From NCBI GenBank assembly GCA_016184345.1, contig JACPCV010000005.1, positions 97,017 through 161,016 on the forward strand: a stretch of 64,000 nucleotides of DNA, given 5' to 3'. Positions 1 through 64,000 of this stretch are shown here, in pieces. The translations under genes and the position numbers were made by a program. The stretch comes from Candidatus Woesearchaeota archaeon. Lineage in GTDB: Archaea; Nanobdellota; Nanobdellia; Woesearchaeales; UBA10216. Numbering within the stretch: the first letter of the stretch is position 1; the number at the start of each line of letters is the position of its first letter. Below the pieces are notes generated by a model. That model was not told where the DNA came from, searched no databases, and saw nothing but the letters and a program-made list of their open reading frames with translations.

Positions 1-471
1 ACGTATGGCTGGGCCATACTTGTCGTCCTGGTTGTTATCGGTGCGCTGGCGTATTTCGGCGTGCTGTCGCCATCAACATTGCTTCCTGAAAAGTGCACAT
101 TCCCTGTAAGCTTAAGCTGCACAGACCACTCTGTTAGTGGTACAGCCATTACTTTAATACTGCAGAACGGCGCAGGAAGAGACATGACTATAACAAGGAT
201 ATCAGCCGCTTCAGAGGCGCTGGGTGGTGGGGCAAACCCTGCCAACCTTGGCTGCGCGTGCGGCACAGGAGCCATCAGCACGACTTTCAGAAATGGTGGC
301 AGTGCAACTTTTATACTTAGCACTCCAGATGCAGGGTGCGCAACTTATTGCCAGTTCAGGGACACTGGCAGGGACAAGAACAGGTACAATATAACTCTCA
401 CGTACAGTTGGCTTGACAGCCCGACAATAACCCACCAGCTGTCTGGTGAATTGCTGGCAAGAAGGACGTAA
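1..471 (+). CDS. Archaeal type IV pilin-like protein, 5' end cut by window edge
   Basis: Frame is open from nt 1 (TYGWAILVVLVVIGALAYFGVLSPSTLLPEKCTFPV...). Hydrophobic pilin N-terminal helix. About 90% nt identity of nt 1-130 to 2002-2131 of the paralog at 1951-2526. Shared C-terminus GRDKNRYN..YSWLD..SGELLAR. Confidence 0.8.
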   Translation, partial: TYGWAILVVLVVIGALAYFGVLSPSTLLPEKCTFPVSLSCTDHSVSGTAITLILQNGAGRDMTITRISAASEALGGGANPANLGCACGTGAISTTFRNGGSATFILSTPDAGCATYCQFRDTGRDKNRYNITLTYSWLDSPTITHQLSGELLARRT

Positions 472-478
472 GTCAAGG

Positions 479-523
479 CTTTCTTTTTATTTTTCTTTTT
501 GTTTTCTTTTCTTTCTTTTTTCC
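479..523 (+). terminator. T/C-rich tract after the pilin gene; candidate archaeal oligo-T terminator
   Basis: ctttctttttatttttctttttgttttcttttctttctttttt lies directly after the stop codon at 469-471. Confidence 0.4.
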
Positions 524-577
524 AGTTTCTCATTCCAAAAAGTTAATATACACAGCTTTAGCTAATTGCCCTGCAAA

Positions 578-1360
578 ATGAAAAAAGAGAGGAAAGGCCA
601 GGCGGCTTTTGAATACATACTTGTAGCGGCTGTAATCGGGATAATGATACTCCCGGCAGCCTACCTTTTCTTCAGGTACTCGCACAGCACTGCAGACCAG
701 ATAGACAAGGCACAGCTTGACCAGCTTGGCAGGAACATTGTGGCTGCAGCCGAAAGGATTTACTTCCAGGGGCCGCCGTCAAGGACAGAGCTTGAGGCCA
801 GAATGCCAAAAAACGTGCTTAACGTGTCAGTCATAGGAAGCTGGAATACAGGGATGCAGGAGCTGGTGATGATAGCAGGGGGGGCAAACGGCGTGGCAGA
901 GTTCCCATACCCTTCAAAGGTGAACATAAACGGCTCATTCAACGGCAGCCTGCATGAGCTGGCAGTAGGCGCCGGCATAAAGAAGGTAAGCATTGAGGCG
1001 TACGAAACCCAGCCTGACAGCAGCGGAGGGGCAACAAGCTTTGTCAACATAAACTTCGGAGGAAGGTGCCCGGTCTCAACAGTTATTGACTACAACGGCG
1101 ACGGCTCTGTTGACGGGCAGGACTGGACTTTCTTCAACAGGTGCTTCTGCGACTCCCCAGGCTACCCCAAGTTCAGGCCGTCCAAAACGTGGAAAAGCGG
1201 ATGGTTTGACAACTCGGGCGCTTTTGGCCAGAGCAGTCAATACCTTGCGTGCGTGAATCTTGACTACAATGGCGACTGTGTTGTTGACCAGGATGATGCA
1301 GATCTTGCCTGCTCAACATTGGGAGCGCTTTGCGGAGCAGCGAGCTGCCCACCGCCATAA
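578..1360 (+). CDS. Pilin-like protein with C-terminal dockerin/EF-hand-like Ca-binding repeats
   Basis: ATG at 578 gives MKKERKGQ|AAFEYILVAAVIGIMIL, a class III signal peptide followed by a hydrophobic helix. Two DxNxDGxVDxxD-type segments: DYNGDGSVDGQD and DYNGDCVVDQDD. Confidence 0.75.
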   Translation: MKKERKGQAAFEYILVAAVIGIMILPAAYLFFRYSHSTADQIDKAQLDQLGRNIVAAAERIYFQGPPSRTELEARMPKNVLNVSVIGSWNTGMQELVMIAGGANGVAEFPYPSKVNINGSFNGSLHELAVGAGIKKVSIEAYETQPDSSGGATSFVNINFGGRCPVSTVIDYNGDGSVDGQDWTFFNRCFCDSPGYPKFRPSKTWKSGWFDNSGAFGQSSQYLACVNLDYNGDCVVDQDDADLACSTLGALCGAASCPPP

Positions 1361-1450
1361 GCGTTGCCGCACATCCCAAGTGCCTATAGAAACCTATTTA
1401 TACCAAAACATGCTTGGCTGTGCCATAAGTAAAAAAAGAGGCCATGGGTA

Positions 1451-1930
1451 ATGAAAAAGAAGCGCACTAGTTTATCAAATTTCAGGCTTATTGACGACCG
1501 CACTGCTGTTTTCGGATTTCTGGCTTTCCTTGTCATTGTGCTGTTCATATTTGATGCTGCTGCAGACCAGCAGGCACTTTTTGGCTACAAAAGCGCCCTC
1601 ACCACAACGGTGCAAAGCAGCGGAGGGGCGTGGAGCAGCACAGCAACCAGCCAAATACTTACAAAAGAGCTTGCCGACCAGGTGGTCTCAAAGCTGGTAA
1701 TTGACTCACGCGAAAAGGATGGGGTTGCATTCATAGTGAAAGACACTGTTGACCTGCAGCTGCTTGACTATTTCACGAGGATGGATTATGAAACAATAAA
1801 ATCCCAACTCGGCATCCAGAGCGACTTCGTGATTCACTTTGAAGACGAGGCAGGCATGGTCGTGCCAATGGGCAACAGGTTCTGCATTGGCAGCAAAAAC
1901 GCGAAAATAAACGGCGTGCCATGCAGCTAA
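1451..1930 (+). CDS. N-terminally membrane-anchored pilus-cluster protein (paralog of 3223-3639)
   Basis: N-terminal TM segment (AVFGFLAFLVIVLFIF). C-terminal block LGIQSDFVIHFEDEAGMVVPMGNRFCIGS resembles LGVGSDFCIYLEDENGNIVPMEGKVGIGS in 3223-3639. Confidence 0.65.
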   Translation: MKKKRTSLSNFRLIDDRTAVFGFLAFLVIVLFIFDAAADQQALFGYKSALTTTVQSSGGAWSSTATSQILTKELADQVVSKLVIDSREKDGVAFIVKDTVDLQLLDYFTRMDYETIKSQLGIQSDFVIHFEDEAGMVVPMGNRFCIGSKNAKINGVPCS

Positions 1931-1950
1931 ATCCGGAAGGATACAGTAAG

Positions 1951-2526
1951 ATGGGCGATTTTTCTCATAAGAAAGGCCAGGCTGCTTTGGAGTTCCTGAT
2001 GACGTATGGCTGGGCCATACTTGTCGTGCTTGTTGTTATCGGTGCGCTGGCTTATTTCGGCGTGCTGTCGCCATCAACCTTGCTGCCTGAGAAGTGCACG
2101 TTCCCTGTGAGCGTAAGCTGCACTGACCACATCATAGGGAACACGCCTTATGTTGCAGTAACGCTGCAGAACGGCGCTGGCAGGGATATGTTCATAAGGG
2201 GCATGACCGCAACAAGTGACGCCTTGGGCGCTGGCAACATATGCACCACCAAGGCGGCAGGCGGAACGCCTCTGCTGTCTGACGTTTGCCCAACATCCAA
2301 CGGCGTAATAGGGCCTGGCGGCGCCAACACAGGATGCTTTGGCGGCCCCACATTCAGGAATGGGGAGACAAAAACGATAGTGATGAACCAGCCCGGCGGA
2401 ACCTGCACATCCACAAGCACAGGCAGGGACAAGAACAGGTACAACGTTACAGTATTTTACAGCTGGCTTGACAGCCAGGGCATAATGCACCAGTTTTCCG
2501 GCGAGCTGCTGGCGCGAAAGTCATAA
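1951..2526 (+). CDS. Archaeal type IV pilin-like protein
   Basis: ATG at 1951 gives MGDFSHKKGQ|AALEFLMTYGWAILVVLVVIGALAYFGV, a class III signal peptide motif. Paralog of 1-471. Confidence 0.8.
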   Translation: MGDFSHKKGQAALEFLMTYGWAILVVLVVIGALAYFGVLSPSTLLPEKCTFPVSVSCTDHIIGNTPYVAVTLQNGAGRDMFIRGMTATSDALGAGNICTTKAAGGTPLLSDVCPTSNGVIGPGGANTGCFGGPTFRNGETKTIVMNQPGGTCTSTSTGRDKNRYNVTVFYSWLDSQGIMHQFSGELLARKS

Positions 2527-2600
2527 AGCCGCAGTTGCTTTTCCGGCGCTGTCAGCCGTTAACTTTCCGGGAAAGCGGCGAAACTATTAAATAGCCGCCG

Positions 2601-3182
2601 ATGCAGTTTTGGCAGCAGATGATAGTAAAAAAAAGAGGAGTCAAGGCAGGCAAAAAAGGGCAGTCAGCGAATGAGGCTGCTATGCTGATAACGTTCCTGA
2701 CATTTTCCCTTATCGTGACACTGGCAGCAATTTCAGACGACATTATCTCGGCAAGCGACAACAACTACAGAGCGCTCATACAGGATGTCGCTGGCGTCAT
2801 TGAGCAGGAAGCCCTGATAGCCTTCAGCTCCGAGAATGGCTACTACCACGCTTTCACCCTGCCGCCAAAGCTTAACGGCCAGCCTTACATCACTAGCATA
2901 CTGAATTCATCATCAATAAGCAGCCAGGCCAACATAACGATGATTGCAGTCGCCTCAAAAAGGTTAAGCGTGGCGATAAACGTCACAAAGGTGCTTCCAA
3001 GGGATGTGCTGGGCAACCTCGTGAGAGGCCAAAATACTGTTCGCAAGGAGCAGGGTAGGGTGATTTTCAGGCCCATACCGCTCACAGCAGCGCAGCAGGG
3101 CGACTGCAATCCAGGATGCGGCAGCGGCGGCACCGTAGCTCCTGAGGAGTGCTGCGACCACATGCGGCTATGTTGCACATAG
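2601..3182 (+). CDS. Pilin-like protein (class III signal peptide-like N-terminus), Cys-rich C-terminus
   Basis: ..KAGKKGQ|SANEAAMLITFLTFSLIVTLAAI. An alternative start at 2619 is possible. The C-terminus is CNPGCGSGGTVAPEECCDHMRLCC. Confidence 0.6.
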   Translation: MQFWQQMIVKKRGVKAGKKGQSANEAAMLITFLTFSLIVTLAAISDDIISASDNNYRALIQDVAGVIEQEALIAFSSENGYYHAFTLPPKLNGQPYITSILNSSSISSQANITMIAVASKRLSVAINVTKVLPRDVLGNLVRGQNTVRKEQGRVIFRPIPLTAAQQGDCNPGCGSGGTVAPEECCDHMRLCCT

Positions 3183-3222
3183 AGAATTGGCATAAAGATT
3201 TAAAAAAGCCTTGGCTTTGAAA

Positions 3223-3639
3223 ATGCCAGCAAGAGTGCAAAAAATGAAAAAGGGGCAAACATTCTCAACCGATGCCATAGTGGCTGTTGTGATGTTCGTT
3301 ATAGCTGTGATAATGCTTTACTACCTCTCCGGGCCAGCTACTACAAATAAGCAGTCTGAAAAGCTGCAGTCAGAGGCAGAGAAGCTGCCGGCAACACTCA
3401 GCTCGCAGCAGAACCTAAGCTCTATTTTCATACAGGGCTCAAGAATTGACGAGCAAAAGCTCAGCGAAGCCATAAACCTGAACTATGACAACCTCAAAAG
3501 CCTGCTCGGAGTGGGATCAGACTTCTGCATATACCTTGAAGATGAGAATGGCAACATCGTGCCGATGGAAGGGAAAGTAGGCATTGGCAGCCCGCTTGCC
3601 AACTTCAGCGGCAAAGGCTGCAATGAAACGTTACAATAG
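3223..3639 (+). CDS. Pilin-like / pilus-associated protein
   Basis: MPARVQKMKKGQ|TFSTDAIVAVVMFVIAVIML. A gatttaaaaaag box lies about 20 nt upstream. C-terminal block is paralogous to 1451-1930. Confidence 0.65.
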   Translation: MPARVQKMKKGQTFSTDAIVAVVMFVIAVIMLYYLSGPATTNKQSEKLQSEAEKLPATLSSQQNLSSIFIQGSRIDEQKLSEAINLNYDNLKSLLGVGSDFCIYLEDENGNIVPMEGKVGIGSPLANFSGKGCNETLQ

Positions 3640-3655
3640 GGCAGAACCGGCAAAA

Positions 3656-4174
3656 ATGCCACACCAAAGACTGTGCAATGGCAAAAAGGCCCAGTACCTT
3701 ACCATTGACGCTTTTATTGCATCAATGATAGTGGCAGTATCCCTTGTCATAGTCCTTGCTGCCAGGACAACCCTGCCTTACACTTCACAGTCAGAGGCTG
3801 TGTCAAAAGGCCTTGCTGAATCACTGTCGCAGGTGAAGCTCAGCGAACTCAACAACCCCCTTGTCATCAACATGTCAAGAAACGGCACAATAACAAATCT
3901 GGACAACACAATACTCCAGCAGGCGGCTGAGTTTTATTTCATCGGGAACAGGCACTACGCTTTTGAGCTGCTCAGGAATGTCAGCCAGACACTCATACCA
4001 AAGCAGTACAGCTTTGACGTCATAGTAAACAACGACCTGCTTTACAACAGGACAATAAAAACAGAGAACTCCAGCAGCGTGCTCGTGTCATCAAAGAAGC
4101 TTGTGTTTGGCGTTGTCAACAGGACAGCCCTTGTTTACGGCCCCACAATAGCTGAAGTCAGGCTCTGGCAATAA
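3656..4174 (+). CDS. Pilin-like / pilus-associated protein
   Basis: MPHQRLCNGKKAQ|YLTIDAFIASMIVAVSLVIVLAA. An alternative ATG at 3623 is possible. The stop codon lies inside the palindromic element at 4167-4202. Confidence 0.6.
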   Translation: MPHQRLCNGKKAQYLTIDAFIASMIVAVSLVIVLAARTTLPYTSQSEAVSKGLAESLSQVKLSELNNPLVINMSRNGTITNLDNTILQQAAEFYFIGNRHYAFELLRNVSQTLIPKQYSFDVIVNNDLLYNRTIKTENSSSVLVSSKKLVFGVVNRTALVYGPTIAEVRLWQ

Positions 4175-4202
4175 GGGGCTGCACCCCCTTATCAACCCCC
4201 GC
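4167..4202. repeat. 34-36-nt palindromic element, copy 1 (ggcaataagggg-ctgca-cccccttatcaacccccgc)
   Basis: Reverse complement of the consensus GGGGTTGATAAGGGG-N-CCCCTTATTGCC, which is also seen at 15626-15715, 54029-54062 and 57146-57177. It contains the TAA stop of ORF 3656-4174. Confidence 0.85.
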
Positions 4203-4206
4203 TAAA

Positions 4207-5370
4207 ATGAAAAAAACACTCATTCGCAACAAAAGAGGAATTTTCTTCACGTCAATAGCCATACTAATCTCAGCGGTGCTCGTGCTTACATTTGGCACGC
4301 CGGCCAGCGTAACGACAAAGGAGCAAATCCCGCTGACACAGGCAAAAGCAGACATGGCAAATGCGCAGGCGCGCGACCTCAAATACAGCTACCTGCCCCA
4401 GTCACTTTACGTCTCAACCTACAGCGCCCTCTACGCCATGTCAGAGTACATGCGGCTAAGGGGCGGCTACTTCCAGGGAGCTGATGCCGACCAGAAATTC
4501 AACGCAACGCTGAAAGAGGTTATGATTAACGGCACCATATGCTGCGGCCTGGCAGGCCACCTTCCCCCATGCGATTCTGATTCCCTGGCTGACGTGAATA
4601 ACCCAGCCATCCATAAAGGGGCTGATGACTGCCTCGGCAAAGCCATAATGAAAGACAGGAACTTCACCAAGCGGCTTAAGGACATGGAAAACGCTTCCTT
4701 CACTGCCTTCAGGATAAACACGACGTTCAACAAGGACTATAATAACATGGTAATCCAGCTGTTCCAGGACAACCAGACCGGGCCCTGGCAAATCGGCGTT
4801 AACATAAGCGTGAACTACTCAATAACAGCCGGTGATGTCATGATAAACAACTCTGAAAACGTAAGCGTCATATTCGGCATAGAGGGAATACCAGACCCGC
4901 TGTACGCAGTGCAAAGCCAGCAAACGCCCCAGGACGGCAGTATTACGTACACCAACTACTTTAACGCCACGAACATTACAAACTGGAACATATCAGCGTT
5001 CTACCACGAGATAGAGTGGCGCCTCTACAGGCACGAGCCAAACGGCTCAAGCTTCCTCAACAGGTTCTACGGAAGGGATGAGCGCTCGCCATGCTGCGGC
5101 GTTGAGAGCCTGATAAACCCAGCGGACATGGGCACGGTCAACGGGGCATTGGAGAAGCCGTACGTTGACTGGTGCTACTACGGCAGAAACAACCGCTGCA
5201 CCACAGCCCAGACAGGAGCCATGTGGAACGTCACATGCGTCACGGCAGCCGTTGACGGCGAAAAGTTCTTCAAATACGCCATTGACACGTTCCACGCAAC
5301 GCAGTACAACATAACCAATTACCTATATGACCTGCCCCCATCGACATGCCCAGAGATACCTTTCCCGTGA
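4207..5370 (+). CDS. Large secreted/anchored pilus-cluster protein, Cys-rich, many N-glycosylation sequons
   Basis: N-terminus MKKTLIRNKRG|IFFTSIAILISAVLVLTF. More than 15 NxS/T sequons (for example NATNITNWNIS). Multiple Cys pairs. Confidence 0.65.
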   Translation: MKKTLIRNKRGIFFTSIAILISAVLVLTFGTPASVTTKEQIPLTQAKADMANAQARDLKYSYLPQSLYVSTYSALYAMSEYMRLRGGYFQGADADQKFNATLKEVMINGTICCGLAGHLPPCDSDSLADVNNPAIHKGADDCLGKAIMKDRNFTKRLKDMENASFTAFRINTTFNKDYNNMVIQLFQDNQTGPWQIGVNISVNYSITAGDVMINNSENVSVIFGIEGIPDPLYAVQSQQTPQDGSITYTNYFNATNITNWNISAFYHEIEWRLYRHEPNGSSFLNRFYGRDERSPCCGVESLINPADMGTVNGALEKPYVDWCYYGRNNRCTTAQTGAMWNVTCVTAAVDGEKFFKYAIDTFHATQYNITNYLYDLPPSTCPEIPFP

Positions 5371-5378
5371 CACTCTTT

Positions 5379-5476
5379 GGGAAAGAGGTTCAATCCAGAA
5401 AACGAAAGCTTTTTGATTAACCTTTCCCAAATCGTGCAAACGCACGATTGGGCCCAGTCGCTGGAGGCGACTTGGG
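5379..5476. repeat. Composite hairpin element (long hairpin plus twin bulged hairpins)
   Basis: Hairpin gggaaagaggttcaatc..gattaacctttccc (5379-5428). Twin hairpins cccaaatcg..cgattggg (5426-5452) and cccagtcgc..gcgacttggg (5453-5476). Same modules as the proS insert at 34257-34345. Confidence 0.85.
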
Positions 5477-5492
5477 TTCTTAAAAAGGTTAA

Positions 5493-6320
5493 ATGATAAA
5501 GAAAACATTCACAGTTGCAAAGAATACCGCGGCATTCTTCATTGCTGCAGTAAACGCGTTCAACCCGTTTGCTTACGGCGGCATCACGCAAAAGTCGCTG
5601 CAGGCAGTCATTATGCAGCTGCTTTACCTACTGCTGATTGTTACCCTGGCAATGGCTGCATTAACAATCCCTTCACTGGCATCGGTAGGAAGCAAAAGCC
5701 AGCTTCCCCTTGACAAGTTCTCAAATCTCACCTTGAAAGCGGAAATAGCCACGAAAGCACCAATTGAATCAGAACTCTTCTGGCTTGGCAACGCAAAGGT
5801 CCTTGTCAACACGACAGCAGATGCGGCAGCAACAGGCAAATATGACTTTGTGCTCACCAGCACTGAGCTAAGGAGCAGGCCGTTCCCCTGCCTCTTCAGG
5901 CAGGAGCTTTGCAGCATTCTGGGAATAAAGCACAAGGCAGTGCCAATCAAAGAGCTTGACCTTGCCCAGAGGGCACAAAAAAACAGGGCAGCGCTCCAGG
6001 CTTTCATCCTGCTGCTCCTGCCTGGCCTTATAATCCTGCTGTTCCTGTCAATGGTCGTCAAGTACGTCGCAGTTTCAGCAGCAGCTGCGCTCATAGGCTT
6101 TATTATCCTTAAGATAGCAAGGAAGGACACCGGCCTTTTTGACGCCCTTAAGATAGCATTTTACGCTGCAAACGCGCTTGTAATCCTGGACGCTGCGCTC
6201 TTCCTGCTCAGGCACACAGGCGCTGAAATACCAAGCTTCATTCCCCTGGCGGCGTACCTTGTCCTAATCATAGCCGCAGTCATGGCGAACGAGCAAAGGC
6301 TTTCCGACAGCATGATTTAA
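5493..6320 (+). CDS. Polytopic membrane protein of unknown function (end of pilin cluster)
   Basis: 275-aa ORF with several long hydrophobic segments. No recognisable motif. Confidence 0.55.
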   Translation: MIKKTFTVAKNTAAFFIAAVNAFNPFAYGGITQKSLQAVIMQLLYLLLIVTLAMAALTIPSLASVGSKSQLPLDKFSNLTLKAEIATKAPIESELFWLGNAKVLVNTTADAAATGKYDFVLTSTELRSRPFPCLFRQELCSILGIKHKAVPIKELDLAQRAQKNRAALQAFILLLLPGLIILLFLSMVVKYVAVSAAAALIGFIILKIARKDTGLFDALKIAFYAANALVILDAALFLLRHTGAEIPSFIPLAAYLVLIIAAVMANEQRLSDSMI

Positions 6321-6349
6321 AAAAAGCACACAAAACCTGCCTTTGCAAG

Positions 6350-7339
6350 ATGAAAGAGCGATTAGTGTGCCTTGGAATTGAAAGCACAGCCCACACTTTC
6401 GGGGTCGGCATCGCTACTACTGGTAAGACTGGCGGCCGTATCCTTGCCAACGTCATCAAGCAGTTCACAACCAGGAAAGGCGGCATAATACCTGCAGAGG
6501 CAGCAGAGCACCACGTTGACATCTGTGATGTTGCTATAACTGAGGCGTTAGCCGCAGCTGCAATTACGCTGAAAGACGTTGATATTGTTTCATTCTCTCA
6601 GGGACCGGGCATAGGCAACTGCCTTAGAGTTGGAGCGGCAGCAGCTCGCACACTGTCTCTTGCCCACAAAAAGCCCCTTGTTGGCGTTAACCACTGCATC
6701 TCACATCTTGAGATAGGCAAATTACTGACTGCAGCCAAAGACCCGGTGCTGCTGTACGTCTCAGGCGCAAACACGCAAGTCATTGCTTTTGAAACTGGGA
6801 AGTACCGCATCTTTGGGGAAACGCTTGACATTGGGGTTGGCAACATGCTTGACGTTTTTGCGAGGCACATCGGCATAGGATTCCCGGGAGGGCCGCGGAT
6901 TATGCGGCTTGCAACAGCCGGCAAGAGATACATAGAACTCCCTTACGTTGTAAAGGGGATGGACGTGAGCTTTGGCGGCATACTCACGAACATCAAGCGC
7001 AAATATGACAGCGGGGATTACAGAAAGGAAGACCTGTGCTACTCACTTCAGGAAACAGTCTTTGCAATGCTTGTTGAAACAGCCGAAAGGGCCCTTGCCC
7101 ACACCGGAAAAAGTGAGCTTCTCCTCGGCGGAGGGGTGGCATGCAACACCCGCCTTCAGGAAATGTGCAGGGCAATGTGCGAGGAAAGGGGAGCCAAGCT
7201 GTTTGTTCCGGAAAGGCAGTTCCTCGTTGACAACGGGGCAATGATTGCGTGGCTAGGCATCCTTGAATACCTCAAAGGCACAAGGACACAAGTTGAAAAG
7301 TCAGAGATACTGCCGTACTGGAGGACGGATGAGGCTTAA
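6350..7339 (+). CDS. kae1: tRNA N6-adenosine threonylcarbamoyltransferase Kae1
   Basis: CLGIESTAHTFGVGI, NHCISHLEIG (metal-binding His pair), LLLGGGVACN, VDNGAMIAW. It is stand-alone, with no Bud32 fusion. Confidence 0.9.
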   Translation: MKERLVCLGIESTAHTFGVGIATTGKTGGRILANVIKQFTTRKGGIIPAEAAEHHVDICDVAITEALAAAAITLKDVDIVSFSQGPGIGNCLRVGAAAARTLSLAHKKPLVGVNHCISHLEIGKLLTAAKDPVLLYVSGANTQVIAFETGKYRIFGETLDIGVGNMLDVFARHIGIGFPGGPRIMRLATAGKRYIELPYVVKGMDVSFGGILTNIKRKYDSGDYRKEDLCYSLQETVFAMLVETAERALAHTGKSELLLGGGVACNTRLQEMCRAMCEERGAKLFVPERQFLVDNGAMIAWLGILEYLKGTRTQVEKSEILPYWRTDEA

Positions 7340-7417
7340 CTCACAGAAACAGTCGCAGACTCGATTACTCGCTTAAGGTCACCGGTGAAGATTTTACTTG
7401 CCTTTATAATTTCAATA

Positions 7418-7792
7418 TTAAGCAACTACCGGCACAGGAATAGGCAGTTTCTTCTCAACGATAGTGTTTTCATTCTTCCCTGGAATGGAGAGTTTAATCC
7501 ATACTATGGCATAATCTGCCCTCTTGCTAACAGTTATTTCTGCGCTTTTGAGTTCAGCTAGGTGCTCTTTTTGCACACCAACGTGATTAAGGAACTCCGA
7601 GGCATAAACCAATTCAATGCCAACAATGTTGCTGTTTTTGTCAAAATCAAAACTGAAGTCAGAAAGCTCTGCACTTCCTTCAACCTTCTTCCCTCTTCTG
7701 TGTATGTTCAATATGTCGGATTTCTCATTATAATCCCACACAAAATATCTGTCCTGGCCAGCTGTCATGGTTTCCATTACATCATTTATCAT
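7418..7792 (-). CDS. DUF2283-like small protein (putative antitoxin partner)
   Basis: YFVWDYNEKSDILNIHRR...FDFDKNSNIVGIELVYASEFL follows the DUF2283 pattern. It lies immediately downstream of 7795-8127. Confidence 0.45.
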   Translation of the reverse strand: MINDVMETMTAGQDRYFVWDYNEKSDILNIHRRGKKVEGSAELSDFSFDFDKNSNIVGIELVYASEFLNHVGVQKEHLAELKSAEITVSKRADYAIVWIKLSIPGKNENTIVEKKLPIPVPVVA

Positions 7793-7794
7793 AT

Positions 7795-8127
7795 TTAAAA
7801 CCTTCGTCTTTTGACTGATCCTAACCTGAAATTACTGCTTAGTCTCTTAACTGTCCGGATATTTACCTTCCTGTAGACTAATAAATCCACTATTATTTTC
7901 AGTTCAGTTTTCCTGTTAAGCTTATAGTAGAGCTTATAAACCTTGGGCCTATCTTCAACCACTCTTATAAGTTCGTGTGCCTTCCCACGCAATACGCTCT
8001 TAACATACTCCAAAGTTATGCCATTCTCCTCGCAGCGCATAGCGACATGCGGCTGGTCAGCAGTAATGTCTTCCTCACTAAGCCCTTGAGCTAGCTTATT
8101 AAAATCGGCAGGTTCCATGCAACTCAA
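7795..8127 (-). CDS. DUF4258-like small protein (putative toxin partner)
   Basis: PHVAMRCEENGITLEYVKSVLRG resembles the DUF4258 H..RM.ERGI core. Adjacent to the DUF2283-like gene with a 2-nt gap. Confidence 0.35.
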   Translation of the reverse strand: MSCMEPADFNKLAQGLSEEDITADQPHVAMRCEENGITLEYVKSVLRGKAHELIRVVEDRPKVYKLYYKLNRKTELKIIVDLLVYRKVNIRTVKRLSSNFRLGSVKRRRF

Positions 8128-8177
8128 CTTCTTTCTCAGGTTCAGGAGAACTCGTATTTAAACCCCAGCCGGGCATC

Positions 8178-8283
8178 TGTCCAGTGCAAATCGGTTACGC
8201 CGATTGCACACAGCATCGGCAACAGCCGATGCGTATAGGCGGCGTAACCGCCTATATTCCGCATCGCGGAATTGTGTCCAGTG
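8178..8283. repeat. Four-hairpin array flanked by 9-bp direct repeats TGTCCAGTG
   Basis: Direct repeats at 8178-8186 and 8275-8283. Hairpins at 8186-8207 (bulged), 8213-8232 (gcatcggc/gccgatgc), 8235-8255 (ataggcgg/ccgcctat) and 8256-8272 (attccgc/gcggaat). Confidence 0.85.
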
Positions 8284-8430
8284 GATCCTACGAAAATTTT
8301 GAAAATATTTCAATAAATTGACGATTTTCCGAAATTCATCTGCCGCTTTCCGAATTATTTCCGGCCGTAGCAGAATTCTTCCAACTTTTTGTGGCTAAAG
8401 CTCATTAATCCTGACTGCCTATGTGGCGTT

Positions 8431-8835
8431 ATGATAGTGTCAGAGAAAAAACTCGTTGTTGCGTGCGTAATAGTGGCTGCTGCGGGTATTTTTACTCTTT
8501 TATTCCTGTCATCAGTTCTGCAGCCGCTGCAGTTGCCTGTTTCAAAGGCGTCAGAGCTGGCGTGCTCAAAAACAGGAAACAGCGAGAAAGTGCGCATTCT
8601 CGGCTTCATTGACTCTGTTTCCATACGTAGCAATCACGCCCTGATTACGGTTTCAGGCAGTGAAACAATAGAGGCAATAAGCTTTGACACGGCTCAGGTT
8701 AAGGAACTAGGGCTTAAAAGGTTCCAGCGTGTTGAAATCACAGGCCAGCTCAGGAATTACAACGGCAAGCCTTCATTAGTTATAACAAAATTAAGGCAGG
8801 TTAATGGCAGTTACGGCTGCAGCTGCGGTGGTTAG
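8431..8835 (+). CDS. Membrane-anchored OB-fold protein
   Basis: N-terminal TM (LVVACVIVAAAGIFTLLFL). The C-terminal part, VRILGFIDSV...RVEITGQLRNYNGKPSLVI, is typical of OB-fold nucleic-acid-binding domains. The start could be 8389. Confidence 0.5.
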   Translation: MIVSEKKLVVACVIVAAAGIFTLLFLSSVLQPLQLPVSKASELACSKTGNSEKVRILGFIDSVSIRSNHALITVSGSETIEAISFDTAQVKELGLKRFQRVEITGQLRNYNGKPSLVITKLRQVNGSYGCSCGG

Positions 8836-10065
8836 ATGGCAGAGCCTGCCTATTTGCTTATGTACGCTGCTGCCGCATTTGCAGGCATTATTGCTGGCAT
8901 GTTCACAGGCATCCTTCCAGGGCTGCACATAAACCTCGTGGCGGTTATTGTGGCGTCAATATTCTACACAACTGCCGTAACGGCTTCTTCACATTCGCTT
9001 GCAGTTGCCATCTTCCTCCTTGCCATGTCAATAAGCCACGTGTTCCACGAGTTCCTGCCGTCTGTTTTCCTCGGCTTTTCAGAGTCTGATGCAGCCCTTG
9101 CTGTCTTGCCAGGGCACAGGATGCTGCTGGAAGGGCAGGGAAGGAAGGCAGTTCTCCTCGCAGCTTTTGGCGGCCTGGCAGGTGTTATGGCGCTTGTCAT
9201 GCTTTCGCCGCTGCTCCTGCTGGCAATAAAGCCGCTGTTTTACGCTGCAAAGGACAACATAGGGCTGATACTGATTGCGGTGATTGCAGTACATTTCCTG
9301 AAGAACCGAAGGCCAAAAACCTTTGCCATAAGCGCACTGGTGCTGCTCCTCTCCGGCTCATTCGGCATTGCAGTCTTCAGCCTGCCCAGCATTCGCGAAC
9401 CTCTCCTGCCAATGTTTGCAGGGCTGTTCGGGCTCAGCTCGCTAATCAGCGGATTGCTAAACCGGTCTTCCTTTCCCCCGCAGCAGCAGACAGCAGCCAT
9501 CAAAGTGAAAAACCCCCTGAAAGCCGCAAAGCTCCTTGCTGTAGGGATATTTTCAAGCTCGCTTATGGGGATGTTCCCGGCACTTGGCCCTGCCCAGGCC
9601 GCGATGATTGGAACCGCAACGCTAAGGAGGATTAGCGCTCCTGCGTACATGTTTCTCCTTGGAGTAATCTCCTCTGCCTCAATGCTTTTTGCAGTCCTGA
9701 CGCTTTACTCGTTCGGAAAGGCGAGAAACGGCTCAATAGCAGTGATGGGTGACATGATTGGGATAACAGGGAATAGTGTCATTATGCTTCTGGTTGTAGC
9801 GGTTATTGCGGCAGCGCTGTCCTGCGTAAGCGTGATTTACATTTCCAGACTGTTCTCTGCAGCTGCAAAAAAAACAAATTACCAGCTACTGAGCTTTATT
9901 GTTATAATTTTCCTGATTGCTGCCGCAGCCGTTTTTTCCGGAGCAGTCGGTCTCCTTGTCCTATCAGTCGCAACAGCCATAGGCATGGTTCCAGTGCTGA
10001 CACGGTCAAGCAGGCAGCTGCTCATGGCGTGCCTGATGGTGCCTGTGATTGGGTATTATATGTGA
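8836..10065 (+). CDS. TctA/DUF112-like polytopic membrane transporter
   Basis: 409 aa with about 10 TM segments. Duplicated G.(L/F)PG(L/A).. motifs (GILPGLHINL; GMFPALGPAQ). Confidence 0.5.
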   Translation: MAEPAYLLMYAAAAFAGIIAGMFTGILPGLHINLVAVIVASIFYTTAVTASSHSLAVAIFLLAMSISHVFHEFLPSVFLGFSESDAALAVLPGHRMLLEGQGRKAVLLAAFGGLAGVMALVMLSPLLLLAIKPLFYAAKDNIGLILIAVIAVHFLKNRRPKTFAISALVLLLSGSFGIAVFSLPSIREPLLPMFAGLFGLSSLISGLLNRSSFPPQQQTAAIKVKNPLKAAKLLAVGIFSSSLMGMFPALGPAQAAMIGTATLRRISAPAYMFLLGVISSASMLFAVLTLYSFGKARNGSIAVMGDMIGITGNSVIMLLVVAVIAAALSCVSVIYISRLFSAAAKKTNYQLLSFIVIIFLIAAAAVFSGAVGLLVLSVATAIGMVPVLTRSSRQLLMACLMVPVIGYYM

Positions 10066-10245
10066 TTGAAAATGCTGAGGATAAACAAGAGGCATCCAAC
10101 AGGAAGATGGGAAGTTTCCTTGATTGAGCTTCAAAGCAGCTGAGGAAAGAAATTCAAAGTGACCAGAAGGCTGCCGGAGATGTCTGTTGCAGAAACTAAG
10201 GTATTCATTTCAAAGAGAAAAGCAAAGAGGCGATTTAATGAATGG

Positions 10246-10551
10246 CTAAAATAATTGGCCTACTTTCTCTGTCAGTGCCTTGATAAGCTCTGGTTGGCCA
10301 TACCGGTAGACGTCTGGTATGTCAAGCGAAAGGATGCGCTTCTGCAGATACTGCTTTGGAAAACGGCTTGCAATTTCTGCCCTTTGCGAATCTTCCATAA
10401 CTACAACAACGTCTGCCCAGGAAAGCTGTTTTTCACTTACCGGCTTTTCGTTGTAAAGCCCTGCAGATTTAGTCTGGAATTTCCCTTTGAAGATGCGTTC
10501 CGCCGTCTTGCTCCTATTCAGGTTCTGGTTGCAGATGAACAGGACATTCAT
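10246..10551 (-). CDS. Low-molecular-weight phosphatase / ArsC-like protein
   Basis: ATG at 10551 gives MNVLFICNQNLNRSKTAE, which is the CX5R(S/T) P-loop. Confidence 0.7.
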   Translation of the reverse strand: MNVLFICNQNLNRSKTAERIFKGKFQTKSAGLYNEKPVSEKQLSWADVVVVMEDSQRAEIASRFPKQYLQKRILSLDIPDVYRYGQPELIKALTEKVGQLF

Positions 10552-10600
10552 GAAGTGCTCAATCGCGAACTGTAAATTTAAATGTTGTGAAATTTCCAAT

Positions 10601-10837
10601 TTAATTAAGCTTCAGCGCCTTCTTCAGCGCGTTCTTGTCAAAGCCGACTATGAACTGGCTGTCAATCTCAGTCACAGGAACGCCCATCTGGCCTGACTTC
10701 TCAATCATGCGCTGCGCTGCCTTCTGGTCAGCAGCTACGTTAACATCCTCGAACGGGATGTTGTTCTCCTTCAAAAACTCCTTCTCCTTGTGGCACCACG
10801 GGCACGTTGGAGTGCTGTAAACAGTCACTTTTGGCAT
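10601..10837 (-). CDS. Glutaredoxin-like protein
   Basis: VTVYSTPTCPWCHKEKEFL (CPWC active site) and GVPVTEI. Confidence 0.8.
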   Translation of the reverse strand: MPKVTVYSTPTCPWCHKEKEFLKENNIPFEDVNVAADQKAAQRMIEKSGQMGVPVTEIDSQFIVGFDKNALKKALKLN

Positions 10838-10913
10838 ACTTCATTACCTCCTCAATTTCTTTTTTTGTGTTGCTGTCAGCACAAGCTGCTATAAATACTT
10901 AACGCTTGGTAAG

Positions 10914-10987
10914 CGCCCTCTCCGGGATTTGAACCCGGATTAAAAGCTCCGGAAGCTCTTGTCATGTCCGGATTAGACCAAGAGGGC
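10914..10987 (-). tRNA. tRNA-Arg (CCG), intron-less
   Basis: The reverse complement folds as GCCCTCT/AGAGGGC acceptor, anticodon arm AGAGC-TTCCGGA-GCTTT, and T-arm CCGGG-TTCAAAT-CCCGG. Discriminator G; no encoded CCA. Confidence 0.85.
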
Positions 10988-11001
10988 ATGAACAGACATT
11001 A

Positions 11002-11115
11002 AAACGCCCCCACTGGGAATCCGCGCCCTGATGGGCTTGGAACCCAGTGGATGGATGGCTAAACGCCCCCACTGGGTGACTTCGCCTTTCGGCTCAGGAC
11101 CCATTGGTGGCTAAA
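11002..11115 (-). repeat. Two extra tandem copies of the tRNA-Arg 3' end (T-stem plus acceptor plus trailer)
   Basis: aaacgcccccactggg occurs at 11002-11017, 11061-11076 and 11113-11128; the last copy belongs to the tRNA at 11116-11248. Copies 2 and 3 have T-stem-like helices closing non-tRNA loops. Confidence 0.8.
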
Positions 11116-11248
11116 CGCCCCCACTGGGAATTGAACCCAGATCTCAGCCTGCCTGCTGACGGATACTCGCCGTCGTTTTTGGGTTGAACCTTTTTCGCAA
11201 AAAAGGGTCATTCGCGGGGCCGCATCTTGTCCGTTGGACCATAGGGGC
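11116..11248 (-). tRNA. tRNA-Arg (GCG, tentative) with a ~61-nt anticodon-loop intron
   Basis: Acceptor GCCCCTA/TGGGGGC. Anticodon stem CGGCC/GGCTG with loop CCGCGAA (C33 is atypical). Intron about 11150-11210, starting TGACCCTTTTTT. T-arm CTGGG-TTCAATT-CCCAG. Confidence 0.65.
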
Positions 11249-11250
11249 AT

Positions 11251-11340
11251 GACCTTCTTAGGAAGAATGTCACCGGAGAGGTGACATCCTTCGGCTACCC
11301 GCCGAAGTAAGGCCAATCAAGAAGCCTTCTCTTAAGCGGT
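11251..11340. repeat. Array of four short hairpins directly upstream of the tRNA-Arg(GCG) 5' end
   Basis: ttctt/aagaa, gtcac/gtgac, cttcggc/gccgaag and agaag/cttct stems. On the tRNA strand the segment begins GCCCCTT (11362), which mimics the tRNA 5' acceptor strand. Confidence 0.6.
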
Positions 11341-11368
11341 CGAACGCATTGTGTTGAAGGGGCGTTTA

Positions 11369-11469
11369 AATATAGAGGACTTTGAATAACCCCTATTTAT
11401 CACTTTTGTTCAAAGTCCTCTAAGACAACTTTGACACTTTACAGATAGATAATCAAAGTTGTCTATATT
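11369..11469. repeat. ~100-bp double-hairpin repeat 'X', copy 1
   Basis: Near-identical to the reverse complement of 30779-30920, except for a 43-nt insertion in that copy and a different second loop. Stems are agaggactttgaa/ttcaaagtcctct and agacaactttga/tcaaagttgtct. Confidence 0.9.
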
Positions 11470-11537
11470 GCTGTGGCGGCAGCCGCGGAGTGGCGGCGGC
11501 AAAAGCTTATTAACTATTGCCTTTTCCTGACACTTCC

Positions 11538-12278
11538 ATGCTGCAGCGTCTACAAAAAATACTCTCGGCAGCGGGGATCGCTTCCAGGAGGAAGAGCGAG
11601 GAGCTAATCCTGCAGGGCAGGGTTCTGGTCAACGGGAAGCCAGCCATCCTGGGGCAGAAGGCTGATGCTGAGAAAGATGCCATCACTGTTGACAACGTCA
11701 GGATAGGCGTGGAGAAGAAAAAATACATCCTTCTTTACAAGCCCTCAGGCTACGTCACAACAACGGCAGACAAGTTCGCGAAAAGAAAGGTTACAGACCT
11801 TATAAACATGCCTGAAAGAGTTTACCCGGTAGGCAGGCTTGACGTTGATGCTGAAGGCCTGCTCATCCTGACAAATGACGGCGAGTTCGCAAACCGGCTT
11901 ATGCACCCAAGGTTTGAAGTTGAGAAGACATACATGGTCAAGCTGCGGCAGAAGCTCCATGATGATGACATTGAGCAGATAAGGCGGGGGGTGTTTGTTG
12001 ACGGAAGAAGGGTTGCTGCGAGGATAAAGCTGCTCCAGAAGGATATAGCTGAAGTTACCGTGCACGAGGGCAGGCACAAGATAGTGAAGAGGCTCTTCAA
12101 GCAACTTGGCAACTATGTGCTTAGGATAACGCGGACAAGAATAGGCAGCGTTGGAATCGGAAAGCTCAAGCCAGGCATGTGGAGGGAGCTGAGCAGGGAA
12201 GAAGTGGCTGCGCTAAGCGAAGAATCCGGAAAACACGCTGGTTCCAATCTTCATGGCCACAAAGTACACGACCTGTGA
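11538..12278 (+). CDS. RsuA/RluB-family pseudouridine synthase with S4 domain
   Basis: LQKILSAAGIASRRKSEELILQGRVLVNG (S4 domain) and GRLDVDAEGLLILTNDG (catalytic Asp motif). Confidence 0.85.
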   Translation: MLQRLQKILSAAGIASRRKSEELILQGRVLVNGKPAILGQKADAEKDAITVDNVRIGVEKKKYILLYKPSGYVTTTADKFAKRKVTDLINMPERVYPVGRLDVDAEGLLILTNDGEFANRLMHPRFEVEKTYMVKLRQKLHDDDIEQIRRGVFVDGRRVAARIKLLQKDIAEVTVHEGRHKIVKRLFKQLGNYVLRITRTRIGSVGIGKLKPGMWRELSREEVAALSEESGKHAGSNLHGHKVHDL

Positions 12279-13253
12279 GCCGATAAAAAGGAAAGGCAGG
12301 AACTTTATACCGCCCTTGATGCTTCCCTTGCTTATCAGGGAAACTATCATGCTTGCAAACAGGGAAAGGACCATGAGGGAGTATCTTGAGAAGTCCCTGA
12401 ACGTTTCAGGAGCTATTGAGGCGTTGCCGAAATGGATGGGCAGGCCGGCAGCAGCGCTTTCTGCGCCTGACGCGCTTATCCTCTCCCCAAGGCCCTGAAG
12501 TATGGTAAGGAACTGGAACGAAAGCGTAAAAAGGCCTGGTGCAACAACCATGACGATTACAATGACGAAGATGACGTAAGACAGGTTGGTCGCGGCCATC
12601 TCGGACTTCAGCTCCTTCGTTTCCTCTATTGTGTCAATTACCCGGTCAATGACGTCAGCAGTCCTGCCGCCTCCCTTCATGCCTTCAAGGATAAGGTCAA
12701 ACGACCTTCTCAGCATTGGCGAGTCATACTTGCCCGTGAACTCAGAGATTGCAATGTCGACATCGGCTCCGGTCATGACCTTCTTTGCAGCGAGCCTGAC
12801 TTCCTGGCCCAGTATCCCGAACTCAGGCTTGATTGCGCTCCACAGAGACTTCTCGAACGGCATGCCGCCCTTAAGGTTTTCAGACACCAGGCGCAAAAAG
12901 TCAGGAAGCACTGCCTCCATCTTCTTTGTCCTGTTGAAAATCCTGAGGTCAAGGTACAGGTAGATTGCAATAAAGATTCCTGCCAGCACAGCGCCGTGCA
13001 CGATTGTCCAGGCTATTATCGCAAACAAAAACTGGATTGCCGGATTTGAGGTTTTCTCAACTATCACCCTCCAGATAGTGAACATGAAAATGTAAGCTAC
13101 AGGGATTATGCTGAGCCAGAAGAACAGGCCCATGTAGCCGTAAGGCACTTCAGCAATCCCGCTCTTTGCCAGGTAGCCCCTTAGCTTTGGCCTGAAGCGC
13201 TCAAAGATGAACGCCTTTCCAACGCCCTCAAACAATTCGCCGCTGAACCCCAT
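12213..13253 (-). CDS. Type IV pilus platform protein, T2SS-F/TadC/EpdK-like
   Basis: 346 aa. TM segments flank a cytoplasmic T2SS-F-like domain (LRLVSENLKGGMPFEKSLW...LILEGMKGGG). In an operon with the ATPase. Confidence 0.7.
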   Translation of the reverse strand: MGFSGELFEGVGKAFIFERFRPKLRGYLAKSGIAEVPYGYMGLFFWLSIIPVAYIFMFTIWRVIVEKTSNPAIQFLFAIIAWTIVHGAVLAGIFIAIYLYLDLRIFNRTKKMEAVLPDFLRLVSENLKGGMPFEKSLWSAIKPEFGILGQEVRLAAKKVMTGADVDIAISEFTGKYDSPMLRRSFDLILEGMKGGGRTADVIDRVIDTIEETKELKSEMAATNLSYVIFVIVIVMVVAPGLFTLSFQFLTILQGLGERISASGAESAAAGLPIHFGNASIAPETFRDFSRYSLMVLSLFASMIVSLISKGSIKGGIKFLPFLFIGSQVVYFVAMKIGTSVFSGFFA

Positions 13254-13267
13254 TTCAAGTCACTGCT

Positions 13268-14086
13268 TCACAGCTCTACCATCGGCCTTGCTGACTTAAT
13301 CAGCACCAGGAAAAAGCCCTGGAGCACCGCCAGCAAAAAAAGGATGCCATACATCACGCTGCCGCTTATCTGCAGGTTGATAAAGCTGCCTATGATCAAA
13401 AACATCGTAAGGCCAAGTGACGGCGCCACACACGCCATGACCATGTAGAAGAGCATTAGCGAGTTGAGCTTCTTGCCATACTCTTTAATCTCTATAACCT
13501 GCTCGTTGGCTATTGCAGCCAGGGTCGCCTTCAGGGGGCCTGTCACGTCAGTTCCTGTTTTCAGGGTTGTAACGAGTTGCCAAAGAACCCTCCTGAACTT
13601 TTCCGATGACGTGTAATTCCTGGCTTCCTCAAGCGCGTCCTCAACAGGGACGCCTGTGTTAATCTGGTCAACTATCTCCCTGAAATATTTCGCGGCAATG
13701 CCGTAGCCCTTTGAGGCGTCAACGAGCGTTGCGATTATCGGGCTGCCTGACTCAAGCTTCATCAGGAGGTATCTCCCTGCAAAAAGCACGTCCTTGTCAA
13801 TCTCGCGCTGCCTCTTCCTGATTACGCCCTTTGGCGCGTTTACGAGGAAAAAAAACACCATGATAAACGAAGCAGCCATGGCAACCAGCACTATAACCAG
13901 CACTTTTTGCGGAGGCATTGTTTTTGCCGTAACAAAGAAGGCGGTTGCCGCCAGCGCAAACGCTGCATAGAACGCGAGCCGAAGCGCCCTTTTGACATAC
14001 TGCTCAGGATTCTGCTTTATGTGAGCCATCCTCAATGCTTTCTTCAGGCCAGGAAGCTTCCTCACCACTATGCTTTCTATTCCCAT
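13268..14086 (-). CDS. Type IV pilus platform protein, T2SS-F/TadB/EpdJ-like
   Basis: 272 aa. T2SS-F-like domain (LMKLESGSPIIATLVDA...QLVTTLKTGTDV) followed by TM helices. Confidence 0.7.
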   Translation of the reverse strand: MGIESIVVRKLPGLKKALRMAHIKQNPEQYVKRALRLAFYAAFALAATAFFVTAKTMPPQKVLVIVLVAMAASFIMVFFFLVNAPKGVIRKRQREIDKDVLFAGRYLLMKLESGSPIIATLVDASKGYGIAAKYFREIVDQINTGVPVEDALEEARNYTSSEKFRRVLWQLVTTLKTGTDVTGPLKATLAAIANEQVIEIKEYGKKLNSLMLFYMVMACVAPSLGLTMFLIIGSFINLQISGSVMYGILFLLAVLQGFFLVLIKSARPMVEL

Positions 14087-14092
14087 AGAAAC

Positions 14093-15568
14093 TCACTGCA
14101 TTCTGAACTTTCCGGCATAATATTTCGCCATGATGAGGCCAATCTTGTGGACGTCAGTTATCTGCTGCGAAACAAGCCACTTGAGTATGCGCGCCTTTTC
14201 CTGGAGGTCCTTACTAATCTCGTCAGGGCTCATTCCCGTGTAGAGGCCAAGCGTTTCAAGCACCCTGCCCGGAGAGGCAATCTGGACAAGCTTGTCCTTC
14301 ATCACATCCAGCTGGATGAGGGCCTTTGCATCGCCATTCGCCTGTATCTCTGCAAACTGGAGCGTCCTCCTGAAGCCTGTTCGCCTGTTCCTGTTCTGCA
14401 CGAGTATGGCCGAAAGGGAGGAAAGCACTGTCCTGGGAACCTCAATCGGCGGGTTGGTGAGCCTTGTTATCGTTTCCTCTGCATTGTTGGCGTGCAAAGT
14501 CCCGTAAACGCTGTGCCCTGTGTGCATTGCCTCGAAAAGGACCTCAGCCTCGGCTTTTCTCCTGATTTCACCCATTATGATGCGGTCAGGCCTCATCCTG
14601 AGCGAGTTCACGACAAGGTCAAGCATGCTGACCTCGCCCTTGCCTTCGGGGTTGGGAAGCCTTGTCGCGAGGGGAACCCAGTGCAGGGTGTTGGGCAGGG
14701 TCAGCTCGCGAGTGTCCTCTATTGAAATTATCCTCTGGTTTGGCGGGAAGAAGTTTGCAATTGCGTTCAGGGCAGAGGTCTTGCCTGAGCCGGTGCCGCC
14801 TGCTATTATCATTGAAAGCTCCTGCTGCACGCAAAGCCACACCCAGGCAGCAGTCTCAGCATCCATCGTCTTTGTCAGGATAAGGTCGGTGATTGACCAC
14901 GGCTTTTCAGAGAACTTCCTTATCGTGATTGTATTGCCCTTGCTTGAAATCGGGCTTAAAGTGGCATTCACCCTGTCTCCTGTAAGCAGGTTGGCGTCCA
15001 TCAGGGGCTGGAGCAGCGTGATTTCCTTGCCCACGTCCCTTCCGATTGTCGTGGCGTAATGCCTTATCCTTGCCTCGTTTGGTATGGTAATGTTCGTCTT
15101 GAGCCAGCCGTGCTTCCTGTGGTAAACCCATACGGGCTCCTGCGAGTTGTTAATGACGATTTCTTCCAGGTTTTTGTCCCTCAGCAGGATTTCTATGTTG
15201 CCCAGGCCGACGTTCTGCTGCATGACATGGCTCACAAGAAGGTTGGTTGTGTCATAGTCTATGCCGGGGAAGTACTTCCTGATAAGCAGCCTGATCTCAC
15301 CTTCAAACTTTTTCTTGATGTCAACGCCGCTTTCCTCGCCAAGCTGGATTGTGCCGATAACAACCTTGGAAAGGAACTCCTCCCTGAGCTTGTTGAGAAT
15401 CCTAAGCGTGGCGTCGCTTATGTTAAGGAACGAGATGGTGTATATGGGCACAGCTTCCTGCTCTGTGGTGAAAATCCTCACATCTACAACGACGCCGTTA
15501 ATGTCCAGCTTGTACGAGTCCACGAGCTGGCGCACTCCTTCAAAGCCTGCCGGTCCTGCCGTTGCCAT
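14093..15568 (-). CDS. Type II/IV secretion (FlaI/TadA/VirB11-family) ATPase
   Basis: Walker A IIAGGTGSGKTSALNA; RIISIEDTRELTL; Walker B/His box IIMGEIR...GHSVYGTLHA. Confidence 0.9.
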   Translation of the reverse strand: MATAGPAGFEGVRQLVDSYKLDINGVVVDVRIFTTEQEAVPIYTISFLNISDATLRILNKLREEFLSKVVIGTIQLGEESGVDIKKKFEGEIRLLIRKYFPGIDYDTTNLLVSHVMQQNVGLGNIEILLRDKNLEEIVINNSQEPVWVYHRKHGWLKTNITIPNEARIRHYATTIGRDVGKEITLLQPLMDANLLTGDRVNATLSPISSKGNTITIRKFSEKPWSITDLILTKTMDAETAAWVWLCVQQELSMIIAGGTGSGKTSALNAIANFFPPNQRIISIEDTRELTLPNTLHWVPLATRLPNPEGKGEVSMLDLVVNSLRMRPDRIIMGEIRRKAEAEVLFEAMHTGHSVYGTLHANNAEETITRLTNPPIEVPRTVLSSLSAILVQNRNRRTGFRRTLQFAEIQANGDAKALIQLDVMKDKLVQIASPGRVLETLGLYTGMSPDEISKDLQEKARILKWLVSQQITDVHKIGLIMAKYYAGKFRMQ

Positions 15569-15625
15569 ACACCTCTTTTAAAACCTCTTTTTCGATTTGT
15601 GGCTTATTTTAGCCGTAGCCCGCGA

Positions 15626-15715
15626 GGGTTGATAAGGCACAAGTCGTGCAAGCACGACTGTGCACAGTCGCCGCAAGGCGACTTGTGGCGGGAGCGAAGC
15701 GACTGCCCTTATTGC
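15626..15715. repeat. Long form of the palindromic element, with a twin-hairpin cassette nested in its loop
   Basis: The arms gggttgataagg (15626-15637) and cccttattgc (15706-15715) enclose cacaagtcg..cgactgtg and cacagtcg..cgacttgtg (15638-15687). It contains the stop codon of the 720-aa ORF. Confidence 0.85.
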
Positions 15716-17871
15716 TGTGGAAACTTCACAGTTGCCTTGCTAAGGCCCTTGAGCTCTTCAATCTTCTTCTCAATGTCATCTATTTCCTTATCAATGTTTT
15801 CAATGTCCTCATCACCATAACTGCCTGCTTCACCGGAATCATGCTCAACAGCTGCTGTTTCCTGCTGCGGAACGGCTTCCTCTTCGGCATCCGCAGTTTC
15901 AGGCAATGCGGCTCCTGTTCCTTCCGCTACTGCGGTTTCGGCACCTGCTGCGCCCTGCCTGCTATGCCAATCCAGCTCGCTGACAGGAACTTCCCTTGTC
16001 AGATGCAGAGGAGCCGGAAGCACATCCTTCTCAGGCTCGTACACTGGAGTAACATCAGAAGTGATTTTCTGGGCTGCTGTTGCAGGTGGCGGTTCGACCT
16101 GCTGCGCAATCGGGAGAAGCCCGATTTGCGCCTGCATGGCAGGGGCTTCTGACAGCAGTGCCTTGTAAAGGCGAAGCACTCTTTCCCTTACCCCTGACTT
16201 TTGCAGGGCAAAGCCCGGAGGCAGTGTGTTGTAAAGGGCCATAACACTTGAGTAGGCAGCATTGGCAGACTCAAAGTCTTTCCGCTTCACCTGGGCTTCG
16301 GCCTTGTCAAGAAGCTTCGTTATGTTTGAAATTGTTGAAGAGGAGCTGCTCGTTTCCACCTGCTTGGCTTTCTTCAGGTAAGCCTCGTAAGCCTGCACTA
16401 TCTGGTCCTGCAGCGTTGTTTCCTCGTGCAGGAAGCCCTTTGGCATTTTCAGGTAAAGCCGCTTGACCTTTTCGTACGCTGCCTCGGCTTCATCAAGCTC
16501 GCCCCTCGCAGTGTGAGAGTTCATGGCGCCAAGCAGTGTCGCGATTTCAGCAGACTTTGTCTTGAGCGTGCTGACCGATTCCTTTGTATAGATGGAGGTT
16601 ATTGCCGTGTGCAGCGGCACAATCTTCTCCTGCAAGGCAGCCTTCTCCTTGAGAAAACCTGCGGGAAGGCTGCTGTAAAGCTGCTTAACTTCCCTATATG
16701 CCTGGATTGCTGGCTCAATCTTGTAGTCCTTCAGCAGCTCCTGAATCTGGCTGATAAGCTCCCCCACCTGCCTGGCAGCCCTGTCAAACTTCTGCCTGAT
16801 GGCTTTCTCCCTTTCCCTCGCGAGGGTGCTGTAAAAAGCAAGCACCTTTTCCTGAATCTCTTTTTTTTCATCAATAAATCCAGGAGGCAGGGTTTCATAC
16901 TCGTGCTTGATAGCCTGGTAATACGATTCTGCAGTCTCAAACTCTCCCTTTCTCAGGAGCCTGTTGCCGGCATTCAGGAGCAGGGCTATCCTCTCCCCGG
17001 CCCTTTTGAGCTTTTCAAGGTTGGCCTGGTCAACGTTTTTGGCCAGGTCCTTGTTAAGCTTGACAAGGTCATCCTCCATCTGCCTCTTTTTCTCAATGAA
17101 CTCCTTTGCAAGGTTCTGGTGGGCAAACTTCAGCTTCTCGTAAAGGTCATTTGCTTCCTCAATCTTGCCTTCCTGCATGAGCTCGTACGCCTTCCCAAGC
17201 AGGTCCTTATAGTCCTTGGTCGCCTGGATGGACTGCAAAGTTGTAATCTGGTCGTAAAGCTTGTTCAGCTCTTCAATGGCAAGCCTTGCCTGCTCGTAAA
17301 GACGCGTGTAGGAAGAGCTGGCATAGTCAAACTTGCCTTCGCTGGCATGAGAAGCTGCCTCCTGCAGCTGTTCATCAAGCGACCTCATAAGCTCGTTAAG
17401 CCCGGCCTTTTTTTGCGGCACAATGTCAGCCTGGGTAACAAGCCTGTCATGCACTCCCTTAAGCTTTGAGAGCAGGTTGTAATAAGTTTGTTTCAGCAGG
17501 CCAAACTCGCCAGCTGTCTTTTCTTCACCGGCTTTTGACAGGATATCCCGCATGCTGCCAAGCTCAGTCTTCAGTTCAGAGAACTCAACGCCTTCGGCAG
17601 GCAAGCCTGATTCATGGCCGAGCTGCCTTGCCTTTGGGATTTCAGGGACAGCCACGTAAGGAGTGGTGAACTTGTACTTTACAATTACAAGGCCATCCTC
17701 TTCAAGAAAGTTTGCCCAGGCCTCAACCGTCTGCAAGCTGGCGCCAAGCTCCTTGGCAGCAGCTGCCATGGCTACCTCTTTAGACCTCCTTACAAGGTCA
17801 AGAAGCCTGTCAGCGCCTGTCTTTACCTCTTCAGGCATAGGCTCTTCTGATTCCTCAGCTTTTCCAACCAT
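15709..17871 (-). CDS. 720-aa repeat protein (~74-aa helical repeats with LPxGF motif), co-oriented with the pilus ATPase
   Basis: At least four clear repeats: Y.TLPPGFIDEKKEIQEKV, YSSLPAGFLKEKAALQEKI, YLKMPKGFLHEETTLQDQI, YNTLPPGFALQKSGVRERV. The N-terminus (LDLVRRSKEVAMAAAAKELGASLQTVEAWANFLEEDGLV) looks like a winged helix. The C-terminus is acidic. Confidence 0.7.
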   Translation of the reverse strand: MVGKAEESEEPMPEEVKTGADRLLDLVRRSKEVAMAAAAKELGASLQTVEAWANFLEEDGLVIVKYKFTTPYVAVPEIPKARQLGHESGLPAEGVEFSELKTELGSMRDILSKAGEEKTAGEFGLLKQTYYNLLSKLKGVHDRLVTQADIVPQKKAGLNELMRSLDEQLQEAASHASEGKFDYASSSYTRLYEQARLAIEELNKLYDQITTLQSIQATKDYKDLLGKAYELMQEGKIEEANDLYEKLKFAHQNLAKEFIEKKRQMEDDLVKLNKDLAKNVDQANLEKLKRAGERIALLLNAGNRLLRKGEFETAESYYQAIKHEYETLPPGFIDEKKEIQEKVLAFYSTLAREREKAIRQKFDRAARQVGELISQIQELLKDYKIEPAIQAYREVKQLYSSLPAGFLKEKAALQEKIVPLHTAITSIYTKESVSTLKTKSAEIATLLGAMNSHTARGELDEAEAAYEKVKRLYLKMPKGFLHEETTLQDQIVQAYEAYLKKAKQVETSSSSSTISNITKLLDKAEAQVKRKDFESANAAYSSVMALYNTLPPGFALQKSGVRERVLRLYKALLSEAPAMQAQIGLLPIAQQVEPPPATAAQKITSDVTPVYEPEKDVLPAPLHLTREVPVSELDWHSRQGAAGAETAVAEGTGAALPETADAEEEAVPQQETAAVEHDSGEAGSYGDEDIENIDKEIDDIEKKIEELKGLSKATVKFPQQ

Positions 17872-17996
17872 GTTAAACTACTCTTCAGCTCTTTTTGATG
17901 CAAAACCTGCTTTTTGATAGTGCTATGGCTACCACTTCTTTTTCTCATTGCCCACTTTAAGAACATTTTTAACTACTAAAGAATAAATAGCTGAAA

Positions 17997-18728
17997 TCAT
18001 GCCTCAGCTGCCTTCTCGCCAGCTTCAGCAGCCACTGCTGATTCTTCGCTTTCATTGCCTTCCTTTGCGCTAATCGCCACTTCAGCGGGATTCTCAGGCG
18101 CTGTGCCTCTCTCAGCAGCTGCTTCTTTCTCGCCAGCTTCTGCTGCGGATGCCGGCTCATGAGCCAGAAGCCACAGAGAAGTTATCTCTACAGCCTTCAA
18201 AGGGTAAATCTTCTTCAGGTCAGCCTTGACAGCCATCTGGAGCTTTGAAGTTATTATTTCATTGATCAGGGAATCAAAGGTGTGCTTCTTCACAATCTGC
18301 ACCAGGCTGTTAATGAGCATCTTCCTGACAGAGCGGTGCACTGCGCTGTTGGTTATCGTCTTGGTAATGGCCATGGGCTTAATCCTGACCCTGTTTCCGT
18401 CGCTGGTCTCGCAGACGAACGATTCATCAAGCCTGTCAGAGCCCCTCCTGACTATGCGCCTTATCGCAGAAGCAGCCATCTGGTAGCCGATGACGTCAGC
18501 AATGCCTGCCTCGCCTTCCATTGAATTCACTATGAACTTGAGGGTGACGGACTGCTGCCTTATGTCTCCGGTAAGGTTTGCAAGGTTGGCAGCGACAGTC
18601 TTGCCCATAAGCAGCTCAGGGCTGGCAACGTAGCATTCGCCAAGCAGCTCATTGTCAAAGAACTTGCTAGCCCTTATCTGCAGCCACTTCTTCTTGATAA
18701 CCTTCAATGCCTGTTTAGTCTCAGCCAT
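17997..18728 (-). CDS. rps3ae: 30S ribosomal protein S3Ae (eS1) with Ala/Glu-rich C-terminal extension
   Basis: KKKWLQIRASKFFDNELLGECYV...RIRRIVRRGSDR...KIYPLKAVEI. The last ~45 aa are low complexity. Confidence 0.85.
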   Translation of the reverse strand: MAETKQALKVIKKKWLQIRASKFFDNELLGECYVASPELLMGKTVAANLANLTGDIRQQSVTLKFIVNSMEGEAGIADVIGYQMAASAIRRIVRRGSDRLDESFVCETSDGNRVRIKPMAITKTITNSAVHRSVRKMLINSLVQIVKKHTFDSLINEIITSKLQMAVKADLKKIYPLKAVEITSLWLLAHEPASAAEAGEKEAAAERGTAPENPAEVAISAKEGNESEESAVAAEAGEKAAEA

Positions 18729-18780
18729 ACAGCTCCCGAGAATTAAGGGGTAATTTAAAAAGGTTACGATGGTCTGCGCC

Positions 18781-19698
18781 CTACTGTACGCGGTGATTTC
18801 CCACCAAATCCTCCAAAAGCTTTCTTTCCTCTGCCTCCCTTAGCAAAGCAGCCCTAGCGGTCATTGCCTGAAGTTTGCCAGCAGCACCCGAAGACGCGAC
18901 AATGCCTCTTGCTCTTTCATACAGCGATTGGCTGCCGTGAATCAATACGCCTTCCGAAATTATCTTGCAAGCGGCAGCTTCCTTTGGGGTGCTCATTGCC
19001 GCCTGCTCTTTTACGCGGTTAATGCTCTTGATTACATAGTCAACTTCCTCCCTTTCCCGTTTTAAAGCAGCCCATTTCAGGTCAAGCAGATTTTTATCAA
19101 ATGTATCCAGAATAGCTGCAGGAGCGTCTTCTGAATGAATTATGACGATGTCCAGATCAGAGCCCTTCACATATTCGCCGTTGACTTCCCTTCTGAAGTC
19201 AGAGGACATTCCATATGCCACATCACCGACCAGCAGAAAGCACATACCGACAGAAATGTCACTCTGCGGGTGGGCGTAACCAACGCGCCTCTCGCATTCT
19301 GCAATAATCCCTCTTGCCAAGGCCTTTTTGCCTTCGCTGACTTTGGCGTGATAATCCATAATCTGCTCTGCCTTGGCAGCAACCTCTTCAGTATTCATGC
19401 CCAGCACAGTGAAATCGGCGAACTCCCTCGGAATAGCTGGCGTTATCCCAAGCTTACCTGTATCCTTGTCAATCCTCAAATACCTTGTTCCAACGGTCTT
19501 TCTTGCCATGGCGCATGAGTTGGTGCAAACAGCCCAGAGATAAAAAATCAGCTCTCTGTCTTCATAATAATCAGCTCCAAACTGTTCAGTAATCTCCCTT
19601 CCCGTCAACGGGTCCCTTTCAGCAAGCACTTCGACTACGTCCTGCTCCGTTACGGAGCTTCCGCCTTTGCCACCACGGCCTATATTGGCCAATAACAT
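18781..19698 (-). CDS. Pol-beta-superfamily nucleotidyltransferase domain protein
   Basis: LLVGDVAYGMSSDF...GSDLDIVIIH fits the hG[GS]..D.D nucleotidyltransferase motif. Confidence 0.5.
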   Translation of the reverse strand: MLLANIGRGGKGGSSVTEQDVVEVLAERDPLTGREITEQFGADYYEDRELIFYLWAVCTNSCAMARKTVGTRYLRIDKDTGKLGITPAIPREFADFTVLGMNTEEVAAKAEQIMDYHAKVSEGKKALARGIIAECERRVGYAHPQSDISVGMCFLLVGDVAYGMSSDFRREVNGEYVKGSDLDIVIIHSEDAPAAILDTFDKNLLDLKWAALKREREEVDYVIKSINRVKEQAAMSTPKEAAACKIISEGVLIHGSQSLYERARGIVASSGAAGKLQAMTARAALLREAEERKLLEDLVGNHRVQ

Positions 19699-19800
19699 AT
19701 TATGCAGGGAATTAGTAGCTATTTTTTAACCTTTCTGATGAGGTAATGATTCTCACTAAAATTAGAAGGAAAGGCAGAGTTAAACATTGAACTGTGCTAA

Positions 19801-21741
19801 CTACACATCCAGATTCTTTACTTCCAATGCATGCGCTTCAATGAACATCCTTCTCGGCTCCACTTCCTCGCCCATAAGCAGCGTGAATATCTTGTCCGCT
19901 TCAACAGCGTCGTCAACACTGACTTTCAGCAGCACCCTCCTTTCAGGGTCCATTGTGGTTGACCATAGCTGCTCAGGGTTCATCTCGCCAAGGCCCTTGT
20001 ACCTCTGGAGTGAGATGCCATCCTCGCCAACCTGCTGCAGCAGCTCCTGAAGCTTTGCATCATTGTAGACATAATATTCCTTCCTGCCTTTTGCGACCCT
20101 GTAAAGCGGGGGTTGGGCAATGTAGACGTGGCCCTGCTCAATGAGCTGCCTCATGTACCTGAAAAAGAACGTAAGCAGCAAGGTCCGTATGTGGGAGCCG
20201 TCAACGTCAGCGTCGCACATCAGGATTATCTTGTGGTAGCGCAGCTTGCTGACGTCAAAATCATCCCCTACTCCAGTGCCGATTGCTGACGCAAGCGCTA
20301 CAATCTCCCTGTTTGCAAAAATCTTCAGCAGCCTGGCTTTTTCAACATTCAGAATCTTCCCCTTGAGCGGCAGCACTGCCTGGTATTCCCTGTTCCTCGC
20401 CTGCTTGCAGCTGCCACCTGCGCTGTCGCCCTCAACTATGAAAAGCTCGCAGGCAGCAGCGTCATTGCTGGAGCAGTCGGCAAGCTTGCCCGGAAGGGAG
20501 CTTCCCTCAAACAGGGTTTTCCTCCTCACGAGGTCCTTTGCCTTCCTTGCAGCCTCCCTTGCAGTTGCGGCATTAACGCACTTCTCAACTATGGCCCTTG
20601 CAACTTTCGGGTTCTCCTCAAAGAGCGTTGAAAGCGAAGGCCCGACTATTGACTCAACAAGCCCTTTTACTTCTGAGTTGCCGAGCTTCCTCTTGGTCTG
20701 GCCCTCGAACTGCGGCTCAGGAATCTTGACAGAAACAACGGCAGACATGCCCTCAACGGCGTCCTCGCTTGAAATCCTCACGTCCTTGTCAAGAAGCCCA
20801 TGCTTTTCGGCATAGCTGTTTATCGTCCTTGTAAGGGCTGTCCTGAAGCCCGAAAGGTGCGTGCCCCCTTCGGTGGTGTTTATCGTGTTGACAAAGCTGA
20901 AAATATTGGGAATGTAGCCCTCGTTGTACTGGAAGGCAGCATCAAGATGGGTTCCGTTTTTGTCTCCAGAAACGTAAACGACATCGTGCAGGGCCTTTTT
21001 GTTCTGGTTGATGAACTCAACAAAAGACTTTATGCCTCCATCGTACTTGAAAGAGTGCTCCTTGCCGGAGCGCTCGTCCCTTATTGAAATCTCCAGCCCT
21101 GTGTTCAGGAAAGCCAGCTCCCTCAGCCTGCTTGAAAGGATGTCAAAATTGAAGTCGGTTGTCTCAAAAATCGTGGCATCAGGCACAAACGTTACGGTAG
21201 TTCCGCTTTCACCTGCTGCTGCATCACCAATTAATTCCACTGGCGAAACAGGAACACCTTTTTCATACCTCTGGCTGCACACCTTGCCATCGCGCCTGAC
21301 CTCAACAGTCATGCTCGTAGAAAGGCCGTTGACAACCGAGACGCCAACGCCGTGCAGCCCGCCTGAGACCTTATAGCTTTTCTTGTCAAACTTGCCGCCA
21401 GCGTGGAGCTTTGTCATCACTACTTCAAGGGCGGTCTTGTTATACTGCGGCATGACATCAAAAGGAATCCCCCTGCCGTTATCAGATACTGTTACCGAGC
21501 CGTCAGGATGGATAACAACAGATACCCTGCTGCAAAATCCGGCAAGGGCCTCATCAACAGAATTATCCACAACCTCATAAACAAGGTGGTGCAGCCCTGT
21601 AATGCTTGTGCTGCCTATGTACATGCCGGGCCTTTTCCTTACCGACTCAAGCCCCTCAAGTACCTGGATGCTTGAGGCGTCATACGTGCCCTTCACTTTC
21701 TCATTAGCCTTGTCCGCTGTTGAATCTGCCATTTTTGCCAC
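19801..21741 (-). CDS. gyrB: DNA gyrase subunit B
   Basis: [31 protein letters not shown]-like motif, [47 protein letters not shown]. Confidence 0.95.
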
Positions 21742-21976
21742 TACTTCCCGCGTTCTTTGCTGCCTTTTCCCTATGTACAGAATTTGCCTTTCCGGGCATT
21801 TTTTAAGCTGTCTTACGGCTGTTCCGGACGCTGTTTTGTCGTCGGAAAACCATGCAAAAAACGATGCTTCGCCTATTTAAATAAGTTTCGGTCAGCAAAG
21901 GCGGAAAATGCCGGGAAAAACGCGGCAGTAGCCAGTGTCAGAAAGCTTAATAAGCGGTTGTAAATTCCCTTGCAGA

Positions 21977-23485
21977 ATGGCGATTGAATCAAGGCTGCGC
22001 ACCCTTAAACTAAGAGGCAAAATACAGGGGAAACGTCAGCCAAGCCTTGATGAAATAGTTGGGAGCGAGGCTGTACGGTCCGCAATAGCGCGCATTATTG
22101 AACACCAGGGCAGGGGCGGCTCGGGCGTTTCTGAATCTGAAAGAGAGCGTCTTACCCGCGAAGCTGAGAAGTCAGTGCAAAACTATTTTCTTGGCATGCG
22201 TGCAAATATAAAGCATCCTGCGTGGTTCTTTGGAAGACTTCTGGCTCAGTTCTCAGTGTGGGCAGCTTTCTCGGAAGTCAATGTTACAGCGCCGCAAAAA
22301 ACCATTGACACGCTTAGGAGAGGCAATGCAGCTGTTTACTCCAGCCACTTCGCTTTCGATGATATAGGGATACTCCCGGTAGTTTTTGAAAGGCACGGAA
22401 TAAAAAGCGTGTATTATTTTGGCGGTGAGAACCTCTACGATGTAGGCATAGAGGTGGAAAACCGACAGCCCCGAAGGGCTAACTACAGGGCGTACGCCAT
22501 AGGCTCTGCTGTTAACTACCTTGTTAATAACCTAGCTAACCCGGCATTCGGGCACATAAAAAGTGCAGCAAGCTATGTTCTCAAAAAGACAATCAACCCC
22601 GCAGCTAAAGGGGCGCTGAGCTACCTGCTCAGGAATTCAGGCTTTGTCTCAATTAAGAGAGGGAAGGGCATACAGGGTGAAGGTTCACGTGAAAATGCGC
22701 TCTTGTTTAAAGCAACATCACCCACTTATGCTCGCGAGCTTTGTGAAAATAGGAATGTCATTGTAAACTTTGCCGGGAGAGGCAGGCACCACGGAGGAAA
22801 AATTGAAAATGTAGACGCTTCAGCCACTAAGGGAATACTTGAAGCAGAAGCGGAAGCAATAACTGTAACGATTACTTATGATACCCCGCCGGAAGACACG
22901 CTGTTTGCCAATAGCCTGAACGGGCAAAAGTCCTTAAAAGCCTCTGCAAAGGCGAAAAGAAAAAGCGCTTCAGTTTTACAGGCTATCTGGCTTGCAGCAA
23001 AGAAATACCCGAGACTTATTTTCCCTTTTGTTGAAACTTATGGTGCTGTTCATGTTGTCTTCAGCGACCCGATGCCTGCAAGGGACTATTTTTCAGGCAC
23101 AAAACCTACCGATGCAGAAGTTGGCAAGTTCCATGAGTACCTGACTCAGCGCATCATACAAAACGTCACGCTCACGCCCAAAAGCGCAGTGGCGTTGGCA
23201 ATAGACACTTTGGGCAGCGAGAGGCTTACAGTGCCGTCTTTGGAAAAGGAAGTTGACCACCTTGTTAAAACTGCAAGAAGCACGAACATGCACATATCAG
23301 AAAAGCTCACTGGCCCTGCCAGCTATGTGCATGTAACCAAAGCAATCGATTATTTTGCCGCCAGGAAGGCCTTTGAGGTAAGCACTGTTGGCGTTGTCAA
23401 AATAACAAATCCGGCACTTCTGACATATTATGCAAACACTGTGGCAAAAACATTCAGCCAGCACATTCAGCAGGGCGTTCATTAA
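21977..23485 (+). CDS. Putative GPAT/PlsB-like glycerolipid acyltransferase (motif-level call)
   Basis: Block I H(X)4D: SSHFAFDDIG. Block II: GFVSIKRG (compare GAFFIRR). Block III-like: FAGRGRHHGG (compare FxEGGRSRxG). Block IV-like: ITVTITYD. The blocks are in the correct order. Confidence 0.4.
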   Translation: MAIESRLRTLKLRGKIQGKRQPSLDEIVGSEAVRSAIARIIEHQGRGGSGVSESERERLTREAEKSVQNYFLGMRANIKHPAWFFGRLLAQFSVWAAFSEVNVTAPQKTIDTLRRGNAAVYSSHFAFDDIGILPVVFERHGIKSVYYFGGENLYDVGIEVENRQPRRANYRAYAIGSAVNYLVNNLANPAFGHIKSAASYVLKKTINPAAKGALSYLLRNSGFVSIKRGKGIQGEGSRENALLFKATSPTYARELCENRNVIVNFAGRGRHHGGKIENVDASATKGILEAEAEAITVTITYDTPPEDTLFANSLNGQKSLKASAKAKRKSASVLQAIWLAAKKYPRLIFPFVETYGAVHVVFSDPMPARDYFSGTKPTDAEVGKFHEYLTQRIIQNVTLTPKSAVALAIDTLGSERLTVPSLEKEVDHLVKTARSTNMHISEKLTGPASYVHVTKAIDYFAARKAFEVSTVGVVKITNPALLTYYANTVAKTFSQHIQQGVH

Positions 23486-23525
23486 CCCCTGGCTTTATAT
23501 CTGTTGTTGATCCTCTGCTATAGCA

Positions 23526-24212
23526 TTACTTCCCGACCAGCCCAAGCTTCCTTATCCTGAGGTAGCCTGAGTTGCTGCTTTCCATGACTTTTTCCGCTTC
23601 CAGAATCTCGATTCTTTTCTTGAAGATTGGGCCATCCAGGACCATTGTTTCAGCCTCGCCGCCTTCAAAGCCCAGGTGGAACTTTGTCCTGCTGCTGATT
23701 GCCTTCAGCCGTTCAACCATCCCAAGGTCAAGCTCTTTGCCAAGCAGCTCCCCGCCAAGCCCTTCTGCAGAAACAGATATTATGACAACCTTGAATCCGG
23801 CAGCGATGATTTCCTTCAGGTAACTTTCAACGTCATAATGCCAGTAAGGGGCAAAGCACGCCAATCCGAGCTCCCTGCAGATTCTCTTAACCCTGTCCTT
23901 CTGGTAACCAGAAGCAAGCGCGCCAGCAACGACGCCTTCAATCCCGTATTTTTCCCGGGCGGCAGAAATTATTTTTTTTAAGTCGTCAAGCTCTTTCTCC
24001 TTTACGCCTGAAGTTTTTGCCTGCAGCAGCGGAATGCCGAGCGCCTCAGAATGGTAAGTGGTAAGCTCAACGTTGGGGACCTGGAACATGTAGCTGTCAT
24101 TCCGCTCAGGGATAAGAGTAATGAGGCACTTAACATTGTGCCCTGCCTTGAGAGCCCAATACAAGGTAAAGGTGCTGTCCTTGCCGCCGGAATATAATGC
24201 TGCCAGATTCAT
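23526..24212 (-). CDS. Diphthine-ammonia ligase-like ATP pyrophosphatase (MJ0570/Dph6 family)
   Basis: MNLAALYSGGKDSTF (SGGKDS PP-loop), followed by the ..EGGE..T family pattern. Confidence 0.8.
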   Translation of the reverse strand: MNLAALYSGGKDSTFTLYWALKAGHNVKCLITLIPERNDSYMFQVPNVELTTYHSEALGIPLLQAKTSGVKEKELDDLKKIISAAREKYGIEGVVAGALASGYQKDRVKRICRELGLACFAPYWHYDVESYLKEIIAAGFKVVIISVSAEGLGGELLGKELDLGMVERLKAISSRTKFHLGFEGGEAETMVLDGPIFKKRIEILEAEKVMESSNSGYLRIRKLGLVGK

Positions 24213-24248
24213 ATAGGCACAGGATTCAGGGGCTGCTCATAAAGCTTA

Positions 24249-24791
24249 CTACTTCCACTTAATCGAGCACCCAATTACCGGAGTTGTCTTTCTTGTGACA
24301 GCCCTGCCAGCTGCCAGCTCAGCGAGCGCATCCCCGAGATACTGTTTAGTAACAGCTTTCTCGTTCTCCCAGTTGTCATCCACACCGCCCTGGTAAGAAA
24401 GCCTGCCTGACCTGTCGAACACGAAAATATGAGGCGTAACCAGGGCGCCATAAGCCCTGGCTGTCTCTTGGCTTTCATCATGCAAGTAAGGGTAAGGGAA
24501 ACGCTTCTCCATCGCCCTGATTTTCATGCTCTCAAAGCTGTCCTGCGGATAAGCTGAAGCATCATTTGAGTTTATCGCAATGAATTGCGCCTTTGCGGAA
24601 AACTCCCTGGCAAGCCTGATGAGCCGGTTCTCGTAAGCCTGGGCATAAGGGCAGTGGTTGCATGTAAAAATAACAACAAGAATCTCCCTGTTGAGGAAAT
24701 ACCTGAGCATGTAGGTCTTGCCATCAACGCCAGGCAAGTCAAAATCTATAGCCATTGTCCCAATCTTAAGCTTAAAATCCTCAGATTCCAT
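24249..24791 (-). CDS. Thioredoxin-fold redoxin family protein
   Basis: ATG at 24791. AIDFDLPGVDGKTYML...VVIFTCNHCPYA contains a CxxC in a redoxin context. Confidence 0.75.
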   Translation of the reverse strand: MESEDFKLKIGTMAIDFDLPGVDGKTYMLRYFLNREILVVIFTCNHCPYAQAYENRLIRLAREFSAKAQFIAINSNDASAYPQDSFESMKIRAMEKRFPYPYLHDESQETARAYGALVTPHIFVFDRSGRLSYQGGVDDNWENEKAVTKQYLGDALAELAAGRAVTRKTTPVIGCSIKWK

Positions 24792-24801
24792 CCAAGACAC
24801 C

Positions 24802-25131
24802 TCACGCAATCCTGTATCCGTCCGCAACCTTCCTTTCAGGCTGCAGAAGCACAATTTCCTTGTTTTCCATCACAACGCCAAGAACGAGGCACTCTGAGAC
24901 AAAATTAGCTATCTGCTTTGGCGGGAAGTTGACAACAGCTATTACTTGTTTTCCCACCAGTTCCTTTTTGCCGTATAGCTTTGTTATCTGCGCACTTGAC
25001 TTCTTAATCCCATAGCTGCCGAAATCAACCGTGAGCTTGTAAGCCGGGTTTTTCGCTTCGGGAAAATCCTCAGCAGAGATTACAGTACCCGTCCTTATCT
25101 CTACTTTTTCGAAATCCTGCCAGGTTATCAT
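24802..25131 (-). CDS. csaA: tRNA-binding domain protein (CsaA/Trbp111-like)
   Basis: DFEKVEIRTGTVISAEDFPEAKNPAYKLTVDFG...VVNFPPKQIANFVSE. Confidence 0.85.
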   Translation of the reverse strand: MITWQDFEKVEIRTGTVISAEDFPEAKNPAYKLTVDFGSYGIKKSSAQITKLYGKKELVGKQVIAVVNFPPKQIANFVSECLVLGVVMENKEIVLLQPERKVADGYRIA

Positions 25132-25256
25132 GACTTTGCAAACTTAACAGCTGTTATAAAAATTTATCTGTGTGACAGCTATTTCTTGCCAGCAAAAAGT
25201 ATATAAACCGTCCGTCAACGCTTTCTTGATTGACCTTCTTTTCTAAAGAAGGTCAT

Positions 25257-25449
25257 GCCCCGGTAGCTTAGACGCTGCCAACAGCGGAGCAACAGGTAGA
25301 GCGTGTGACACTTCGGTGGCAATCCATCGAGAGCTACGAAGCTGTTACTTGCTTAGCAGGGACCACAAATCCTTTAAAAGGAGTGGAGGGTCGCCAGTTC
25401 GAGACGCTTCTAAGCTAGTGCTTGAAGCGAAAAATTCTGGCCCGGGGCG
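25257..25449 (+). tRNA. tRNA (isotype unresolved) with insertions in the D-loop, anticodon region and T-loop
   Basis: Acceptor GCCCCGG/CCGGGGC. D-arm GCTT-AGAC[~21-nt insert 25274-25294]GGTA-GAGC. T-arm GCCAG-TTCGAGA[~32-nt insert]-CTGGC. About 70 extra nt lie in the anticodon region. I could not assign the anticodon by eye. Confidence 0.65.
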
Positions 25450-25464
25450 CTTATTATTATCATC

Positions 25465-25611
25465 GGGCCCATAGTTCAGCTTGGCTAGAACGCCGCACAA
25501 CCTTTTTCACAAAAAGGTTGATCAAAAACCTTGGAAAAGGTTGGGCGAGTCTGATATTCGGTTAGCGAATCAGTCAGGCGGAGGTCCTCGGTTCAAGTCC
25601 GAGTGGGCCCA
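25465..25611 (+). tRNA. tRNA-Ile (GAT, tentative) with two introns
   Basis: Acceptor GGGCCCA/TGGGCCC, D-arm GTTC..GAAC, T-arm CTCGG-TTCAAGT-CCGAG. The anticodon arm reconstructs as CCGC[53 nt, 25497-25549]T-CTGATA[19 nt, 25557-25575]A-GGCGG. Confidence 0.6.
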
Positions 25612-25621
25612 TTTTTTCTCA

Positions 25622-25948
25622 CTAGCCTATCAGGTACATGTCAGGATGGCTGTACTGCATTACGCCGGGATCATCTGCAAACACTAGCTGGGACATGAGC
25701 TTATATGATTCGAACAATTGCGTGTATGGCATCTGTTGGCCGGGCTGATTTCTTGCGGCAGTGACTTCACTCCTCAGTTTTCTTTCCATTTCAGGGTATA
25801 AGCCTTGGAACCTTCTGAAATGAGGGTGATTCCTGCGCGTTTGGCCCCAGTTCCCTTCCAAGAAGTGCGCGTAGTAATTATTCTGCCCTTTAATGAAATC
25901 ATCCAGAGATGCAAACTGCTTTTGGGGCGCAATCGTTGGCTGAACCAT
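25622..25948 (-). CDS. Hypothetical protein
   Basis: 108-aa ORF filling the gap between the tRNA and pip. No recognisable motif. Confidence 0.4.
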   Translation of the reverse strand: MVQPTIAPQKQFASLDDFIKGQNNYYAHFLEGNWGQTRRNHPHFRRFQGLYPEMERKLRSEVTAARNQPGQQMPYTQLFESYKLMSQLVFADDPGVMQYSHPDMYLIG

Positions 25949-25987
25949 AAGTGATTGAGAATCAAGGATAATTTATAAACTGTTGCG

Positions 25988-26968
25988 TCAGTTCTTTATA
26001 GTTCTGCCAAACCTCTTCATCTCCTCCACAAGCTTTACTGTCAAGGGAGAGTCTCCGCTGCCGTGGCCAGAAATCGCAAAGACGAGCTTTGACTTTGGAA
26101 GCGCCTTGTGAAGCAGCCAGGCCTGTGCAGGAGGGCAGAGAGCGTCGTAGCGGCCCTGTACGATTGTGACAGGGATTTTTGCTTTTGCTACCCGGCGGGC
26201 GTTGCTGAGAATGTAATTCTTCGGCAGGAAGCAGTTGTTCTTCATGTAATACGACTCAATAATGGCCATTGACTTGTGCCCCGGATGCGAACTCTTTTTT
26301 CCCATGATTTTCATAACATCCCTGTGAGTCATTTTAAGCTTCAGCAGCGAAAGCTCATAATATGCGAATTCAAATGCAAACTTGTTACTGATCTTCCTGT
26401 TCTTTGACTGCATCTGCCTCATGTAATAGCTTATTACATCATTTCTGTACCTCTGCGGCACATGACTGGCAAAACGTTCCCAAGCTTCAGGAAAGTAATC
26501 CTCTGCACCGCCGCCGTAAGTGTACAGGATGTCCTCTTTCCTCCCAAGGAATATCCCGCGCAGCAGCATTCCGGTAACGGTTCCAGGGTGCTTTATCGCG
26601 TACACAAGAGAAAGCGTTGAGCCCCAGCTCCCTCCGAAAAGGAAAACTTTGCCGATATTGAGGAATCGCAGCAGCTGCCGGATATCTGACACGAGCTTCC
26701 AGGTCGTGTTTGCCTTTAGGGAGCCGAACGGCTTGCTCCTGTTGGCACCCCTCTGGTCAAACAGTATAATGTTCCATGCCTTCGGGTTGAAGAACTGCCT
26801 GTCCTTCTCGCTGCAGCCAGCTCCTGGCCCGCCGTGCACATACAGCACAGGCTTGCCCTTCGGATTACCACATAATTCGTAATACAGCTTATGCCCATCC
26901 CCAACGTTGAGGTAGCCGTGGCGGTAGGGCCTGATTTTTGGGAACAATTTCATCCGCTTCATTAGCAC
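25988..26968 (-). CDS. pip: Proline iminopeptidase (alpha/beta hydrolase)
   Basis: VLYVHGGPGAG, FDQRGANRS, GGSWGSTL (nucleophile elbow). Confidence 0.9.
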   Translation of the reverse strand: MLMKRMKLFPKIRPYRHGYLNVGDGHKLYYELCGNPKGKPVLYVHGGPGAGCSEKDRQFFNPKAWNIILFDQRGANRSKPFGSLKANTTWKLVSDIRQLLRFLNIGKVFLFGGSWGSTLSLVYAIKHPGTVTGMLLRGIFLGRKEDILYTYGGGAEDYFPEAWERFASHVPQRYRNDVISYYMRQMQSKNRKISNKFAFEFAYYELSLLKLKMTHRDVMKIMGKKSSHPGHKSMAIIESYYMKNNCFLPKNYILSNARRVAKAKIPVTIVQGRYDALCPPAQAWLLHKALPKSKLVFAISGHGSGDSPLTVKLVEEMKRFGRTIKN

Positions 26969-27049
26969 TTCTGCTTTAGCTGGGGCTTAAATATCTTTTC
27001 CCAAACGCAGCAGCAAATATTAAAAGCGGCGCTACCTGCCTGCTGCTTC

Positions 27050-28666
27050 ATGGAACCTGCAACTGCCGAAAGCAAAATTGAAATTGAGGAAAAAACATCA
27101 ACTCCGACAGTTAACCTCGCCCTTGACACCGTGAAAATCGGCAAGCAGGCGCTTGTCTTTGTCAGCACGAGGCAGTCCGCAGAGAAATCAGCTGAGGAGA
27201 TAGCCCACCACCTGAAGCTTGCTGATTCAAAGCTTGCTGATGTTGCAGATGAAGCCCTCCACGCGCTTTCAAGGCCGACAAAGCAGTGCGAGCGGCTGGC
27301 ACGATGCATCAAAGGAGGAGCGGCCTTCCACCACAGCGGCCTGACTTCCAAGCAAAGGCAGCTGATTGAGGACAATTTCCGCAGCGGCGTGATTAAAATC
27401 ATTTGTTGTACTCCGACACTGGCAATGGGCGTGGATTTGCCGGCATACCGCGCAGTAATCCGCGATTTAAAGCGCTTTTCCGACAGAAGCGGCTACGGCT
27501 ACGGCGGCTCAAACTGGATACCTGTGCTTGAATACATGCAAATGACCGGAAGAGCCGGAAGGCCAAGGTTTGACACTGAAGGCCAGGCCATCCTCGTTGC
27601 AGGCACAGAATCAGAAGAGGAAGAGCTTACAGAGCGCTACGTTCACGGCGAGCCCGAGGACATCTTCTCAAAGCTTGCGGTTGAGCCTGTGCTCAGGACT
27701 TACCTTCTCTCGCTGATTGCAACAAGCATAGTCGGAAACCGCCAGGAGGTAATGGGATTCTTTTCAAGGACTTTCTGGTCGCACCAGTACAAGGACTTCA
27801 TCCAGCTTGAGAAGATACTTGACAAGATGCTTTTCCTGCTGGAGGAGTGGGAATTTGTAAGGAGCGGGGGGAATGGCAGCGAATTTACCTCGGCAGCAGA
27901 TGTGAAAAGCGGGGCATTAAAGCCAACGCTGCTTGGCACAAGGGTTGCCCAGCTATACCTTGACCCGCTGACAGCGCATGAAATAATACTCGGCCTGAGA
28001 AATGCAGCAGCCAAAAAAGTTACCACCGAGCCAGCACAGTTCCAGCTGCTTCAGTTAATCTCGTCAACGCTTGAAATGAGGCCCCTGCTCAAGGTGAAAG
28101 TAAGGGAGCTTGAGGACTTCCAGGCAGTCCTTGCCGAGCAGGGCAACATGCTTCTTGCTGAAGAACCCTCAATGTTTGAGGACGGCTACGATGACTTCCT
28201 TGCATCTGTCAAGACGGCCAAGTTCTTTGATGAGTGGATTGATGAGAAGGACGAGGAGTACCTCCTTGAAAAGTACGGCATAAGGCCCGGGGAAGTGCAC
28301 GCAAAGCTTGACAATGCTGACTGGCTGCTTTACTCTGCTGCAGAGATAGCAAAGCTGATGCAGATGCAGCAGCTGCTCAGGCACATTACAAAGTTGAGGT
28401 TCAGGGTCAAGCATGGCGTGAAGGAGGAATTGCTGCCGCTTCTGCAGCTAAGAGGCATAGGAAGGGTGAGGGCGCGAAAGCTGTTCAGCAACAGGGTAAA
28501 GAACATTGCCGACGTCAAAGCTGCTGATGTAAGCACCCTGACGCAAATCCTTGGCAGCGGGAAGATTGCTGTTGACGTAAAGCAGCAGCTGGGAGAGAAA
28601 ACCGAAGCTGTGAAGGAAGGGAAGAGGAAGGGCCAGATAAGCCTCAACGACTACGGCGAGGCATGA
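27050..28666 (+). CDS. hel308: Hel308/Ski2-like helicase lacking the N-terminal RecA1 (ATP-binding) domain
   Basis: Starts just before motif IV (ALVFVSTRQSAE). Has motif V (CTPTLAMGVDLPA), motif VI (QMTGRAGRP), the WH/ratchet region and a C-terminal HhH (LRGIGRVRARKL). There is no Walker A or DEAH, and pip on the opposite strand starts at 26968. Confidence 0.8.
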   Translation: MEPATAESKIEIEEKTSTPTVNLALDTVKIGKQALVFVSTRQSAEKSAEEIAHHLKLADSKLADVADEALHALSRPTKQCERLARCIKGGAAFHHSGLTSKQRQLIEDNFRSGVIKIICCTPTLAMGVDLPAYRAVIRDLKRFSDRSGYGYGGSNWIPVLEYMQMTGRAGRPRFDTEGQAILVAGTESEEEELTERYVHGEPEDIFSKLAVEPVLRTYLLSLIATSIVGNRQEVMGFFSRTFWSHQYKDFIQLEKILDKMLFLLEEWEFVRSGGNGSEFTSAADVKSGALKPTLLGTRVAQLYLDPLTAHEIILGLRNAAAKKVTTEPAQFQLLQLISSTLEMRPLLKVKVRELEDFQAVLAEQGNMLLAEEPSMFEDGYDDFLASVKTAKFFDEWIDEKDEEYLLEKYGIRPGEVHAKLDNADWLLYSAAEIAKLMQMQQLLRHITKLRFRVKHGVKEELLPLLQLRGIGRVRARKLFSNRVKNIADVKAADVSTLTQILGSGKIAVDVKQQLGEKTEAVKEGKRKGQISLNDYGEA

Positions 28667-28785
28667 GCCGGCACAAAACCCAAAAGTATTTAAACATCAT
28701 GGAGTGCCCTTTTTGCATCTGGTTTTTAGGTTCTGCTTCGGCAGCTTTTATCTATGATTGGATTATTGAGAGTCGTTAAAATAGT

Positions 28786-29055
28786 ATGATGGTGATGCAA
28801 ATGCAGGAAATACAAGATGAAAATATGCCTTTGAGCGACATGAAAGAGAGGCTTCGCGACATGAAAAAGAGAATTATGACCCTTGAGTGGGACAAGAGCC
28901 ACAACCAGCTAAATTCAAGCATGGAGCTGAAGTATTCGCAGATAAAGACAGAGTGCGAAACTCTCCAGAAGAAGGTCGACACCATGCAGGCTGAGCTCAA
29001 AGGGCAGGAAGCAACTGCAGCTGCAAAGATTGAGCAGGTAAAAGCAGCAGAGTAA
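28786..29055 (+). CDS. Small coiled-coil protein, unknown function
   Basis: 89-aa ORF rich in heptad-like charged residues. Confidence 0.4.
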   Translation: MMVMQMQEIQDENMPLSDMKERLRDMKKRIMTLEWDKSHNQLNSSMELKYSQIKTECETLQKKVDTMQAELKGQEATAAAKIEQVKAAE

Positions 29056-29059
29056 ACCC

Positions 29060-29404
29060 TTACAAAATCTTAAGCTGCCCGGTCACTTTGTCTATCTTTT
29101 CTTCCTTGTCAGGCCCAACGCCCAGGCACGTTACAGTCCCTGCAGGTATCGTGGTGTGGCCTGCATCAGTAATAAGCGCTGTAATGAGCTTTTCCTTCCT
29201 TGCCAGGGCTTCGTACTTCCTCAGCTCATCCAAATCAGCAGCTTTCAGCACAACCTTCTTTCCGCCTTCAGAGCGCCACTCGTCAATAACATCTCGGGAA
29301 GACTTCAGCGCTGCCTCAACAGAAGCGTGGGCAACCTGGACTGCAAGCTTGCCCTTCGGAAGCTTTAAATCCGTCCTGACGAGAATGACCTGTTTGTAAC
29401 CCAT
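29060..29404 (-). CDS. pth2: Peptidyl-tRNA hydrolase, archaeal type (Pth2)
   Basis: KQVILVRTDLKLPKGKLAVQVAHASV...ITDAGHTTIPAGTVTCLGVGP. Confidence 0.9.
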   Translation of the reverse strand: MGYKQVILVRTDLKLPKGKLAVQVAHASVEAALKSSRDVIDEWRSEGGKKVVLKAADLDELRKYEALARKEKLITALITDAGHTTIPAGTVTCLGVGPDKEEKIDKVTGQLKIL

Positions 29405-29545
29405 GGCAACTGCTTCTCTTCTGAAGCGGTTAAAAACTTTTCCTTTGACAGGGCATATTTGTTGCCTGCAAAAATTTTAAATTCAAAAGGACCTTTAATC
29501 ATAGCATCAGGCCGGCGAGCAACTTTAACAACTAAACCGGGGTTG

Positions 29546-29866
29546 ATGACTATGAGTGACAACTTAATCTTCATAGGCACAAAGCCGTTGATGAACTACG
29601 TGACTGCAGTTGTGATGCAGTTCACAACAAAAAACGCAGAATCTTTAATGGTAAAGGCACGGGGCAAGTTCATCAGCAAAGCCGTTGACGTAGCTGAAGT
29701 GGCAACGAAGCGCTTTCTTGAAGGCCAGGCTGAAATAAGCCGCATCACAACTAACTCTGAACAGTTCACCACGCCTGAAGGAAAGCAGGTCAAGGTATCT
29801 TCAATTGAGCTTACAATCAAGAGGAGCGGCAAATCTGCAGCTGCAGAGGCGGCCAGCACCGCTTAG
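29546..29866 (+). CDS. albA: Chromatin protein Alba
   Basis: NLIFIGTKPLMNYVTAVVMQF...VKARGKFISKAVDVAEV...SSIELTIKR. Confidence 0.85.
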   Translation: MTMSDNLIFIGTKPLMNYVTAVVMQFTTKNAESLMVKARGKFISKAVDVAEVATKRFLEGQAEISRITTNSEQFTTPEGKQVKVSSIELTIKRSGKSAAAEAASTA

Positions 29867-30480
29867 GCCAGCACCCTGAACAGCAGAGGCGCAACGAACG
29901 AGAACACCCATATGTTGAAGATTATGTGCGTAATCACAAAAAACGCAGTCCTGCCAAGGTTGCTTCCAAGCATTAGGTAGCCCGGAGCTATGATTGCGTC
30001 ATAAACCACGGTCAGAGCTATTCCTGTTGCTGTAATGCTTTCGCCGAGCATGTGGAAGACGTTTGGAGCGGTCAGCCCTGCGACAATTATGCCTACGAAT
30101 GAGACTAACGTTGAATAGGTGAACCTCTCTGAGACAATCTCTGCAAGGAAAAGCCCGACCATGCCGACAATCAGGCCAGGAAGCCTGCCGAAGGCAATTG
30201 AAGTGATAACAAGCCCGAGCATTACAAGCTCCACACCGATAGAGACCTTTATCCACCTGTTGTAAATCATGGATACGGCGCCAAGGAAGATGAAAAAAGC
30301 CATGGCTGCCAAAACTTTGACGTATGCCCAAAAAAAGAAAAGGAGCGCCATCACAGCAATGGCAACGATGACAATGAGCTTTTTCTCAAAGAGAAATCTG
30401 AGAAAAGATGTTAAACTTTCAAGCCCCGGCACCTTGGAGTGTGCCCATGAAGCAGCGTCCTTTTTCCTGCCAGAGTCCAT
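29863..30480 (-). CDS. ~200-aa polytopic membrane protein, paralog family member 1 of 4
   Basis: Shares architecture and motifs (..Y.RW/F...ELV..) with 30944-31534, 31538-32134 and 32171-32749. Confidence 0.6.
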   Translation of the reverse strand: MDSGRKKDAASWAHSKVPGLESLTSFLRFLFEKKLIVIVAIAVMALLFFFWAYVKVLAAMAFFIFLGAVSMIYNRWIKVSIGVELVMLGLVITSIAFGRLPGLIVGMVGLFLAEIVSERFTYSTLVSFVGIIVAGLTAPNVFHMLGESITATGIALTVVYDAIIAPGYLMLGSNLGRTAFFVITHIIFNIWVFSFVAPLLFRVLA

Positions 30481-30497
30481 TGAATAAGCACCTTGAG

Positions 30498-30709
30498 CGA
30501 GCCCGCCGGGACTTCCTCACTGGCGTTCGGGGCATAAATCGCTGATGCGATTGTGCCCAGTCGGTTTTGCACCGACTTGGGCATTGCCGCCTCGGGCGCC
30601 AATATTTGAACCCAGATCAATCGGTTGCTTCTTCTTCGTTTTTGATTGGCCTTTTTCCTAAAAAGGTCATCCGAAGCCGATCGCACTGTCCGGATTGTGC
30701 TACAGGCCC
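30498..30709 (-). tRNA. tRNA-Arg (TCG) with a 45-nt anticodon-loop intron and a 93-nt T-loop insertion
   Basis: Acceptor GGGCCTG/CGGGCTC (two G-U pairs), D-arm GCAC..GTGC. Anticodon arm ATCGG-CTTCGGA[30625-30669]-CCGAT. T-arm CTGGG-TTCAAAT[30511-30603]CCCGG. Confidence 0.7.
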
Positions 30710-30778
30710 ACGCCCTTGACTAATCCCGACCACTATTTAAAGCTATTTTTATGCTCCGCTCCGGGCTAATGAAAAAGA

Positions 30779-30920
30779 ATATAGACAACTTTGATTATCC
30801 CATAGTTATTTGTCAAAGTTGCCTCAGCGTATCGCTGAGGGATGTCAGCTATCAGCTGACATTGTCTTAGAGGACTTTGAACAAAAGTGATAAATAGGGG
30901 TTATTCAAAGTCCTCTATAT
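30779..30920. repeat. Double-hairpin repeat 'X', copy 2 (inverted), carrying a 40-nt twin-hairpin insertion with TTG duplication
   Basis: Reverse complement of 11369-11469. The extra segment at 30822-30864 is cctcagcg-tat-cgctgagg ga tgtcagct-atc-agctgaca, flanked by ttg at 30819-30821 and 30862-30864. Confidence 0.9.
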
Positions 30921-30943
30921 AAAAACAGCCAAAGAGTTGCCTT

Positions 30944-31534
30944 ATGCAAAAATTAAGAAAGCACTTTGCAAATGCAATCGGAATTTTAGCGAAAAACCTC
31001 ACAAAAAAGCAAGTTGCCATAATATCAGTAATAGCCCTAGCGTTCGTTGCCCTTTTTCATGATTTCTTCAAAGCGCTGACAGGGGTAACGTTGCTTTTCC
31101 TTCTCGGAGCGTTTTCCACCTTCTACAAAAAGAAGCTTGAGGGGTTTGGAGCAATAGGATTTGAACTGGTCACTTTCACAACAACAATAGCTGGTGTTGC
31201 TTTTGGCCCACTTGCCGGAGCGATGTTTGGCTTCGCAACTGCCCTGTCCTCTGTATTGATATCAAAGGATGTTGGTGTCACAACCCCCGTATTCCTGCTC
31301 GCCACAGCCATAGCTGGCGGGTTAGCACATCCTCTAAGTGCACTATTCAGCATAGTCCAATTAGGTATTATGCTCGTCCTTTTTTCAACAGCGACTATAC
31401 TGGTTTTTACATTCCTCTTTTACCGGGATGCCGAAATCAGGGCTGCAGGCATGCTCGGCATACTGACAAACCTGGCAGTTAATTACATCTTCTTCTCTTA
31501 CCTTGCAAAGCCCATCCTGGCCATTATTGCATAG
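30944..31534 (+). CDS. ~196-aa polytopic membrane protein, paralog family member 2 of 4
   Basis: FSTFYKKKLEGFGAIGFELVTFTTTIAGVAFGPLAGAMFG aligns with members 3 and 4. Confidence 0.65.
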   Translation: MQKLRKHFANAIGILAKNLTKKQVAIISVIALAFVALFHDFFKALTGVTLLFLLGAFSTFYKKKLEGFGAIGFELVTFTTTIAGVAFGPLAGAMFGFATALSSVLISKDVGVTTPVFLLATAIAGGLAHPLSALFSIVQLGIMLVLFSTATILVFTFLFYRDAEIRAAGMLGILTNLAVNYIFFSYLAKPILAIIA

Positions 31535-31537
31535 AAG

Positions 31538-32134
31538 TTACATGACCAGCCCTTTCACGAATGCTCCCAGCAGCGAGAAAATGATGAAGTTGGAAGAGAT
31601 GTTGATAATCACGAAAGCCAGAAGCTTTACCCTGAGCTCAGCATCGCTCTGCAGCGCATACAAGGGCTGCGCTACTAGGTTGTAAAGCACGCTCATCCAC
31701 AAGCCCAGCGTGACTATGTTGGCTGCAGGAAAAAACGCAGAAACAGCGCCTACAATCGCCCTTGCCGGTATGTAGCCTATTATGAAAGCGTCAACACCTG
31801 AATTGAATATCTCAGCAGCGAGGGTGATGACCGCCCCGAAAATGGCTCCAGTAACAGGGCCGTATGAAATGCCTACCATTACCGTGCTGAACGTCACAAG
31901 CTCAATGGCAGGAGGCACCCTCATGAAGCGCTTGTAAAATGTTGAAAACACCGCAATAATGCCAAGTGCGGCCAGGACAAGGGTATCCTTGACGTAATTC
32001 CTGAAAAGAAACATAAGCACAAGCCCGAGTGCAGCCCCAAAAAGAAGCTGCTTATGGCGGAGCAGGGAGGAAAAGTCCCTGGCAGCAAGTGCCTTCAACC
32101 GGCTTCCCCCCAGGTAAAAGTTTCCAAAAGCCAT
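31538..32134 (-). CDS. ~198-aa polytopic membrane protein, paralog family member 3 of 4
   Basis: FSTFYKRFMRVPPAIELVTFSTVMVGISYGPVTGAIFG; LYNLVAQPLY. Confidence 0.65.
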   Translation of the reverse strand: MAFGNFYLGGSRLKALAARDFSSLLRHKQLLFGAALGLVLMFLFRNYVKDTLVLAALGIIAVFSTFYKRFMRVPPAIELVTFSTVMVGISYGPVTGAIFGAVITLAAEIFNSGVDAFIIGYIPARAIVGAVSAFFPAANIVTLGLWMSVLYNLVAQPLYALQSDAELRVKLLAFVIINISSNFIIFSLLGAFVKGLVM

Positions 32135-32170
32135 ATCCTCCTTGTAAGGCGCCTGCCAATATAAACCTAT

Positions 32171-32749
32171 TCACGCGAGCTTTGACAAAACAGCGAACAG
32201 CGGCTCGCCGAGGAACTTGAAGATCAGGAAATTCATGGGTATGTTGAGCGAGCCGAAATAAATTGACTTTATGCGCTTCTCCGGGTCTGTCAGGTACCAG
32301 TAAACAGGCTGCTGGAGCAGGTTGTAGAGAAGGCTCATCAGCAGGCCAATCAGTGCAACACTAACCCCGCTATGGTAAAGCCACGGTGCCACAAACGCAG
32401 TGGCAATCCTGGGAGGTATGTAAGTCATGCTGAACGGGTCAAGGGCCTGCGAGGCAACCTCTGAAGTTATGCTTATGACGGCAGCGTACAGCGCCCCAAT
32501 CCAAGGGCCGTAGAATATGCCTACAGCCACTACAGTGAGCGTTATGAGCTCAAACGCCGGAGGCGCCTGGAACACCCTCTTGTAAAAAGTTGAGAAGGTG
32601 GCTGCAAGGCCAAGAATGCCCATTATTATGAAAGCCTTGACCTGTGACGTAAACAGGATAAACAGCAAAATAAACGCAAACGAGAAGAAGACATAGCTCT
32701 TATGCCTCATTATGAGCTTAAAGAGGGAGACAAGCCATGCTTTTGCCAT
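32171..32749 (-). CDS. ~192-aa polytopic membrane protein, paralog family member 4 of 4
   Basis: FSTFYKRVFQAPPAFELITLTVVAVGIFYGPWIGALYA; LYNLLQQPVY. Confidence 0.65.
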   Translation of the reverse strand: MAKAWLVSLFKLIMRHKSYVFFSFAFILLFILFTSQVKAFIIMGILGLAATFSTFYKRVFQAPPAFELITLTVVAVGIFYGPWIGALYAAVISITSEVASQALDPFSMTYIPPRIATAFVAPWLYHSGVSVALIGLLMSLLYNLLQQPVYWYLTDPEKRIKSIYFGSLNIPMNFLIFKFLGEPLFAVLSKLA

Positions 32750-32820
32750 TAAAAAAGCTGATGTGCCCCGGCTAAATATAAACTTTTTCGTTGCCGCAGC
32801 GTAAATGCGACTTGGGAAAC

Positions 32821-32829
32821 ATTTAAATA
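32821..32829 (+). promoter_or_regulatory. TATA box (atttaaata) for proS
   Basis: About 31-39 nt upstream of the ATG at 32860. The same box-to-ATG spacing recurs at many genes in the window. Confidence 0.55.
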
Positions 32830-32859
32830 CGCCCCACAGCTGATTTGAATGCGATAACT

Positions 32860-34407
32860 ATGTCTGATGGCAAAAACAAAAAGGCCGCTGCAGCAGCCGA
32901 AGACAAAAAGACAATCGGGCTTACCGTAAAGAAATCCGAGGACTTCTCAGAGTGGTACACACAGGTAATCGCCAAGGCAGAGCTTGCAGACTACACGAAA
33001 GTGTCAGGATGCCTGGTGCTCAGGCCTTACGCATACGCAATCTGGGAAAAGATAGTCAAAGAGGTTGATGCAAGGCTCAAGAAGATGAGGGTGCAGAACT
33101 GCTACTTCCCGCTGCTCATACCCGAGAGCCTGCTCAAGAAGGAGGAGCAGCACATCCAGGGATTCGCGCCCGAAGTTGCCTGGGTAACCCATGCAAGCGA
33201 CACCAAGCTTGATGAGCGGCTCGCAGTAAGGCCTACTTCCGAGACAATAATGTACGATTCTGTCTCAAAATGGGTAAGGAGCTGGAGGGATTTGCCTCTC
33301 AAGCTTAACCAGTGGAACAACGTTGTACGGTGGGAGTTCAAGCACCCCACGCCCTTCATAAGGACAAGAGAATTCCTCTGGAACGAAGGACACACTGCCT
33401 TTGCCACAAAAGAAGAGGCAGAGGCCGAGATAGGGGAGATACTGTCGCTATGGAAGGATATCACTGAAAATTTCCTTGCAGTTGCCGGAATTACAGGGCA
33501 AAAAAGCCAGTCCGAGAAGTTTGCCGGCGCAGTTGCCAGCTACAGCATAGAATTCTTCCTCCCAAACGGCAGGGCAGCGCAGGGGCCTGACGCACACTTT
33601 GACGGCCAGAACTTTGCCAAGGCGTTTGACATCACATTCCTGAACGAGAAAGGCGAAAAGGATTATGTCTGGCAGAACACGTGGGCAATAACCACAAGGA
33701 TGATTGGCATACTGGCAATGGTGCACGGCGACGACAAAGGCTTGGTTATCCCGCCAAACATAGCGCCTGTACAAATAGTTATTGTCCCGATATTGTTTGA
33801 AGACTCCAAAAAGGAAGTCCTGGCAGCTGCAAACAAGATAAGAAAAGAGCTGGAGAAAGAAAGCATAGCTGCCGAAGTTGACGGCCGCGAGACTTACACT
33901 GCCGGCTGGAAGTTCAACGAGTGGGAGCTTAAGGGCGTCCCAGTCAGGATAGAAATTGGACCTAGAGACATGCAGCAGAAGCAGGCCATCATCGTAAGGA
34001 GAGACACATCAGCGAAGGAAACCGTCAAGCTGGAAGCTGTTGCAGCTGCCGCAAGGAAAACGCTTGCCGAAATCCAGGAGTCACTCTACCAAAAGTCAAA
34101 GCAGCAGCTTGAAAACAGCATTGTGGCTGCCAAAAACATTGGTGAAATCGCCACTGCAGTGAAAAGCAAGAAGCTCGCAAAAGCAGATTTCTGCGGCTCA
34201 GCAAAGTGCGAGGCAGAAGTCAAGGAAAAAGCGGACGGAGCAACCTCAAGGTGCATGACCCTTTTAGAACCCAAATCGACAGAAGCCGATTGGGCCCAGT
34301 CGTCGCAACGACTTGGGAAAGGGTCAATCCAAAAACGCGAACAAATGGGCAAATGCGTTGTGTGCGGAAAAGAAGGAGTTGCGAGCTGGTTTGGGAAGGC
34401 GTACTGA
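32860..34407 (+). CDS. proS: Prolyl-tRNA synthetase, archaeal type, with an in-frame repeat-derived insertion near the C-terminus
   Basis: FSEWYTQVI, RPTSETIMY, WNNVVRWE (class II motifs), and the C-terminal ..CVVCGKEG..WFGKAY end. Extra residues TLLEPKSTEADWAQSSQRLGKGS.. are encoded by the element at 34257-34325. Confidence 0.9.
   Translation: MSDGKNKKAAAAAEDKKTIGLTVKKSEDFSEWYTQVIAKAELADYTKVSGCLVLRPYAYAIWEKIVKEVDARLKKMRVQNCYFPLLIPESLLKKEEQHIQGFAPEVAWVTHASDTKLDERLAVRPTSETIMYDSVSKWVRSWRDLPLKLNQWNNVVRWEFKHPTPFIRTREFLWNEGHTAFATKEEAEAEIGEILSLWKDITENFLAVAGITGQKSQSEKFAGAVASYSIEFFLPNGRAAQGPDAHFDGQNFAKAFDITFLNEKGEKDYVWQNTWAITTRMIGILAMVHGDDKGLVIPPNIAPVQIVIVPILFEDSKKEVLAAANKIRKELEKESIAAEVDGRETYTAGWKFNEWELKGVPVRIEIGPRDMQQKQAIIVRRDTSAKETVKLEAVAAAARKTLAEIQESLYQKSKQQLENSIVAAKNIGEIATAVKSKKLAKADFCGSAKCEAEVKEKADGATSRCMTLLEPKSTEADWAQSSQRLGKGSIQKREQMGKCVVCGKEGVASWFGKAY
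34257..34345 (+). repeat. Structured element inside proS: 8-bp outer stem enclosing twin bulged hairpins, followed by an AATCCAAAAACG tail
   Basis: gacccttt (34257-34264) pairs with aaagggtc (34318-34325). Inner hairpins are cccaaatcg/cgattggg and cccagtcg/cgacttggg. The core is 69 nt, or 23 codons. Related to tRNA intron modules and to 5379-5476. Confidence 0.85.
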
Positions 34408-34409
34408 CA

Positions 34410-34544
34410 ATGCTTAATGACCAAGATTTTATTGTGAAAGCGCGACTTAAGGAAATAAAGGTCAATCCTTTAATTGGAAGATCGGAAAAAGAACTTGACG
34501 CTTACCTTGCAAAAAGAGGAGTAAAAGTTGTTCAGAATATTTAA
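34410..34544 (+). CDS. Small putative antitoxin (44 aa)
   Basis: MLNDQDFIVKARLKEIK.... Overlaps the start of the RelE-like gene by 17 nt. Confidence 0.4.
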   Translation: MLNDQDFIVKARLKEIKVNPLIGRSEKELDAYLAKRGVKVVQNI

Positions 34545-34857
34545 GTCGGCAACGTTTGATAAGGACTTCGATAAGCTTGATAATTCAGAGCAGAAGCGGG
34601 TAGATAAGATTCTGAATCAATTGCTGGAGCGCGGCGGCGAAGTTGGAAAGCCGCTTTCAGGATTACCTTTCTTTAAAGAAAAGAAGTTTGACGGGAAAAG
34701 GCTTTATTTCCTTGTTTATGAAAACCTTCATGTTGTTCTTGTTCTTGCAATAAGCGACAAAAAAGCGCAGCAAACTACTATTAATTTAATTCTGCGTGAC
34801 TTGGCACAATATCAGCAATACGTTCTTGCCGAACTTAAAAAGAAAGCAGTTACTTAA
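34528..34857 (+). CDS. relE: RelE/ParE-superfamily toxin-like protein
   Basis: TTG start. FDKDFDKLDNSEQKRVDKILNQL...GKPLSG...KFDGKRLYFLVYENLHVVLVLAISDKK is typical of a RelE-like addiction-module toxin. Confidence 0.55.
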   Translation: MFRIFKSATFDKDFDKLDNSEQKRVDKILNQLLERGGEVGKPLSGLPFFKEKKFDGKRLYFLVYENLHVVLVLAISDKKAQQTTINLILRDLAQYQQYVLAELKKKAVT

Positions 34858-35008
34858 ATTGTTTAGGCTTCCACTCGCTTATTCTGCCGTGCTTAACGTC
34901 TTCCAGGCTTCTGCGGATTTTTTCCACCAGTTCGTAATCTATTTCAGCCTCTTGTGCCTTCCTCTTAAGAGTCTCGTACTCTTCTTTTGAGATAGTTACT
35001 GTTTCCAT
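34850..35008 (-). CDS. Small ORF (52 aa), antitoxin-like; not in the supplied ORF track
   Basis: METVTISKEEYETLKRKAQEAEIDYELVEKIRRSLEDVKHGRISEWKPKQFK. Convergent with the RelE-like gene, overlapping its end by 8 nt. Confidence 0.35.
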   Translation of the reverse strand: METVTISKEEYETLKRKAQEAEIDYELVEKIRRSLEDVKHGRISEWKPKQFK

Positions 35009-35057
35009 TTCAGTTTAACGCTATTCAGAGTTTATACTATTTAAATTTTCCGCCTTT

Positions 35058-35108
35058 ATCGTGTGCGGCAAGGAAGGAACGGTTGCGTGGTTTGGAAAAG
35101 CTTACTAG
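35058..35108 (+). repeat. Displaced copy 2 of the proS 3' end
   Basis: Translates as IVCGKEGTVAWFGKAY*, against CVVCGKEGVASWFGKAY* in proS. The nt sequence has diverged mainly at synonymous positions. Confidence 0.85.
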
Positions 35109-35109
35109 C

Positions 35110-35409
35110 TTACTTTAGCATTCGTAGTTCTTTCTCTAAATCCTCTATTGAGTAGCTGGACCTGTAGCCGTTATCGACTAAGTACTGTTCCATCTCCCAA
35201 ATTGTGAGCTCTGCTTTGCGTGCCGCTTCTGAAATGCTTATCTTGCCCTTCATGTACTCGCCTGCAGCCTTTTTTTCCAACAGGGCTTTAAGTCCTATTG
35301 TAACCGCCTTCCTGATTATCGTGCTTCTATCCTCCAGTTCTGATTTTCCCAAGTACTCTGCCTTTTTTAGAATATCATCCGATAGCCTCACTCCCACCGC
35401 TGCTGTCAT
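35110..35409 (-). CDS. RHH/UPF0175-like antitoxin
   Basis: VRLSDDILKKAEYL...RSTIIRKAV (ribbon-helix-helix-like) followed by ISISEAARKAELTIWEMEQYL (UPF0175-like). Overlaps the upstream PIN-like gene by 4 nt. Confidence 0.5.
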   Translation of the reverse strand: MTAAVGVRLSDDILKKAEYLGKSELEDRSTIIRKAVTIGLKALLEKKAAGEYMKGKISISEAARKAELTIWEMEQYLVDNGYRSSYSIEDLEKELRMLK

Positions 35410-35906
35410 TTTGTGCCCTCCATTAAAGCCTTATCAAGTATAGCATCCCCGAACCAGCCAATCTTCCTCAATTCTGTGATGGATTCCTTAAACTTCATAT
35501 AGTCAATAAGCTTTGCAAGCTTTAGCCTGAGCACAATTGCCAACGTTCCAATCGTTCTTACGTCAATTAAAACCGCTTTCTTCCTTACATTGTCATCGTC
35601 GGTTGCCAGCATTTCTGCTTTTTCCTGCCAGTAGAGTGCAACTGCTTCAGCTTCCCCGCCTTTGATGTTAAACTCATTTGCCTTTTTAACCAAAGTAGCA
35701 TCCTTGACGCGTACAACCCTTAGTTTGCGCTCATTAACCAGATTCTCAACAACCCTCGCATCAGCATACCCTTTGCTTAAGCCTTCCATAACCTCTTCAT
35801 ACACCAGTCTTGGAGTGATAACTTCCTTAAAGTAACCACAGCTTTTCTCCAAAAGTGATATCTTGGCCAGATGGATTAAAACCATTGCATCCTTGACAAT
35901 CAACAT
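35406..35906 (-). CDS. PIN-like (DUF3368-type) toxin
   Basis: ATG at 35906, with tatttaaat 25-33 nt upstream. MLIVKDAMVLIHLAKISLL...LATDDDNVRKKA.... Confidence 0.5.
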   Translation of the reverse strand: MLIVKDAMVLIHLAKISLLEKSCGYFKEVITPRLVYEEVMEGLSKGYADARVVENLVNERKLRVVRVKDATLVKKANEFNIKGGEAEAVALYWQEKAEMLATDDDNVRKKAVLIDVRTIGTLAIVLRLKLAKLIDYMKFKESITELRKIGWFGDAILDKALMEGTK

Positions 35907-35977
35907 TTGTAATACAATGTGCACATTGTATATTTAAATGTTTCTGTTTCACTCAAAAATACAGAAACCCAGAAAAA

Positions 35978-36037
35978 GGCGGCTGTGCTGTGTGTGGCAA
36001 GGAAGAAATAGTTACGTGGTTCGGGAAGGCGTATTGA
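35978..36037 (+). repeat. Displaced copy 3 of the proS 3' end
   Basis: Translates as GGCAVCGKEEIVTWFGKAY*. Confidence 0.85.
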
Positions 36038-36068
36038 ACTTAGAGAATCAGAAAAAATGAGCATGACT

Positions 36069-37151
36069 TTAAGGTCTTCTTATCAACCTTCCTACACCAC
36101 TAAAATTAAACCTGCTAGCTAAGCCCTTAAGCCCTCTTCTGGCTGCCTGAGCCTGCCTCAGCCCAGCAACCTGCCTCTTGATGCCGATTGAGTTCAGCGT
36201 CCCTGTTTTAGTTTCTCCCTTCAAATCATTTAGCCGTCTTTGAATAAGCTGCTGCACTTTGTTAACGTCATTCCCCTCCAACGCCCTAAGCCCTGCCTGT
36301 ATTTTGTCAATGTCTGAGATGGCAGCTTCAAGCTGAAGTATTGCGTGTGGGATGTCATTTGCACGCAGGTATGCCTCTGCCTTTGTGAAATAATTGGTAA
36401 AAGCCCTCTCGAGTTGGCCTACAGCAACCGCGTGCGTTTCCAAAGTGCTCTTGACAGTGGCGACCTGCTCGTTTATTCTCCTCTTTGCGTCCTGCTCAAA
36501 CTTGCCCTTCACCTGTGCCCATTTCGCGTTGTTAGGTCCCTTGCCTGCCCAGCCAGAAGCTTTCCTCGCAACAATCTCTTCTGAAATCTCTTTCCTGGTG
36601 CCTGCAAACATTTTGTTAATGTTATTATTTTCAGCAATCTCAAGCTGTTCCAGCTGCCCGATTAGCCCCCTCAATTCCTGCTCCAAGTTACTAATCCTGC
36701 TTGAATACTGCACAATCTCGCCAACCTTCAGCCTCACTTCTTCAACAAGGTCTGGACTCTCTCTGCCGGCTTTAACCATTTTTCGTAAAGCATCAATCAT
36801 CCTCTTACAAGCGTTTTTGATTTCGTCCCAAAGCTTGCTCTCATTGAATGTCAGGCTCCGAATCATGCGAATATCAATGAGCTCCCTGGCTTCCTCCGCA
36901 AGCTCAGTAGCGCGCTCTTTTGCTTCAGTACCTTCCTCGGCAAGCGCAGCCTGGTCCTCAGCTGTTGCAACGGCAGCACTGCCTGGTCTGCTGCCGCCTC
37001 TGCCACCAAAGAGATTGCCGCCCCAACTGCCGCCGTCTCCACCCTGGTTGCTGTCTCCTCTAAATACGCCAATTACTTCTTTAATTGCTAGGATAACAAG
37101 GGCAACTTCCAAGAATCCAACAAAATCAGCTACAGCATCAAACAGTACCAT
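36069..37151 (-). CDS. Membrane-anchored Gly-rich/coiled-coil protein (FHA operon gene 3)
   Basis: The ATG at 37151 lies 1 nt after the upstream stop. N-terminal TM (FVGFLEVALVILAI), GGDGGSWGGNLFGGRGGSRPG, then a long helical region. The track's longer N-terminal extension overlaps the upstream gene. Confidence 0.6.
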   Translation of the reverse strand: MVLFDAVADFVGFLEVALVILAIKEVIGVFRGDSNQGGDGGSWGGNLFGGRGGSRPGSAAVATAEDQAALAEEGTEAKERATELAEEARELIDIRMIRSLTFNESKLWDEIKNACKRMIDALRKMVKAGRESPDLVEEVRLKVGEIVQYSSRISNLEQELRGLIGQLEQLEIAENNNINKMFAGTRKEISEEIVARKASGWAGKGPNNAKWAQVKGKFEQDAKRRINEQVATVKSTLETHAVAVGQLERAFTNYFTKAEAYLRANDIPHAILQLEAAISDIDKIQAGLRALEGNDVNKVQQLIQRRLNDLKGETKTGTLNSIGIKRQVAGLRQAQAARRGLKGLASRFNFSGVGRLIRRP

Positions 37152-37152
37152 C

Positions 37153-37869
37153 TTACTTTTTCGCCCCGAATCTTTGTAACTTTCTGGCGGCTGTGGCCGC
37201 GAGTTTAATGCCTCTTTTAGATATCTGCTCCAAACTGAACCTGTCACTAAAACGTATAAAGTATACTGTGGTGAGAATGCCAAAACCACGGGGAGTTCCC
37301 CCGCCACCGGTAAACTTGTCTGCCACAAAACCGCTAATGTGGTCAAGTATGTACAAAAGAAGTATGATAAAAACAAGTCTCGTAAGTGCTAGAATCCTTC
37401 CTGGCGGTACCATAGTTGGCAAGCCACCGTAAAGAAATGCGAGGAGTCCAATGGCAAGAAAACCAACCAAAGCCGCAGCCACAACAGTGCTGTAGCTTTC
37501 ACCAATGCCTATAAGTAATTGAGGGCTTATAAAAATACTGCCCACTGTGGCGAAAACCATTGCAATGGCCATGGAAGCTCCGCCTGCGAACATGCCTGCT
37601 CCTGCAGCACCACCTCCTAGTCTTCTAAGCGCTGTCCACACCACAGTAAAGACAACAATCCAGACCATTATTCTCATAAATCCAGCAAGCTTTGCAGCAT
37701 CATTATCCAAAAAGTTAAGTTGTGCTATGCTCAGTAAGCTATCAGAAGTCCTCTTCCAAAAATTCTCTCTCTGCGCAGCTACAGTCGCAGAAAGGGAGAG
37801 GAACATTACCGCAGCTATTACGACAAGTAGTAAGACTCTCTTATTGCCCTCATTCATTAATCTACACAC
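37153..37869 (-). CDS. Polytopic membrane protein (FHA operon gene 2)
   Basis: 238 aa with about 6 hydrophobic segments. Confidence 0.6.
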   Translation of the reverse strand: MCRLMNEGNKRVLLLVVIAAVMFLSLSATVAAQRENFWKRTSDSLLSIAQLNFLDNDAAKLAGFMRIMVWIVVFTVVWTALRRLGGGAAGAGMFAGGASMAIAMVFATVGSIFISPQLLIGIGESYSTVVAAALVGFLAIGLLAFLYGGLPTMVPPGRILALTRLVFIILLLYILDHISGFVADKFTGGGGTPRGFGILTTVYFIRFSDRFSLEQISKRGIKLAATAARKLQRFGAKK

Positions 37870-37953
37870 CTTTTTGGACTACTATAACTTAAACTATAAC
37901 CACTTTCTGATGTCTCTATATTTAAATATTTCTTCCAAGAAGGAGATTGCCAC

Positions 37954-38613
37954 CTACCGGATGTAAACTGCCAGCCTTGGCACATTTGGCTTCCCATCAG
38001 GTCCGGTGATTGCTGCTGGAGGGCGTAATGTGTTCTTGCCAGCCGCACCTGTTGCCGCAGCAACTATCCCAGACTGCGTGACAATGTCGTAATTAAAGCC
38101 GGGTAAAATAGTATCTCCATTTCTTAACAGCAGCCCATGCGGAGATATGTGGGCGTGAATGTTATAAACTTCTGCTTCATTGGTAACTGCGCTTCTGGTA
38201 AGGTAACCTGAAATGTCGTTTACGCCTCCAACATTTGTAACCTGGAAGCGCAACACAGGCAAGCCAGCAAATGCGCCACTCTGCCTGCGTTCAATCACCG
38301 TTCCATATCGGGAATTATCCTCATAGATGACAGTCCCGTCAGGAAGAAAAGACACTACTCCGTGGACACGAGAAACCCTTGCAAGTCTTGGAGGATCAAA
38401 ATTCCCGTCTAAGTTCAGGTAATCTGCAAGAACTGGCGCTCCTGCAAATGCGCCAAGAACAATACGACTGCCTCTGGTTTCAGTACTGGCAAGCACTTTT
38501 TTTGTTTCAGTATCCACTATCTCAACGAGCCTTCGCCTTGCCGATTCACTTGGAGGAACCGGCTTGACCAATTCCTGTGAAGGTTCTACACTCAAAAAAT
38601 CCCAAATCCCCAT
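37954..38613 (-). CDS. FHA-domain-like protein (FHA operon gene 1)
   Basis: RIVLGAF...LARVSRVHGVVSFLPDGTVIYEDNSRYGTVIE fits the FHA core (G.R..SR.Ha...DG...D.S.NGT). tatttaaat lies 24 nt upstream of the ATG. Confidence 0.55.
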   Translation of the reverse strand: MGIWDFLSVEPSQELVKPVPPSESARRRLVEIVDTETKKVLASTETRGSRIVLGAFAGAPVLADYLNLDGNFDPPRLARVSRVHGVVSFLPDGTVIYEDNSRYGTVIERRQSGAFAGLPVLRFQVTNVGGVNDISGYLTRSAVTNEAEVYNIHAHISPHGLLLRNGDTILPGFNYDIVTQSGIVAAATGAAGKNTLRPPAAITGPDGKPNVPRLAVYIR

Positions 38614-38636
38614 ACGTTACCCCTAGTAAGTAGTAG

Positions 38637-38645
38637 TATTTAAAT
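38637..38645 (-). promoter_or_regulatory. TATA box for the FHA operon
   Basis: tatttaaat lies 24-32 nt from the start codon at 38613. Confidence 0.5.
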
Positions 38646-38690
38646 CTTTCTATGTTTTTGGCTAAAAAATGAAAATTCAAGGCTTTAGAA

Positions 38691-39131
38691 CTAAAACCCC
38701 TGCGTTCCCCCGTATATTAGGAGGAAGCCTGTAACTATGTACAGCGTGTTGATGACGACTGCTGCAAGCTCGGGCAGGGTGAAGCCTATCACGCCAAAGC
38801 TGTGAAGCAGCGGGATAAGGCCGACTGCCAGCAGCACAAGCGCCATGACGAACGTTGCCATCCTTGCCATCTGGGCAAAGCCCATCATTGCCATGTTCTC
38901 TGAGATGGCGTTCCAGAGCAGGAAAACTGCCCCAAAAACGCTCAGGGCGTACAGGATAGTTTGCGGAAGCACAGGTATGGTAAAGCCGATTACTTTCATG
39001 CTGTTAAGAAGAGGGATGCCGCCAAAAGCGAGGAACACCAGCCCCGTGACAAGGCTTATCGGCTTTCTGGGGCCGCCCATCATCATGCCCTGGCCTTTTT
39101 TGCCCAGAAGCAACAGCATTAAGTGAACCAT
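38691..39131 (-). CDS. Small 4-TM membrane protein with internal duplication
   Basis: GGIPLLNSMKVIGFTIPVLP and VGLIPLLHSFGVIGFTLPEL are repeated halves. Confidence 0.55.
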   Translation of the reverse strand: MVHLMLLLLGKKGQGMMMGGPRKPISLVTGLVFLAFGGIPLLNSMKVIGFTIPVLPQTILYALSVFGAVFLLWNAISENMAMMGFAQMARMATFVMALVLLAVGLIPLLHSFGVIGFTLPELAAVVINTLYIVTGFLLIYGGTQGF

Positions 39132-39198
39132 CTACACACCTCTTACAGCAATTCGCGCAATATACTGCACTTCCAAGCACTTTTCACAAATCGTGTTT

Positions 39199-39600
39199 TT
39201 AAATGTTTCGCAGCAATTCCGCAGCTGTGACTATTTTTGCGCTTCTGAACTTTTTAAGCACTAGCAGGTCTTTATCGCCAGATATTATGTAATCAGCATT
39301 ACCCTCTAAAGCTGCCTCTAACAGCTTATTATCATCAGGGTCTCTGCATACGCTTCTTACCTTCTCTTTTGGCATAACAACCTCAGCTGCTTCGATAAGC
39401 GCGTTTACGAAGTCGTTAACCTCTTCCTCACTAAAGCCGAACTTAGGCCTTAAAGCTACCTCTTTGAATTCGTCAAGAACATCTACGGAAGTGATAATAA
39501 TAATTTCTCTCACAAAACATTTCTCAATCAGCCGGTACTCGTTCCCTTCCACTATAAGAGCAGAAATTAGGACGTTTGTGTCAGGAACTACCCGCAGCAT
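39199..39600 (-). CDS. vapC: PIN-domain toxin (VapC-like)
   Basis: MLRVVPDTNVLISALI...IISGDKDLL. Confidence 0.8.
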   Translation of the reverse strand: MLRVVPDTNVLISALIVEGNEYRLIEKCFVREIIIITSVDVLDEFKEVALRPKFGFSEEEVNDFVNALIEAAEVVMPKEKVRSVCRDPDDNKLLEAALEGNADYIISGDKDLLVLKKFRSAKIVTAAELLRNI

Positions 39601-39859
39601 GCCTTGCCTTCCTCACAGCCTTAATCTCCCTTGCAATGTCTTCCCTAGTTATGCCGCGCTCCTTGAAGCGCTTTGTAGCCTCGGCTGCTAATTCGCGAAA
39701 AACCTCAATCGGCTCTCTTTTCTTTCTTATCAAGATTGTGTCGTCTGAGTAAAAGAAGTCAAGAACTTGCCCCTCTTCCAGTTCCAGGGCCTCTCTTATG
39801 GAGGCGGGTAGCGTTATCTGACCTTGCCTTGTTATCTTATAAGTTCCTGCGGTCTTCAT
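39581..39859 (-). CDS. vapB: AbrB/SpoVT-type antitoxin (VapB-like)
   Basis: YKITRQGQITLPASIREALELEEGQVLDF. Overlaps vapC by 20 nt. tatttaaa lies 24 nt upstream. Confidence 0.75.
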   Translation of the reverse strand: MKTAGTYKITRQGQITLPASIREALELEEGQVLDFFYSDDTILIRKKREPIEVFRELAAEATKRFKERGITREDIAREIKAVRKARHAAGSS

Positions 39860-40053
39860 AATAGTATTTGTAGTAGAGATAGTATTTAAACTTTTCTGTT
39901 TTATTGCGCCATTGAAAAGTTGCCGTTGTTCGGCCAGCTTGACACTACCCGTTGCAGCTGTTCGGCAGCAGTGCAGCCTCCTTAGCGACCAAAAGCTTTA
40001 TATTCTTACATTTCTTACAAATAAGAAGAATAGACGATACGGAGGTGGTTGAG

Positions 40054-40302
40054 ATGGAGCTGCTTGAGATGAAGAGTGCCAAGATAACAAAGAAAGGGCA
40101 GATTGCCATTCCCAAAAGTGTAAGAAAGCTTGAAGGATTTAGTGAAGGCTCAAAGGTGGCAATTCTTGCGTTTAAGGACAGAGTTGAACTGAAGCCTATG
40201 AAGCAAATCAGCAGAATCGCGCTTACAGCCCTGGCAAGCGAAAAAACGCTTGCGAAAGACTGGGATACTAAAGAGGAAGATGACGCATGGAAAAACTTGT
40301 GA
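40054..40302 (+). CDS. mazE: AbrB/MazE-type antitoxin
   Basis: ggaggtg RBS at 40041-40047. KITKKGQIAIPKSVRKLEGFSEGSKVAI. Confidence 0.7.
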   Translation: MELLEMKSAKITKKGQIAIPKSVRKLEGFSEGSKVAILAFKDRVELKPMKQISRIALTALASEKTLAKDWDTKEEDDAWKNL

Positions 40303-40619
40303 AGGGAGACATAGTCGTTGTGCCGTTTCCTTTTTCCGACCTGAGCGCTTCAAAGAAAAGACCTGCACTTGTGATTGCATCTTTAACAGGAAATGACCTC
40401 ATTCTCTGCCAGATAACAAGCAAAGCAAAATTTGACGGCTATTCGATAAGCCTTGCCGGTGCAGATTTTGAAAAAGGAGGGCTGAATGTGCCAAGCAGGA
40501 TAAGGCCGAATCGGTTGTTTACAGCTGACAACTCAATAATCCTGTACAAAGCAGGCTCACTTCGGCAGGGGAAAATCAATGAGGTTGAAGAAGCACTGGT
40601 CAGGATAATCCGGGGTTAA
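40287..40619 (+). CDS. mazF: MazF/PemK-family toxin
   Basis: GDIVVVPFPFSDLSASKKRPALVI...RPNRLFT. Confidence 0.85.
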   Translation: MEKLVKGDIVVVPFPFSDLSASKKRPALVIASLTGNDLILCQITSKAKFDGYSISLAGADFEKGGLNVPSRIRPNRLFTADNSIILYKAGSLRQGKINEVEEALVRIIRG

Positions 40620-41449
40620 TGAGGTTAGGTATGCGCTTCATTACTGCAACTGATGTTAAGCTGAAAAAGAGGAAGCCTGACAGCCACAAAGGCGAGAACG
40701 GCCGCGTTTTGGTCGTTGCAGGCTCAATTGACTACGTTGGCGCTGCTTACCTGGCAGGGATGGCTGCTTTCCGGTCTGGTGTTGACGCTGTTGTCGTTGC
40801 AGCCCCTGAGAAGGTTGCGTGGGCAATCAACTGCCTTTCCCCTGATTTCATAACGAAGAAGTTCAGGGGCGATTTCTTCACAGCTGCGACAGCGAAGGAA
40901 ATAGTTGAGATGAGCAAAAAGTTTGACGTCACATTAATTGGCAACGGCGTAGGGAAAAGTATTGAAACGCTAAAATTTGCTGCAGCCGTATGCAGGAAAA
41001 TAGAAAGCACTAAAGTGATTGATGCCGATGCCATCTCCGCAGTGAGAATGCAGGAAGTGCAAAACGCCATATTCACGCCGCACCATGCAGAATATGACCT
41101 GCTGCTGAGAAATAGCCACTGTAGTGAAAAGCGACTGCAAACGGTTATTGGCACGAATGTCATACTGCTCAAAGGCAGGATAGATGCGATAATTGCAAAG
41201 GGAAAAACAGCTTACAACAGGACAGGAAACGCCGGCATGACGGTCGGGGGAACTGGCGACGTACTTGCAGGGCTTACTGCAGGCATTTTGGCGCAGGAAA
41301 AGGACCTGTTCAAGGCAGCAGCTGCGGCGGCTTACGTTAACGGGAAAGCAGGAGACCTGCTGCTGAGGGAATATGGCTATGGGTTCACTGCCAGTGATTT
41401 GCTCCAGGAACTGCCTGCTGTGCTGAAGCAGCTGTGGGGCATCGAATAA
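40619..41449 (+). CDS. nnrD: ADP-dependent NAD(P)H-hydrate dehydratase (YjeF C-terminal type)
   Basis: HKGENGRVLVVAGS..YVGAAYLA, TPHHAEY, GGTGDVLAGL. Confidence 0.85.
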   Translation: MRLGMRFITATDVKLKKRKPDSHKGENGRVLVVAGSIDYVGAAYLAGMAAFRSGVDAVVVAAPEKVAWAINCLSPDFITKKFRGDFFTAATAKEIVEMSKKFDVTLIGNGVGKSIETLKFAAAVCRKIESTKVIDADAISAVRMQEVQNAIFTPHHAEYDLLLRNSHCSEKRLQTVIGTNVILLKGRIDAIIAKGKTAYNRTGNAGMTVGGTGDVLAGLTAGILAQEKDLFKAAAAAAYVNGKAGDLLLREYGYGFTASDLLQELPAVLKQLWGIE

Positions 41450-41508
41450 GCACAATTTTACTTAAAATTTTAGTAAAATTTATAAATACTAAGGTTCTTA
41501 GTAATGTT

Positions 41509-41757
41509 ATGAGTGAAACGACTGTCGTAACACGGGGAAGTCAGATAACCCTGACAAAAGCCATAAGGGAAAAAACCGGCATAAGGGAGGGAGATACGGT
41601 TACACTAAACGTGGCTGGGGGAAATGTAATCGTTGCCAAAAGGGACCCGTCTGTGTTTGACAATCTTAAAAGATTCCTGCCTGATAATTTTGAAGAAATC
41701 CTAAAAAAGACGCGAACAGACGACAGGAAACGGTTAAAGAGGCTTGGCATTATTTAA
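41509..41757 (+). CDS. vapB: AbrB/SpoVT-type antitoxin (VapB-like)
   Basis: VVTRGSQITLTKAIREKTGIREGDTVTL. tttataaata lies about 25 nt upstream. Confidence 0.7.
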   Translation: MSETTVVTRGSQITLTKAIREKTGIREGDTVTLNVAGGNVIVAKRDPSVFDNLKRFLPDNFEEILKKTRTDDRKRLKRLGII

Positions 41758-41760
41758 ACA

Positions 41761-41913
41761 ACAGAATTCCACTCATCTATGATGAGTGGGGTTCTGTGTG
41801 CTCAAAAACCACCGGTTCGTGGAATTCTGAGCGTCAAAACAGCATCGGCAGCAGCCGATGCGTATCGACCCGAGGTCGATAAATGCCACCGGTCTCTGAC
41901 CGGTGGTTTTTGA
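41761..41913. repeat. Multi-hairpin element inserted between vapB and vapC
   Basis: Hairpins at 41769-41789, 41842-41861 (gcatcggc/gccgatgc, as at 8213-8232), 41863-41881 and 41887-41907. A 14-bp long-range stem pairs 41804-41817 with 41900-41913. Confidence 0.85.
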
Positions 41914-41926
41914 CAGGCGATAATTC

Positions 41927-42355
41927 ATGAAGATACTCTTTGACACCAGCGCACTGATAGAGCTGGAAAGGCAAAATCAGGAAGCTATTGTGCTTGTCAA
42001 AGGCTTAATCACAGGCAAAGAAGAAATTGTGATAAGCACCGTAACTATTTCTGAAGTATTGTTAGGCGTTTATTTCCAGAAAGCTTATGAAAAAATTGTA
42101 GAGGCCAAAAAGCTCCTATCCCAGTTTAAATGGATACCTTTGGATGAAAACATAGCCGATATGGCGGCCCAGTATGAGGCGTTGCTGCTGAACATTGGGA
42201 ACGAAATTGAATTCAAGGATGTTGCAATAGCCGCAACCTTTGCAGCCACGAAATCAGATTTTTTAATTACACAAAACAAGAGGCATTTTCAAATTTTGCC
42301 AGATATTGGAAACAGTGCCAAAACGATTGCAGAATTTAGCAAAATTTATCGGTAA
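41927..42355 (+). CDS. vapC: PIN-domain toxin (VapC-like)
   Basis: MKILFDTSALIELER...DVAIAATF...LITQNKRHF. Confidence 0.8.
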   Translation: MKILFDTSALIELERQNQEAIVLVKGLITGKEEIVISTVTISEVLLGVYFQKAYEKIVEAKKLLSQFKWIPLDENIADMAAQYEALLLNIGNEIEFKDVAIAATFAATKSDFLITQNKRHFQILPDIGNSAKTIAEFSKIYR

Positions 42356-42450
42356 ACATTTATATATCAGTGTATCTTTTAGTATACTAGAGATAGTGTG
42401 AAGACTACTCCGCGCTTATCAATGGCGCATCAAAAAAGGTGTCATTCAAT

Positions 42451-43977
42451 ATGGCAGCAGAGCATAATCCGGTTGAGCTTCTGAAGAAATACAATTTTGG
42501 AGAGCAGGAAGAAGCTGAGCTTGTCAGCGGGGTGAAGGAAAAGACAAATTACCCGAGCCCTGCTTACAGGTACAGGGTTGTGGTTGAGGCAGTGCACGCC
42601 TACATTGAGGAGGCTTACTACTGGACACTTGACGAGCTTGAGATGAGCTGGAGCTTCAACAAGTTTGACAAGATAACAGACATCCACGCAGCTTCAGAGC
42701 AGTCAGCTTTCTTCGGAGTCTCAGAGCAGCGCATTGGCCTGCAGCAGGACAAGGCGGCTCAGTACCTACGCGGGATAAGTGAGATGCTCAAGGCGCTTTT
42801 CCAGATAGTAAGGGAGCTCAGGGTGATAGATGAGCGCACTGGCTACTACAAGCAAACCTTCAACAGGAAAAACGAGGAAGAGGCAGTCGGCTCTGACATC
42901 ACGCTCAAAGGCGTGTGGGTGGACCAGGTTGAAGGCGGCACAAAGAACGCCGCATCGGTTTACGGCCTTGCGCAAACAGTCGGATTCTCTGTCCTGCCTG
43001 ACCTCTTCTTCAGAGTAAGGGCAAACGACATTGGGGGAGACAAGGCAAAGCCTGAGGAATATGATGCGTTTGTGAAGCGCGTAATTGAGGACGTTGACAA
43101 GAAAGTAAAGGGCATTGAAGGCTTTAACGAAAAAGTCAAGGAAGTGCTCACCAGAAAACTGGTGCAGTACTACATGTGGAAACTGCGCACATTCAAGGAG
43201 CTTGACGCGAGAAGGAAGTTCACCATAAAATACCTCAGGCAGCACTATGACACCATTAAGCTGTACATGGGCTGGATAAAGCCTTACCTCAGGAACATAC
43301 TCAAGCTGCAGATGGCGGAAAAGCTCATCCAGGGAGAAAAGGCAAGGGAGCTGATTACGGCATTTGAAGGCTCGCTAATTGAAGTTGAAGTCCTGTCGTA
43401 CAAGCACAGGGAAGGAAGGAAATTCCACCCGTGCGTGCTGCTGAATATTTTCTACAGGACCTCGCCGTCAATGGTGTACGTGCAGGAAGGCTACCAGAGG
43501 GGGCCTTCGCACACAGGCAAGTTTGACATGACACTGCGCGGCTACGTATGGAGTGATGAGCAGATTACGAACTACAAGCGCATGCGCGAGGAAGAGGACC
43601 TGCACATGCTCAGCATGATAAATGAGGACATTAAAGCATCAATGGACGCATTAGGGGATGAGCTTAAGCAGTACCTCAGGGAGGCAGGCGAGATTTTCCC
43701 TGAAGACGAGCAGAAGAGGGAAGAGCTGAAGACGTCAAACAGCCCGCTTGAGCCGTTCATTGGGGTGTTTGGCGGCCTGAAGGACATAGCGTCAGCATTC
43801 GGAGGTGCAAAGCCTGCCGGAGCTCCAAGCAAGCAGAGCATCAAGAAGCAACTCACCGGCGGAAAATCAGATGTCCAGCTTGACATCCAAATCACAGAAG
43901 CCAGGGAGGAGCTGAAAAGGGCAATCTGGCAGACATACAAGAACTACAAGAAGCTCCACGGCATGCTTACATGGTAA
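42451..43977 (+). CDS. Uncharacterised 508-aa protein (operon gene 1)
   Basis: Long ORF with a clean ATG. Largely helical and charged, with no motif I recognise. Followed 35 nt later by gene 2. Confidence 0.6.
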   Translation: MAAEHNPVELLKKYNFGEQEEAELVSGVKEKTNYPSPAYRYRVVVEAVHAYIEEAYYWTLDELEMSWSFNKFDKITDIHAASEQSAFFGVSEQRIGLQQDKAAQYLRGISEMLKALFQIVRELRVIDERTGYYKQTFNRKNEEEAVGSDITLKGVWVDQVEGGTKNAASVYGLAQTVGFSVLPDLFFRVRANDIGGDKAKPEEYDAFVKRVIEDVDKKVKGIEGFNEKVKEVLTRKLVQYYMWKLRTFKELDARRKFTIKYLRQHYDTIKLYMGWIKPYLRNILKLQMAEKLIQGEKARELITAFEGSLIEVEVLSYKHREGRKFHPCVLLNIFYRTSPSMVYVQEGYQRGPSHTGKFDMTLRGYVWSDEQITNYKRMREEEDLHMLSMINEDIKASMDALGDELKQYLREAGEIFPEDEQKREELKTSNSPLEPFIGVFGGLKDIASAFGGAKPAGAPSKQSIKKQLTGGKSDVQLDIQITEAREELKRAIWQTYKNYKKLHGMLTW

Positions 43978-44012
43978 CAAGGTTTTTATTCGGCAAGGCA
44001 TAGACACAGGTC

Positions 44013-44684
44013 ATGGTTACTGTTGACGAGCTCAAGAAGCTAAGCCCTGAAGAAAGAATCAAGCGGCTGAAAGAGCTTGAGGAGGAGCGCAAGAAGGAGA
44101 TAGCAGAAGCGGAAGAGCTAATCAAGGAAACAGCAAAGGAGCTTGCCGAAGCCGAGGAAAAAAGGAGGATACCGATTCCAGAGGCAAGGGCAACCGACCT
44201 GTCCACGCTTGACACGCTTGAGGAAAAACAGCTCGTCGCAACACACCACCTCCTTGCAGCGGAAACAACAGCAACCCACCAGCCGCAAAGCCCGCAGCAG
44301 CCAAAAAGCCTGGAGGAAGTCGCAGCAGAGGAAGCGCCTGCAGCAGGCCAACAAACGCAGCATGACCTTTTAGGAAAAGGTCAATCAAAATTACAAAAGC
44401 CCGAATACGCCATAGGCACGGAGCAACAGAGGCCAGCGTTCGGGGAATACCTTTCAAAATCGCAGCAGACAGTAACAGGAGGAACTCCCCCGGGCAGCAG
44501 CGAGCTGGAAAAGATTACGGAAATTTACAAGGACAGGGCAGTAACCGGAGCCGAGACAGGAGATGCCCAGCAAAAATACTTTGGCACGCAACAGCACGTA
44601 ACCGGAGGATATGAGCTGAGGAAAAGAGAGGAAGAGGACAGAAGGGAAAGAACAGAGTACAGAAGAAGGGGAGGGCCTGCTTAA
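44013..44684 (+). CDS. Uncharacterised 223-aa coiled-coil/low-complexity protein (operon gene 2)
   Basis: The N-terminus ELKKLSPEERIKRLKELEEERKKEIAEAEELIKE is coiled-coil, followed by a Q/T/E-rich tail. Its stop abuts the ATG of gene 3. Confidence 0.55.
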   Translation: MVTVDELKKLSPEERIKRLKELEEERKKEIAEAEELIKETAKELAEAEEKRRIPIPEARATDLSTLDTLEEKQLVATHHLLAAETTATHQPQSPQQPKSLEEVAAEEAPAAGQQTQHDLLGKGQSKLQKPEYAIGTEQQRPAFGEYLSKSQQTVTGGTPPGSSELEKITEIYKDRAVTGAETGDAQQKYFGTQQHVTGGYELRKREEEDRRERTEYRRRGGPA

Positions 44685-46643
44685 ATGATATTCAACCAGT
44701 CTTACTACACTGCAATGGACAGGGGCTATTACATGCCGCTGCAGGAAGGCCAGGGCCTGCCAGGAGAAAGCCCTGAAGCTATTCCCGAGATTGGAGTCAG
44801 CCCCAAGGACATTGGCGTTTCAGCCCATCCGGCACAGGACCAGCTCCAGCAGGTAAAGGCAAGGATATTCCAGGGCGCATCAAGGGTTGAGCTCGGCTTC
44901 TTCGGCAGGGGCAAAGGCAGCTTCCAGGGAGGGAACACAACCCCTGAAATGTACGGCAAGGAAGAAAGGATTGACATGAGGGAGCTTGCAAAGGTAAACA
45001 AGGTCAAGCTGACAACGCACGCAACAACAGGCGCAGGCAGCCTTGCAGGCATGGGTCAGCAGGGCTTTGATGAGCACGTAAGGGAGCAGGCCCTGCACGA
45101 GATAGAAAGGGCAGTTGACTTCGCAGCGGATGTAACGAGAGGCGGGGCAATTGTTGTGCACGCAAACGAGTTCCCAAGAGCCATAATGCCTGAGTGGGGA
45201 AAAGAAGGATTCTCAGCCTACCCTGAAGAGGAGAAAAGGGCAGTGTTCCACCTCGTTGACGACAGGAGCGGCCAGATGATGCCTGTCAGGAAGAACGACG
45301 TTTTCTATGAGCCAAGGTATAAGGACTACCCTGGTGACTCAACAGCCTGGCTAGGCATCCGCGGCCAAAGGATTCCCAAGAATACCCGTGACACAAATCT
45401 GCTGTTTGAACGCGTGCCGCAAGTAGAGTACGATCAGAACGGCGTGCCAAAATTCACCCCCAATAAAGTGACTTGGGATGAGATTGAGCGCAGGGCTGCG
45501 GAACTCAAGAAGGTTGACCCCACAGCAACACCGGAAAAACTTTTTTACCAAATTCAGATTGAGAACCAGATTGCCCAGGCAAGAGGCAGCTCGCTGTTCT
45601 ATGGGCTGCGCTACAAGGAATGGGAGGAAGATATTAAAAAGTTGCAAGCAGCATATGGATTTTACAAAAAGCTGGACGAATCCCTTCCTGAAAGCGAAAA
45701 ATGGAAGCTAAAGCAGTCACTACAATCAGGGGTATTCCTGCCGCCTGAAGTTGTCAATCCGGTCGAGTACCTCAAAGACAGGCTGGAGCAGATGGAAAAC
45801 CAGCTAAGGCAGGTTCACCAGTCCTCAGCAGCGGCAGACGCCCAGGCAGAACAGCAAAGAGAGAACCTTCTGCACCTTCATCCGATCAAAGAATATGCCC
45901 TCGGCAAAACAGCAGACACGGTAGCCAGGGCAGCCATATACGCCTGGGACAAGGAAAAGCACCTCCGCCAGGACGTTACCAACGGCGAGAAGATGGAAAA
46001 GCCGCTGTTCGTTGCTGTAGAGAATTACTTCCCTGAAGTTTACGGCGGGCATCCTGACGAGATTAAGGAGATAGTGACAACAGCAAGGAAGGCAATGGTT
46101 GATGAGATAATGAGAAACGGCGAAAAGTACGGCGTCCATGACAAAAGCGAGGCAGAAACGCTGGCGAAGGAGCACATCAAGGCAACATGGGACACAGGGC
46201 ATGCGTTCATCTGGAAAAAATACTTCAAAGGCAGCGATGAGGAGTTCAAGAGCTGGTACTTACAGAAGGCAAAAGAGTGGAAAGAGGAAGGCATAATGGG
46301 GCACGCGCACATCTCAGACAACTTCGGCTGGGAGGACGAGCACGTCATACCCGGGCAGGGCATCGCCCCAATCAAGGAATTTGTCTCATTAATACGGGAC
46401 AAGGTTGACAAAGGGGAGATTGACCTGATAGTCGAGCCGGCACACCAGGACTACCGAGCACTCCTGGGAGGCTGGAGGCTGTTTGGAAGCTCAATCTACG
46501 GCACTGCATTCGGGAAGAGGGACAGCTGGGTAGACTTGGAGAGAAGCTACTTCGGCCGCACAGCGCCGCCATACTTCCTCTACGGAGAAACAGCGCCAGA
46601 CCCGGAATCATGGACATTATGGAGTGGGCAAAGGCTGGAGTAA
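44685..46643 (+). CDS. AP-endonuclease-2 / xylose-isomerase-like TIM-barrel protein with a ~270-aa helical insertion (operon gene 3)
   Basis: Ordered metal-site motifs: KLTTHATT, AIVVHANEF, LFVAVENYF, ATWDTGHAFIW, GHAHISDNFGWEDEHVIPGQGIAPI, DLIVEP. The pattern is as in the Endo IV / sugar isomerase fold. Confidence 0.65.
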   Translation: MIFNQSYYTAMDRGYYMPLQEGQGLPGESPEAIPEIGVSPKDIGVSAHPAQDQLQQVKARIFQGASRVELGFFGRGKGSFQGGNTTPEMYGKEERIDMRELAKVNKVKLTTHATTGAGSLAGMGQQGFDEHVREQALHEIERAVDFAADVTRGGAIVVHANEFPRAIMPEWGKEGFSAYPEEEKRAVFHLVDDRSGQMMPVRKNDVFYEPRYKDYPGDSTAWLGIRGQRIPKNTRDTNLLFERVPQVEYDQNGVPKFTPNKVTWDEIERRAAELKKVDPTATPEKLFYQIQIENQIAQARGSSLFYGLRYKEWEEDIKKLQAAYGFYKKLDESLPESEKWKLKQSLQSGVFLPPEVVNPVEYLKDRLEQMENQLRQVHQSSAAADAQAEQQRENLLHLHPIKEYALGKTADTVARAAIYAWDKEKHLRQDVTNGEKMEKPLFVAVENYFPEVYGGHPDEIKEIVTTARKAMVDEIMRNGEKYGVHDKSEAETLAKEHIKATWDTGHAFIWKKYFKGSDEEFKSWYLQKAKEWKEEGIMGHAHISDNFGWEDEHVIPGQGIAPIKEFVSLIRDKVDKGEIDLIVEPAHQDYRALLGGWRLFGSSIYGTAFGKRDSWVDLERSYFGRTAPPYFLYGETAPDPESWTLWSGQRLE

Positions 46644-46652
46644 TAATTGATG

Positions 46653-47045
46653 CTACTTAACAAACTCCACGTTTTCTAGCCCTTCAAACTCCCTGTCGCC
46701 AGTAAGGAATTTTACTTTTAATTTCCTTGCCAAAACGTATCCGATGCAGTCAACGAAAGAAATATTACTTCCCTTTATCTTCGCCTTAATTTCCGCCCTT
46801 AAGGAAGCAGATTCCTTAATGGTTTCATCGCTGATTCCGACGCAAAAATCCTTGAACTCATTGAAAGCTATCTCTGCCGCGTTCCTTCCGTGCTTTACAA
46901 GATAACTGTAGTAAAGTTCCATGAGGTTCAGTTTTGTAGTCGCAATTCCTGACAGATTGCTGTAAGGTTCATAGGCTTCGTCGCCCTCTTTTATCTTGTG
47001 CAAGGCATATGTATCGAAGAAATAATTGCTCAATCTTTTCCCCAC
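46653..47045 (-). CDS. vapC: PIN-domain toxin
   Basis: YFFDTYALHKI...FVDCIGYVLA...FLTGDREF. Confidence 0.75.
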   Translation of the reverse strand: MGKRLSNYFFDTYALHKIKEGDEAYEPYSNLSGIATTKLNLMELYYSYLVKHGRNAAEIAFNEFKDFCVGISDETIKESASLRAEIKAKIKGSNISFVDCIGYVLARKLKVKFLTGDREFEGLENVEFVK

Positions 47046-47248
47046 CCTTCCCTAGCCCTGTCCTTGAATTTTTGGCTGTTTTCACCAGTCTTCAGGCTAC
47101 CAAAAATTTTGGATAGGTCTGCCTTCTTAATGACAATTGGAAGCGACAGGACGTCACCTTCCTTTATGTTTTGCATAGCGACAAGCTCCTTTGGCAGGAC
47201 TACGCCAAGAGAGTTTCCCCATTTTCTTACTACCGTTTCAGTTTCCAT
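47030..47248 (-). CDS. AbrB/SpoVT (MazE-like) antitoxin
   Basis: VVRKWGNSLGVVLPKELVAMQNIKEGDVL. Overlaps the PIN gene by 16 nt. Confidence 0.75.
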   Translation of the reverse strand: METETVVRKWGNSLGVVLPKELVAMQNIKEGDVLSLPIVIKKADLSKIFGSLKTGENSQKFKDRAREGWGKD

Positions 47249-47298
47249 AAAGGATGTTTAGATGCTTCTATTTATATAATTTTTGGTTATACTGATAA

Positions 47299-48987
47299 TT
47301 ATATCTGCTGAAGCAGCTTCACAGCCCTATCTCCAAGCGCCAGCAAAAACGGCGCAAGCTTCGGCCCCCTCTCTTTGTTCAGCAGCACAAGATACGCTGC
47401 CCTGAAGAATTCAGGAGGCTGAATGCCAGCTTCCTTAGCAATGTTGTAGCACTCGTTGTAAAGCTCCTTCTCATCCCACTTCTTTGACTTCAGCTTTTCT
47501 GCCAGAGTTTTCAGCGCTTTTACCTGCAGCTGCAACAATTTTGATCTCACTTCACCAGAAACCTCCTGCTGCAGCACGTACTTGACTTCCTCGGGCGCAT
47601 GCAGGCCAATCCATGCCCGGGCCTCCTTGATGCGCTGCATTATCTGCCTATGCTCTTCCCTGTGGTAGTGCCCGGTTTTCTCAAGGCTGCCGATTATGTC
47701 CTTCTCATCGCTGAACACCTGGGCGACCATCGCGGCATGGCTGAAGCTCAGTGTTGAAGGCACATCAATTGCCTTGCTGCCCGGGCGGTTTGAAATCTCA
47801 TACAACCGCATGGTGTGCTTCATTTCCTTTTCGTTTTCCACCACGGCCTTGCCAAAATAAACAGCTGCTGCCTTGTCATACTCATCGTACAGCAAAGGAA
47901 GTTCCTTCCATGAGAAGCTCCTTGAGGTCATCAACCTCTTGTTGTAGAAAAACCGCAGAAGCTGCGGGGAGGCAACCTCAAGCCACTGCCTCGGGTAAAC
48001 AACATTCCCCAATGAAGCTGACATCTTCACACCCTCAATGGTAAGGTGCTCGTAAAATATCGGCTCAGGGCTGGGAAAATCAAGCACTTTTTCGCAAATC
48101 TCAGCATTAATCCAGAAAGCAGAATTCGGGACCTGGTACTCTTTGCCTGCTCCCTCGCAGCTAACCTGCCACCTTGCCCACTGCGCAGCCCACTCGCTCT
48201 TCCACACCAGCTTGCCAGGGTCATTCAGCGGGTCTGCCTCCCCCTTGTGGCCGCAGCCCTTCGCAATTGTAGCCTCAAAAAGATAATCCTTGCAGACATA
48301 CGAAACAACCCCTGTTTTTTCATCAACAGCGCTAATCCTGGTCGTGATTATCTTGCCGCAGCTGCTGCACAATGGAGACCACGGCATCCAGTCCTTCTTC
48401 AGCGGATTGGTGCGTTGCTTGTTCTGGATTTCCCTTATGGTGCCAGCATTTTCAATCAGCTTTTTTATGAAAGGGCTGAAATTCCCCTTGGCATACTCCT
48501 CCTGCATTGAGAACCTTTCCATATCCTCAAAGACAAACTCGTTGAGAACCTTGAAGTACTCGTCAGTGTGATGCTCAGCGTATGACTTGTGGCACCCTTC
48601 AGCATCAGGCAGCGTGGAAACAGCAGTGCCAATGTACTTCTCATAGCTGGCAGGCACGCCGGCAGGAATCTTCCTCAACGGGTCCATGTCCTCTGCAACC
48701 CAGATGAACCTTGCCTTCTCCCCGGCATCAACAAGGGCGCGGTAAACAGTAGCGCCCCTTACAGTGTCGCTCAGCCTCCCGATATGCAGCACACCGGAAA
48801 TTGAAGCCGAGGTCTTCACAACAAAAGTGCCCGGCTTGCTGAACTTTTTGTCAGAATAGCGGAACCTGTCGCGCTTTGCAATCTTGTCAGCAAGCTGGTC
48901 AGCCCAGAATAGGTCAAATTCCTCCTTGTCTTTTCCAGCTGCTGCAGGTTTTGCGGTGCTGTTGCCTTTAGTCATGTTGGTTTTCAC
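47299..48987 (-). CDS. lysK: Lysyl-tRNA synthetase, class I
   Basis: SGVLHIGRLSD (HIGH-type motif), GVKMSASLGN (KMSKS-type motif), and Cys-rich CSSCGK..C..C. Confidence 0.9.
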   Translation of the reverse strand: MKTNMTKGNSTAKPAAAGKDKEEFDLFWADQLADKIAKRDRFRYSDKKFSKPGTFVVKTSASISGVLHIGRLSDTVRGATVYRALVDAGEKARFIWVAEDMDPLRKIPAGVPASYEKYIGTAVSTLPDAEGCHKSYAEHHTDEYFKVLNEFVFEDMERFSMQEEYAKGNFSPFIKKLIENAGTIREIQNKQRTNPLKKDWMPWSPLCSSCGKIITTRISAVDEKTGVVSYVCKDYLFEATIAKGCGHKGEADPLNDPGKLVWKSEWAAQWARWQVSCEGAGKEYQVPNSAFWINAEICEKVLDFPSPEPIFYEHLTIEGVKMSASLGNVVYPRQWLEVASPQLLRFFYNKRLMTSRSFSWKELPLLYDEYDKAAAVYFGKAVVENEKEMKHTMRLYEISNRPGSKAIDVPSTLSFSHAAMVAQVFSDEKDIIGSLEKTGHYHREEHRQIMQRIKEARAWIGLHAPEEVKYVLQQEVSGEVRSKLLQLQVKALKTLAEKLKSKKWDEKELYNECYNIAKEAGIQPPEFFRAAYLVLLNKERGPKLAPFLLALGDRAVKLLQQI

Positions 48988-49033
48988 AAAAATACCGTTC
49001 CTGCTTCTTATATAAAGATTCTGTAATTACCAA

Positions 49034-50266
49034 TCATACCTTAGCTTTCCCGGAAAGCGCCATCTTCGCAAGCAGCAAAGGCATAAGAGGAAGATTGAGT
49101 GCAACTTTTTTTGCAAGCCAGCCAAGGCTCACATCGCCTGCAAGAGCGTTCCTCCAGCCGGGGTCAGTTGACCTGCTAATCTTTTTCAAGGCATAATCAA
49201 GCAGCCGGTCGTTGCCGCTGAACCTGTTGGCAAGCCGCTGGAGGAAATAGCAGGCAAGGTAGCTCCTGTAATATTTTCTCTTCCATGCGGCTTCATAGCC
49301 CTTTAATTCAGCGCTGACGCCTTTTTTAACAGCTGCCGATGCCGCTTCTGCCGCCATTTCTGCAGAATCCATCACAAACCTCACACCTTCGCCCACAACA
49401 GGGTTTACCTGCAGCGCAGAATCCCCAACAATTATGAGGTTGCCCTTGACAATAGTCCTCAACGGCCTGCCTGTCCTTAAAGTTGCAGAATGGTACGCAA
49501 TTGGCCTGTTTTCAACACGCTCCGCCACCCTGGCCATGCCGAACATTCCATCAAGAACCTTCTTTTGGGAGCCGTACATCTTCTGCTGCAAAGTCCCGCA
49601 TCCAATAATTGCAGTGCTGTTGTTTAGCGGCGCAATCCAGCCATACCCGCCAAGGAACCTGCTCCCGACGTACAGGTCAATTGTTCCCGGCTCTGACTTC
49701 AGGGGAACAGTGTATTCTGCGCCAACAGCAAGCTCAACCTTCTGCCTGATAATGCCAAGCCTGTTGCCAAGGGAGCAGCTCACACCAGAGCAGTCAGCAA
49801 ACACTTTTGCGGTTACTGTTCTTTCTGCTTTGCTATTTTCGCTGCCCCGGCCACCCTCTGCAAAAGTTATTGACTTTATTCCAGCTGCTGCATCATTAGT
49901 CTCAATGCCATCCAGCGTTACCCCGTAATTTGTCTGTGCCCCGCTTTTCCTTGCATTCCGGTCAATGAAATCCAGGAGGCCTGCCCTGCCAATAACATGC
50001 GCATCGCAGGCGAACCTGCCTGTCTCATTTGCGGAACCAAAGTAGCACGAGTCAATAGGTTGGGTGATGGCCTTAGGCACCTGCCACCGCTCGAGGTTCA
50101 TGAAGCTGCCAAGGGTGGTGTAGTTGACGTCGCCAGGATTTTTCTTCTTGTCAATTGCCAGGACGCTCAGCCCCTTCTCAGCAGCCTTCCACGCCAAAGT
50201 CAGGCCCGCAGGGCCGCAGCCAAGAACCACAATGTCATAGGTTTCAGTATCAGGCATTTCAGTCAC
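49034..50266 (-). CDS. Geranylgeranyl-reductase-family FAD-dependent oxidoreductase
   Basis: YDIVVLGCGPAGLTLA (dinucleotide fold) and LIIVGDSALQVNPVVGEG. Confidence 0.8.
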   Translation of the reverse strand: MTEMPDTETYDIVVLGCGPAGLTLAWKAAEKGLSVLAIDKKKNPGDVNYTTLGSFMNLERWQVPKAITQPIDSCYFGSANETGRFACDAHVIGRAGLLDFIDRNARKSGAQTNYGVTLDGIETNDAAAGIKSITFAEGGRGSENSKAERTVTAKVFADCSGVSCSLGNRLGIIRQKVELAVGAEYTVPLKSEPGTIDLYVGSRFLGGYGWIAPLNNSTAIIGCGTLQQKMYGSQKKVLDGMFGMARVAERVENRPIAYHSATLRTGRPLRTIVKGNLIIVGDSALQVNPVVGEGVRFVMDSAEMAAEAASAAVKKGVSAELKGYEAAWKRKYYRSYLACYFLQRLANRFSGNDRLLDYALKKISRSTDPGWRNALAGDVSLGWLAKKVALNLPLMPLLLAKMALSGKAKV

Positions 50267-50314
50267 TGCTGCTGCAGTAGTTGGTTATATAAATATTTAC
50301 GCAGAAAAAATGAG

Positions 50315-50436
50315 CGGGCCCACAGGGACTTTCAAGCCTTTTTGGTTGAGCTTTTTGTGCGCTCACAAAAAGGTCATTTGAACCCTGGACCTGTTCGTTA
50401 AGAGCGAACCGCTCTACCAGGCTAAGCTATGGGCCC
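50315..50436 (-). tRNA. tRNA-Lys (CTT) with a 48-nt insertion in the T-loop
   Basis: GGGCCCA-TA-GCTT..GAGC-G-GTTCG-CTCTTAA-CGAAC-AGGTC-CAGGG-TTCAAAT[50328-50375]CCCTG-TGGGCCC-G. Confidence 0.8.
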
Positions 50437-50494
50437 GTAAACAACAGCGACAAAGAATTTGTTTAAAAAGATTGCTGTTGCCTATCAAAGAGTG

Positions 50495-50605
50495 CGGCGT
50501 GGCCGGGAACTTCACCAGCGCCTAGGCACTGATTTGAACCCGGATACCAAAGGGTTTGGTACTGGTTTCTTAGACCTGCGCGATACCAGCTTTCGCATCC
50601 ACGCC
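50495..50605 (-). tRNA. Class II tRNA (long variable arm), apparent anticodon AAG (Leu, tentative), 24-nt T-loop insertion
   Basis: Acceptor GGCGTGG/CCACGCC, D-arm GCGA..TCGC. Anticodon arm CAGGT-CTAAGAA-ACCAG with an A-A mismatch. Variable arm TACCAAA-CCC-TTTGGTA. T-arm CCGGG-TTCAAAT[50508-50531]CCCGG. Confidence 0.6.
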
Positions 50606-50644
50606 GTGGGGAAAATTAAGGTTTAATTCTTTATGTGCCTATCT

Positions 50645-50790
50645 GTCGTTTTTCCGAAAAGTATATAGAAATGTCGAAAAATTTCTGGTACCTATCGAAA
50701 AAATTTCAAAAAATAGCTAAAAAAGCGAAAACGTTCTGTTTTTCCCGAAAAATCATTATCCGAAAAACTCAATAAAAACGAAAGTTTTAT
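50645..50790. repeat. AT-rich non-coding region with seven spaced CGAAA(A) motifs
   Basis: CGAAA starts at 50655, 50675, 50696, 50726, 50746, 50761 and 50779. Spacings are 20, 21, 30, 20, 15 and 18 nt. Confidence 0.7.
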
Positions 50791-50889
50791 TAAGCTGTTC
50801 CCTATTTATGACTTATACCAAAGGGACGGGTTAAGCGAGAACCAGTTTCGCATTTCCCAAATCGTTCTGAGCGGTTTGGGGTTTCTTTT

Positions 50890-52245
50890 TCACTTTGTTT
50901 CTGCAATTGTTTTATCAACTATGCTTCTGTACTCAGCATGCAAATGCTTCAGCATTCCATCATCTCTTGCCTCAATTACTATGCATACTTCCGGCATGTT
51001 GTTGCTTTTCCTAAGCATGACCCACTCAAGCTCGTTGAGGAAGAACTTAATGCCGTCCCTTGTTAGCGTTGCATCCGGATGCTGTTTTTTTGCGGCAGCA
51101 ACTAACTTTGAAATGACTTTCTCCTTCTTCTCATGAGTGCCGCAGCCAACGTATTCCTTCAGCATGGGGGCGAATTTCACTTCATCAGCCATCTTTGACA
51201 GCTTCTCGCTGCCGTTACTGAGGATTTCAGCCATCTTCAGACCGCACAGGAAGCCATCGCTGAAGGGGTACTGCTCAAACCACATATGGCTGCTCATCTC
51301 ACCGCCGTAAACAGCATTGCTGTCATGCACTGCCTTGCCTATGAAGCTGTGGCCAACGTCACTCCACACAAGCCTGCCGCCAAACGATTCGGCAAGCGGC
51401 TTCAATTCGCTGTTGCAGTCAACAGTCATCACAACGCTCCTCCTGTTTTGAGGATGCTGCGGAAGAATTTTCCTGATAAAAATAGCGGAGCTTATGCTGC
51501 CGTTCAACTCCCTGCCTTTGTCATCAACTATCACCGAGCGGTCGCAGTCGCCATCAAGTGCAACGCCAAAATCAGCACCTTTTGCAATGATTATGCTGCC
51601 AAGCTCCTTCAGGTTCTCGCCTTTCGGCTCAGGCCTCTGCTTGTTGAAATCAGGCATCGGGATTGCATGGACTGGAATGACTTTCAGCCCAAGCTCCTCA
51701 TATAGTCTGGGGATGATTACAGCTCCGGATGCGTAAAGGCACTCCACAGCAACCGTGATTTTCTTCTTTGGATTTAGCCTGATGTTTTTCCTGAGAAACT
51801 CCCTGTAGGGAATGTAGCCGTCTGCCTCTTTCACGCTGCCCTTGCCTGATGCAAACCTGCCGCTTTCGTAAACCTGCTTCATTTCCTCATACTGGCTGAG
51901 GAATGAAAGACCATTTGGCTCAACAAACTTGAAGCCGGTGTACTCTGCAGGGTTGTGGCTCGCAGTAATCACGGCTCCAAACTGCCTCAGGTTGAAAGCA
52001 TTGAAAAAAAGCACAGGGCTGGGGCACTCGCCAATGTCTGTCACTGGGCAGCCAACCGATACAAGCCCCCGGATGAACGTGGGAGCAATCTTCTTGGAGG
52101 AATGGCGTATGTCCCTTCCGACAACGACAGGCTTTCCTTTTATTATGGTGCCAAATGCCCTGCCTATCCTTTCGGCTGTCTCATCGTTCAGCTCAGAATC
52201 AATCAGGCCGCGGATGTCGTATGCGTGAAAAAAGCTCGTGTCCAT
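50890..52245 (-). CDS. Phosphomannomutase/phosphoglucomutase-family protein
   Basis: The ATG at 52245 overlaps the upstream stop (TAATG). FHAYDIRG, TASHNPAEYTGFK (active-site Ser), GVALDGDCDR (Mg site). The track's GTG at 52263 is an alternative start. Confidence 0.9.
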   Translation of the reverse strand: MDTSFFHAYDIRGLIDSELNDETAERIGRAFGTIIKGKPVVVGRDIRHSSKKIAPTFIRGLVSVGCPVTDIGECPSPVLFFNAFNLRQFGAVITASHNPAEYTGFKFVEPNGLSFLSQYEEMKQVYESGRFASGKGSVKEADGYIPYREFLRKNIRLNPKKKITVAVECLYASGAVIIPRLYEELGLKVIPVHAIPMPDFNKQRPEPKGENLKELGSIIIAKGADFGVALDGDCDRSVIVDDKGRELNGSISSAIFIRKILPQHPQNRRSVVMTVDCNSELKPLAESFGGRLVWSDVGHSFIGKAVHDSNAVYGGEMSSHMWFEQYPFSDGFLCGLKMAEILSNGSEKLSKMADEVKFAPMLKEYVGCGTHEKKEKVISKLVAAAKKQHPDATLTRDGIKFFLNELEWVMLRKSNNMPEVCIVIEARDDGMLKHLHAEYRSIVDKTIAETK

Positions 52246-53084
52246 TATGAAATATCCTTCCACTCCTTGATTGCCTTCTCGTAAAGCTCAAGGGTGCCTG
52301 TGTTGTACCACTGGCCTGAGAACGGGTAGCCGAAAAGCCTGCCCTCCTGCGCCAGCTTCGGGAATACGTCCTTCTCAAGCATGCAGTAGCCATCCCCGAT
52401 GTAGTCAAGCACTTCCGGCTCCATCATGTAAAGCCCGGAGTTAATCAGGTTGGAAGGAGCCTCCTCCTTCTTCGGCTTCTCAACAAACTCAAGTATCTTG
52501 CCGCCCTGCATCCTTGCAACGCCGTAAGCACTCGGGTTGTCAACTGTCGTCAGGGCAATCGTGACCAGTGCCTTGTTCTCTTTATGGAAGAGGTACATGT
52601 CATGCAGGTCAATGTCCTTAAGCTCATCAGCGTTTTCCGCCACAAACGTGCCTGTGATTAAGGGCTTTGCCAGCCTGATTGGGCCGCCTGTCCCAAGCGG
52701 CTTGCTCTCCTCAACATAGCTCACATTAACGCCAAATCTTTTCCCGTCTCCAATCGCGTGCTTTATCTTGTCGCCCTTGTAGCCGATGGAAACAACTATG
52801 CTCTTGATGCCATGCCTCTTGAAAAGGTCAAACTGGTGCTCAAGCAAAGTCCTGTCGTGGACCAAAACAAGGGGCTTTGGAATCTCAAAGGTTATTGGCT
52901 GCAGCCTTGTGCCGACACCGCCTGCAAGTATGATGGCAAGCTTTGGCATGTCCGCGTTTCCCATGGCCTGCATCAGGAGAAGCTCTACGGCGTGGCTCCG
53001 GTTCTTTATCTTGTGCCCGTCAACCCTCCGGTCAACATTGGCCAATATGTTGGCATCCAGTGTAAGCGTTACCCTCTCTTTCAT
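52245..53084 (-). CDS. Sugar-1-phosphate nucleotidyltransferase with an N-terminal ribbon-helix-helix (CopG-like) domain
   Basis: The N-terminus ERVTLTLDANILANVDRRVDGHKIKNRSHAVELLLMQAM is an RHH pattern. It is followed by AIILAGGVGTRLQPIT..PKPLV, the NTP-transferase signature. Confidence 0.8.
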   Translation of the reverse strand: MKERVTLTLDANILANVDRRVDGHKIKNRSHAVELLLMQAMGNADMPKLAIILAGGVGTRLQPITFEIPKPLVLVHDRTLLEHQFDLFKRHGIKSIVVSIGYKGDKIKHAIGDGKRFGVNVSYVEESKPLGTGGPIRLAKPLITGTFVAENADELKDIDLHDMYLFHKENKALVTIALTTVDNPSAYGVARMQGGKILEFVEKPKKEEAPSNLINSGLYMMEPEVLDYIGDGYCMLEKDVFPKLAQEGRLFGYPFSGQWYNTGTLELYEKAIKEWKDIS

Positions 53085-53252
53085 TGCAAAAGCCCCATAC
53101 CTTTTCTGCCAGATTCAGCTGGTGGCATATATAAACATTTCGATTCGTATGAGAACGTAATATAAGCAAAAGATTTAAATATCAGTATCACATAATATAT
53201 GATATCATCATATGATGGGTGATTAAAAAGGCGCAGCAAGGAGGTGATGAGC

Positions 53253-53381
53253 ATGGAAGAGAACGACGACTTTTACGAGTCATTTGAGACTGGCCTTGAC
53301 GACGATGAAATCAGCCCTGAAGAGGAAGGCTTCATCAAGGGCTTCATGGATGACATGTTCAGCGATGAAGAAGGCCCTTAA
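53253..53381 (+). CDS. Small acidic peptide (42 aa); not in the supplied ORF track
   Basis: Strong RBS aaggaggtga 6-15 nt upstream. MEENDDFYESFETGLDDDEISPEEEGFIKGFMDDMFSDEEGP. The 3' end overlaps the convergent MtaB-like gene by 23 nt. Confidence 0.35.
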   Translation: MEENDDFYESFETGLDDDEISPEEEGFIKGFMDDMFSDEEGP

Positions 53382-54645
53382 GGTGTGTTACGGCCGCACC
53401 AGTGACTTCAACCTCTACAAACTTTCCCAGCATGCCCTCGCTGCCCCTGATGACAACAGGCTTGTAGGCAAAATTTCTTGCTACGACCGTGCCAGGCTCC
53501 TTCCCCTTCTCATCAACAACAGCCCTGCCCTTCCAGCCAACCCAGCCAAGGTTCCTGTCAAGCGCAATCTTTTTTGCCAATGCGTGCAGTTTCCTGCTCC
53601 TTTCCATCACAGTTTCATCAGGCAGCCTTTCCATTTTTGCAGCTGCAGTGCCGGGCCTGGGCCAGAACCTGGAAACGTTCACGACATCAGGCTTTATCTC
53701 TTCAATGACAGCCATAGTTTCCCCAAACTGCCTGTCTGTCTCGATTGGAAAGCCGCAGATTATGTCGGTTGCTATCGTAATTTGCGGTAGCTGCTTTCTA
53801 AATTCCGCAACGATTTTTTTGAAAGTTTCAACTTTATACCCGCGCTTCATGGCCGCCAGGACGCTGTTGCTGCCTGACTGAAGCGGGATGTGCAGGAACT
53901 TGAAAACCTTGTCATGCTTGAACGCCTCAATAAGAGACTGCAGCAGGTGGTTCGCAAGGGTCGGGTTCATCATCCCAACACGGATTTGGAAATCGCCATC
54001 AATGCCGCATAGCTGCTGCAACAGCTGCGGCAATAAGGGGGTACCCCTTATCAACCCCCGCCTATCAAGCCCGTAAGTGCCGGTATCCTGGCTTGTCAGC
54101 CAAACCTCCCTGCAGCCTGCCTTAACAGATTCCTCAGCGCTGTTGCGGATTGTCCCGATGAGGTAAGAGAGCGTGTTGCCCCTGGCTGCTTTTGTAATGC
54201 AAAACGAGCATGAACCGAGACAGCCCTCGTTAATCTGGATGATGCTCACCGCGCTGTTAAAGCTCAGCTTCGGCAGCGATGCCTTGTCAACGCTGCTGCC
54301 ACCGACAGCAAGATTAGCCTTCCCTTCAACAACATCAACAATCTCGTTTATTTTATGAGTTCCGATTACGGCTGCAGCTGGTGATAATAGCCGTACGCTT
54401 TCGGTTTGCGCCTCTGACATGCAGCCTGCAATCACAAGGCGCTTGCTGCAATCTTGCAAGTCATGAATCCTTCTCCTGATTTTCTCCTCAGTCGGGCCTT
54501 TTACCGTGCATGTGTTGACAATTATGGCATCAGCATCCTCAGAAGCTGCGACCACCTGATGCCCACCCTTGTTGAGCAGCCCGGCCATTATCTCGGAATC
54601 ATTCACATTGGCAGAGCAGCCGTAAGTTTCTATGCAGACTTTCAT
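53359..54645 (-). CDS. MiaB/MtaB-like tRNA methylthiotransferase (radical SAM plus TRAM)
   Basis: MKVCIETYGCSANVNDSE, INEGCLGSCSFCITK (CxxxCxxC), C-terminal TRAM-like region. It contains palindromic element copy 3 in frame (RRGLIRGTPLLP). Confidence 0.9.
   Translation of the reverse strand: MKVCIETYGCSANVNDSEIMAGLLNKGGHQVVAASEDADAIIVNTCTVKGPTEEKIRRRIHDLQDCSKRLVIAGCMSEAQTESVRLLSPAAAVIGTHKINEIVDVVEGKANLAVGGSSVDKASLPKLSFNSAVSIIQINEGCLGSCSFCITKAARGNTLSYLIGTIRNSAEESVKAGCREVWLTSQDTGTYGLDRRGLIRGTPLLPQLLQQLCGIDGDFQIRVGMMNPTLANHLLQSLIEAFKHDKVFKFLHIPLQSGSNSVLAAMKRGYKVETFKKIVAEFRKQLPQITIATDIICGFPIETDRQFGETMAVIEEIKPDVVNVSRFWPRPGTAAAKMERLPDETVMERSRKLHALAKKIALDRNLGWVGWKGRAVVDEKGKEPGTVVARNFAYKPVVIRGSEGMLGKFVEVEVTGAAVTHLKGLLHR
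54029..54062. repeat. Palindromic element, copy 3, inside the MtaB-like CDS
   Basis: ggcaataaggggg-ta-ccccttatcaacccccgcc. Read on the minus strand it encodes GGLIRGTPLLP with no stop. Confidence 0.85.
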
Positions 54646-54723
54646 TCAACCATGGCAGCCGCAGCTTGTTTTAAATATTTTCACACCGCAAATTTTTTAT
54701 ACGTTCCCGGCAACGTTATCCTC

Positions 54724-55050
54724 ATGGCAGATGACAAGTTCTCCCCTGAAGGCGAAGTCAGGCTTATGGGCTTTCAGGCTATTGACGAGGCAGTGATAGG
54801 GGATATCAAGCTCATTGTCGGGAAAAAGCTGAAAAGGTTTTCAGAGCTTTGCAAGGGCTTTGAGCAGGTCGTATTGCACCTCAAGAAGGTGCATGCCCAG
54901 CCGCATTCTGAGAAGTACGAGCTCCACGCTTCGCTCAAGGACAAGGGAAAGCTGTACACTACCATAACCAGTCATAAAGACCTTCTTCTTGCTGTTGAGG
55001 AAGCCCTGGAGAAGCTTGAGAGCGAGGCAAGCAAGGCGAGGACGCTGTGA
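54724..55050 (+). CDS. Small protein with HPF/RaiA-like (S30AE) sequence pattern; tentative
   Basis: ATG at 54724. VVLHLKKVHAQPHSEKYELHASLKDKGKLYTTITSHKDLLLAVEEALEKLESE resembles the beta-alpha-beta-beta-beta-alpha pattern of ribosome hibernation factors. Confidence 0.35.
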   Translation: MADDKFSPEGEVRLMGFQAIDEAVIGDIKLIVGKKLKRFSELCKGFEQVVLHLKKVHAQPHSEKYELHASLKDKGKLYTTITSHKDLLLAVEEALEKLESEASKARTL

Positions 55051-55135
55051 AGTTGCATTCCATGATTAGCCTGTTTAGCTACTTCTGGAAGTTGCTAGCG
55101 GAAAGCTTAAATAAGCCTGCAGCATATATTTGAGC

Positions 55136-55519
55136 ATGGTAGCGTATTTGACAAATGATGAAGTCATGGCAATTAATAAGGAAGTTTTATCCTCAATAAA
55201 GGTTAAAAAAGCAGACAGCTTTAAGGTGCTAAGCCACCGCAAATTGAACGCTGTTTTGGAGAAGGTGGCAGAAGCCTCGGGCGATGTTTATGACAAAGCT
55301 GTGGCACTACTAAAAGGCATATCGCAGGAGCACCCCTTTGCAAGCGGGAACAGGAGGACATCAATGGTTGCTACAGTAAGATTCCTTAGGATGAATGGTG
55401 AAGAGGCGCTAGTGAAGGACGATGCAAAAATCCTTCAAGGAGTGCGTGAGAGCTACTATACCGACGCTGAAATAAAGCAATGGCTTAAAGGAGGTGATAT
55501 GCGTGAATTCAAAAGATGA
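55136..55519 (+). CDS. doc: Fic/Doc-family toxin (Doc-like)
   Basis: ISQEHPFASGNRRTSMVA matches the Doc-type Fic motif H.F..GN(K/R)R. Confidence 0.7.
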   Translation: MVAYLTNDEVMAINKEVLSSIKVKKADSFKVLSHRKLNAVLEKVAEASGDVYDKAVALLKGISQEHPFASGNRRTSMVATVRFLRMNGEEALVKDDAKILQGVRESYYTDAEIKQWLKGGDMREFKR

Positions 55520-55697
55520 AAAAGATGAGAAAGTGAGCAAAGAGTTCATAGAGGCAGTAAGAAAGGACATTGAAGACTATAAGCAGTTCCTGATAAAAAT
55601 AGGAAAGCTGTAGTTGCATTCCTTGATTCGTCTATTCAGCTTCTGCAAGCAGTGCGAGTAAATACTTTTAAATAGCATTCACAGCTTCTTTTTCCTT

Positions 55698-57059
55698 ATG
55701 GTGCTTGATAACCTTGGCGAATCGCTCCGCAATGCCCTGCAAAAAGTAGCCAGGAGCATGTTCGTAGATGACGCTGCAGTCAATGAGCTAATCAAGGAGC
55801 TGCAAAGGGCGCTGCTGCAGTCTGATGTGAATGTCAAGCTCGTCTTCAGCCTGAGCCAGCGCATCAAGGAAAGGATTCTCAAGGAGGAAACGCCTGGCGG
55901 GCTCACTAAAAGGGAATTCCTCGTAAAAGTAGTCTATGAAGAGCTCGTCAAGTTCCTCGGCGGGGAAGAAAGCCAGCTTGACGCTTCAGCAATACCAACA
56001 ATAATAATGCTCTCGGGGCTTTTCGGCTCTGGAAAAACAACAACCGCGGCCAAGCTGGCAAGGTACTTCTCAAAGAGGGGCTTAAAAGTTGCCATGGTGC
56101 AGCTTGACGTCTACAGGCCGGCAGCGCTTGACCAGCTGCAGCAGCTTGGGAAGCAGATTGGAGTGCCTGTTTTCGGCAACAAAAGCGAGAAAGACCCGCT
56201 AAAGATTTTCAGCAGCTGCCAGAACGAGCTGAGAAAGTTTGACGTCGTGATAGTTGACACCGCAGGAAGGGATGCGCTGTCAGCAGAACTGATTGCAGAG
56301 CTGAAGGCTGTTGCTGCCGCTGTCCAGCCGAATGAGAACCTGCTCGTGATAAGTGCTGACATAGGCCAGGCAGCTGAAAGGCAGGCAACAGCATTCCATG
56401 ACGCATGCAAAATCACAGGTGTAATAGTAACGAAGCTTGAAGGCACTGCAAAAGGGGGAGGGGCATTGAGCGCCTGCTCGGTTTCAGGGGCGCCGATAAA
56501 GTTCGTGGGCGTTGGGGAGAAGATTGAGGACATGGAAAAGTTCAACCCCAAGGGCTTCGTAGGACGCTTATTGGGCATGGGTGACATAGAGGCGCTGCTT
56601 GAAAAGGCAAACGAAGCGGTGACAGAGGAAGAAGCAAAGGACATGAGCGAGAAATTCCTGAAAGGCGAGTTCACGCTTTTGGATCTCTACGAGCAGATGC
56701 AGGCAATCAAGAAAATGGGGCCGATAGCAAAGGTAATGGAGATGATTCCCGGATTTGGCCAGCTCAAGCTGCCAAAAGACGTCCTTGACGTTCAGGAGGC
56801 AAACCTCAAAAAGTGGAAATTCGCAATGGACAGCATGACGAAAAAGGAGCTTGAAGACCCTGAAGCAGTTACTTCAGACAGGATAGAGCGCATCGCCAAG
56901 GGCTCAGGCATCGGCACAGGAGAGGTAAAAGACCTGCTGAAGCAGTACAGGCAAAGCAAAAAGGTAGTCAAGATGTTCAAGGGAGCAAGCCCAAAGAAGA
57001 TGCAGCAGATGATAGGCAAAATGGGCGGGATGAAAGGCATGGAAGGGCTGAAGGGCTAA
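55698..57059 (+). CDS. srp54: Signal recognition particle protein SRP54
   Basis: GLFGSGKTTTAAKLA, DTAGR, TKLEGTAKGG, and a Met-rich M domain (MQQMIGKMGGMKGMEG). Confidence 0.95.
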   Translation: MVLDNLGESLRNALQKVARSMFVDDAAVNELIKELQRALLQSDVNVKLVFSLSQRIKERILKEETPGGLTKREFLVKVVYEELVKFLGGEESQLDASAIPTIIMLSGLFGSGKTTTAAKLARYFSKRGLKVAMVQLDVYRPAALDQLQQLGKQIGVPVFGNKSEKDPLKIFSSCQNELRKFDVVIVDTAGRDALSAELIAELKAVAAAVQPNENLLVISADIGQAAERQATAFHDACKITGVIVTKLEGTAKGGGALSACSVSGAPIKFVGVGEKIEDMEKFNPKGFVGRLLGMGDIEALLEKANEAVTEEEAKDMSEKFLKGEFTLLDLYEQMQAIKKMGPIAKVMEMIPGFGQLKLPKDVLDVQEANLKKWKFAMDSMTKKELEDPEAVTSDRIERIAKGSGIGTGEVKDLLKQYRQSKKVVKMFKGASPKKMQQMIGKMGGMKGMEGLKG

Positions 57060-57107
57060 ACCTTCTTTGTCCTGCAACAGATTTATAAATCGTTCTCAAA
57101 TCTCGTA

Positions 57108-57177
57108 GGGTTGATAAGGGCGCGCTGCCTCATCGCCCCCGTCGTGGGGTTGATAAGGGGTGGAGCCCCTTATTGCC
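57108..57177. repeat. Palindromic element: half copy (57108-57120) plus full copy 4 (57146-57177), abutting the tRNA-Ser 5' end
   Basis: gggttgataaggg is the half copy. ggggttgataagggg-tggag-ccccttattgcc is the full copy, and its last three nt are the first nt of tRNA-Ser. Confidence 0.85.
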
Positions 57178-57308
57178 GGGATCGCATAACCTGGTATTGC
57201 GCAAGCCTGGAAACAGAAGCGCGATAGCTTGTTCCCGCAAGGGTGTCTGGGTTCAAAACACGGCGACGCAAAAGAGTCGTCGCTGCTGTGAAAGTCCCAG
57301 TCCCGGCG
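57175..57308 (+). tRNA. tRNA-Ser (GGA) with a 13-nt anticodon-loop intron and a 37-nt T-loop insertion
   Basis: Acceptor GCCGGGA/TCCCGGC, discriminator G. Anticodon arm CAAGC-CTGGAA[13 nt]A-GCTTG. Long variable arm TTCCCGCAAGGGTGT. T-arm CTGGG-TTCAAAA[57259-57295]CCCAG. A T-tract follows. Confidence 0.8.
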
Positions 57309-57365
57309 CTTTTTATTTATGTGGTGGAAAACATTTTTAAATTGCTTCAAGGCAAGGCAAAAGTC

Positions 57366-59111
57366 ATGAATGCTGGCGACGTGCACCCGCTCGGGACAAA
57401 AGCGAGGGTTCTCCTGTCAAGCGTTTTCGGCCCATACGCCCAGGATGATGAGTATGGAAGCAGGAAAATAAACCCGATGGAGCTTTACCACAACCAGGTA
57501 ACAAGGGTGCAGGGGCCTTTCTCAATCAGGATGTTCCACCCCTCGTTCGGGTTAAGGATGATTCAGGACAACATCAGCGCGCCATGCACAATACTGGATT
57601 TCCCGACGCTTGACAGGTTTATTGGCGAAATAAAAAGCAACGAGTATGACATAGTCGGGATAACCTCAATCCTGGTAAATATTGGCAAGGTGAAGAAGAT
57701 GTGCGAGGAGATACGGAAATGCCTGCCAAACGCAGCCATCGTGCTGGGGGGGCACCTTGCCAACAAGCCAGGCATAGAAACCCTTGTCGACGCCGATTAT
57801 TTTGTAAAGGGAGAAGGCGTAAGATGGTTCCGCAATTTCCTTAGCGAAGATGTGAATGCACCATTGAATCACTCCATTGAATTCGCACAGTTCGGGCTCA
57901 GAGTCATGGGACTACAGCTTAAGCGGCCGAAGAACAGCTGTGCAATCCTGATGCCATCCCTTGGTTGTCCTGTCGGCTGCAATTTCTGCGCAACATCAGC
58001 TAAGTTCGGCGGCAAAGGCAAATTCATTAATTTCTTTGAGACAGGAGACGCCCTTTTTTCAGAAATGTGCAGGATAGAGAAGGCTCTTGGCAACTCATAT
58101 TTTTTCATATTGGATGAGAATTTTTTATTGCACAGGACAAGGGCATTGCGGCTGCTGGAACTAATGCAGCAAAACAACAAAAGCTGGATATTAAGCGTAT
58201 TCAGCTCGGCCCGCGTTTTGAAATCTTACACGATAGAGCAGCTTGTCGGGCTGGGAATAACCTGGGTTTGGATGGGCCTGGAGGGGAAAGGCAGCCAGTA
58301 TGCGAAGCTGAACGGCATAGATACCAAGCAGCTTGTAAATGAGCTGCAGGAAAACGGAATCAGGGTCCTTGGATCCACAATAATCGGCCTTGAGGAGCAC
58401 ACGCCTGAAAACATTGATGAGGCAATAGACTGGGCTGTGAGCCACAACACAGCACTCCACCAATTTATGCTCTACACTCCGCTTCCGGGCACTGCACTGT
58501 TCGAGCTGCATTCGAAAGACGGAAGCATACTTTCGGAACAGGAGCATAACCCGGCAGACATCCACGGGCAATTCAGATTCAATTACAAGCACAAAAACAT
58601 CCATAACGGCCAGGAAGCTGAATTTATCCTTCGGGCATTCAAGCGCGATTTTGAAGTAAACGGCCCAAGTGTCATCCGAACGATAAGAGTGACCTTGCAA
58701 GGCTGGCAAAAGCACAAGAACCACCCTGATGAGAGAATCAGGAAAAGGGTTGAGCTGGAAGCGAGGGGCCTAAAGCATACGCTGGCAGGCGCAGTCTGGG
58801 GAGCGAAGCAGTGGTATAAGTACGATAAGAAAGACGCTGCAATGACTGATAAGCTAAACAAGCTTTTGAACGATTTGTACGCTGAATTTGGCCTCCGCAC
58901 CAGGCTGCTGGCACCAATAATAGGGCGGTACGTTCATCGAATGATTAAAAAAGAAGCGCAGCGGCTGGAAAATGGCTGGACGTACGAGCCTGGAACGATA
59001 TACCTGAAAAATGCGCAGGCACTGGCATTGAAATCCGGGCAAGCCAAGGAGTTGCAGCCCGCCCCTGCCTTATCACCTTCTTCAAGCATTAGCGCCGCCC
59101 GCACAGCCTAA
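57366..59111 (+). CDS. B12-binding-domain radical SAM protein
   Basis: ATG at 57366, downstream of the tRNA. VGITSILVNIGKVKKMCEEIRK...IVLGGHLA (B12-binding-like) and PSLGCPVGCNFCA (CxxxCxxC). Confidence 0.85.
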   Translation: MNAGDVHPLGTKARVLLSSVFGPYAQDDEYGSRKINPMELYHNQVTRVQGPFSIRMFHPSFGLRMIQDNISAPCTILDFPTLDRFIGEIKSNEYDIVGITSILVNIGKVKKMCEEIRKCLPNAAIVLGGHLANKPGIETLVDADYFVKGEGVRWFRNFLSEDVNAPLNHSIEFAQFGLRVMGLQLKRPKNSCAILMPSLGCPVGCNFCATSAKFGGKGKFINFFETGDALFSEMCRIEKALGNSYFFILDENFLLHRTRALRLLELMQQNNKSWILSVFSSARVLKSYTIEQLVGLGITWVWMGLEGKGSQYAKLNGIDTKQLVNELQENGIRVLGSTIIGLEEHTPENIDEAIDWAVSHNTALHQFMLYTPLPGTALFELHSKDGSILSEQEHNPADIHGQFRFNYKHKNIHNGQEAEFILRAFKRDFEVNGPSVIRTIRVTLQGWQKHKNHPDERIRKRVELEARGLKHTLAGAVWGAKQWYKYDKKDAAMTDKLNKLLNDLYAEFGLRTRLLAPIIGRYVHRMIKKEAQRLENGWTYEPGTIYLKNAQALALKSGQAKELQPAPALSPSSSISAARTA

Positions 59112-60326
59112 GCCGGAATATTGCCGCAGCGTGGCAGCCCGCTTTAGCGCCTCTCCCTTGTTTGAATAGTTCAGCCCGGCTGCCTTTTCGTAAGCATTTG
59201 CAGCCTCTTCATTCCTGCCAAGCTTTTCAAGCGCAACGCCAAGGTTGTAGAACGCACGGCTGTTGTTTTTGTCAATGCTGACAACCTGCTGCAGTATCTC
59301 GGCTCCGATTTCCGGATGGCCGCCCTGCTCGTAAATGGCGCCCAGGTTTGTAAGCGCATTGAAGTCATTTGGGTTCCTTTTCAAGCCTTCTTCTATTGCA
59401 TCCCTCGCGTCATTAAGCCTGCCAAGGCGCGAATATGCAACTCCCAGGCTGAAGTAAGCAGTTGGATATTCAGGATTGAGCTCAATCGCCTTCCTGAATG
59501 CGGCAATTGCACTGTCAACGTCTCCAAGGCTGCTGCAGCACATTCCCAAGCCCTGCCACGCCTCAACCATGCTTCCGTCAAGCTCAACCGCTTTCTGGAA
59601 ATACCCTTTTGCCTTTGCGAAATTGCCTGCCTCCCTTTCAACTGTGCCCATCTCCTGCCACGCTCTTGCATTATTGGGCTCGTCTGCCAGTTTCTTCTCT
59701 CCTATCCTGCGGTAGTGGCCGGGCTTCGCCTTGAGGTAATCCTGTGATTTGAGCTCCTTGAAGTGGTGTATTGGAATATCAATAGCACAGAATTTGCCGC
59801 CGCTTTTTTTGATTGAGCCCTCAACGAGTTCGTGGGCAATGCCTTCAAACCTTATTTCAGGCTTGTTCCTGAAAAGCCGCACAATCAGCCTGGGAACCCA
59901 GCCGGTAAAGCCCTTGCTTTCCCCGTAAGGGTCGTTTACTGCCCAGATGAAATCTTCTCTGTATGTATCGTTGGCGTAGTTTCGCTGGACAAGAGCGTAG
60001 CCGTCATATTCGCTACCAGCAAGCAGCTGCTTTATCCTGTCAAAGTCAGAAGCCGCTATTGTTTCATCAGCGTCCAAAACCAGAATCCAGTCGCCGGTTG
60101 CGTGCTTCAAACCCTCATTCCTTGCGGCAGAGGTGTCATCGTTCCACTCAAAATGGTAAACCTCAGCCCCAAGCCCTTTAGCTATTTCAACAGTGTTGTC
60201 GCTGCTGCCTGTGTCAACCACAACCATCTGGCCGACAAGCCCCTTGGCGGCAGCCAGGCACTTCCCAATCCACTCGCTTTCATCCTTCACAATCATGCAC
60301 AGGCTTATTGTAGCTTCGTTCGCCAT
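59082..60326 (-). CDS. Family 2 glycosyltransferase fused to TPR repeats
   Basis: ISLCMIVKDES...VVVDTGSSDNT...LVLDADE (GT2), followed by multiple TPR units (AWQGLGMC..GDVDSAIAAFRKAIELNP and others). Confidence 0.85.
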   Translation of the reverse strand: MANEATISLCMIVKDESEWIGKCLAAAKGLVGQMVVVDTGSSDNTVEIAKGLGAEVYHFEWNDDTSAARNEGLKHATGDWILVLDADETIAASDFDRIKQLLAGSEYDGYALVQRNYANDTYREDFIWAVNDPYGESKGFTGWVPRLIVRLFRNKPEIRFEGIAHELVEGSIKKSGGKFCAIDIPIHHFKELKSQDYLKAKPGHYRRIGEKKLADEPNNARAWQEMGTVEREAGNFAKAKGYFQKAVELDGSMVEAWQGLGMCCSSLGDVDSAIAAFRKAIELNPEYPTAYFSLGVAYSRLGRLNDARDAIEEGLKRNPNDFNALTNLGAIYEQGGHPEIGAEILQQVVSIDKNNSRAFYNLGVALEKLGRNEEAANAYEKAAGLNYSNKGEALKRAATLRQYSGLGCAGGANA

Positions 60327-60350
60327 AACTTAAGGGCTTGCTGTAAAGGA

Positions 60351-60360
60351 TTAAATATTT
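60351..60360. promoter_or_regulatory. Shared/bidirectional TATA-like box between divergent genes
   Basis: ttaaatattt lies 25 nt from the ATG at 60326 (minus strand) and 22 nt from the ATG at 60382 (plus strand). Confidence 0.45.
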
Positions 60361-60381
60361 TGCTGCCTTAACGCTGCCGGG

Positions 60382-61038
60382 ATGGGCGTGCTCACGCTGT
60401 TAAGGGGAAAATACTCTGAAATAATCGGCGCATTGCTGCTGCTGCACTGGGTGGCGCTCCTGATAGACAGGCTAACAGGGAAATTCCTCTACAACCTTCT
60501 TTGGATGTCGCACATAGGGCTGCTCCTTGCCGCCGTTGGCTTCCTGAGAAGGAACAACCTGCTCCTGAGCGCTGCACTTATAAGCGTTTTCCTGGGCCAC
60601 GGCCTGTGGATATACGACTTTGCAATGCTCATGGTAACAGGCGCTTCCCCTCTTGACTACAGCATAAGGCCTGCCGGCCTGCTGCAGGTGCCCCTGACAT
60701 CCCACCACCTCTACCTTGCACCCCTTCTCCTGTTAGCGCTGTGGAGGCAAAGGAAAATCAGCCCTAAAGGCTGGATGGTGGCGTCAGCAGTTTTTGCCTT
60801 CGCATCAACCGCCTCTTTCCTTTTTGTCTCTCCGGAATTCAATGTGAACTGCATACATTCGCCCTGCGAAGAGCTTCCGAGAATATTTCCATTCCTCCAG
60901 TCGCTTGAGCTTAACCCGTTGGCGTATTTCCTGCTTGCAAACGCCACTATGGCTGCAATTGGCTTCTTCCTGCCAAACCTGCTCCTCTTGCGGCTCTTTA
61001 GGCCTGCGAGCAATAAAGGCAGCAGGCGTGCCGGCTAA
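60382..61038 (+). CDS. Polytopic membrane protein, unknown function
   Basis: 218 aa with 5-6 hydrophobic segments. Confidence 0.55.
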   Translation: MGVLTLLRGKYSEIIGALLLLHWVALLIDRLTGKFLYNLLWMSHIGLLLAAVGFLRRNNLLLSAALISVFLGHGLWIYDFAMLMVTGASPLDYSIRPAGLLQVPLTSHHLYLAPLLLLALWRQRKISPKGWMVASAVFAFASTASFLFVSPEFNVNCIHSPCEELPRIFPFLQSLELNPLAYFLLANATMAAIGFFLPNLLLLRLFRPASNKGSRRAG

Positions 61039-61155
61039 CCAAGGAATGCAACGTTACCTTTATATACTGGCCGGAAAGCGCAATTCACAGTATCACCCCT
61101 AGTTAGTTGAACTAAGTGTATACGAACATAGAAGAACATCGAAGGTGAAAGGAAA

Positions 61156-61335
61156 ATGGGATATGGAGAAAGGTCAGGCGGCGGAGGCGGCTTCAGGGGA
61201 GGCGGCTTTGGCCCAAGAGAGATGCACAAAGCAGTATGCTCTGACTGCGGGCAGGAATGCGAAGTTCCATTCAAGCCAGCAGAGGGAAAGCCTGTTTACT
61301 GCAGGGACTGCTACCAGAAGCACAAGAAGTTCTGA
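61156..61335 (+). CDS. Small RGG-rich zinc-ribbon protein (59 aa); not in the supplied ORF track
   Basis: gaaggtga RBS. MGYGERSGGGGGFRGGGFGPREMHKAVCSDCGQECEVPFKPAEGKPVYCRDCYQKHKKF has CxxC...CxxC. Confidence 0.65.
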   Translation: MGYGERSGGGGGFRGGGFGPREMHKAVCSDCGQECEVPFKPAEGKPVYCRDCYQKHKKF

Positions 61336-61373
61336 TTACAGTTTTTTGATTTATTTTTTTATTTTTATTATTC

Positions 61374-62270
61374 TTACATTTCCTCAAGCCGCTTTATCCT
61401 CTCGCCAATTGGCGGGTGCGTTGAGAACAGCTTGACAAGGAAGTGGTCCTTTTTCCTGAACGGCGTGGAGATGAACAGGTGGGCGGTAGCTTTATTGGCC
61501 GTGTCAACCAGCGGGTCAGGGTCCTTGGATATTTTCTTTAACGCACCAGCAAGACCTGGCGGGTATCTTGTGAGAACAGCAGCGTTGGCGTCAGCGAGAA
61601 ACTCCCTTCTCCTGCTTATTGCGAGCTTGACAAGCTGCCCAATTAAAGGCGTAAGCACGGCCAAAGCAATGCCCGCAAGGATTAGCACCAGAGTTACCTG
61701 GTTTCCTTCCCTCTTCCTGTCCTTGCCTCCCCACAGGAATGTCCTCAGGAGCATGTCGCTCAGCAGGGTCACTACACCTACCAGGACAACGGTAAGCATC
61801 ATGAACCTCACATCGTAGTTTTTTATGTGCGACATCTCATGGGCGACAACGCCCTCAAGCTCCTGCCTGTTCATGGCTTTCAGGAGCCCTGTCGTGACAG
61901 CAATGGAAGCATTTTTCGGGTCGCGGCCTGTTGCAAAGGCATTCAGGGCTGAGTCTTCAATGACGTATGCATTGGGTGTTGGCATGCCTGCAGCCAGGGC
62001 GAGCCCTTCAAGCGTGTTGTAAAGGTAAGGGTACTCCTTTTTTGTTACCGGCTTGGCCCCTGAGATGCCCAGGATAAGCCTGTCGCCGGAATAAAAGGCT
62101 ATGAGCGAGTAAACAACCGAGGCAACAACGGCAACCCCGATGCCCATGTATGTGCTGCCGTAGGCAATGCCGAACACTGCTCCTAAAAGGCCGATTAGAA
62201 TGATGAAGAATGACAGGAGCAAAAGCGACTTCAGCTTGTTGCTGTTGACCTCATTGAACATCAGCCGCAT
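61374..62270 (-). CDS. htpX: Zinc metalloprotease HtpX (M48)
   Basis: HEMSHIKNYD (HExxH), TM segments, and FSTHPPIGERI. Confidence 0.9.
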   Translation of the reverse strand: MRLMFNEVNSNKLKSLLLLSFFIILIGLLGAVFGIAYGSTYMGIGVAVVASVVYSLIAFYSGDRLILGISGAKPVTKKEYPYLYNTLEGLALAAGMPTPNAYVIEDSALNAFATGRDPKNASIAVTTGLLKAMNRQELEGVVAHEMSHIKNYDVRFMMLTVVLVGVVTLLSDMLLRTFLWGGKDRKREGNQVTLVLILAGIALAVLTPLIGQLVKLAISRRREFLADANAAVLTRYPPGLAGALKKISKDPDPLVDTANKATAHLFISTPFRKKDHFLVKLFSTHPPIGERIKRLEEM

Positions 62271-62825
62271 TTAGAACTCAACCTTGACAGCCTTTCTCTC
62301 GCTCTCGGCAGCCTTGAAAAGCTCCTCCTGCCGGAAGCTGAACATGGATGCGAAGATGTTGCTCGGGAAAGATTCAATTTTGTTGTTGAGCGCCATTACC
62401 ATGTCATTGTAGTGCTGCCTTGCATACGCAATCTTGCTCTCAGTGCCGGACAGCTCTTCCTGGAGCTGCAGGAAATTCTCATTTGCCTTGAGCGTTGGGT
62501 AGCCCTCGGCAACCGCAAACAGGGATTTTAACGTCTGGGACAGCTGGTTTGATGCCCTTGCCTTCTCGCCCATTGTCTTTGCAGCCAGTATTGCAGACCT
62601 GGCCTTCGTGACGTTTTCAAGCACGCCTTTTTCATGCCGCATATAGCCCTTGACAGTCTCAACAAGGTTCGGGATAAGGTCATTCCTTCTCTTAAGCTGG
62701 ACATCTATCTGTGAAAATGAGTTCTTCACCTGGTTCCTCAGGCTTACCAGGCTGTTAAAAGTAAATATGACGAACAGGACCACAAGGACAACAACGCCCA
62801 CAGCAACCACCAGCACGCTTACCAT
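62271..62825 (-). CDS. lemA: LemA family protein
   Basis: N-terminal [41 protein letters not shown], and [18 protein letters not shown]. Confidence 0.9.
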
Positions 62826-62847
62826 GCGGCTTCGGCTTATTGACAGC

Positions 62848-62880
62848 TATTTAAATATTTCCCCTGCAAATGTTTATAAC
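62848..62880. promoter_or_regulatory. Divergent promoter region with two TATA-like boxes
   Basis: tatttaaatattt (62848-62860) lies about 24 nt from the lemA ATG at 62825. tttataa (62873-62879) lies about 25 nt from the dinB ATG at 62904. Confidence 0.45.
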
Positions 62881-62903
62881 CTGCAAAAGCCTCTCTTAAT
62901 TCC

Positions 62904-63989
62904 ATGGCGAGAACCATAATGCACATTGACCTGGACGCTTTTTACGCTGCTGTTGAGCAGCGCGAGCACCCTGAATGGAAAGGGCTGCCTGTTGTTGTTG
63001 GCGCTGACCCGAAGGAAGGGCTTGGCCGCGGGGTGGCAATGACCGCAAGCTACGAAGCCCGCAAGTTTGGGATAAAATCAGCCATGCCGATATCGCAGGC
63101 CTACAGGCTCTGCCCGACAGCAATATTCACGCCACCAAACTTCCCTCTCTACATGGCAGCATCAGAGGGAGTAATGAAAATCCTCCGCAGCCACGCTGAA
63201 AAGTTTGAGCAGGTCAGCATTGACGAAGCGTTCATTGACGTGACTGAGAAGCTTGGCAACAGCAGCAAAGATGAAATAGAAAAATTCGCGGCAGCAATAA
63301 AAAGTGAAATAATGGAAAAAGAGCGGTTAAGCTGCAGCATTGGAGCTGCCTCCAATAAATCGGTTGCCAAGATAGCCTCTGACTTCAGGAAGCCGGACGG
63401 CCTGACAATTGTTGAGCCTGGGGACGAGAGAGTGTTCCTCTCATCTTTGCCGGTGCGGAAGCTCATTGGAGTTGGTGAGAAGACAGAGATTGCCCTCAAG
63501 GAACTCGGGATAAGCACTATTGGCGAGCTTGCAGCCTTGCCTCCTGAATTCATGCAGACAGAGTTCGGCAAGGCAGGGCTCTACCTGCTTGAGGCAGCAA
63601 ACGGCATAGATGGCAGCGAGGTTGAGGAAAACTACGAGATAAAGTCAATCAGCCGCAACACAACCTTTGACGAGGACACAAGGGATGAGGCAACAATATT
63701 TGCTGCCATTGGCGAGATGCTTGAAGACGCGCACAACTACCTTACTGCTGGCAACTTCCGCTGCAGAACTGTTGGCATAAGAGTGAGGTTTGAAGACTTT
63801 GAAACGCACACAAAGGAAAAAACATTGGCAGAACCCACGACAGATTTGGAACTCATCAAGGCAACAGCAAGGCAGCTGCTGCAGCCATTCTTCAGCGACA
63901 CAAGAAAGATAAGGCAGGTTGGGATAAGGCTTGCGCAGCTTGAGGAAGTTGACAAGAGGCAGAAGCTTGTGCACGAATACTTTAGTTAG
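62904..63989 (+). CDS. dinB: Y-family DNA polymerase IV (DinB/Dpo4)
   Basis: MHIDLDAFYAAVEQRE, SIDEAFIDVT, SIGAASNKSVAKIASD. Confidence 0.95.
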   Translation: MARTIMHIDLDAFYAAVEQREHPEWKGLPVVVGADPKEGLGRGVAMTASYEARKFGIKSAMPISQAYRLCPTAIFTPPNFPLYMAASEGVMKILRSHAEKFEQVSIDEAFIDVTEKLGNSSKDEIEKFAAAIKSEIMEKERLSCSIGAASNKSVAKIASDFRKPDGLTIVEPGDERVFLSSLPVRKLIGVGEKTEIALKELGISTIGELAALPPEFMQTEFGKAGLYLLEAANGIDGSEVEENYEIKSISRNTTFDEDTRDEATIFAAIGEMLEDAHNYLTAGNFRCRTVGIRVRFEDFETHTKEKTLAEPTTDLELIKATARQLLQPFFSDTRKIRQVGIRLAQLEEVDKRQKLVHEYFS

Positions 63990-64000
63990 TCCATCACAGG

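Follow-up and report, generated by a model that had tools for sequence, protein, structure and literature searches.

Probable layers of small palindromic mobile elements at a split promoter box and in a vapBC operon of a Woesearchaeota archaeon

At positions 8178-8283 of the 64,000-nt stretch of a Candidatus Woesearchaeota genome analysed here (the window), four consecutive hairpins lie between two perfect copies of the 9-mer TGTCCAGTG, and the second of these hairpins, together with the GTAT that follows it, recurs at 41842-41865 in the 169-nt gap between vapB and vapC. Both observations, made in an initial annotation of the sequence, are accurate (Table 1), and they raise the question of what such an array is: a single transposed element with its target duplication, a regulatory device acting in DNA or RNA, or an assembly of smaller parts. 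As single-stranded DNA, positions 8178-8283 fold at -35.7 kcal/mol versus -18.7 kcal/mol for shuffled sequences (z = -6.7), a stability that none of 200 shuffles matched. The comparisons described below indicate that the feature is probably a pile-up of non-coding selfish hairpin elements and not a device in its own right.

The genome studied (G000) is an 884-kb assembly of 6 contigs with 48% G+C and an estimated 85% completeness, in which the window corresponds to C6:97017-161016. The comparison set consisted of 61 related genomes, the genus being represented by 11 genomes, and every genome compared is a metagenome assembly. The sequencing runs containing the locus are DNA metagenomes only, with no RNA runs among them. 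The array is fixed in four of these runs, where no population polymorphism was seen, and mapping a 20-kb stretch on runs with relatives yielded no clean cassette-sized joints.

Table 1. Features of the two hairpin loci and their neighbours, with positions in the window
Feature	Positions	Strand	Sequence or remark
DUF2283 gene, second of TA-like pair	7418-7792	-	Pfam PF10049, E = 7.4e-7
107-aa gene, first of TA-like pair	7795-8118	-	ORF, driven by box promoter
TATA box of the 7795-8118 operon	8155-8162	-	TTTAAATA (minus strand)
G+C-rich spacer between box and TATA	8163-8177	-	gatGCCCGGCTGGGG in gene orientation; GCCCGGCTAGGG-like at most box promoters
Promoter-proximal box copy	8178-8186		TGTCCAGTG (CACTGGACA in gene orientation); flanks array
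Hairpin 1	8184-8209		GTGCA-a-ATCGG / CCGAT-TGCAC, bulged A
Outer twin bulged-hairpin cassette, left half	8187-8210	+	Hairpin 1 (AATCGG type) and central GCAC
Nested 46-nt cassette	8211-8256	+	CAGCATCGGC..CCGCCTATA; hairpins 2 and 3
Hairpin 2	8213-8232		GCATCGGC-aaca-GCCGATGC
Hairpin 3	8234-8256		TATAGGCGG-cgtaa-CCGCCTATA
Hairpin 4	8256-8272		ATTCCGC-atc-GCGGAAT
Outer cassette, right half	8257-8274	+	Hairpin 4, ATTCCGC-atc-GCGGAAT-TG
Distal box copy	8275-8283		TGTCCAGTG; flanks array; displaced by 88 nt
vapB (AbrB/MazE-type antitoxin)	41506-41757	+	Pfam PF04014, E = 1.3e-4, 22.3 bits vs 24.7-bit cut-off
158-nt insertion directly after vapB stop	41758-41915	+	Empty site in G009
116-nt PATE-like MITE	41758-41839 plus 41882-41915	+	
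MITE left subterminal hairpin	41769-41789	+	CCACTCATC-tat-GATGAGTGG
Nested 42-nt cassette	41840-41881	+	CAGCATCGGC..GGTCGATA
MITE right subterminal hairpin	41886-41911	+	CCACCGGTC-tct-GACCGGTGG, then TTTTT; 15 nt before vapC ATG
vapC (PIN-domain toxin), intact	41927-42355	+	Pfam PF01850, E = 8.5e-12

The 9-mer occurs twice in the window against 0.41 copies expected and 47 times in the whole genome against about 6 expected, and the genomic abundance identifies it as a dispersed motif rather than a local duplication. On the opposite strand, most copies form part of the tandem CACTGGA-CACTGGACA, a 16-mer with 14 exact copies in G000 at a fixed distance from a TATA box. The promoter layout consists of the tandem box, 3 variable nucleotides, a GCCCGGCTAGGG-like stretch and a TATA box starting 15 nt past the box, and the ATG usually follows 28-35 nt downstream of the TATA start, a distance indicating that the genes are leaderless or have short leaders. 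About 20 box promoters are found in G000: the tandem is exact in 14, degenerate in 3 and split in 2, and one promoter has a single box. Downstream of them lie mostly genes for DNA repair, nucleases and TA systems, among them RadC and Nre, two Bro-N proteins, a Cas4-like PD-(D/E)XK nuclease and two RNase H-like exonucleases, a D12 Dam methylase, LAGLIDADG-like proteins and several TA-like pairs. Of the 61 related genomes, 36, the whole genus included, contain the exact 16-mer, and the reversed-pattern control gave zero matches everywhere. The tandem box is most likely the binding site of a regulator of DNA-repair, nuclease and TA genes. Distal to the box, the words CGGAAAA and TTTTCG are weakly enriched.

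The array that separates the two box copies is itself compound. At C2:172712-172771, the promoter of an RHH-MazF pair, hairpins 1 and 4 directly adjoin each other, flanked by two boxes (96-97% identity), and the 46-nt unit of hairpins 2 and 3 is absent, while this unit stands alone at C1:32015-32060 with 97.8% identity. The inner unit thus represents a separate insertion, which produced no duplication beyond one ambiguous A, and sequence comparison resolves the array into an outer cassette of 41-44 nt (hairpins 1 and 4) with a 46-nt cassette (hairpins 2 and 3) evidently nested in it. Orthologous promoters, in turn, supply empty sites for the outer cassette. The 107-aa protein has no Pfam match, and its sole orthologue, in G012 (66% identity), is preceded by the same promoter module with an uninterrupted box, CACTGGACACTGGACA-N13-TATTTAAA-N22-ATG. 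The G004 orthologue of the RHH-MazF promoter has near-identical flanks around an uninterrupted box, corresponding to a net insertion of 44 nt in G000, and the tandem box of the G007 orthologue is likewise uninterrupted. In G007, a six-hairpin array abuts a second, single box about 100 nt off, at a site that is empty in both G000 and G004. The distribution of empty and filled box sites among G000, G004 and G007 shows that insertions at the boxes are lineage-specific.

These findings overturn the proposal that the 9-bp flanks are target duplications, which is ruled out by the genome-wide census together with the orthologous empty sites. The flanks are two units of a pre-existing tandem box, and their appearance as 9-bp direct repeats arises because the cassette starts with TG and thereby completes the proximal 7-nt unit to TGTCCAGTG. 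A single MITE-like element of four hairpins, transposed whole and generating a 9-bp target-site duplication, would account for the two perfect 9-mers around the array and for the similar hairpin1-[2+3]-hairpin4 composites in G007 and G009. However, the G009 composite (G009:C10) is not flanked by the 9-mer, the 9-mer is a 47-copy promoter motif that is normally tandem without an insert, the array consists of two nested units, and the empty sites in G004 and G012 contradict such an origin, which we consider highly improbable. A classical MITE, with terminal inverted repeats and a fixed-length target duplication, was rejected because the 9-mers are pre-existing box units. A mini-CRISPR or attC-like site was also rejected, given that the repeats are only 9 bp long and are promoter boxes at a fixed TATA distance, with nothing suggesting an adjacent recombinase.

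Hairpin arrays are widespread in this genome. A census counted 46 arrays in which two or more perfect hairpins adjoin, compared with 1-2 in Markov-simulated genomes. Most follow one pattern, the twin bulged hairpin xxxCA-[hairpin A]-centre-[hairpin B]-TGxxx; this main type includes the outer cassette. Crude ORFs, those of PurD, SufC and ABCE1-like genes among them, contain half of the arrays (23/46), and both orientations occur. A second cassette type, exemplified by the inner unit, is found in the genus only, with 25 copies in 7 of its 11 genomes. In this type, CAGCATCGGC-N4-GCCGATGCG precedes a second hairpin; the GCATCGGC hairpin is constant, and the second one varies. At least seven stem variants of the second hairpin were recovered (TATCGACC/GGTCGATA, TATAGGCGG/CCGCCTATA, CATAGGCGG/CCGCCTATG, CATAGGCAG/CTGCCTATG, TATTGGC/GCCAATA, TATTGGTC/GACCAATA and CAGAGACAGC/GCTGTCTCTG), each still paired and some differing on both sides of a pair, which extends the earlier remark that the hairpin following the shared one differs in sequence and keeps an 8-bp stem. 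The 25 copies occupy loops or junctions of other hairpins. Some are found within loops of main-type hairpins, others between hairpin and cassette centre, past the centre (in the 8178-8283 array, G007, G009 and G006) or in the 116-nt MITE, and one copy is nested in another. A nested copy always has the same orientation as its host element, and the target duplication amounts to at most one ambiguous nucleotide.

The insertion of main-type cassettes at boxes is strikingly site-specific. The junctions TGTCCAGTG/CAAA..GGAATTG/TGTCCAGTG (slashes mark the cassette ends) are found at 6 different promoters in 5 species, and at 4 further loci the right junction of the cassette abuts a single box. The stems of the box-cassette-box copies have diverged yet remain paired (AATCGG, AATCGGC, AATCGAC), and this recurrence at six promoters could reflect selection, not targeting. 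In that case, the box-hairpin-hairpin-box arrangement would be a selected operator variant that tunes promoter regulation, either because the twin hairpin sets the box spacing (51 or 97 bp centre to centre, about whole helical turns) or because a cruciform extruded under supercoiling brings both boxes together, and the use of the box GTG in the closing stems of the cassette would fit such a role. We nevertheless regard this as improbable, as the cassette is missing at the orthologous promoters in G004, G007 and G012, the two box units abut in 14 of the approximately 20 box promoters of G000, the nested 46-nt unit alters the spacing again, and the same cassettes also occur in ORFs and unrelated spacers. 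The enrichment of arrays near boxes is also weak: random intergenic placement predicts 1.9 arrays at 150 nt or less from a box, and 5 of 46 are that close. The simulation maximum was 7, and the idea of the box as a general attractor of hairpin arrays was discarded. At the 8178-8283 locus, the proximal box is still 15 nt from the TATA box and single-box promoters exist elsewhere, so little promoter effect is expected and the array would be near neutral for its promoter.

The vapBC locus provides a second view of these elements. It belongs to type II VapBC, with a PIN toxin encoded after a small DNA-binding antitoxin (whose PF04014 match is just below the cut-off) in one operon, and both genes are intact. 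The vapB gene is conserved in G009, G001, G005 and G008, and the vapB-vapC pair in 8 relatives. In the G009 orthologue, where VapC is 93% identical and the same kinase-like gene lies upstream, only 12 nt separate the vapB TAA from the vapC ATG (..GGCATTATTTAA-gggtgataatcc-ATG), confirming that an insertion splits the operon in G000. The 158-nt insertion is also absent from G001, G005 and G008, in which the spacers measure roughly 20-60 nt. The initial annotation had assumed that the two genes normally overlap, but orthologue spacers of roughly 12-60 nt speak against this. It was correct in placing a multi-hairpin element in the gap; the element is, however, not one hairpin array, as the search of 61 genomes separates insert positions 1-82 plus 124-157, a 116-nt PATE-like MITE, from positions 83-124, a nested 42-nt cassette in which the shared hairpin is followed by TATCGACC-cga-GGTCGATA.

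The two components occur independently of each other. The 116-nt element is present in G009, G005 (several copies), G025, G022, G003 and G019, and G009, G005, G025 and G003 have copies that lack the nested unit. The 42-nt unit alone, with 98-100% identity, was found in G009 (three copies), G005, G004 and G007 (two copies). Together with the 46-nt unit, missing at one locus and solitary at another, these occurrences bear out the description of the hairpins as modular and insertion-competent. All seven MITE copies are preceded by TT(T/C)AA and end in TTTTTGACA, whereas their right flanks vary, and the TTTAA that ends vapB already exists in the G009 empty site. The MITE has no terminal inverted repeats; its two hairpins are separated from the left and right ends by 11 and 9 nt, respectively, and have the same orientation. 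Every copy of the element has similar, identically oriented subterminal hairpins. Filled G000 and empty G009 sites (..ATTATTTAA/insert/GG(C/G)..) reveal no target duplication. The 42-nt unit ends 4 nt ahead of the MITE's right palindrome, and the G022 MITE copy carries another cassette nearby. In metagenome X5, contig joints skip 42-43 nt at the nested cassette, and a minor contig (depth 20 versus about 290) joins 41754 to 41916, probably representing the empty site, with a shorter side of only 29 nt.

An effect of the insert on vapC expression is conceivable. Archaeal RNA polymerase terminates at oligo-T tracts, so the insert should cut read-through into vapC, and the 9-bp hairpin with its T5 may lower toxin expression relative to the antitoxin, a change that a cell could presumably tolerate. 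A terminator scan with a bacterial rule did not list the right hairpin of the MITE, probably because the rule extends the stem into the T-run; the T5 was read directly from the sequence. In addition, where the empty allele has the Shine-Dalgarno-like GGTGAT, G000 has GGCGAT. A broader explanation would be that hairpin arrays work as RNA, in the form of terminators, processing sites or stabilisers, and that the vapBC insert has been kept since it sets the VapB:VapC ratio. The spacer RNA is indeed very stable (z = -9.0), the sense-strand hairpin with T5 lies 15 nt ahead of vapC, vapC is still intact, and bacterial REP and BIME repeats attenuate transcription and stabilise mRNA, as cited in PMC3733652. 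Still, this explanation appears doubtful. The 8178-8283 array lies upstream of both divergent flanking promoters, that of the 107-aa gene and, for the plus-strand gene at 8431, a probable promoter with ATTAAT some 28 nt ahead of the start codon, making an RNA role unlikely there; the array is probably untranscribed. Copies elsewhere occur in both orientations and half of them inside crude ORFs, the closest vapBC orthologue (G009) has no insert, and Rfam 15 covariance models, applied to the whole window at the gathering score, matched one tRNA only and neither hairpin locus.

The results on a mobilising enzyme count against the selfish-element reading. Domains of Y1 transposases (Y1_Tnp, PF01797) and the TnpB C-terminal zinc-ribbon (PF07282) are absent from G000, at 85% completeness, and from most genomes of the genus, in which PF01797 was detected only in G002 and G005, and the presence of cassettes across the genus does not track the presence of a transposase. 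Among 8 TnpA and 5 TnpB loci of relatives (26-27 genomes searched), no exact match to the MITE end motifs GGTGGTTTTTGAC or CAGAATTCCAC was found.

The cassette flanks show a regularity of their own. In the two clean main-type pairs of filled and empty sites, GTG..CAC..GTG in the box and GCG..CGC..GCG in the G022 MITE copy, a triplet already present in the flank is repeated at the distal end of the insert and is the reverse complement of the cassette centre. The rule is not followed by C2:552, which has self-contained CCC..GGGCCC..GGG closings, when compared with the empty site C5:41016, an inconsistency of the insertion signature that counts against the selfish-element reading. The in-frame cassette in PurD was unusable as a third target-duplication test, since the actual insertion there is a larger element, of about 95 nt, that contains the cassette. 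Among G000 cassettes, the flank triplets are identical in 8 of 26 and the right triplet is complementary to the centre in 23 of 26, and the GCAC subfamily adjoins GTGTCCAG at 10 or more loci. The triplet repeat may be a 3-bp duplication. A more specific interpretation draws on IS608, in which the target is chosen by base pairing: the twin cassettes would be minimal guide-bearing single-stranded DNA transposons, consisting of fused IS200/IS605-like end hairpins whose centre triplet pairs with the flank to choose the target. We offer this as a tentative and rather unlikely idea. Were it true, the GCAC subfamily would home to the operator of a DNA-repair regulon, and, since Y1 transposases are missing from most host genomes, the mover would have to be an enzyme not recognisable as one.

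The preferred reading, an accumulation of selfish elements, comprises a stepwise history. The ancestral 7795-8118 promoter carried the tandem CACTGGA-CACTGGACA 15 nt upstream of its TATA box, and, as the comparison with empty sites shows, a cassette of 41-44 nt with hairpins 1 and 4 entered exactly between the 7-nt box units. A 46-nt cassette of the second type then entered the junction of hairpins 1 and 4, with a target duplication of at most 1 nt. At vapBC, the 116-nt MITE, which had gained its 42-nt second-type cassette beside the right hairpin, entered directly after the TTTAA that ends vapB. The cassettes may move as, or into, single-stranded hairpin DNA, with an enzyme acting in trans.

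Several known repeat families resemble these elements. REP, BIME and REPIN sequences of bacteria are mobilised by RAYT Y1 transposases (PMC3116915, PMC2817692, PMC3733652). Like them, the cassettes are short, imperfect, bulged palindromes with many copies and mosaic arrays, located in intergenic regions and in frame within ORFs, and their structure is kept through paired changes. Unlike REP and REPIN sequences, they reside in a DPANN archaeon, start with CA-AATCGG or CAGCATCGGC and end with ..AAT-TG or ..ATA, thus lacking a GTAG or CGTC tag, and have no RAYT/Y1 gene in the genome. Moreover, a unit consists of two hairpins arranged directly rather than as an inverted pair, and it inserts into the loops and junctions of existing copies. 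In Haloquadratum walsbyi, PATEs and the 52-bp terminal-only PATEs are derived from IS200/IS605-type transposons (PMC3119063). The 116-nt MITE shares with PATEs the absence of terminal inverted repeats and of target duplication, near-terminal palindromes at both ends and a fixed pentanucleotide, TTYAA, and the twin cassettes look like two terminal palindromes fused together; the differences are a DPANN rather than a haloarchaeal host and no cognate IS with matching ends among the 13 TnpA/TnpB loci of relatives. The SMR-A elements of Haloquadratum, of about 110 bp, have inverted termini, produce no target duplication, prefer PATEs near palindromes and move by an unknown route (PMC3119063). The cassettes are similarly small, transposase-less, free of target duplication and inserted beside a MITE palindrome, but at 41-49 nt they comprise two different side-by-side hairpins without inverted termini. 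Rickettsia palindromic elements, of about 100-150 bp and with a CGTC tag, lie in frame inside protein genes (discussed in PMC3733652). The arrays inside ORFs are comparable to these, whereas the two copies studied here are intergenic. IS1397 is an insertion sequence that targets REP palindromes. REP-targeting insertion sequences have been reported by Tobes and Pareja (2006), as cited in PMC3733652. They parallel the present case in that mobile DNA homes to the loops of palindromic repeats, but they bear a transposase, while here both invader and target are non-coding mini-hairpins.

The elements described here differ from the known systems in four respects: their smaller size, the lack of a GTAG or CGTC tag, a genome without a recognisable transposase, and their repeated occurrence in the operator box of a regulon. 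They constitute a new archaeal variant of small palindromic mobile repeats, not a new RNA device. A full-text literature search returned no description of palindromic repeats in Woesearchaeota, and a very high MITE density has been reported for one Woesearchaeal genome (PMC11602168). Perfect 9-bp direct repeats, as seen here, can be a split tandem regulator box and are misleading as a transposition footprint; it is the orthologous empty sites that resolve these archaeal mini-elements at base level. These DPANN genomes of 0.9-1.2 Mb carry layered hairpin elements of 40-50 nt, inserted in each other, in promoters and between the genes of operons. The phenotypic effect of this selfish DNA is probably small. 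Nevertheless, the natural pair of vapBC alleles with and without a hairpin-T5 element offers a tractable subject for studying toxin:antitoxin balance; a second is the repeat family itself, whose movement involves no recognisable transposase.

Some 20 promoters across the genome carry copies of one promoter module, roughly 40 nt long, in the order tandem CACTGGA-CACTGGACA, a three-nucleotide spacer (N3), and then GCCCGGCTAGGG and TATTTAAA. Genes downstream of the module encode RadC, Cas4-like, Bro-N, Dam, RNase H-like, Nre, LAGLIDADG and toxin-antitoxin (TA) proteins, and an exact 16-mer of the tandem box has a copy in 36 of the 61 relatives. The module appears to serve as operator for an undescribed regulon of DNA-metabolism genes. 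Two tandem promoters seem to drive the RHH-MazF operon, the first being a box promoter and the second having its TATA about 75 nt downstream of it, 30 nt before the ATG; in related genome G007, a further small hairpin (ggctgcataaaccggttatgcagc) is inserted between the two.

Features and their coordinates (C2 to C6, contigs of the same genome)
Feature	Coordinates	Remark
Box promoter module	window 8155-8186	single window copy
Box promoter module	C2:25330, C3:163221, C5:58738, C6:23065	example copies beyond the window
RHH-MazF operon	C2:172381-172860	orthologues L061 (G007), L062 (G004)
Filled/empty pair	C2:552-694 vs C5:41016-41110	own genome, outside the window
In-frame twin cassette, PurD	C2:220460-220555	
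In-frame twin cassette, SufC-like	C2:160303	
In-frame twin cassette, ABCE1-like	C3:5623	
In-frame twin cassette, L18-like	C2:56872	C-terminus
~180-nt element	C2:98560-98760	own genome
vapB promoter	window 41455-41505	

The filled and empty loci share a 77-nt stretch, bounded on one side by a degenerate tandem box and on the other by a third copy of the box. Into the C2 copy a self-contained 49-nt twin cassette (a pair of bulged hairpins) has inserted, at aaagt|ttccgg; comparison of the two loci shows nothing duplicated there. Conserved housekeeping genes of this genome also contain twin cassettes in frame; the PurD copy is part of a longer palindromic element, roughly 95 nt in size, which the PurD gene of G009 lacks.

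Another element, roughly 180 nt long and also present in G006 (C22) and G005 (C60), shares its layout with the vapBC MITE and appears to represent a sister family. It comprises an AGAATT..CCACT hairpin, GAAAATTCTGAGC, a cassette of the hairpin 2 type whose second hairpin is CAGAGACAGC, and CCCACC..GGTGG-TTCTT.

At the vapB promoter, the TATA box is flanked on both sides by AT-rich inverted repeats (TACTTAAAATTTTAGTA and TACTAAGGTTCTTAGTA), both kept in G009, G001, G005 and G008, which probably constitute the VapB autoregulatory operator. In metagenome X5, mapped to window 41754-41916, the 158-nt vapB-vapC insert is missing from a minor allele (depth 20 vs ~290), which has CAA in place of the vapB stop TAA, a change that would lengthen VapB by 3 residues and shrink the vapB-vapC gap to 3 nt.

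Follow-up and report, generated by a model that had tools for sequence, protein, structure and literature searches.

Small selfish palindromes, represented by the REP/REPIN sequences and the Rickettsia palindromic elements (RPEs), are thought of as bacterial. The REP/REPIN sequences of bacteria are mobilised by RAYT, an HUH Y1 transposase. At the ends of IS200/IS605 elements, as established for IS608, TnpA recognises single-stranded DNA hairpins with an extrahelical base and insertion takes place without target duplication. Integron attC sites are built of R''/L''...L'/R' boxes with a GTTRRRY core and extrahelical bases, and the T-shaped terminal hairpins of parvovirus/AAV ITRs are the substrate that an HUH Rep protein binds and nicks. 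The DPANN archaea, to which the DNA studied here belongs, have a reduced, host-dependent lifestyle. [quoted passage not shown] In the Thermoproteales, bulge-helix-bulge tRNA introns that transpose have been described (Fujishima et al., 2010, as reviewed in PMC4090602), and position 59/60 is a known non-canonical position of tRNA introns (PMC4090602).

We analyzed a stretch of 64,000 nt from a Woesearchaeota-like DPANN archaeon, hereafter the window, and observed four cassettes of 48-51 nt and two single units (Table 1), which corresponds to about one cassette per 16 kb. Each cassette consists of two inverted copies of one imperfect palindrome joined without a spacer, in which each copy has the form NNN-A[A]RTCG-stem/loop-CGAY-T-NNN'. 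The repeating unit, about 24-27 nt long, combines a 3-bp proximal stem, one extrahelical A and an ARTCG/CGAYT core, beyond which the distal stem and the loop vary freely, and its usual form is the doublet with inverted and abutting units. Since the doublet is inverted and its units abut, an A-bulged hairpin precedes a T-bulged one on either strand of the DNA. The cassette pattern was present at 4 sites in the window and at 0 in each of 100 dinucleotide-preserving shuffles. A covariance model applied to the window with filters off recovered all four cassettes (E ≤ 5e-10) and two further partial units (8185-8233 and 16102-16130), with no other convincing match; a weak match at 5118-5174 was inspected and judged no copy. 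A search of the whole window against Rfam 15 at the gathering score returned a single match, the tRNA at 10914-10987, and thus none at the cassettes, where ARAGORN also reported nothing.

Table 1. Cassettes, single units, host elements and tRNA features in the window (positions are those of the window).
Feature	Position	Strand	Description	Support or reading
Copy 1	5426..5476	.	51 nt: CCCAAATCG-TGCAAACGCA-CGATTGGG, then CCCAGTCG-CTGGAGG-CGACTTGGG	covariance model E 7e-13
Host "base element" of copy 1	5408..5492	-	minus-strand reading TTAACCTTTTTAAGAA-[twin]-AAAGGTTAATCAAAAAGC	
Single bulged unit	8184..8209	+	extra A in 5' arm: GTGCAAATCGG-TTAC-GCCGATTGCAC	
Copy 2 (focal)	15638..15687	.	50 nt; CAC/GTG in all four arms	covariance model E 9e-14
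Host hairpin of copy 2, second host type	15631..15713	+	GATAAGG-[twin]-GCGGGAGCGAAGCGACTGCCCTTATT	
Single bulged unit	16104..16131	-	inside ORF 15709-17871	reads AQIGLLPIAQ
tRNA-Arg(UCG) gene, two interruptions	30497..30709	-		ARAGORN after removal of both segments
93-nt insertion carrying copy 3	30512..30604	-	T-loop position 59/60 of tRNA-Arg(UCG)	
Copy 3	30533..30581	.	49 nt	covariance model E 1e-10
Canonical 45-nt intron of tRNA-Arg(UCG)	30626-30670	-		
Host base element of copy 4 in ProRS	34255..34337	+	ATGACCCTTTTAGAA-[twin]-AAAGGGTCAATCCAAAAACG	
Copy 4	34270..34317	+	48 nt = 16 codons, in frame in prolyl-tRNA synthetase (ProRS) ORF 32845-34407	reads PKSTEADWAQSSQRLG

The four cassettes lie where the first-pass annotation of this DNA had placed them, except that copy 3 begins at 30533, and their arm sequences and bulges agree with its description: hairpin 1 has an additional A in its 5' arm, and hairpin 2 an additional T in its 3' arm. 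The exact complementarity of A with A' and of B' with B that it had pointed out in copy 2 can be read directly from the sequence (15638-15687). The twin hairpins without bulges that it had regarded as related (8211-8256, 41840-41881 and 30822-30862) are real hairpin pairs, but they belong to two other repeat families. One 8-9-mer recurs with variations in the four arms, which together form two inverted repeats about a palindromic centre of 16 bp, and the outer arms A/A' form 9-nt inverted repeats. The doublet is predicted to fold as two adjacent hairpins, with a long-range A/A' pairing that is possible in general and free of mismatches in copy 2. Stability is predicted for the three-way junctions, with z-scores of -3.4 to -5.1 compared to shuffles.

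Copy 1 is intergenic, between the ORFs 4207-5370 and 5493-6320, and its host base element is the outer stem of a three-way junction. Two look-alikes, L008:3983 and L104:6562, have hairpin 2 in common with it and differ in the distal part of hairpin 1. The host hairpin of copy 2 has a homologous version with a twin at L076:419 and one without a twin in L119, around 7210-7300. In copy 3, hairpin 1 pairs CAT with GTG and includes one T.G pair on the plus strand. The single unit at 8184..8209 is also present in L012, and the other one matches extra residues relative to the L051 orthologue, with ambiguous DNA boundaries since the region is a variable linker.

We then extended the search to public genomes and metagenomes. 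The genome scan returned at least 115 stretches, with true copies from at least 9 Woesearchaeota-type groundwater MAGs and per-genome counts that are lower bounds, and the metagenome scan returned 48 stretches. The combined set comprises at least 122 twin loci, at least 115 distinct twin sequences and at least 175 distinct hairpin units. Among the matches listed, the cassettes measure 47-52 nt and are restricted to these groundwater Woesearchaeota-type MAGs. A scan of viral contigs with the cassette pattern gave 0 matches and therefore no sign of a viral vector. The family noticed in the window thus extends through genomes and across the lineage, well beyond the few copies from which it had been proposed. 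Its bulges persisted as copies were added: in all the Woesearchaeota-type loci fetched, and among the matches listed, at least 272 hairpins with an RTCG...CGAY core were bulged compared to 1 perfect hairpin, a ratio in which most loci had been fetched by a bulge-requiring pattern, so that only the extra, unselected hairpins within the fetched loci make up an unbiased sample. The order of the bulges was constant in the genome-scan loci, with 70 doublets bulged in the 5' arm and then in the 3' arm and 0 reversed among the matches listed.

The compensatory change of the stems, claimed at the outset from the window copies, was also observed in this larger set. Among the matches listed, the first distal pair was AT (57), CG (53), TA (31) or GC (30), that is 98% Watson-Crick compared to 27% with the partners shuffled, and the second was Watson-Crick in 89% compared to 39%. 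In the same matches, one proximal pair was CG (127), AT (34) or GC (8), and the R-Y pair was GC (126) or AT (48). An alignment of 60 sequences contained 99.4% of pairing cells (88.3% when shuffled) and 118 double-change cells (32 when shuffled), and shifting the partner by 1-3 columns, as a control, lowered pairing to 25-45%. G.U pairs amounted to 0-2% at the better-sampled pairs and to 7% at the third distal pair, which is present in 57 units only. Since the stems covary strongly with nearly no G.U, these results suggest a pairing at the DNA level and on both strands, rather than an RNA structure. Between copies, modules of the hairpins have recombined, and exactly one A-rich flank accompanies 87 of the 115 copies among the matches listed.

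The cassettes are insertions, polymorphic between relatives, and comparison of orthologous loci revealed this presence/absence at copy 2, at copy 4 and at the tRNA-Arg gene. L051 has no twin in the spacer orthologous to that of copy 2, and its flanking genes encode proteins with 92% (T2SSE ATPase) and 72% (a 720-aa gene) identity. Copy 4 and its host element make up a net insertion of 66 nt compared to relatives about 80% identical, and these 22 aa are absent from the ProRS homologues P0002-P0021 (68-82% identical). The ProRS of L119 carries the host element only and, against it, copy 4 amounts to precisely 48 extra nt, placed between GAA and AAA with no duplication; the absence of target duplication thus refers to one clean filled/empty pair, from two genomes whose ProRS are only 65% identical. 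The 93-nt T-loop insertion is absent from the orthologous tRNA in L001, L002/L003, L042 and L119. No cassette was found in 16-21 kb of syntenic DNA of L001 and L002.

Many of the insertions interrupt protein-coding genes in frame. PurL contains the host element and the twin (84 nt), and a glycosyltransferase of the GT4 family, confirmed with Pfam, bears another copy. Two further interrupted ORFs, named by eye from their translations, are presumably CCA-adding enzyme-like and DnaG-like. In AspRS, the insert aligns to a gap in comparison with PDB 6WOM. Among the matches listed, 14 copies are flanked on each side by 60 or more open codons. The cassette is read in all three frames (PKS..DWAQS..RLG, TQV..GPSR..TWG and NPNR..), and the insertions with a clear homologue comparison (24, 48 and 66 nt in ProRS, 84 nt in PurL) are all multiples of three and stop-free. 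The ProRS residues 3' of the insert align with homologues only when the insert is read through. A test of cassette length modulo 3 in ORFs (12/14 compared to 29/53) was judged partly circular and is given little weight. Bulge-helix-bulge motifs were not detected at the boundaries of the coding copies by a scan that found the motif in tRNA controls. The REP/BIME-like reading first given to the cassettes agrees with their paired bulged palindromes, compensatory stems and presence/absence, but not with the many copies in frame in genes, since REPs are extragenic and the present copies lie in ProRS, AspRS, PurL and other ORFs.

Copy 3 lies in a tRNA gene that ARAGORN and Rfam both missed in the raw sequence. 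Once both interruptions were removed, and only then, ARAGORN called a tRNA-Arg(tcg) of 75 nt. The 93-nt insertion possesses only a relaxed bulge-helix-bulge motif (3 bp and an A.A mismatch), as does its homologue in L159, which also bears a twin and also occupies position 59/60, in a different tRNA. Many cassette copies are nested within a second hairpin element of 36 nt, CATGACC-T(n)-loop-A(n)-GGTCAATCAAAAACG, found in tRNA introns, in genes and between genes. The canonical tRNA-Arg intron and a tRNA-Lys T-loop intron, both with clean bulge-helix-bulge motifs, have this host element as their core, and of the 42 host elements of a strict search at least 10 were located within tRNA genes, as segments that can be removed. 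The element is present at one ProRS site in two lineages, and homologues closer to the window (68-82% identical) are without it. Because the 36-nt element is shared by a canonical intron, a T-loop intron and in-frame protein insertions, because the twin-bearing 93-nt insertion occupies position 59/60 of two different tRNAs, and because the ProRS host element is present in two lineages and missing from closer homologues, the twin cassette and the 36-nt host hairpin might be palindromes mobile at the DNA level, by which archaeal tRNA introns are created and moved, a tentative proposal that we consider rather doubtful. If it were true, these genomes would show the mechanism of bulge-helix-bulge intron "transposition" at work, and the enzyme would possibly not be an HUH transposase.

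Overall, we consider with a probability of roughly 70% that these cassettes represent copies of a selfish, palindromic DNA repeat, non-autonomous and limited to a small groundwater clade of Woesearchaeota. Such an element would be copied at the DNA level. A trans-acting enzyme specific for both structure and sequence would recognise it in the form of folded single-stranded DNA or of an extruded cruciform, and an HUH/Y1 transposase is the best analogy for such an enzyme. The bulge and the ARTCG core would be the recognition features, and the distal stem would need only to pair. Insertion would occur without target duplication, as suggested by the one filled/empty pair, and preferably on the A-run side of hairpins of the T-run/A-run type that were already in place, chiefly the 36-nt host element. 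Genic copies would persist only if the frame is kept, being then translated as 16-17 extra residues, and copies in tRNA introns would be harmless because the intron is spliced out. With distal stems that are nearly unique to each copy (at least 115 distinct sequences for at least 122 loci), recent bursts fit less well than gene conversion or a spread that was slow or old. A host function may be layered on the selfish repeat, as for some REPs, and the orientation data leave room for strand-specific (RNA) roles since the doublet is pseudo-symmetric.

In the search for a mobilising enzyme, neither Pfam on 60 window proteins and on 10 ORFs flanked by cassettes or recurring near them, nor NCBIfam on 6 unannotated ORFs, detected any HUH/Y1, integrase or reverse transcriptase. 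Approximate TnpA/RAYT queries run by tblastn against about 1.1 Mb, a search of low power, gave no true match; the lone match, in L108, was spurious and falls inside a 607-aa surface protein. All-against-all clustering of the cassette-near ORFs recovered only syntenic housekeeping genes and one 200-aa family, also present in cassette-free relatives. Since no HUH/Y1 or other transposase was found in the searched scope, membership in the REP/RAYT system is unproven and, with no mobilising gene in that scope, we infer transposition from the polymorphism.

Other explanations have to be weighed against a selfish repeat. If the cassettes were functional RNA motifs that the host retains in its transcripts (as hairpins bound by proteins, as signals that stabilise or process mRNA, or as terminators), the stable predicted junctions, the strong covariation of the stems and the location of several copies in spacers between same-direction genes would be accounted for, and bacterial REPs have gained such roles (PMC3337134). 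However, copies lying in frame within ProRS, AspRS, PurL and further genes and the differences in presence between orthologous sites of close relatives are hard to reconcile with this function, and so are the near absence of G.U pairs, the identical reading of both strands and the lack of any Rfam family match, which makes it unlikely. Half-sites of the form CCCA(A)RTCG, four per cassette, could instead be bound as double-stranded DNA by a dimeric or tetrameric protein (nucleoid protein, regulator or recombinase) without any hairpin. The arrangement of all the arms as one 8-9-mer in two inverted repeats around the palindromic centre would suit such a protein, as would the joint change of all the copy 2 arms from CCC to CAC. 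Duplex binding does not need self-complementarity between half-sites, yet the positions covary at 89-98% with all four Watson-Crick types, and copies in coding sequences and tRNA introns with presence/absence indicate the spread of an element rather than regulation; we hold binding sites of this kind to be very improbable.

Removal of the cassettes, alone or with the host element, as archaeal bulge-helix-bulge introns cut by the tRNA splicing endonuclease from tRNAs and mRNAs is suggested by the location of copy 3 at a known non-canonical position (PMC4090602), by the 36-nt core of the two tRNA introns with clean motifs, and by the removable segments of the strict search. The twin nevertheless has 1-nt bulges and no bulge-helix-bulge geometry, in which two 3-nt bulges flank a 4-bp helix, and the boundaries of the coding copies are devoid of a motif that the positive controls possess. 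Splicing would demand neither multiples of three nor stop-free inserts, whereas the ProRS and PurL insertions are both, and ProRS aligns downstream only through its insert. The intron reading thus appears quite improbable and, for the coding copies, was rejected on the motif scan with its positive controls. Chance palindromes or assembly artefacts, which a small copy number in one window and nothing else would have allowed, can practically be dismissed, given the shuffled controls, the recurrence of the element in independent assemblies and metagenomes, and covariance-model E-values as low as 1e-13.

The putative selfish repeat resembles REP/REPIN sequences as a short imperfect palindrome, usually an inverted doublet, with many copies per genome, singlets beside doublets, a variable part constrained only to keep the hairpin, and vertical, lineage-restricted inheritance; the census supplied one core in its bulged hairpins, at least 122 doublet loci and at least 9 MAGs. 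In contrast to the REPIN, one long hairpin across a spacer, the cassette units abut and are predicted to fold as two hairpins, their variable part is each unit's own distal stem, the copies are often intragenic in frame, the hosts are archaea and no RAYT/Y1 gene was found in the searched scope. With RPEs the cassettes share a palindromic nature, in-frame insertion into unrelated housekeeping genes (here ProRS, AspRS and PurL), translation as an extra peptide and small genomes. However, RPEs measure about 100-150 bp compared to 47-52 nt, or 84 nt with the host element, and the cassettes are read in three frames rather than as one conserved peptide, occur also in tRNA introns and have no sequence relationship to them. 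IS200/IS605 ends are similar in their imperfect hairpins with an extrahelical base by a conserved core, one-flank sequence preference and lack of target duplication (one case for the cassette), but they flank a tnpA Y1 gene, whereas the cassette is a bare pair of abutting hairpins with no transposase ORF between or near them. As in the Thermoproteales, where near-identical insertions occupy different tRNA genes at canonical positions and at 59/60, the host element and the 93-nt insertion recur between tRNAs, although the present sequences also occur in proteins and spacers and the twin is cargo in the intron, not the splice motif. The cassettes have inverted repeats in their outer arms A/A', but a classical MITE would differ by its target duplication, absent from the one filled/empty pair, and by a related IS, of which none was found in the searched scope. 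The cassettes have extrahelical bases like attC sites, but the consensus has no GTTRRRY/RYYYAAC core and the window no integrase.

In the literature, our searches found no description of this element. The earlier statement that no archaeal equivalent is described stands for the twin-bulged-hairpin architecture, but not for small mobile repeats at large, since archaeal MITEs are known (PMC10969869). The element would be a clear counterpart of REP/REPIN and RPE in ultrasmall DPANN archaea, one that is tolerated both within tRNA genes and within the essential genes for two aminoacyl-tRNA synthetases and for PurL. It bears on annotation, with a tRNA-Arg gene invisible to standard tools and proteins with 16-28 extra residues, and on protein evolution in reduced genomes. 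It is also relevant to the gain and movement of archaeal tRNA introns, as the host element unites tRNA introns, coding insertions and intergenic repeats. The single-base bulge by a conserved core offers a concrete recognition signature for finding the enzyme.

An outer stem was considered as a defining feature and rejected, with at least 6 consecutive flanking pairs in 26% of copies only; the partner-shuffle control of this stem is uninformative because the flanks are themselves homologous. Parvovirus/AAV ITRs present an outer stem with two adjacent small hairpins (A-B-B'-C-C'-A'), a likeness of shape only to cassettes that have neither a replicon nor a Rep gene. The same layout is observed in the folds of copies 1, 3 and 4 and of the unrelated repeat at 30822-30862.

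The twin cassette, two abutting bulged hairpins, is a real feature of the window. As presented in the table, the four bulged cassettes proposed by the first-pass annotation were all recovered, with arms and bulges as it had described them. Their consensus is NNN-AARTCG-loop-CGAYT-NNN' followed by NNN-ARTCG-loop-CGAYTT-NNN', with exactly six bases from CGAYT to ARTCG. A pattern of this form matched only the four cassettes in the window and nothing in 100 dinucleotide-preserving shuffles. We also searched the window, with filters off, using R1, a covariance model trained on 60 copies from outside it. The same four cassettes were returned on both strands (E 9e-14 to 5e-10), together with two further single or partial units (E about 1e-4 to 1e-3), and this search gave no other convincing match. 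Since the architecture is identical when reverse-complemented, the cassette is made up of a single unit, U = NNN-A[A]RTCG-x..y-CGAY-T-NNN', present twice in inverted orientation.

The hairpins are maintained by strict Watson-Crick pairing and the stems are kept through compensatory change, a pattern noted in the window's copies and borne out by the larger set. All four Watson-Crick types occur at the first distal pair (AT 57, CG 53, TA 31, GC 30), which is paired in 98% of cases compared to 27% with shuffled partners. Watson-Crick pairing reached 89% at the second distal pair (39% when shuffled), 97% at one proximal pair (CG 127, AT 34, GC 8) and 99% at the R-Y pair (GC 126, AT 48). A tool-based count on alignment A2 agreed with these unit counts: 99.4% of cells were paired compared to 88.3% after shuffling, both-side changes occurred in 118 cells compared to 32, and pairing dropped to 25-45% in controls that shifted the partner by 1-3 columns. 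G.U pairs accounted for 0-2% at the better-sampled pairs; the third distal pair, present in few units, had 7%. Their near absence suggests that the need to pair lies with the DNA, or with both strands, rather than with one RNA.

The extrahelical A or T beside the conserved core is invariant, in loci fetched by a pattern that demanded bulges. In these loci, hairpins with the cassette core and at least four further pairs were bulged in 272 cases and perfect in one, so the bulges did not disappear as copies were added; given the fetching pattern, the unbiased sample for this count consists of the additional hairpins of those loci. The doublet order, 5'-arm A then 3'-arm T, was observed in 70 of 70, with none reversed. 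Hairpin modules recur in mixed combinations, with loops GCAGCAGC, ACAGCGGT, TCGCAA, CTGTTG, GCGCAAGC, AGCTTTGCT and TGCAAAGCA. Two copies resembling copy 1 (L008 and L104; L numbers denote DNA loci from public genomes and metagenomes) have hairpin 2 in common with it and a wholly different distal hairpin 1, which suggests an exchange of modules between copies.

A scan of GTDB species genomes matched at least 115 stretches. Among the matches listed, true copies came from at least nine MAGs, and seven MAGs with copies are labelled Woesearchaeota (nzgw63; NC_groundwater_268, 269, 270, 435, 437 and 725). The proteins nearest to the window's ProRS are named Candidatus Woesearchaeota or Nanoarchaeota; the window's own contig measures 163.6 kb. 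A stricter pattern, run against metagenomes (241 million records), gave 48 stretches, several of them from groundwater (Hainich), and no cassette in viral contigs. The combined total is at least 122 twin loci, at least 115 distinct twins and at least 175 distinct units, and the concern that only a few copies exist is thus removed. Among the matches listed, the family is confined to one lineage.

Two cassette-bearing MAGs are labelled 'uncultured Methanosarcinales archaeon', CAZBFZ01 (L006, L010, L039, L043, L051, L078) and CAYUOQ01 (L005, L108). These labels look wrong; CAZBFZ01 has Woesearchaeota-like genes, including a T2SSE ATPase in L051 with 92% protein identity to the window's. The bacterial matches of the GTDB scan were rejected as other repeats or chance. 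A bacterial repeat unrelated to the cassettes, GCAAAGTCGGCCTTCGCCGACT-N6-AGTCGGCGAAGGCCGACTTTGC, also fell within the loose pattern. It was found in Chloroflexota/Anaerolineae MAGs (L027, L028, L079, L087, L090, L092, L094, L100): BJ8, a Chloroflexota MAG, has it at many loci, and relatives carry it as well. It is probably a separate REP-like element.

The cassettes are insertions, polymorphic between relatives. When aligned with the homologues P0002-P0021 (68-82% identical), the window's ProRS, host of copy 4, shows 22 residues (LEPKSTEADWAQSSQRLGKGSI) that they lack, which corresponds to 66 nt at the DNA level in comparison with L001 and L002. At that site, the ProRS of L119 (65% identical) has nothing but a short hairpin element, ATGGCCCCTTTAGAA joined to AAAGGGCCAATCCAAAAACGC. 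This element is common to both genes, and in the window the exact 48-nt twin lies between GAA and AAA, one clean case of insertion without target duplication. At the copy-2 spacer, L051 has a 36-nt element and no twin, between genes with 92% and 72% protein identity to the window's. The syntenic 16-21 kb in L001 and L002 contain no cassette, compared to two in the same stretch of the window. At 16104-16131, a single unit lies where a 720-aa protein has residues that are missing in L051; the site is a variable linker, which makes the limits of the unit uncertain.

Copies persist in frame inside genes, 14 of them with at least 60 open codons on each side. The insert in AspRS (L106) falls on a gap relative to PDB 6WOM, host element and twin amount to 84 nt in PurL (L080), and a GT4 glycosyltransferase (L025, identified by Pfam) carries a copy. 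From their translations, read by eye, ORFs of L064 and L044 resemble a CCA-adding enzyme and a DnaG-like primase. The cassette is read in all three frames, most commonly as PKSxxxDWAQSxQRLG. A bulge-helix-bulge scan was positive for the canonical intron of tRNA-Arg (CTTC GG/A ... GAAG CA/A) and the T-loop intron of tRNA-Lys (TTCA AA/T ... TGAA AG/T) and gave no motif at the coding-copy boundaries. In addition, the part of ProRS that follows the insert can be aligned with its homologues only on the assumption of read-through. Taken together, these results suggest that the coding copies are translated rather than spliced. In L053 (2027-3958), an in-frame twin lies in a 644-codon ORF with a LAGLIDADG-like motif (LLGYFISEGT), which may hold an intein and thus an element inside an element.

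Many twins are nested in a 36-nt hairpin of the form CATGACC(C)-T(3-6)-loop-A(3-6)-(G)GGTCAATC(C)AAAAACG, which we call the base element and abbreviate as CATGACC-T(n)-loop-A(n)-GGTCAATCAAAAACG. It occupies tRNA-intron cores, in-frame protein segments and spacers. A strict search gave 42 base elements, of which at least 10 are removable sense-strand segments of tRNA genes and 4 lie deep in ORFs. Since they also occur in relatives without a twin in the DNA examined (L001, L002 and L119), base elements are more widespread than twins and probably older. Exactly one A-rich flank was observed for 87 of the 115 twins listed, with a preference for the A-run side of host hairpins. Copy 2 has a different host hairpin, GATAAGG...CCCTTAT. 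For copies 1, 3 and 4 the host supplies the enclosing stem of a predicted three-way junction; such a stem is not universal, at least six consecutive flanking pairs being present in 26% of copies.

The tRNA-Arg(UCG) gene was undetected by ARAGORN and Rfam in the raw window, and ARAGORN calls it only once both its intron and its T-loop insertion are removed. This insertion forms only a relaxed bulge-helix-bulge (central helix of 3 bp plus an A.A mismatch). Orthologous tRNA-Arg genes in L001, L002/L003, L042 and L119 are without it, and L159 has a homologous twin-bearing insertion at the same position of a different tRNA. Two tandem base-type hairpin elements lie in the canonical intron of tRNA-Arg(UCG) in MAG nzgw63 (L042, 3693-3870), showing that such elements accumulate inside introns. 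That these palindromes are vehicles of tRNA-intron gain is a rather unlikely proposal. The host element parallels the tRNA introns of Thermoproteales, which transpose by an unknown mechanism (PMC4090602).

Features of the window discussed in the text
Feature	Position	Strand	Remarks
Cassette, copy 1	5426-5476		
Cassette, copy 2	15638-15687		
Cassette, copy 3	30533-30581		in T-loop insertion of tRNA-Arg(UCG)
Cassette, copy 4	34270-34317		in ProRS ORF
Single/partial unit	8185-8233		R1 match
Single/partial unit	16102-16130		R1 match
ProRS ORF	32845-34407		eukaryote/archaeal type
tRNA-Arg(UCG)	30497-30709	minus	45-nt canonical intron 30626-30670; 93-nt T-loop insertion 30512-30604 at 59/60
tRNA-Lys(CUU)	50314-50436	minus	48-nt intron at 59/60 (50329-50376), clean bulge-helix-bulge; missed by standard scan
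Intron-bearing tRNA	25465-25611	plus	seemingly at least one non-canonical intron; missed by standard scan
Intron-bearing tRNA	11116-11248	minus	long intron; missed by standard scan
Twin-less base element	25497-25530	plus	
Twin-less base element	44362-44392	plus	in ORF 44013-44684, reads HDLLGKGQSK; conserved in L002
Twin-less base element	50337-50377	minus	in 48-nt T-loop intron of tRNA-Lys(CUU)
Twin-less base element	30637-30670	minus	in canonical intron of tRNA-Arg
Twin-less base element	11174-11211	minus	
Twin-less base element	25220-25257	minus	
Second twin-hairpin family	8211-8256		no bulges
Second twin-hairpin family	41840-41881		no bulges
Third twin-hairpin repeat	30812-30870		within outer stem
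Toxin-antitoxin cluster	39199-42355		PIN, MazE, PemK/MazF, PIN

Overall, the twin cassette is a new version of a selfish palindromic repeat, and our literature search turned up no earlier account of it from DPANN archaea. It would spread at the DNA level via a folded single strand, recognised by a trans-acting enzyme through the bulge and the ARTCG core, while selection would purge frame-breaking copies. The HUH/Y1 mobilising gene envisaged by the first-pass annotation was sought and not found in 60 proteins of the window, in 10 ORFs that have cassettes on their flanks or turn up repeatedly beside them or, at low power, in about 1.1 Mb; neither an integrase nor a reverse transcriptase was found there. 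The comparison with RAYT/IS200 is an analogy. The proposed likeness to REP/BIME stands for the imperfect palindrome and the inverted orientation of the doublet, which REP/REPIN elements share along with a variable part bound only to pair (PMC3337134), but fails for the extragenic location, as cassettes lie in frame inside genes. In-frame colonisation of genes is shared with Rickettsia palindromic elements (PMC10969869), although cassettes are three times shorter and have no sequence relation to them. A classical MITE was ruled out, with no target duplication in the one clean case and no partner IS found. The cassette was also rejected as a bulge-helix-bulge intron, an attC site or a member of any Rfam family.

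The bulge-less twin hairpins first noted as related to the cassettes are real repeats that belong to other families. In the second family, CAGCATCGGC-loop-GCCGATGCG is followed by a second hairpin, and copies also occur in L031, L053, L132 and L143. L150 and L140 carry the empty site, GTCAAAAT joined to CATGCC, which identifies the roughly 42-nt copy at 41840-41881 as an insertion. One repeat of this family lies between two genes of the toxin-antitoxin cluster, in which an NAD(P)HX dehydratase gene is interspersed. The third repeat, CCTCAGCG-TAT-CGCTGAGG then GATGTCAGCT-ATC-AGCTGACAT, was observed at 90-100% identity in L126, L031, L147, L097 and L093. Its form indicates that the architecture of two hairpins in a stem recurs across unrelated sequence families of these genomes.

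Follow-up and report, generated by a model that had tools for sequence, protein, structure and literature searches.

Two copies of a short repeat, X, lie in opposite orientations in the window (the whole 64-kb stretch of DNA that was analysed), and one of them is 43 nt longer than the other. The question raised by this locus is whether the longer copy holds a mobile hairpin cassette that was inserted into X, as a preliminary description of the DNA proposed, or whether the difference arose in some other way.

The two copies of X and the 40-nt twin hairpin

The inverted pair was recovered by aligning 11350–11490 (plus strand) with 30760–30940 (minus strand) and by an inverted-repeat search, and the near-identity previously claimed for it was borne out: hairpin 1 and both stems of hairpin 2 are the same in the two copies. 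The features of the two sites are as follows.

11371–11374: TATA target-site duplication, left of X copy 1 (a single TATA in the related locus L137)
11375–11463, plus strand: X copy 1, double-hairpin, without insert, 89 nt (alignment, repeat search)
11464–11467: TATA target-site duplication, right of X copy 1
30780–30783: TATA target-site duplication of X copy 2, hairpin-2 side (the related loci L141 and L142, without X, have a single TAAA or TATA there)
30784–30915, minus strand: X copy 2, inverted orientation, 132 nt (89 + 43), both terminal inverted repeats intact
30819–30821: TTG (CAA on the minus strand), direct repeat copy one
30822–30861, minus strand: twin-hairpin module, 40 nt (alignment, fold, covariance model R1)
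30862–30864: TTG, direct repeat copy two
30916–30919: TATA target-site duplication of X copy 2, hairpin-1 side, 24 nt upstream of the ATG of a membrane-protein gene (30944)

Complementarity between the copies falls into two arm pairs, one of 65 nt at 97% that covers hairpin 1 and the junction, and one of 50 nt at 80% that covers hairpin 2, in which the stems are identical and the 18-nt loop differs at 8 positions. In copy 1, hairpin 1 is GAGGACTTTGAA...TTCAAAGTCCTC and hairpin 2 is AGACAACTTTGA...TCAAAGTTGTC, and the element folds as DNA at -22.4 kcal/mol (z = -8.3). A 12-nt stem motif, AGA(GG/CA)ACTTTGA, occurs eight times in the window against an expected 1.6, every time within one of the two X copies. 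The two copies share every base of hairpin 1, its loop included, and the 3' part of this hairpin, GGGGTTA, is also conserved between genomes.

The 43 extra bases of copy 2 were found as described, with TTG triplets on both sides of the 40-nt module and plus-strand hairpins at 30822–30840 and 30843–30861; on the minus strand they read CAA-TGTCAGCTGATAGCTGACA-TC-CCTCAGCGATACGCTGAGG, followed by a second CAA. They lie between GACAA and CTTTGA and so interrupt hairpin 2 in its inner 5' arm, the splitting of this stem having also been pointed out before, and leave the terminal repeats of X untouched. The module itself, TGTCAGCT-GAT-AGCTGACA, TC, CCTCAGCG-ATA-CGCTGAGG on the minus strand, is unique in sequence within the window. 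A 46-nt segment containing the insert forms two perfect hairpins at -17.3 kcal/mol (z = -6.5; none of 200 shuffles equalled it), and the insert scores 57.5 bits with R1, a model that has this very sequence in its training set. Logan contigs end at 30565 and resume at 30891, leaving the interior of copy 2 (30566–30890) without independent assembly support; no record was found for a 50-aa ORF looked up within this interval.

X as a transposon family that targets TATA

The preliminary description treated X as a plain repeat of about 100 bp. The repeat itself stands, but it has to be reclassified: X is a non-autonomous DNA transposon (MITE) that duplicates 4 bp of TATA, and very little doubt attaches to this identification. 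It is short and non-coding (89 nt, or 132 nt when filled, with no ORF inside) and has imperfect terminal inverted repeats of about 19 nt, made up of the outer arms and neighbouring loop bases and close to GAGGACTTTGAATAACCCC. One end reads GAGGACTTTGAATAACCCC and the opposite end, reverse-complemented, GACAACTTTGATTATC..., whereas the ends of family members in other genomes are GAGRGKTTTGAWTAACC and GAGGACTTTGAATAACCCC.

When one genome per species was scanned for the pattern of X, more than 116 matches were returned, a lower bound on copy number, with unrelated gene order around the copies. Nearly all hosts are assemblies of Woesearchaeota, Pacearchaeota, Nanoarchaeota or Aenigmatarchaeota, with 7–20 copies per genome, and a metagenome scan added four X-type copies. 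Viral contigs were also searched, and neither X nor the 40-nt insert was found in them. Likeness among family members ends precisely at the flanking TATA. The 4-nt flanks are identical in 68 of 80 complete copies, being TATA/TATA in 58; the ten other matching pairs are TATT (seven times), TAAT, AATA and TTTA, a number of non-TATA matches with a permutation p<5e-5. Across the dozens of genomes that contributed these 80 copies, the standard length is 88–89 nt.

Related genomes supply the corresponding empty sites. Locus L137 has a single TATA at the position of copy 1 and is colinear with the window once 11375–11467 is deleted. For copy 2, the syntenic loci L141 and L142 are both empty, the single TATA of L142 lying 24 nt upstream of the orthologous membrane-protein ATG. 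Short-read contigs of other samples terminate within X. About 0.8 Mb of fetched loci yielded no long element with the ends of X (250–5000 bp apart around an ORF), and no transposase was found among the 10 large ORFs of the window, which are housekeeping or of unknown function. We suggest that X would be inserted by a transposase encoded elsewhere through a 4-bp staggered cut at TATA-like sites, which would account for the TATA on both sides of each copy. A DDE enzyme would be expected, perhaps one like those of IS5 in view of the 4-bp duplication and of ends that begin with GAG. At both sites in the window the target duplication rebuilt the TATA box on the gene side.

Several other identities for X were considered and rejected. 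At Rfam gathering thresholds tRNA alone was returned, and permissive scans around both copies gave miRNA-like matches at noise level, so a known RNA family was set aside. Segmental duplication of a tRNA together with X does not fit the opposite orientation of X relative to the two tRNAs, the unrelated spacers (120 and 70 nt) or the absence of both X copies in relatives. The X copies do not bound a 19-kb invertible or integrated segment, as the interval holds the helicase, PTH2 and Alba genes and relatives keep the gene order without X. The existence of over 100 copies, with duplicated targets and with empty sites, speaks against replication-origin boxes or a regulator operator. Of 79 family members, 9 have an ORF of 70 codons or more that starts with ATG 12–40 nt from a flank; X is thus not consistently linked to promoters and is ruled out as a general promoter cassette, the promoter insertions being real in the window and not family-wide.

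Both copies had been placed beside tRNA-Arg genes. This holds for copy 1, which has tRNA-Arg(GCG) about 120 nt away, and in part for copy 2, which has a probable tRNA-Arg(UCG) about 70 nt away. Around the X copies, default ARAGORN makes a single call, tRNA-Arg(CCG) at 10913–10987, and it misses two of the four tRNA genes in the window. The two genes concerned are as follows.

11115–11249, minus strand: tRNA-Arg(GCG) with a 61-nt intron (ARAGORN with introns allowed; Rfam tRNA model, 36.8 bits)
~30498–30709, minus strand: tRNA with anticodon loop CUUCGGA, probably Arg(UCG) (weak Rfam match, 15.9 bits)

The second gene contains a 45-nt intron and a hairpin-rich insertion of 93 nt in the T-loop (30511–30603), and ARAGORN calls it solely once the latter is removed. 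Its orthologues in L141 and L142 have intact T arms, that of L142 being called tRNA-Arg(TCG), although ARAGORN isotype calls shift with intron placement. Copy 1 lies in the promoter TATA box of tRNA-Arg(GCG), where the TATA at 11371–11374 also completes a TATATTTAAA box facing the tRNA, and copy 2 lies in the promoter TATA box of the membrane-protein gene at 30944. The two copies lie near tRNA-Arg genes because X inserts into promoter TATA boxes, and not because of a link to tRNA.

Origin of the twin hairpin in copy 2

The difference between the two copies had been offered as proof of insertion, an empty and a filled site within one window. That argument fails: the copies arose from separate insertions of the MITE, neither of which is present in related genomes, copy 2 may already have been filled when it arrived at its site, and the pair by itself proves nothing about insertion. 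The conclusion of insertion rather than deletion is nevertheless supported by other evidence, namely the 88–89 nt standard length and the state of the close X-type copies, 10 of 12 of which are empty. The check proposed earlier, whether all other X copies contain the 43 nt, thus gave the opposite result.

The second filled copy among these, in another genome (L044), has a twin hairpin of its own, different in sequence, at the bond that is filled in copy 2. Its nearest relative, L130, is empty. Outside the insert, L044 and L130 differ at 2 positions, copy 1 and L044 at 5, copy 1 and copy 2 at 8, and copy 2 and L044 at 10, so the two filled copies are not each other's nearest relatives. Their inserts are identical at 21 of 41 positions (51%), against 89–97% for the rest of X; the homology of the L044 insert is judged mainly from its shape, its R1 score following by construction since L044 is a training sequence. 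The empty form of X is shown to be ancestral, and in another genome this bond independently acquired a twin hairpin.

The claim that the cassette is mobile gains support from the recurrence of the insert module outside X, in the leader of tRNA-Arg(GCG).

11267–11307, plus strand: twin hairpin outside X, 30 of 41 positions identical to the copy-2 insert, gapless
11257–11343: array of small hairpins, 87 nt, approximate limits, between the TATA box and the 5' end of tRNA-Arg(GCG), absent in L137

This second module, which sits within the array, reads ATGTCACC-GGAGA-GGTGACAT, C, CTTCGGC-TACCC-GCCGAAG and scores 53.1 bits with R1, of which it is also a training sequence. Its differences from the copy-2 insert include three compensatory pairs (7/15, 24/40 and 27/37). 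Over all three twin-hairpin copies, 7 of 15 stem pairs have changed on both sides and 95.6% of cells are paired, a result matched by none of 500 shuffles. Only two copies of this family are visible in the 64 kb, and as they are 27% different, no recent transposition of the module is evident.

Small hairpins are abundant more generally, with 50 perfect ones in the window (8–21 in shuffles) and adjacent pairs at about 17 distinct sites in the window and fetched loci (0–1 in shuffles). Where about 1 kb of non-coding DNA could be compared with related genomes, all six indels are hairpin modules, and filled and empty positions across relatives are seen for other modules in a tRNA leader, in tRNA introns and in the T-loop. 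A module at ~41765–41830 has a homologue inside a MITE loop in L128, and positions 1007–1046 of L119 resemble 41842–41881 of the window.

On this evidence, the twin hairpin of copy 2 is probably a mobile module nested in X. It would have entered X at GACAA^CTTTGA, either in place or in a parent copy before that copy transposed, and would belong to a family of ~40-nt double hairpins that turns over in intergenic DNA, tRNA leaders and tRNA introns. Such a module would be a non-autonomous element with its enzyme encoded elsewhere, and the CAA repeat would be either the duplication left by a 3-bp staggered cut or a sequence needed at the target. The 3-nt repeat that had been read as a target duplication is real; its origin from the target site was not borne out. 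Two of the three twin hairpins are flanked by CAA/CAA, in the same target, and the third by GAA/TAA outside X, which fits a 3-bp duplication or a required xAA target, and the flank duplications of other twin-hairpin gains relative to related genomes are inconsistent, at 0–4 nt. From the sequences at hand, target duplication, sequence carried by the element and microhomology would look alike.

The alternative that survives best, though we consider it unlikely, holds that the twin hairpin is not mobile and arose in place or by recombination (fold-back, template switch or gene conversion) at a structural hot spot. A hot spot would explain the recurrence in L044, where the same bond was struck by a barely related sequence, and a long DNA hairpin stem is a plausible site of breakage; the inconsistent flank duplications and the failure to find a transposase, in the fetched loci as in the window ORFs, point the same way. 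Neither arm of the insert, however, was copied from nearby, and new local synthesis would not yield the 73%-identical copy that stands 19 kb away, in other surroundings, with the same hairpin order and the same spacer. Hairpin modules are moreover common to distant genomes, as the L128 and L119 examples illustrate.

A role for the host was given a still lower probability: X and the twin hairpin would be retained as a protein-binding cruciform, as a barrier between divergent promoters or as a processed RNA, and would not be selfish DNA. The maintenance of stems by compensatory changes would also fit selection for host function, and the invariance of hairpin 1 and of GGGGTTA and the promoter TATA boxes at both X copies are also in keeping with it. 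Against this, the target-site duplications and the empty sites in relatives indicate that X arrived by transposition, the two TATA boxes around the copy-2 twin hairpin face outward, so that no transcript is expected between them, the Rfam matches do not rise above miRNA-like noise, and few family members lie close to an ORF start. Later adoption of a mobile X by the host would be an addition to the main explanation and not an alternative to it.

The least probable reading is that the 43 nt are ancestral to X and were lost from copy 1 by slippage between the TTG/CAA repeats; the 3-nt direct repeat is suitable microhomology and, on a four-copy tree, one gain and two losses cost a single event more than two gains, but the standard length of the family and the predominance of empty copies, the presence of an insert homologue outside X, and an insert identity of 51% within copies otherwise 89–97% identical, which is incompatible with one filled ancestor, leave it largely refuted.

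Comparison with known elements and significance

Correia elements exist in long and short forms that differ by an internal block of about 50 bp, and they duplicate TA. In these repeat-enclosed elements of Neisseria, a promoter can arise at either end (PMC2649163), and prokaryotic MITEs as a whole have been reviewed (PMC10969869, PMC3184786). X resembles them in its length of about 100 bp, its dispersed non-coding copies, its terminal inverted repeats and its short AT-rich target duplication, and resembles Correia elements further in lying next to genes with ends able to form or rebuild promoter elements. Unlike them, it duplicates 4 bp of TATA, is made of two full hairpins with inner arms that mirror the terminal repeats, and is archaeal, being common to several DPANN lineages. 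The additional block of copy 2 came from outside X and was not retained from a longer ancestor.

IS200/IS605-derived PATEs are moved as single-stranded DNA by a Y1 HUH transposase, insert beside a fixed 4–5-nt target without duplication and are usually over 100 nt long. The twin hairpin is like them in having a hairpin at each end and, as proposed here, in recognition of a folded strand, which would explain why pairing is conserved over sequence; it is unlike them in having a 3-nt direct repeat at two of its three copies. The 10 large window ORFs that were scanned include none with the size of a TnpA (Y1) transposase.

Double-hairpin elements occur in the mitochondrial genomes of Allomyces. 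Repetitive hairpin-forming elements are also known from sponge mtDNA (PMC2800124), and GC clusters from yeast mtDNA (PMC4478555). The twin hairpin shares with mitochondrial double-hairpin elements a unit of ~25–80 nt with two adjacent hairpins, a structure kept while sequence drifts, sites in intergenic DNA, introns and variable parts of RNA genes, and the lack of an enzyme. In the mitochondrial elements mobility is deduced from filled versus empty sites; here, such sites at one position in relatives are seen for other hairpin modules, whereas the comparison for this insert is between different X copies. It differs in being nested in MITEs and tRNA introns and in its host, which is a DPANN archaeal chromosome (the window encodes Alba, PTH2, a Hel308-like helicase, class I LysRS and SRP54) and not an organelle; the twin hairpin is therefore an analogue and not a member of that group, and no sequence kinship is claimed.

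REP, BIME and REPIN elements of bacteria are mobilised by RAYT transposases (PMC3733652; PMC3184786), a GTAG or CGTC head defining two REP superfamilies (PMC3733652). Twin hairpins are like REP and BIME elements in being non-coding, intergenic, GC-rich imperfect palindromes of about 20 nt each that form pairs and arrays, and the doublet as a unit resembles a REPIN. The ends, read by eye, are (CAA)TGTC...GAGG(CAA) in copy 2 and (GAA)TGTC...GAAG(TAA) at 11267–11307, so the GTAG/CGTC head of REPs is absent. Sequence is constant among the REPs of a single genome, but the twin hairpins have diverged from one another through compensatory changes in their stems. Within the 64 kb, no gene of RAYT type was seen.

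As stem pairing is kept by compensatory changes while the sequence drifts, we tentatively favour recognition of the twin hairpin as folded single-stranded DNA, in the manner of REP/RAYT or IS200/IS605, over recognition of a sequence-specific double-stranded end, and would put the chance of this at little better than one in three. A broader proposal is more doubtful again: DPANN archaea may harbour an undescribed class of enzyme-less double-hairpin modules of ~40–50 nt that are recognised by shape, insert site-specifically into MITE stems, tRNA leaders and introns and the T-loop, and build intergenic arrays of about 90 nt.

With their very small genomes, DPANN archaea are commonly portrayed as streamlined. 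The window and its relatives show a layered population of tiny non-coding mobile elements in this group. A 2024 census already placed one Woesearchaeal genome among the most MITE-dense of archaea, at 105 per Mb (PMC11602168). Such hairpin elements break short-read assemblies, the contigs of other samples ending inside them, hide tRNA genes from standard tools, and are able to replace the sequence just upstream of a promoter TATA box. Were their mobility confirmed, the small modules would offer a simple system for the movement of DNA without an enzyme of its own and a possible route to archaeal tRNA introns at unusual positions. Should the class of shape-recognised modules exist as proposed, it would comprise the smallest mobile DNA known in archaea and be a candidate source of non-canonical tRNA introns.

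The two X copies and the extra nucleotides of copy 2

The region 11369-11469 and the reverse complement of 30779-30920, which had been described in the preliminary description as two copies of one repeat, X, were read and aligned and are the same element. The features concerned are as follows.

11375-11463, plus strand: X copy 1, 89 nt, TATA on both sides
30784-30915, minus strand: X copy 2, 132 nt, TATA on both sides
30822-30861: twin hairpin, the 40-nt two-hairpin insert of copy 2
11115-11249, minus strand: tRNA-Arg(GCG), adjoining copy 1
30498-30709, minus strand: tRNA gene adjoining copy 2
30944: start of a membrane-protein gene

A repeat search of the window returned the inverted copies as an arm pair of 65 nt with 97% complementarity and a second pair of 50 nt with 80%, and X's 12-nt stem motif was counted 8 times against 1.6 expected, always inside the two copies. 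Hairpin 1, including its 22-nt loop, does not differ between the copies; both stems of hairpin 2 are identical, and its 18-nt loop has 8 mismatched positions. The 43 extra nucleotides of copy 2 were found as claimed, a 40-nt pair of perfect hairpins between CAA triplets (TTG at 30819-30821 and 30862-30864) that reads CAA-TGTCAGCTGATAGCTGACA-TC-CCTCAGCGATACGCTGAGG, then CAA, on the minus strand. This segment folds into two hairpins (z = -6.5 versus shuffles), and its sequence occurs once in the window. Genes near X include Alba, PTH2, a Hel308-like helicase, archaeal-type ProRS, class I LysRS and SRP54, and all close relatives found are Woesearchaeota or Nanoarchaeota metagenome-assembled genomes. 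On this evidence the window is ordinary DPANN archaeal chromosome.

X as a TATA-targeting MITE

When the hairpin-1 pattern was scanned against one genome per species, more than 116 matches were listed, with 7-20 per genome, and almost all of those listed are in Woesearchaeota, Pacearchaeota, Nanoarchaeota and Aenigmatarchaeota assemblies. Genome-by-genome alignment gave the common plan TATA / GAGRGTTTTGAA-loop-TTCAAAACYCTCT-AAG-AAGGACTTTGAA-loop-GGGGTTATTCAAAGTCCTC / TATA, in which similarity between family copies ends exactly at the flanking TATA on both sides and the outer arms, taken with the loop bases next to them, make up imperfect terminal inverted repeats of ~19 nt. The 4-nt flanks are identical in 68 of 80 two-ended copies (TATA/TATA in 58), and the number of matching non-TATA pairs, 10 (TATT/TATT seven times; TAAT, AATA and TTTA once each), was reached by 0 of 20,000 permutations. 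Matching flanks, including the non-TATA pairs, indicate that X has a 4-bp target-site duplication. Every short-read contig from other samples that carries the flanking genes stops inside X, as expected if X is a repeat. X is a MITE that transposes with a 4-bp duplication at TATA and is widespread in DPANN archaea. Each MITE feature tested was present, except for an autonomous partner: no X transposase was found among ten large window ORFs, nor a long same-ended element in the loci fetched from other DPANN genomes. A Woesearchaeal genome is among the most MITE-dense archaea in a 2024 census (PMC11602168), and no description of this MITE family was found in the literature. In one X-type copy (L080:6707-6794), the hairpin-1 loop is the reverse complement of that in all other copies and the stems are unchanged, as expected from a recombinational flip of the loop inside the hairpin.

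The RsuA-like pseudouridine synthase gene beside copy 1 has a 91%-identical homologue in one fetched locus, L137, where gene order is the same. This locus reads gaggcgtttaaaTATAttgttgtagcggcagcc where the window reads gaaggggcgtttaaaTATA-X-TATAttgctgtggcggcagcc, and the window without 11375-11467 aligns colinearly with it. The membrane-protein gene beside copy 2 has homologues of 86% and 68% identity in loci L141 and L142, with conserved gene order, and X is absent from this site in both. A single TATA lies 24 nt upstream of the ATG of the membrane-protein orthologue in L142, and the TATATTTAAA box of L137 ends 27 nt from the tRNA 5' end; therefore, both window copies entered promoter TATA boxes. 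At both, target duplication restored the TATA box on the gene side. The closeness to tRNA-Arg genes, to which attention had been drawn, is, judged by these empty sites, a by-product of landing in promoter TATA boxes. Such insertion is not a general property of the family, because an ORF start lies 12-40 nt from the flank in only 9 of 79 copies.

The twin hairpin as a derived, recurring module

The two window copies had been offered as an empty and a filled site, and so as proof of insertion. They are two MITE insertions at two positions, so that by themselves they prove nothing, and copy 2 could have arrived with its insert already aboard; the main inference, insertion and not deletion, holds once evidence from beyond the window is added. 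Twelve distinct copies of the close X type (hairpin 2 AGACAACTTTGA) were available from the window, the genome scan and one metagenome scan. Deletion would have been favored had all other copies carried the 43 nt; the opposite was found, with 10 of the 12 empty, and the family standard length is 88-89 nt, that of copy 1. Besides copy 2, only L044, from another Woesearchaeal genome, is filled, with a different insert at exactly the same bond (aagacaa / TGTTGACAACGGTCAACA-AG-GTTCCGCCATAGGCAGAAC / caactttgac). Outside the insert, L044 differs at 2 positions from L130, an empty copy at a different locus, and at 5 from copy 1; copy 2 differs from copy 1 at 8, all in the hairpin-2 loop, and from L044 at 10. 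Neither filled copy is thus the other's nearest relative, and the two inserts agree at only 21 of 41 positions, whereas the rest of X is 89-97% identical. The economical reading of these alignments is not that a filled ancestor lost the insert but that two gains took place independently at one bond. X was ancestrally empty.

Adjacent perfect hairpins (stem of at least 7 bp, loop of 3-6 nt, gap of at most 4 nt) were found at ~17 distinct sites in the window and fetched loci versus 0-1 in shuffled sequence, and the window has 50 perfect small hairpins versus 8-21 in shuffles. A module copy at 11267-11307, outside X, lies within an 87-nt small-hairpin array between the TATA box and tRNA-Arg(GCG), an array absent from L137. 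It aligns without gaps to the copy 2 insert (30 of 41 identical), with the same hairpin order, a similar spacer and two-sided stem-pair changes at columns 7/15, 24/40 and 27/37. Of the 15 stem pairs, 7 have changed at both positions among the three module copies, and 95.6% of cells still pair, which no shuffle or slid register came near; with three sequences only, this is an indication, not proof, of compensatory pairing. A covariance model built from the three recovers these same training sequences and matches other twin hairpins more weakly, at 41842-41881 and 8213-8257 (E ~0.002) and L119:1007-1046 (E 0.01). The twin hairpin is a derived addition that recurs at one bond and exists elsewhere.

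Over ~1 kb of non-coding and tRNA sequence compared with L137, L141 and L142, 6 indels were found, and all 6 are hairpin modules, which appear on this comparison to turn over quickly in the lineage of the window.

Indels between the window and related loci
1. X copy 1
2. 87-nt leader array of tRNA-Arg(GCG)
3. Twin hairpin in the L137 tRNA-Arg(GCG) intron, absent from the window
4. X copy 2
5. 93-nt hairpin-rich T-loop insertion in the window tRNA at 30498-30709
6. Twin hairpin in the intron of the L141 orthologue

The 3-nt repeat reported around the insert is present and may be a target-site duplication. CAA flanks both independent inserts in X at an identical target, the module copy outside X is flanked by GAA and TAA, and other twin-hairpin gains, seen against related genomes, have either GATT (4 nt) or no recognisable duplication. 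With the same target used twice and inconsistent flanks, a 3-bp staggered cut is therefore only possible, and microhomology, or a need for xAA at the target, would explain the flanks just as well.

The twin hairpin is probably a nested mobile module. It would be non-autonomous and moved by an enzyme encoded elsewhere; as in REP/RAYT or IS200/IS605 systems, this enzyme may recognize DNA as a folded single strand. Such recognition is favored over sequence-specific binding of double-stranded ends because the stems stay paired while the sequence drifts and because the copy 2 insert lies between two outward-facing TATA boxes, where a transcript is not expected. A filled X could still move, since the insert is in the inner arm of hairpin 2 and the terminal repeats of X are intact. 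That the twin hairpin arose where it stands, or through recombination at a structural hot spot, is unlikely, and host function as the main reason for its persistence is somewhat less likely still. Loss of the 43 nt from copy 1 by deletion is highly improbable given the standard length, the ten empty copies and the dissimilar inserts.

Other hairpin elements, tRNA genes and known systems

Other DPANN genomes have a second twin-hairpin type, with TACA...GTAC...TGTA as its boundaries and a TA or GTA repeat, at the following sites.

L017:7324-7370
L059:4841-4887
L050:3608-3664
L053:3541-3596
L112:4975-5014

Its ends resemble CAAGRAG.../...CTYCTTG, and the L053 copy lies nested within another hairpin, with GTA (or TA) directly repeated, which suggests a Stowaway-like mini-element duplicating TA. 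In one genome (L066, L111), a 73-nt double hairpin with an ACT repeat lies inside the MITE hairpin-2 loop. A longer twin hairpin of another kind (GATACCAACGGACAGAA... and TACAAAAGTCCTAA...) sits in hairpin 1, between AAGAAG and GACTTTGAA, in some MITE copies: L023, L031 and L053, all of genome nzgw56, and L064 (JACPND). It is common to two genomes, with compensatory stem changes between them. An intergenic five-hairpin array at 41765-41907 ends in a terminal stem followed by TTTTT; its first module is CAGAATTCCACTCATC-TAT-GATGAGTGG...CGTGGAATTCTG, and a homologue of this module (~41765-41830) lies nested in a MITE loop of L128 (minus strand, upstream of MITE hairpin 1) from a distant Nanoarchaeota genome. 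Its hairpins TATCGACC and GCATCGGC resemble a pair in L119:1007-1046. An 88-nt array of four small hairpins (8187-8274) sits between perfect 9-nt direct repeats, TGTCCAGTG, at 8178-8186 and 8275-8283 and could represent a further MITE family, one that duplicates 9 bp of target; the second of the four hairpins, CAGCATCGGCARCAGCCGATGCGTAT, is found again at 41840-41865. Three hairpins with the stem ATAAGGGG...CCCCTTAT and differing loops (4171-4192, 54033-54051 and 57153-57173) may be terminator-like or another repeat family.

The tRNA beside copy 2 is probably Arg-UCG, with anticodon loop CUUCGGA, a 45-nt intron and the 93-nt insertion in mid-T-loop (30511-30603); ARAGORN calls it only with the 93 nt taken out. 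T arms are intact in the L141 and L142 orthologues, and the insertion has either given the gene a new non-canonical intron or disrupted it. Orthologous tRNA-Arg introns at L137:2250-2345 and L141:1925-2030 have extra twin hairpins that the window introns lack (in L137, CCCAAGTCGAC-cgct-GTCGACTGGG plus CCCAATCGTGC-tttt-GCACGATTTGGG), and the window has related single hairpins (AGTCG...CGACT; AATCGTGC...GCACGATT) at 5430, 15642, 15666 and 30559. The 54-nt intron of tRNA-Ile(GAT), 25465-25611, missed by default ARAGORN, begins with the hairpin CAACCTTTTTCACAAAAAGGTTG, and two tRNA-Arg introns have the same kind (ACCCTTTTTTGCGAAAAAGGTT, GACCTTTTTAGGAAAAAGGCC). At 10992-11128 (minus strand), between two tRNA-Arg genes, the tRNA-Arg(GCG) 3' end (CCCAGTGGGGGCGTTTA) stands three times in tandem, 52-59 nt apart; L137 has it once there and carries two additional genes, one for an NTP_transf_2 protein and one for an unknown of 176 aa. 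The arrangement resembles what integration followed by excision at a tRNA 3' end would leave behind.

Two further repeats were seen in the window. The 65-nt extreme end of the ProRS gene (34343-34407), encoding CVVCGKEG..WFGKAY and a stop codon, recurs downstream at 35044-35108 and 35973-36037 with 60-71% identity, each time ending in a stop codon, and may be a conserved cysteine-containing tail common to three ORFs. Direct-repeat pairs ~2 kb apart at the left edge (1-129/2002-2130 at 92% and 363-471/2418-2526 at 74% identity) suggest a tandem gene duplication.

Allomyces elements are mitochondrial double-hairpin mobile repeats. The twin hairpin most resembles mitochondrial double-hairpin or hairpin-forming mobile repeats (PMC2800124, PMC4478555), as analogues and not relatives; it is also like REP doublets but without the GTAG or CGTC head that defines REP (PMC3733652). 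X itself is much like the Neisseria Correia elements, which are ~100 bp with an AT-rich target duplication and possible promoters at their ends (PMC2649163), but differs in its 4-bp TATA duplication and all-hairpin build.
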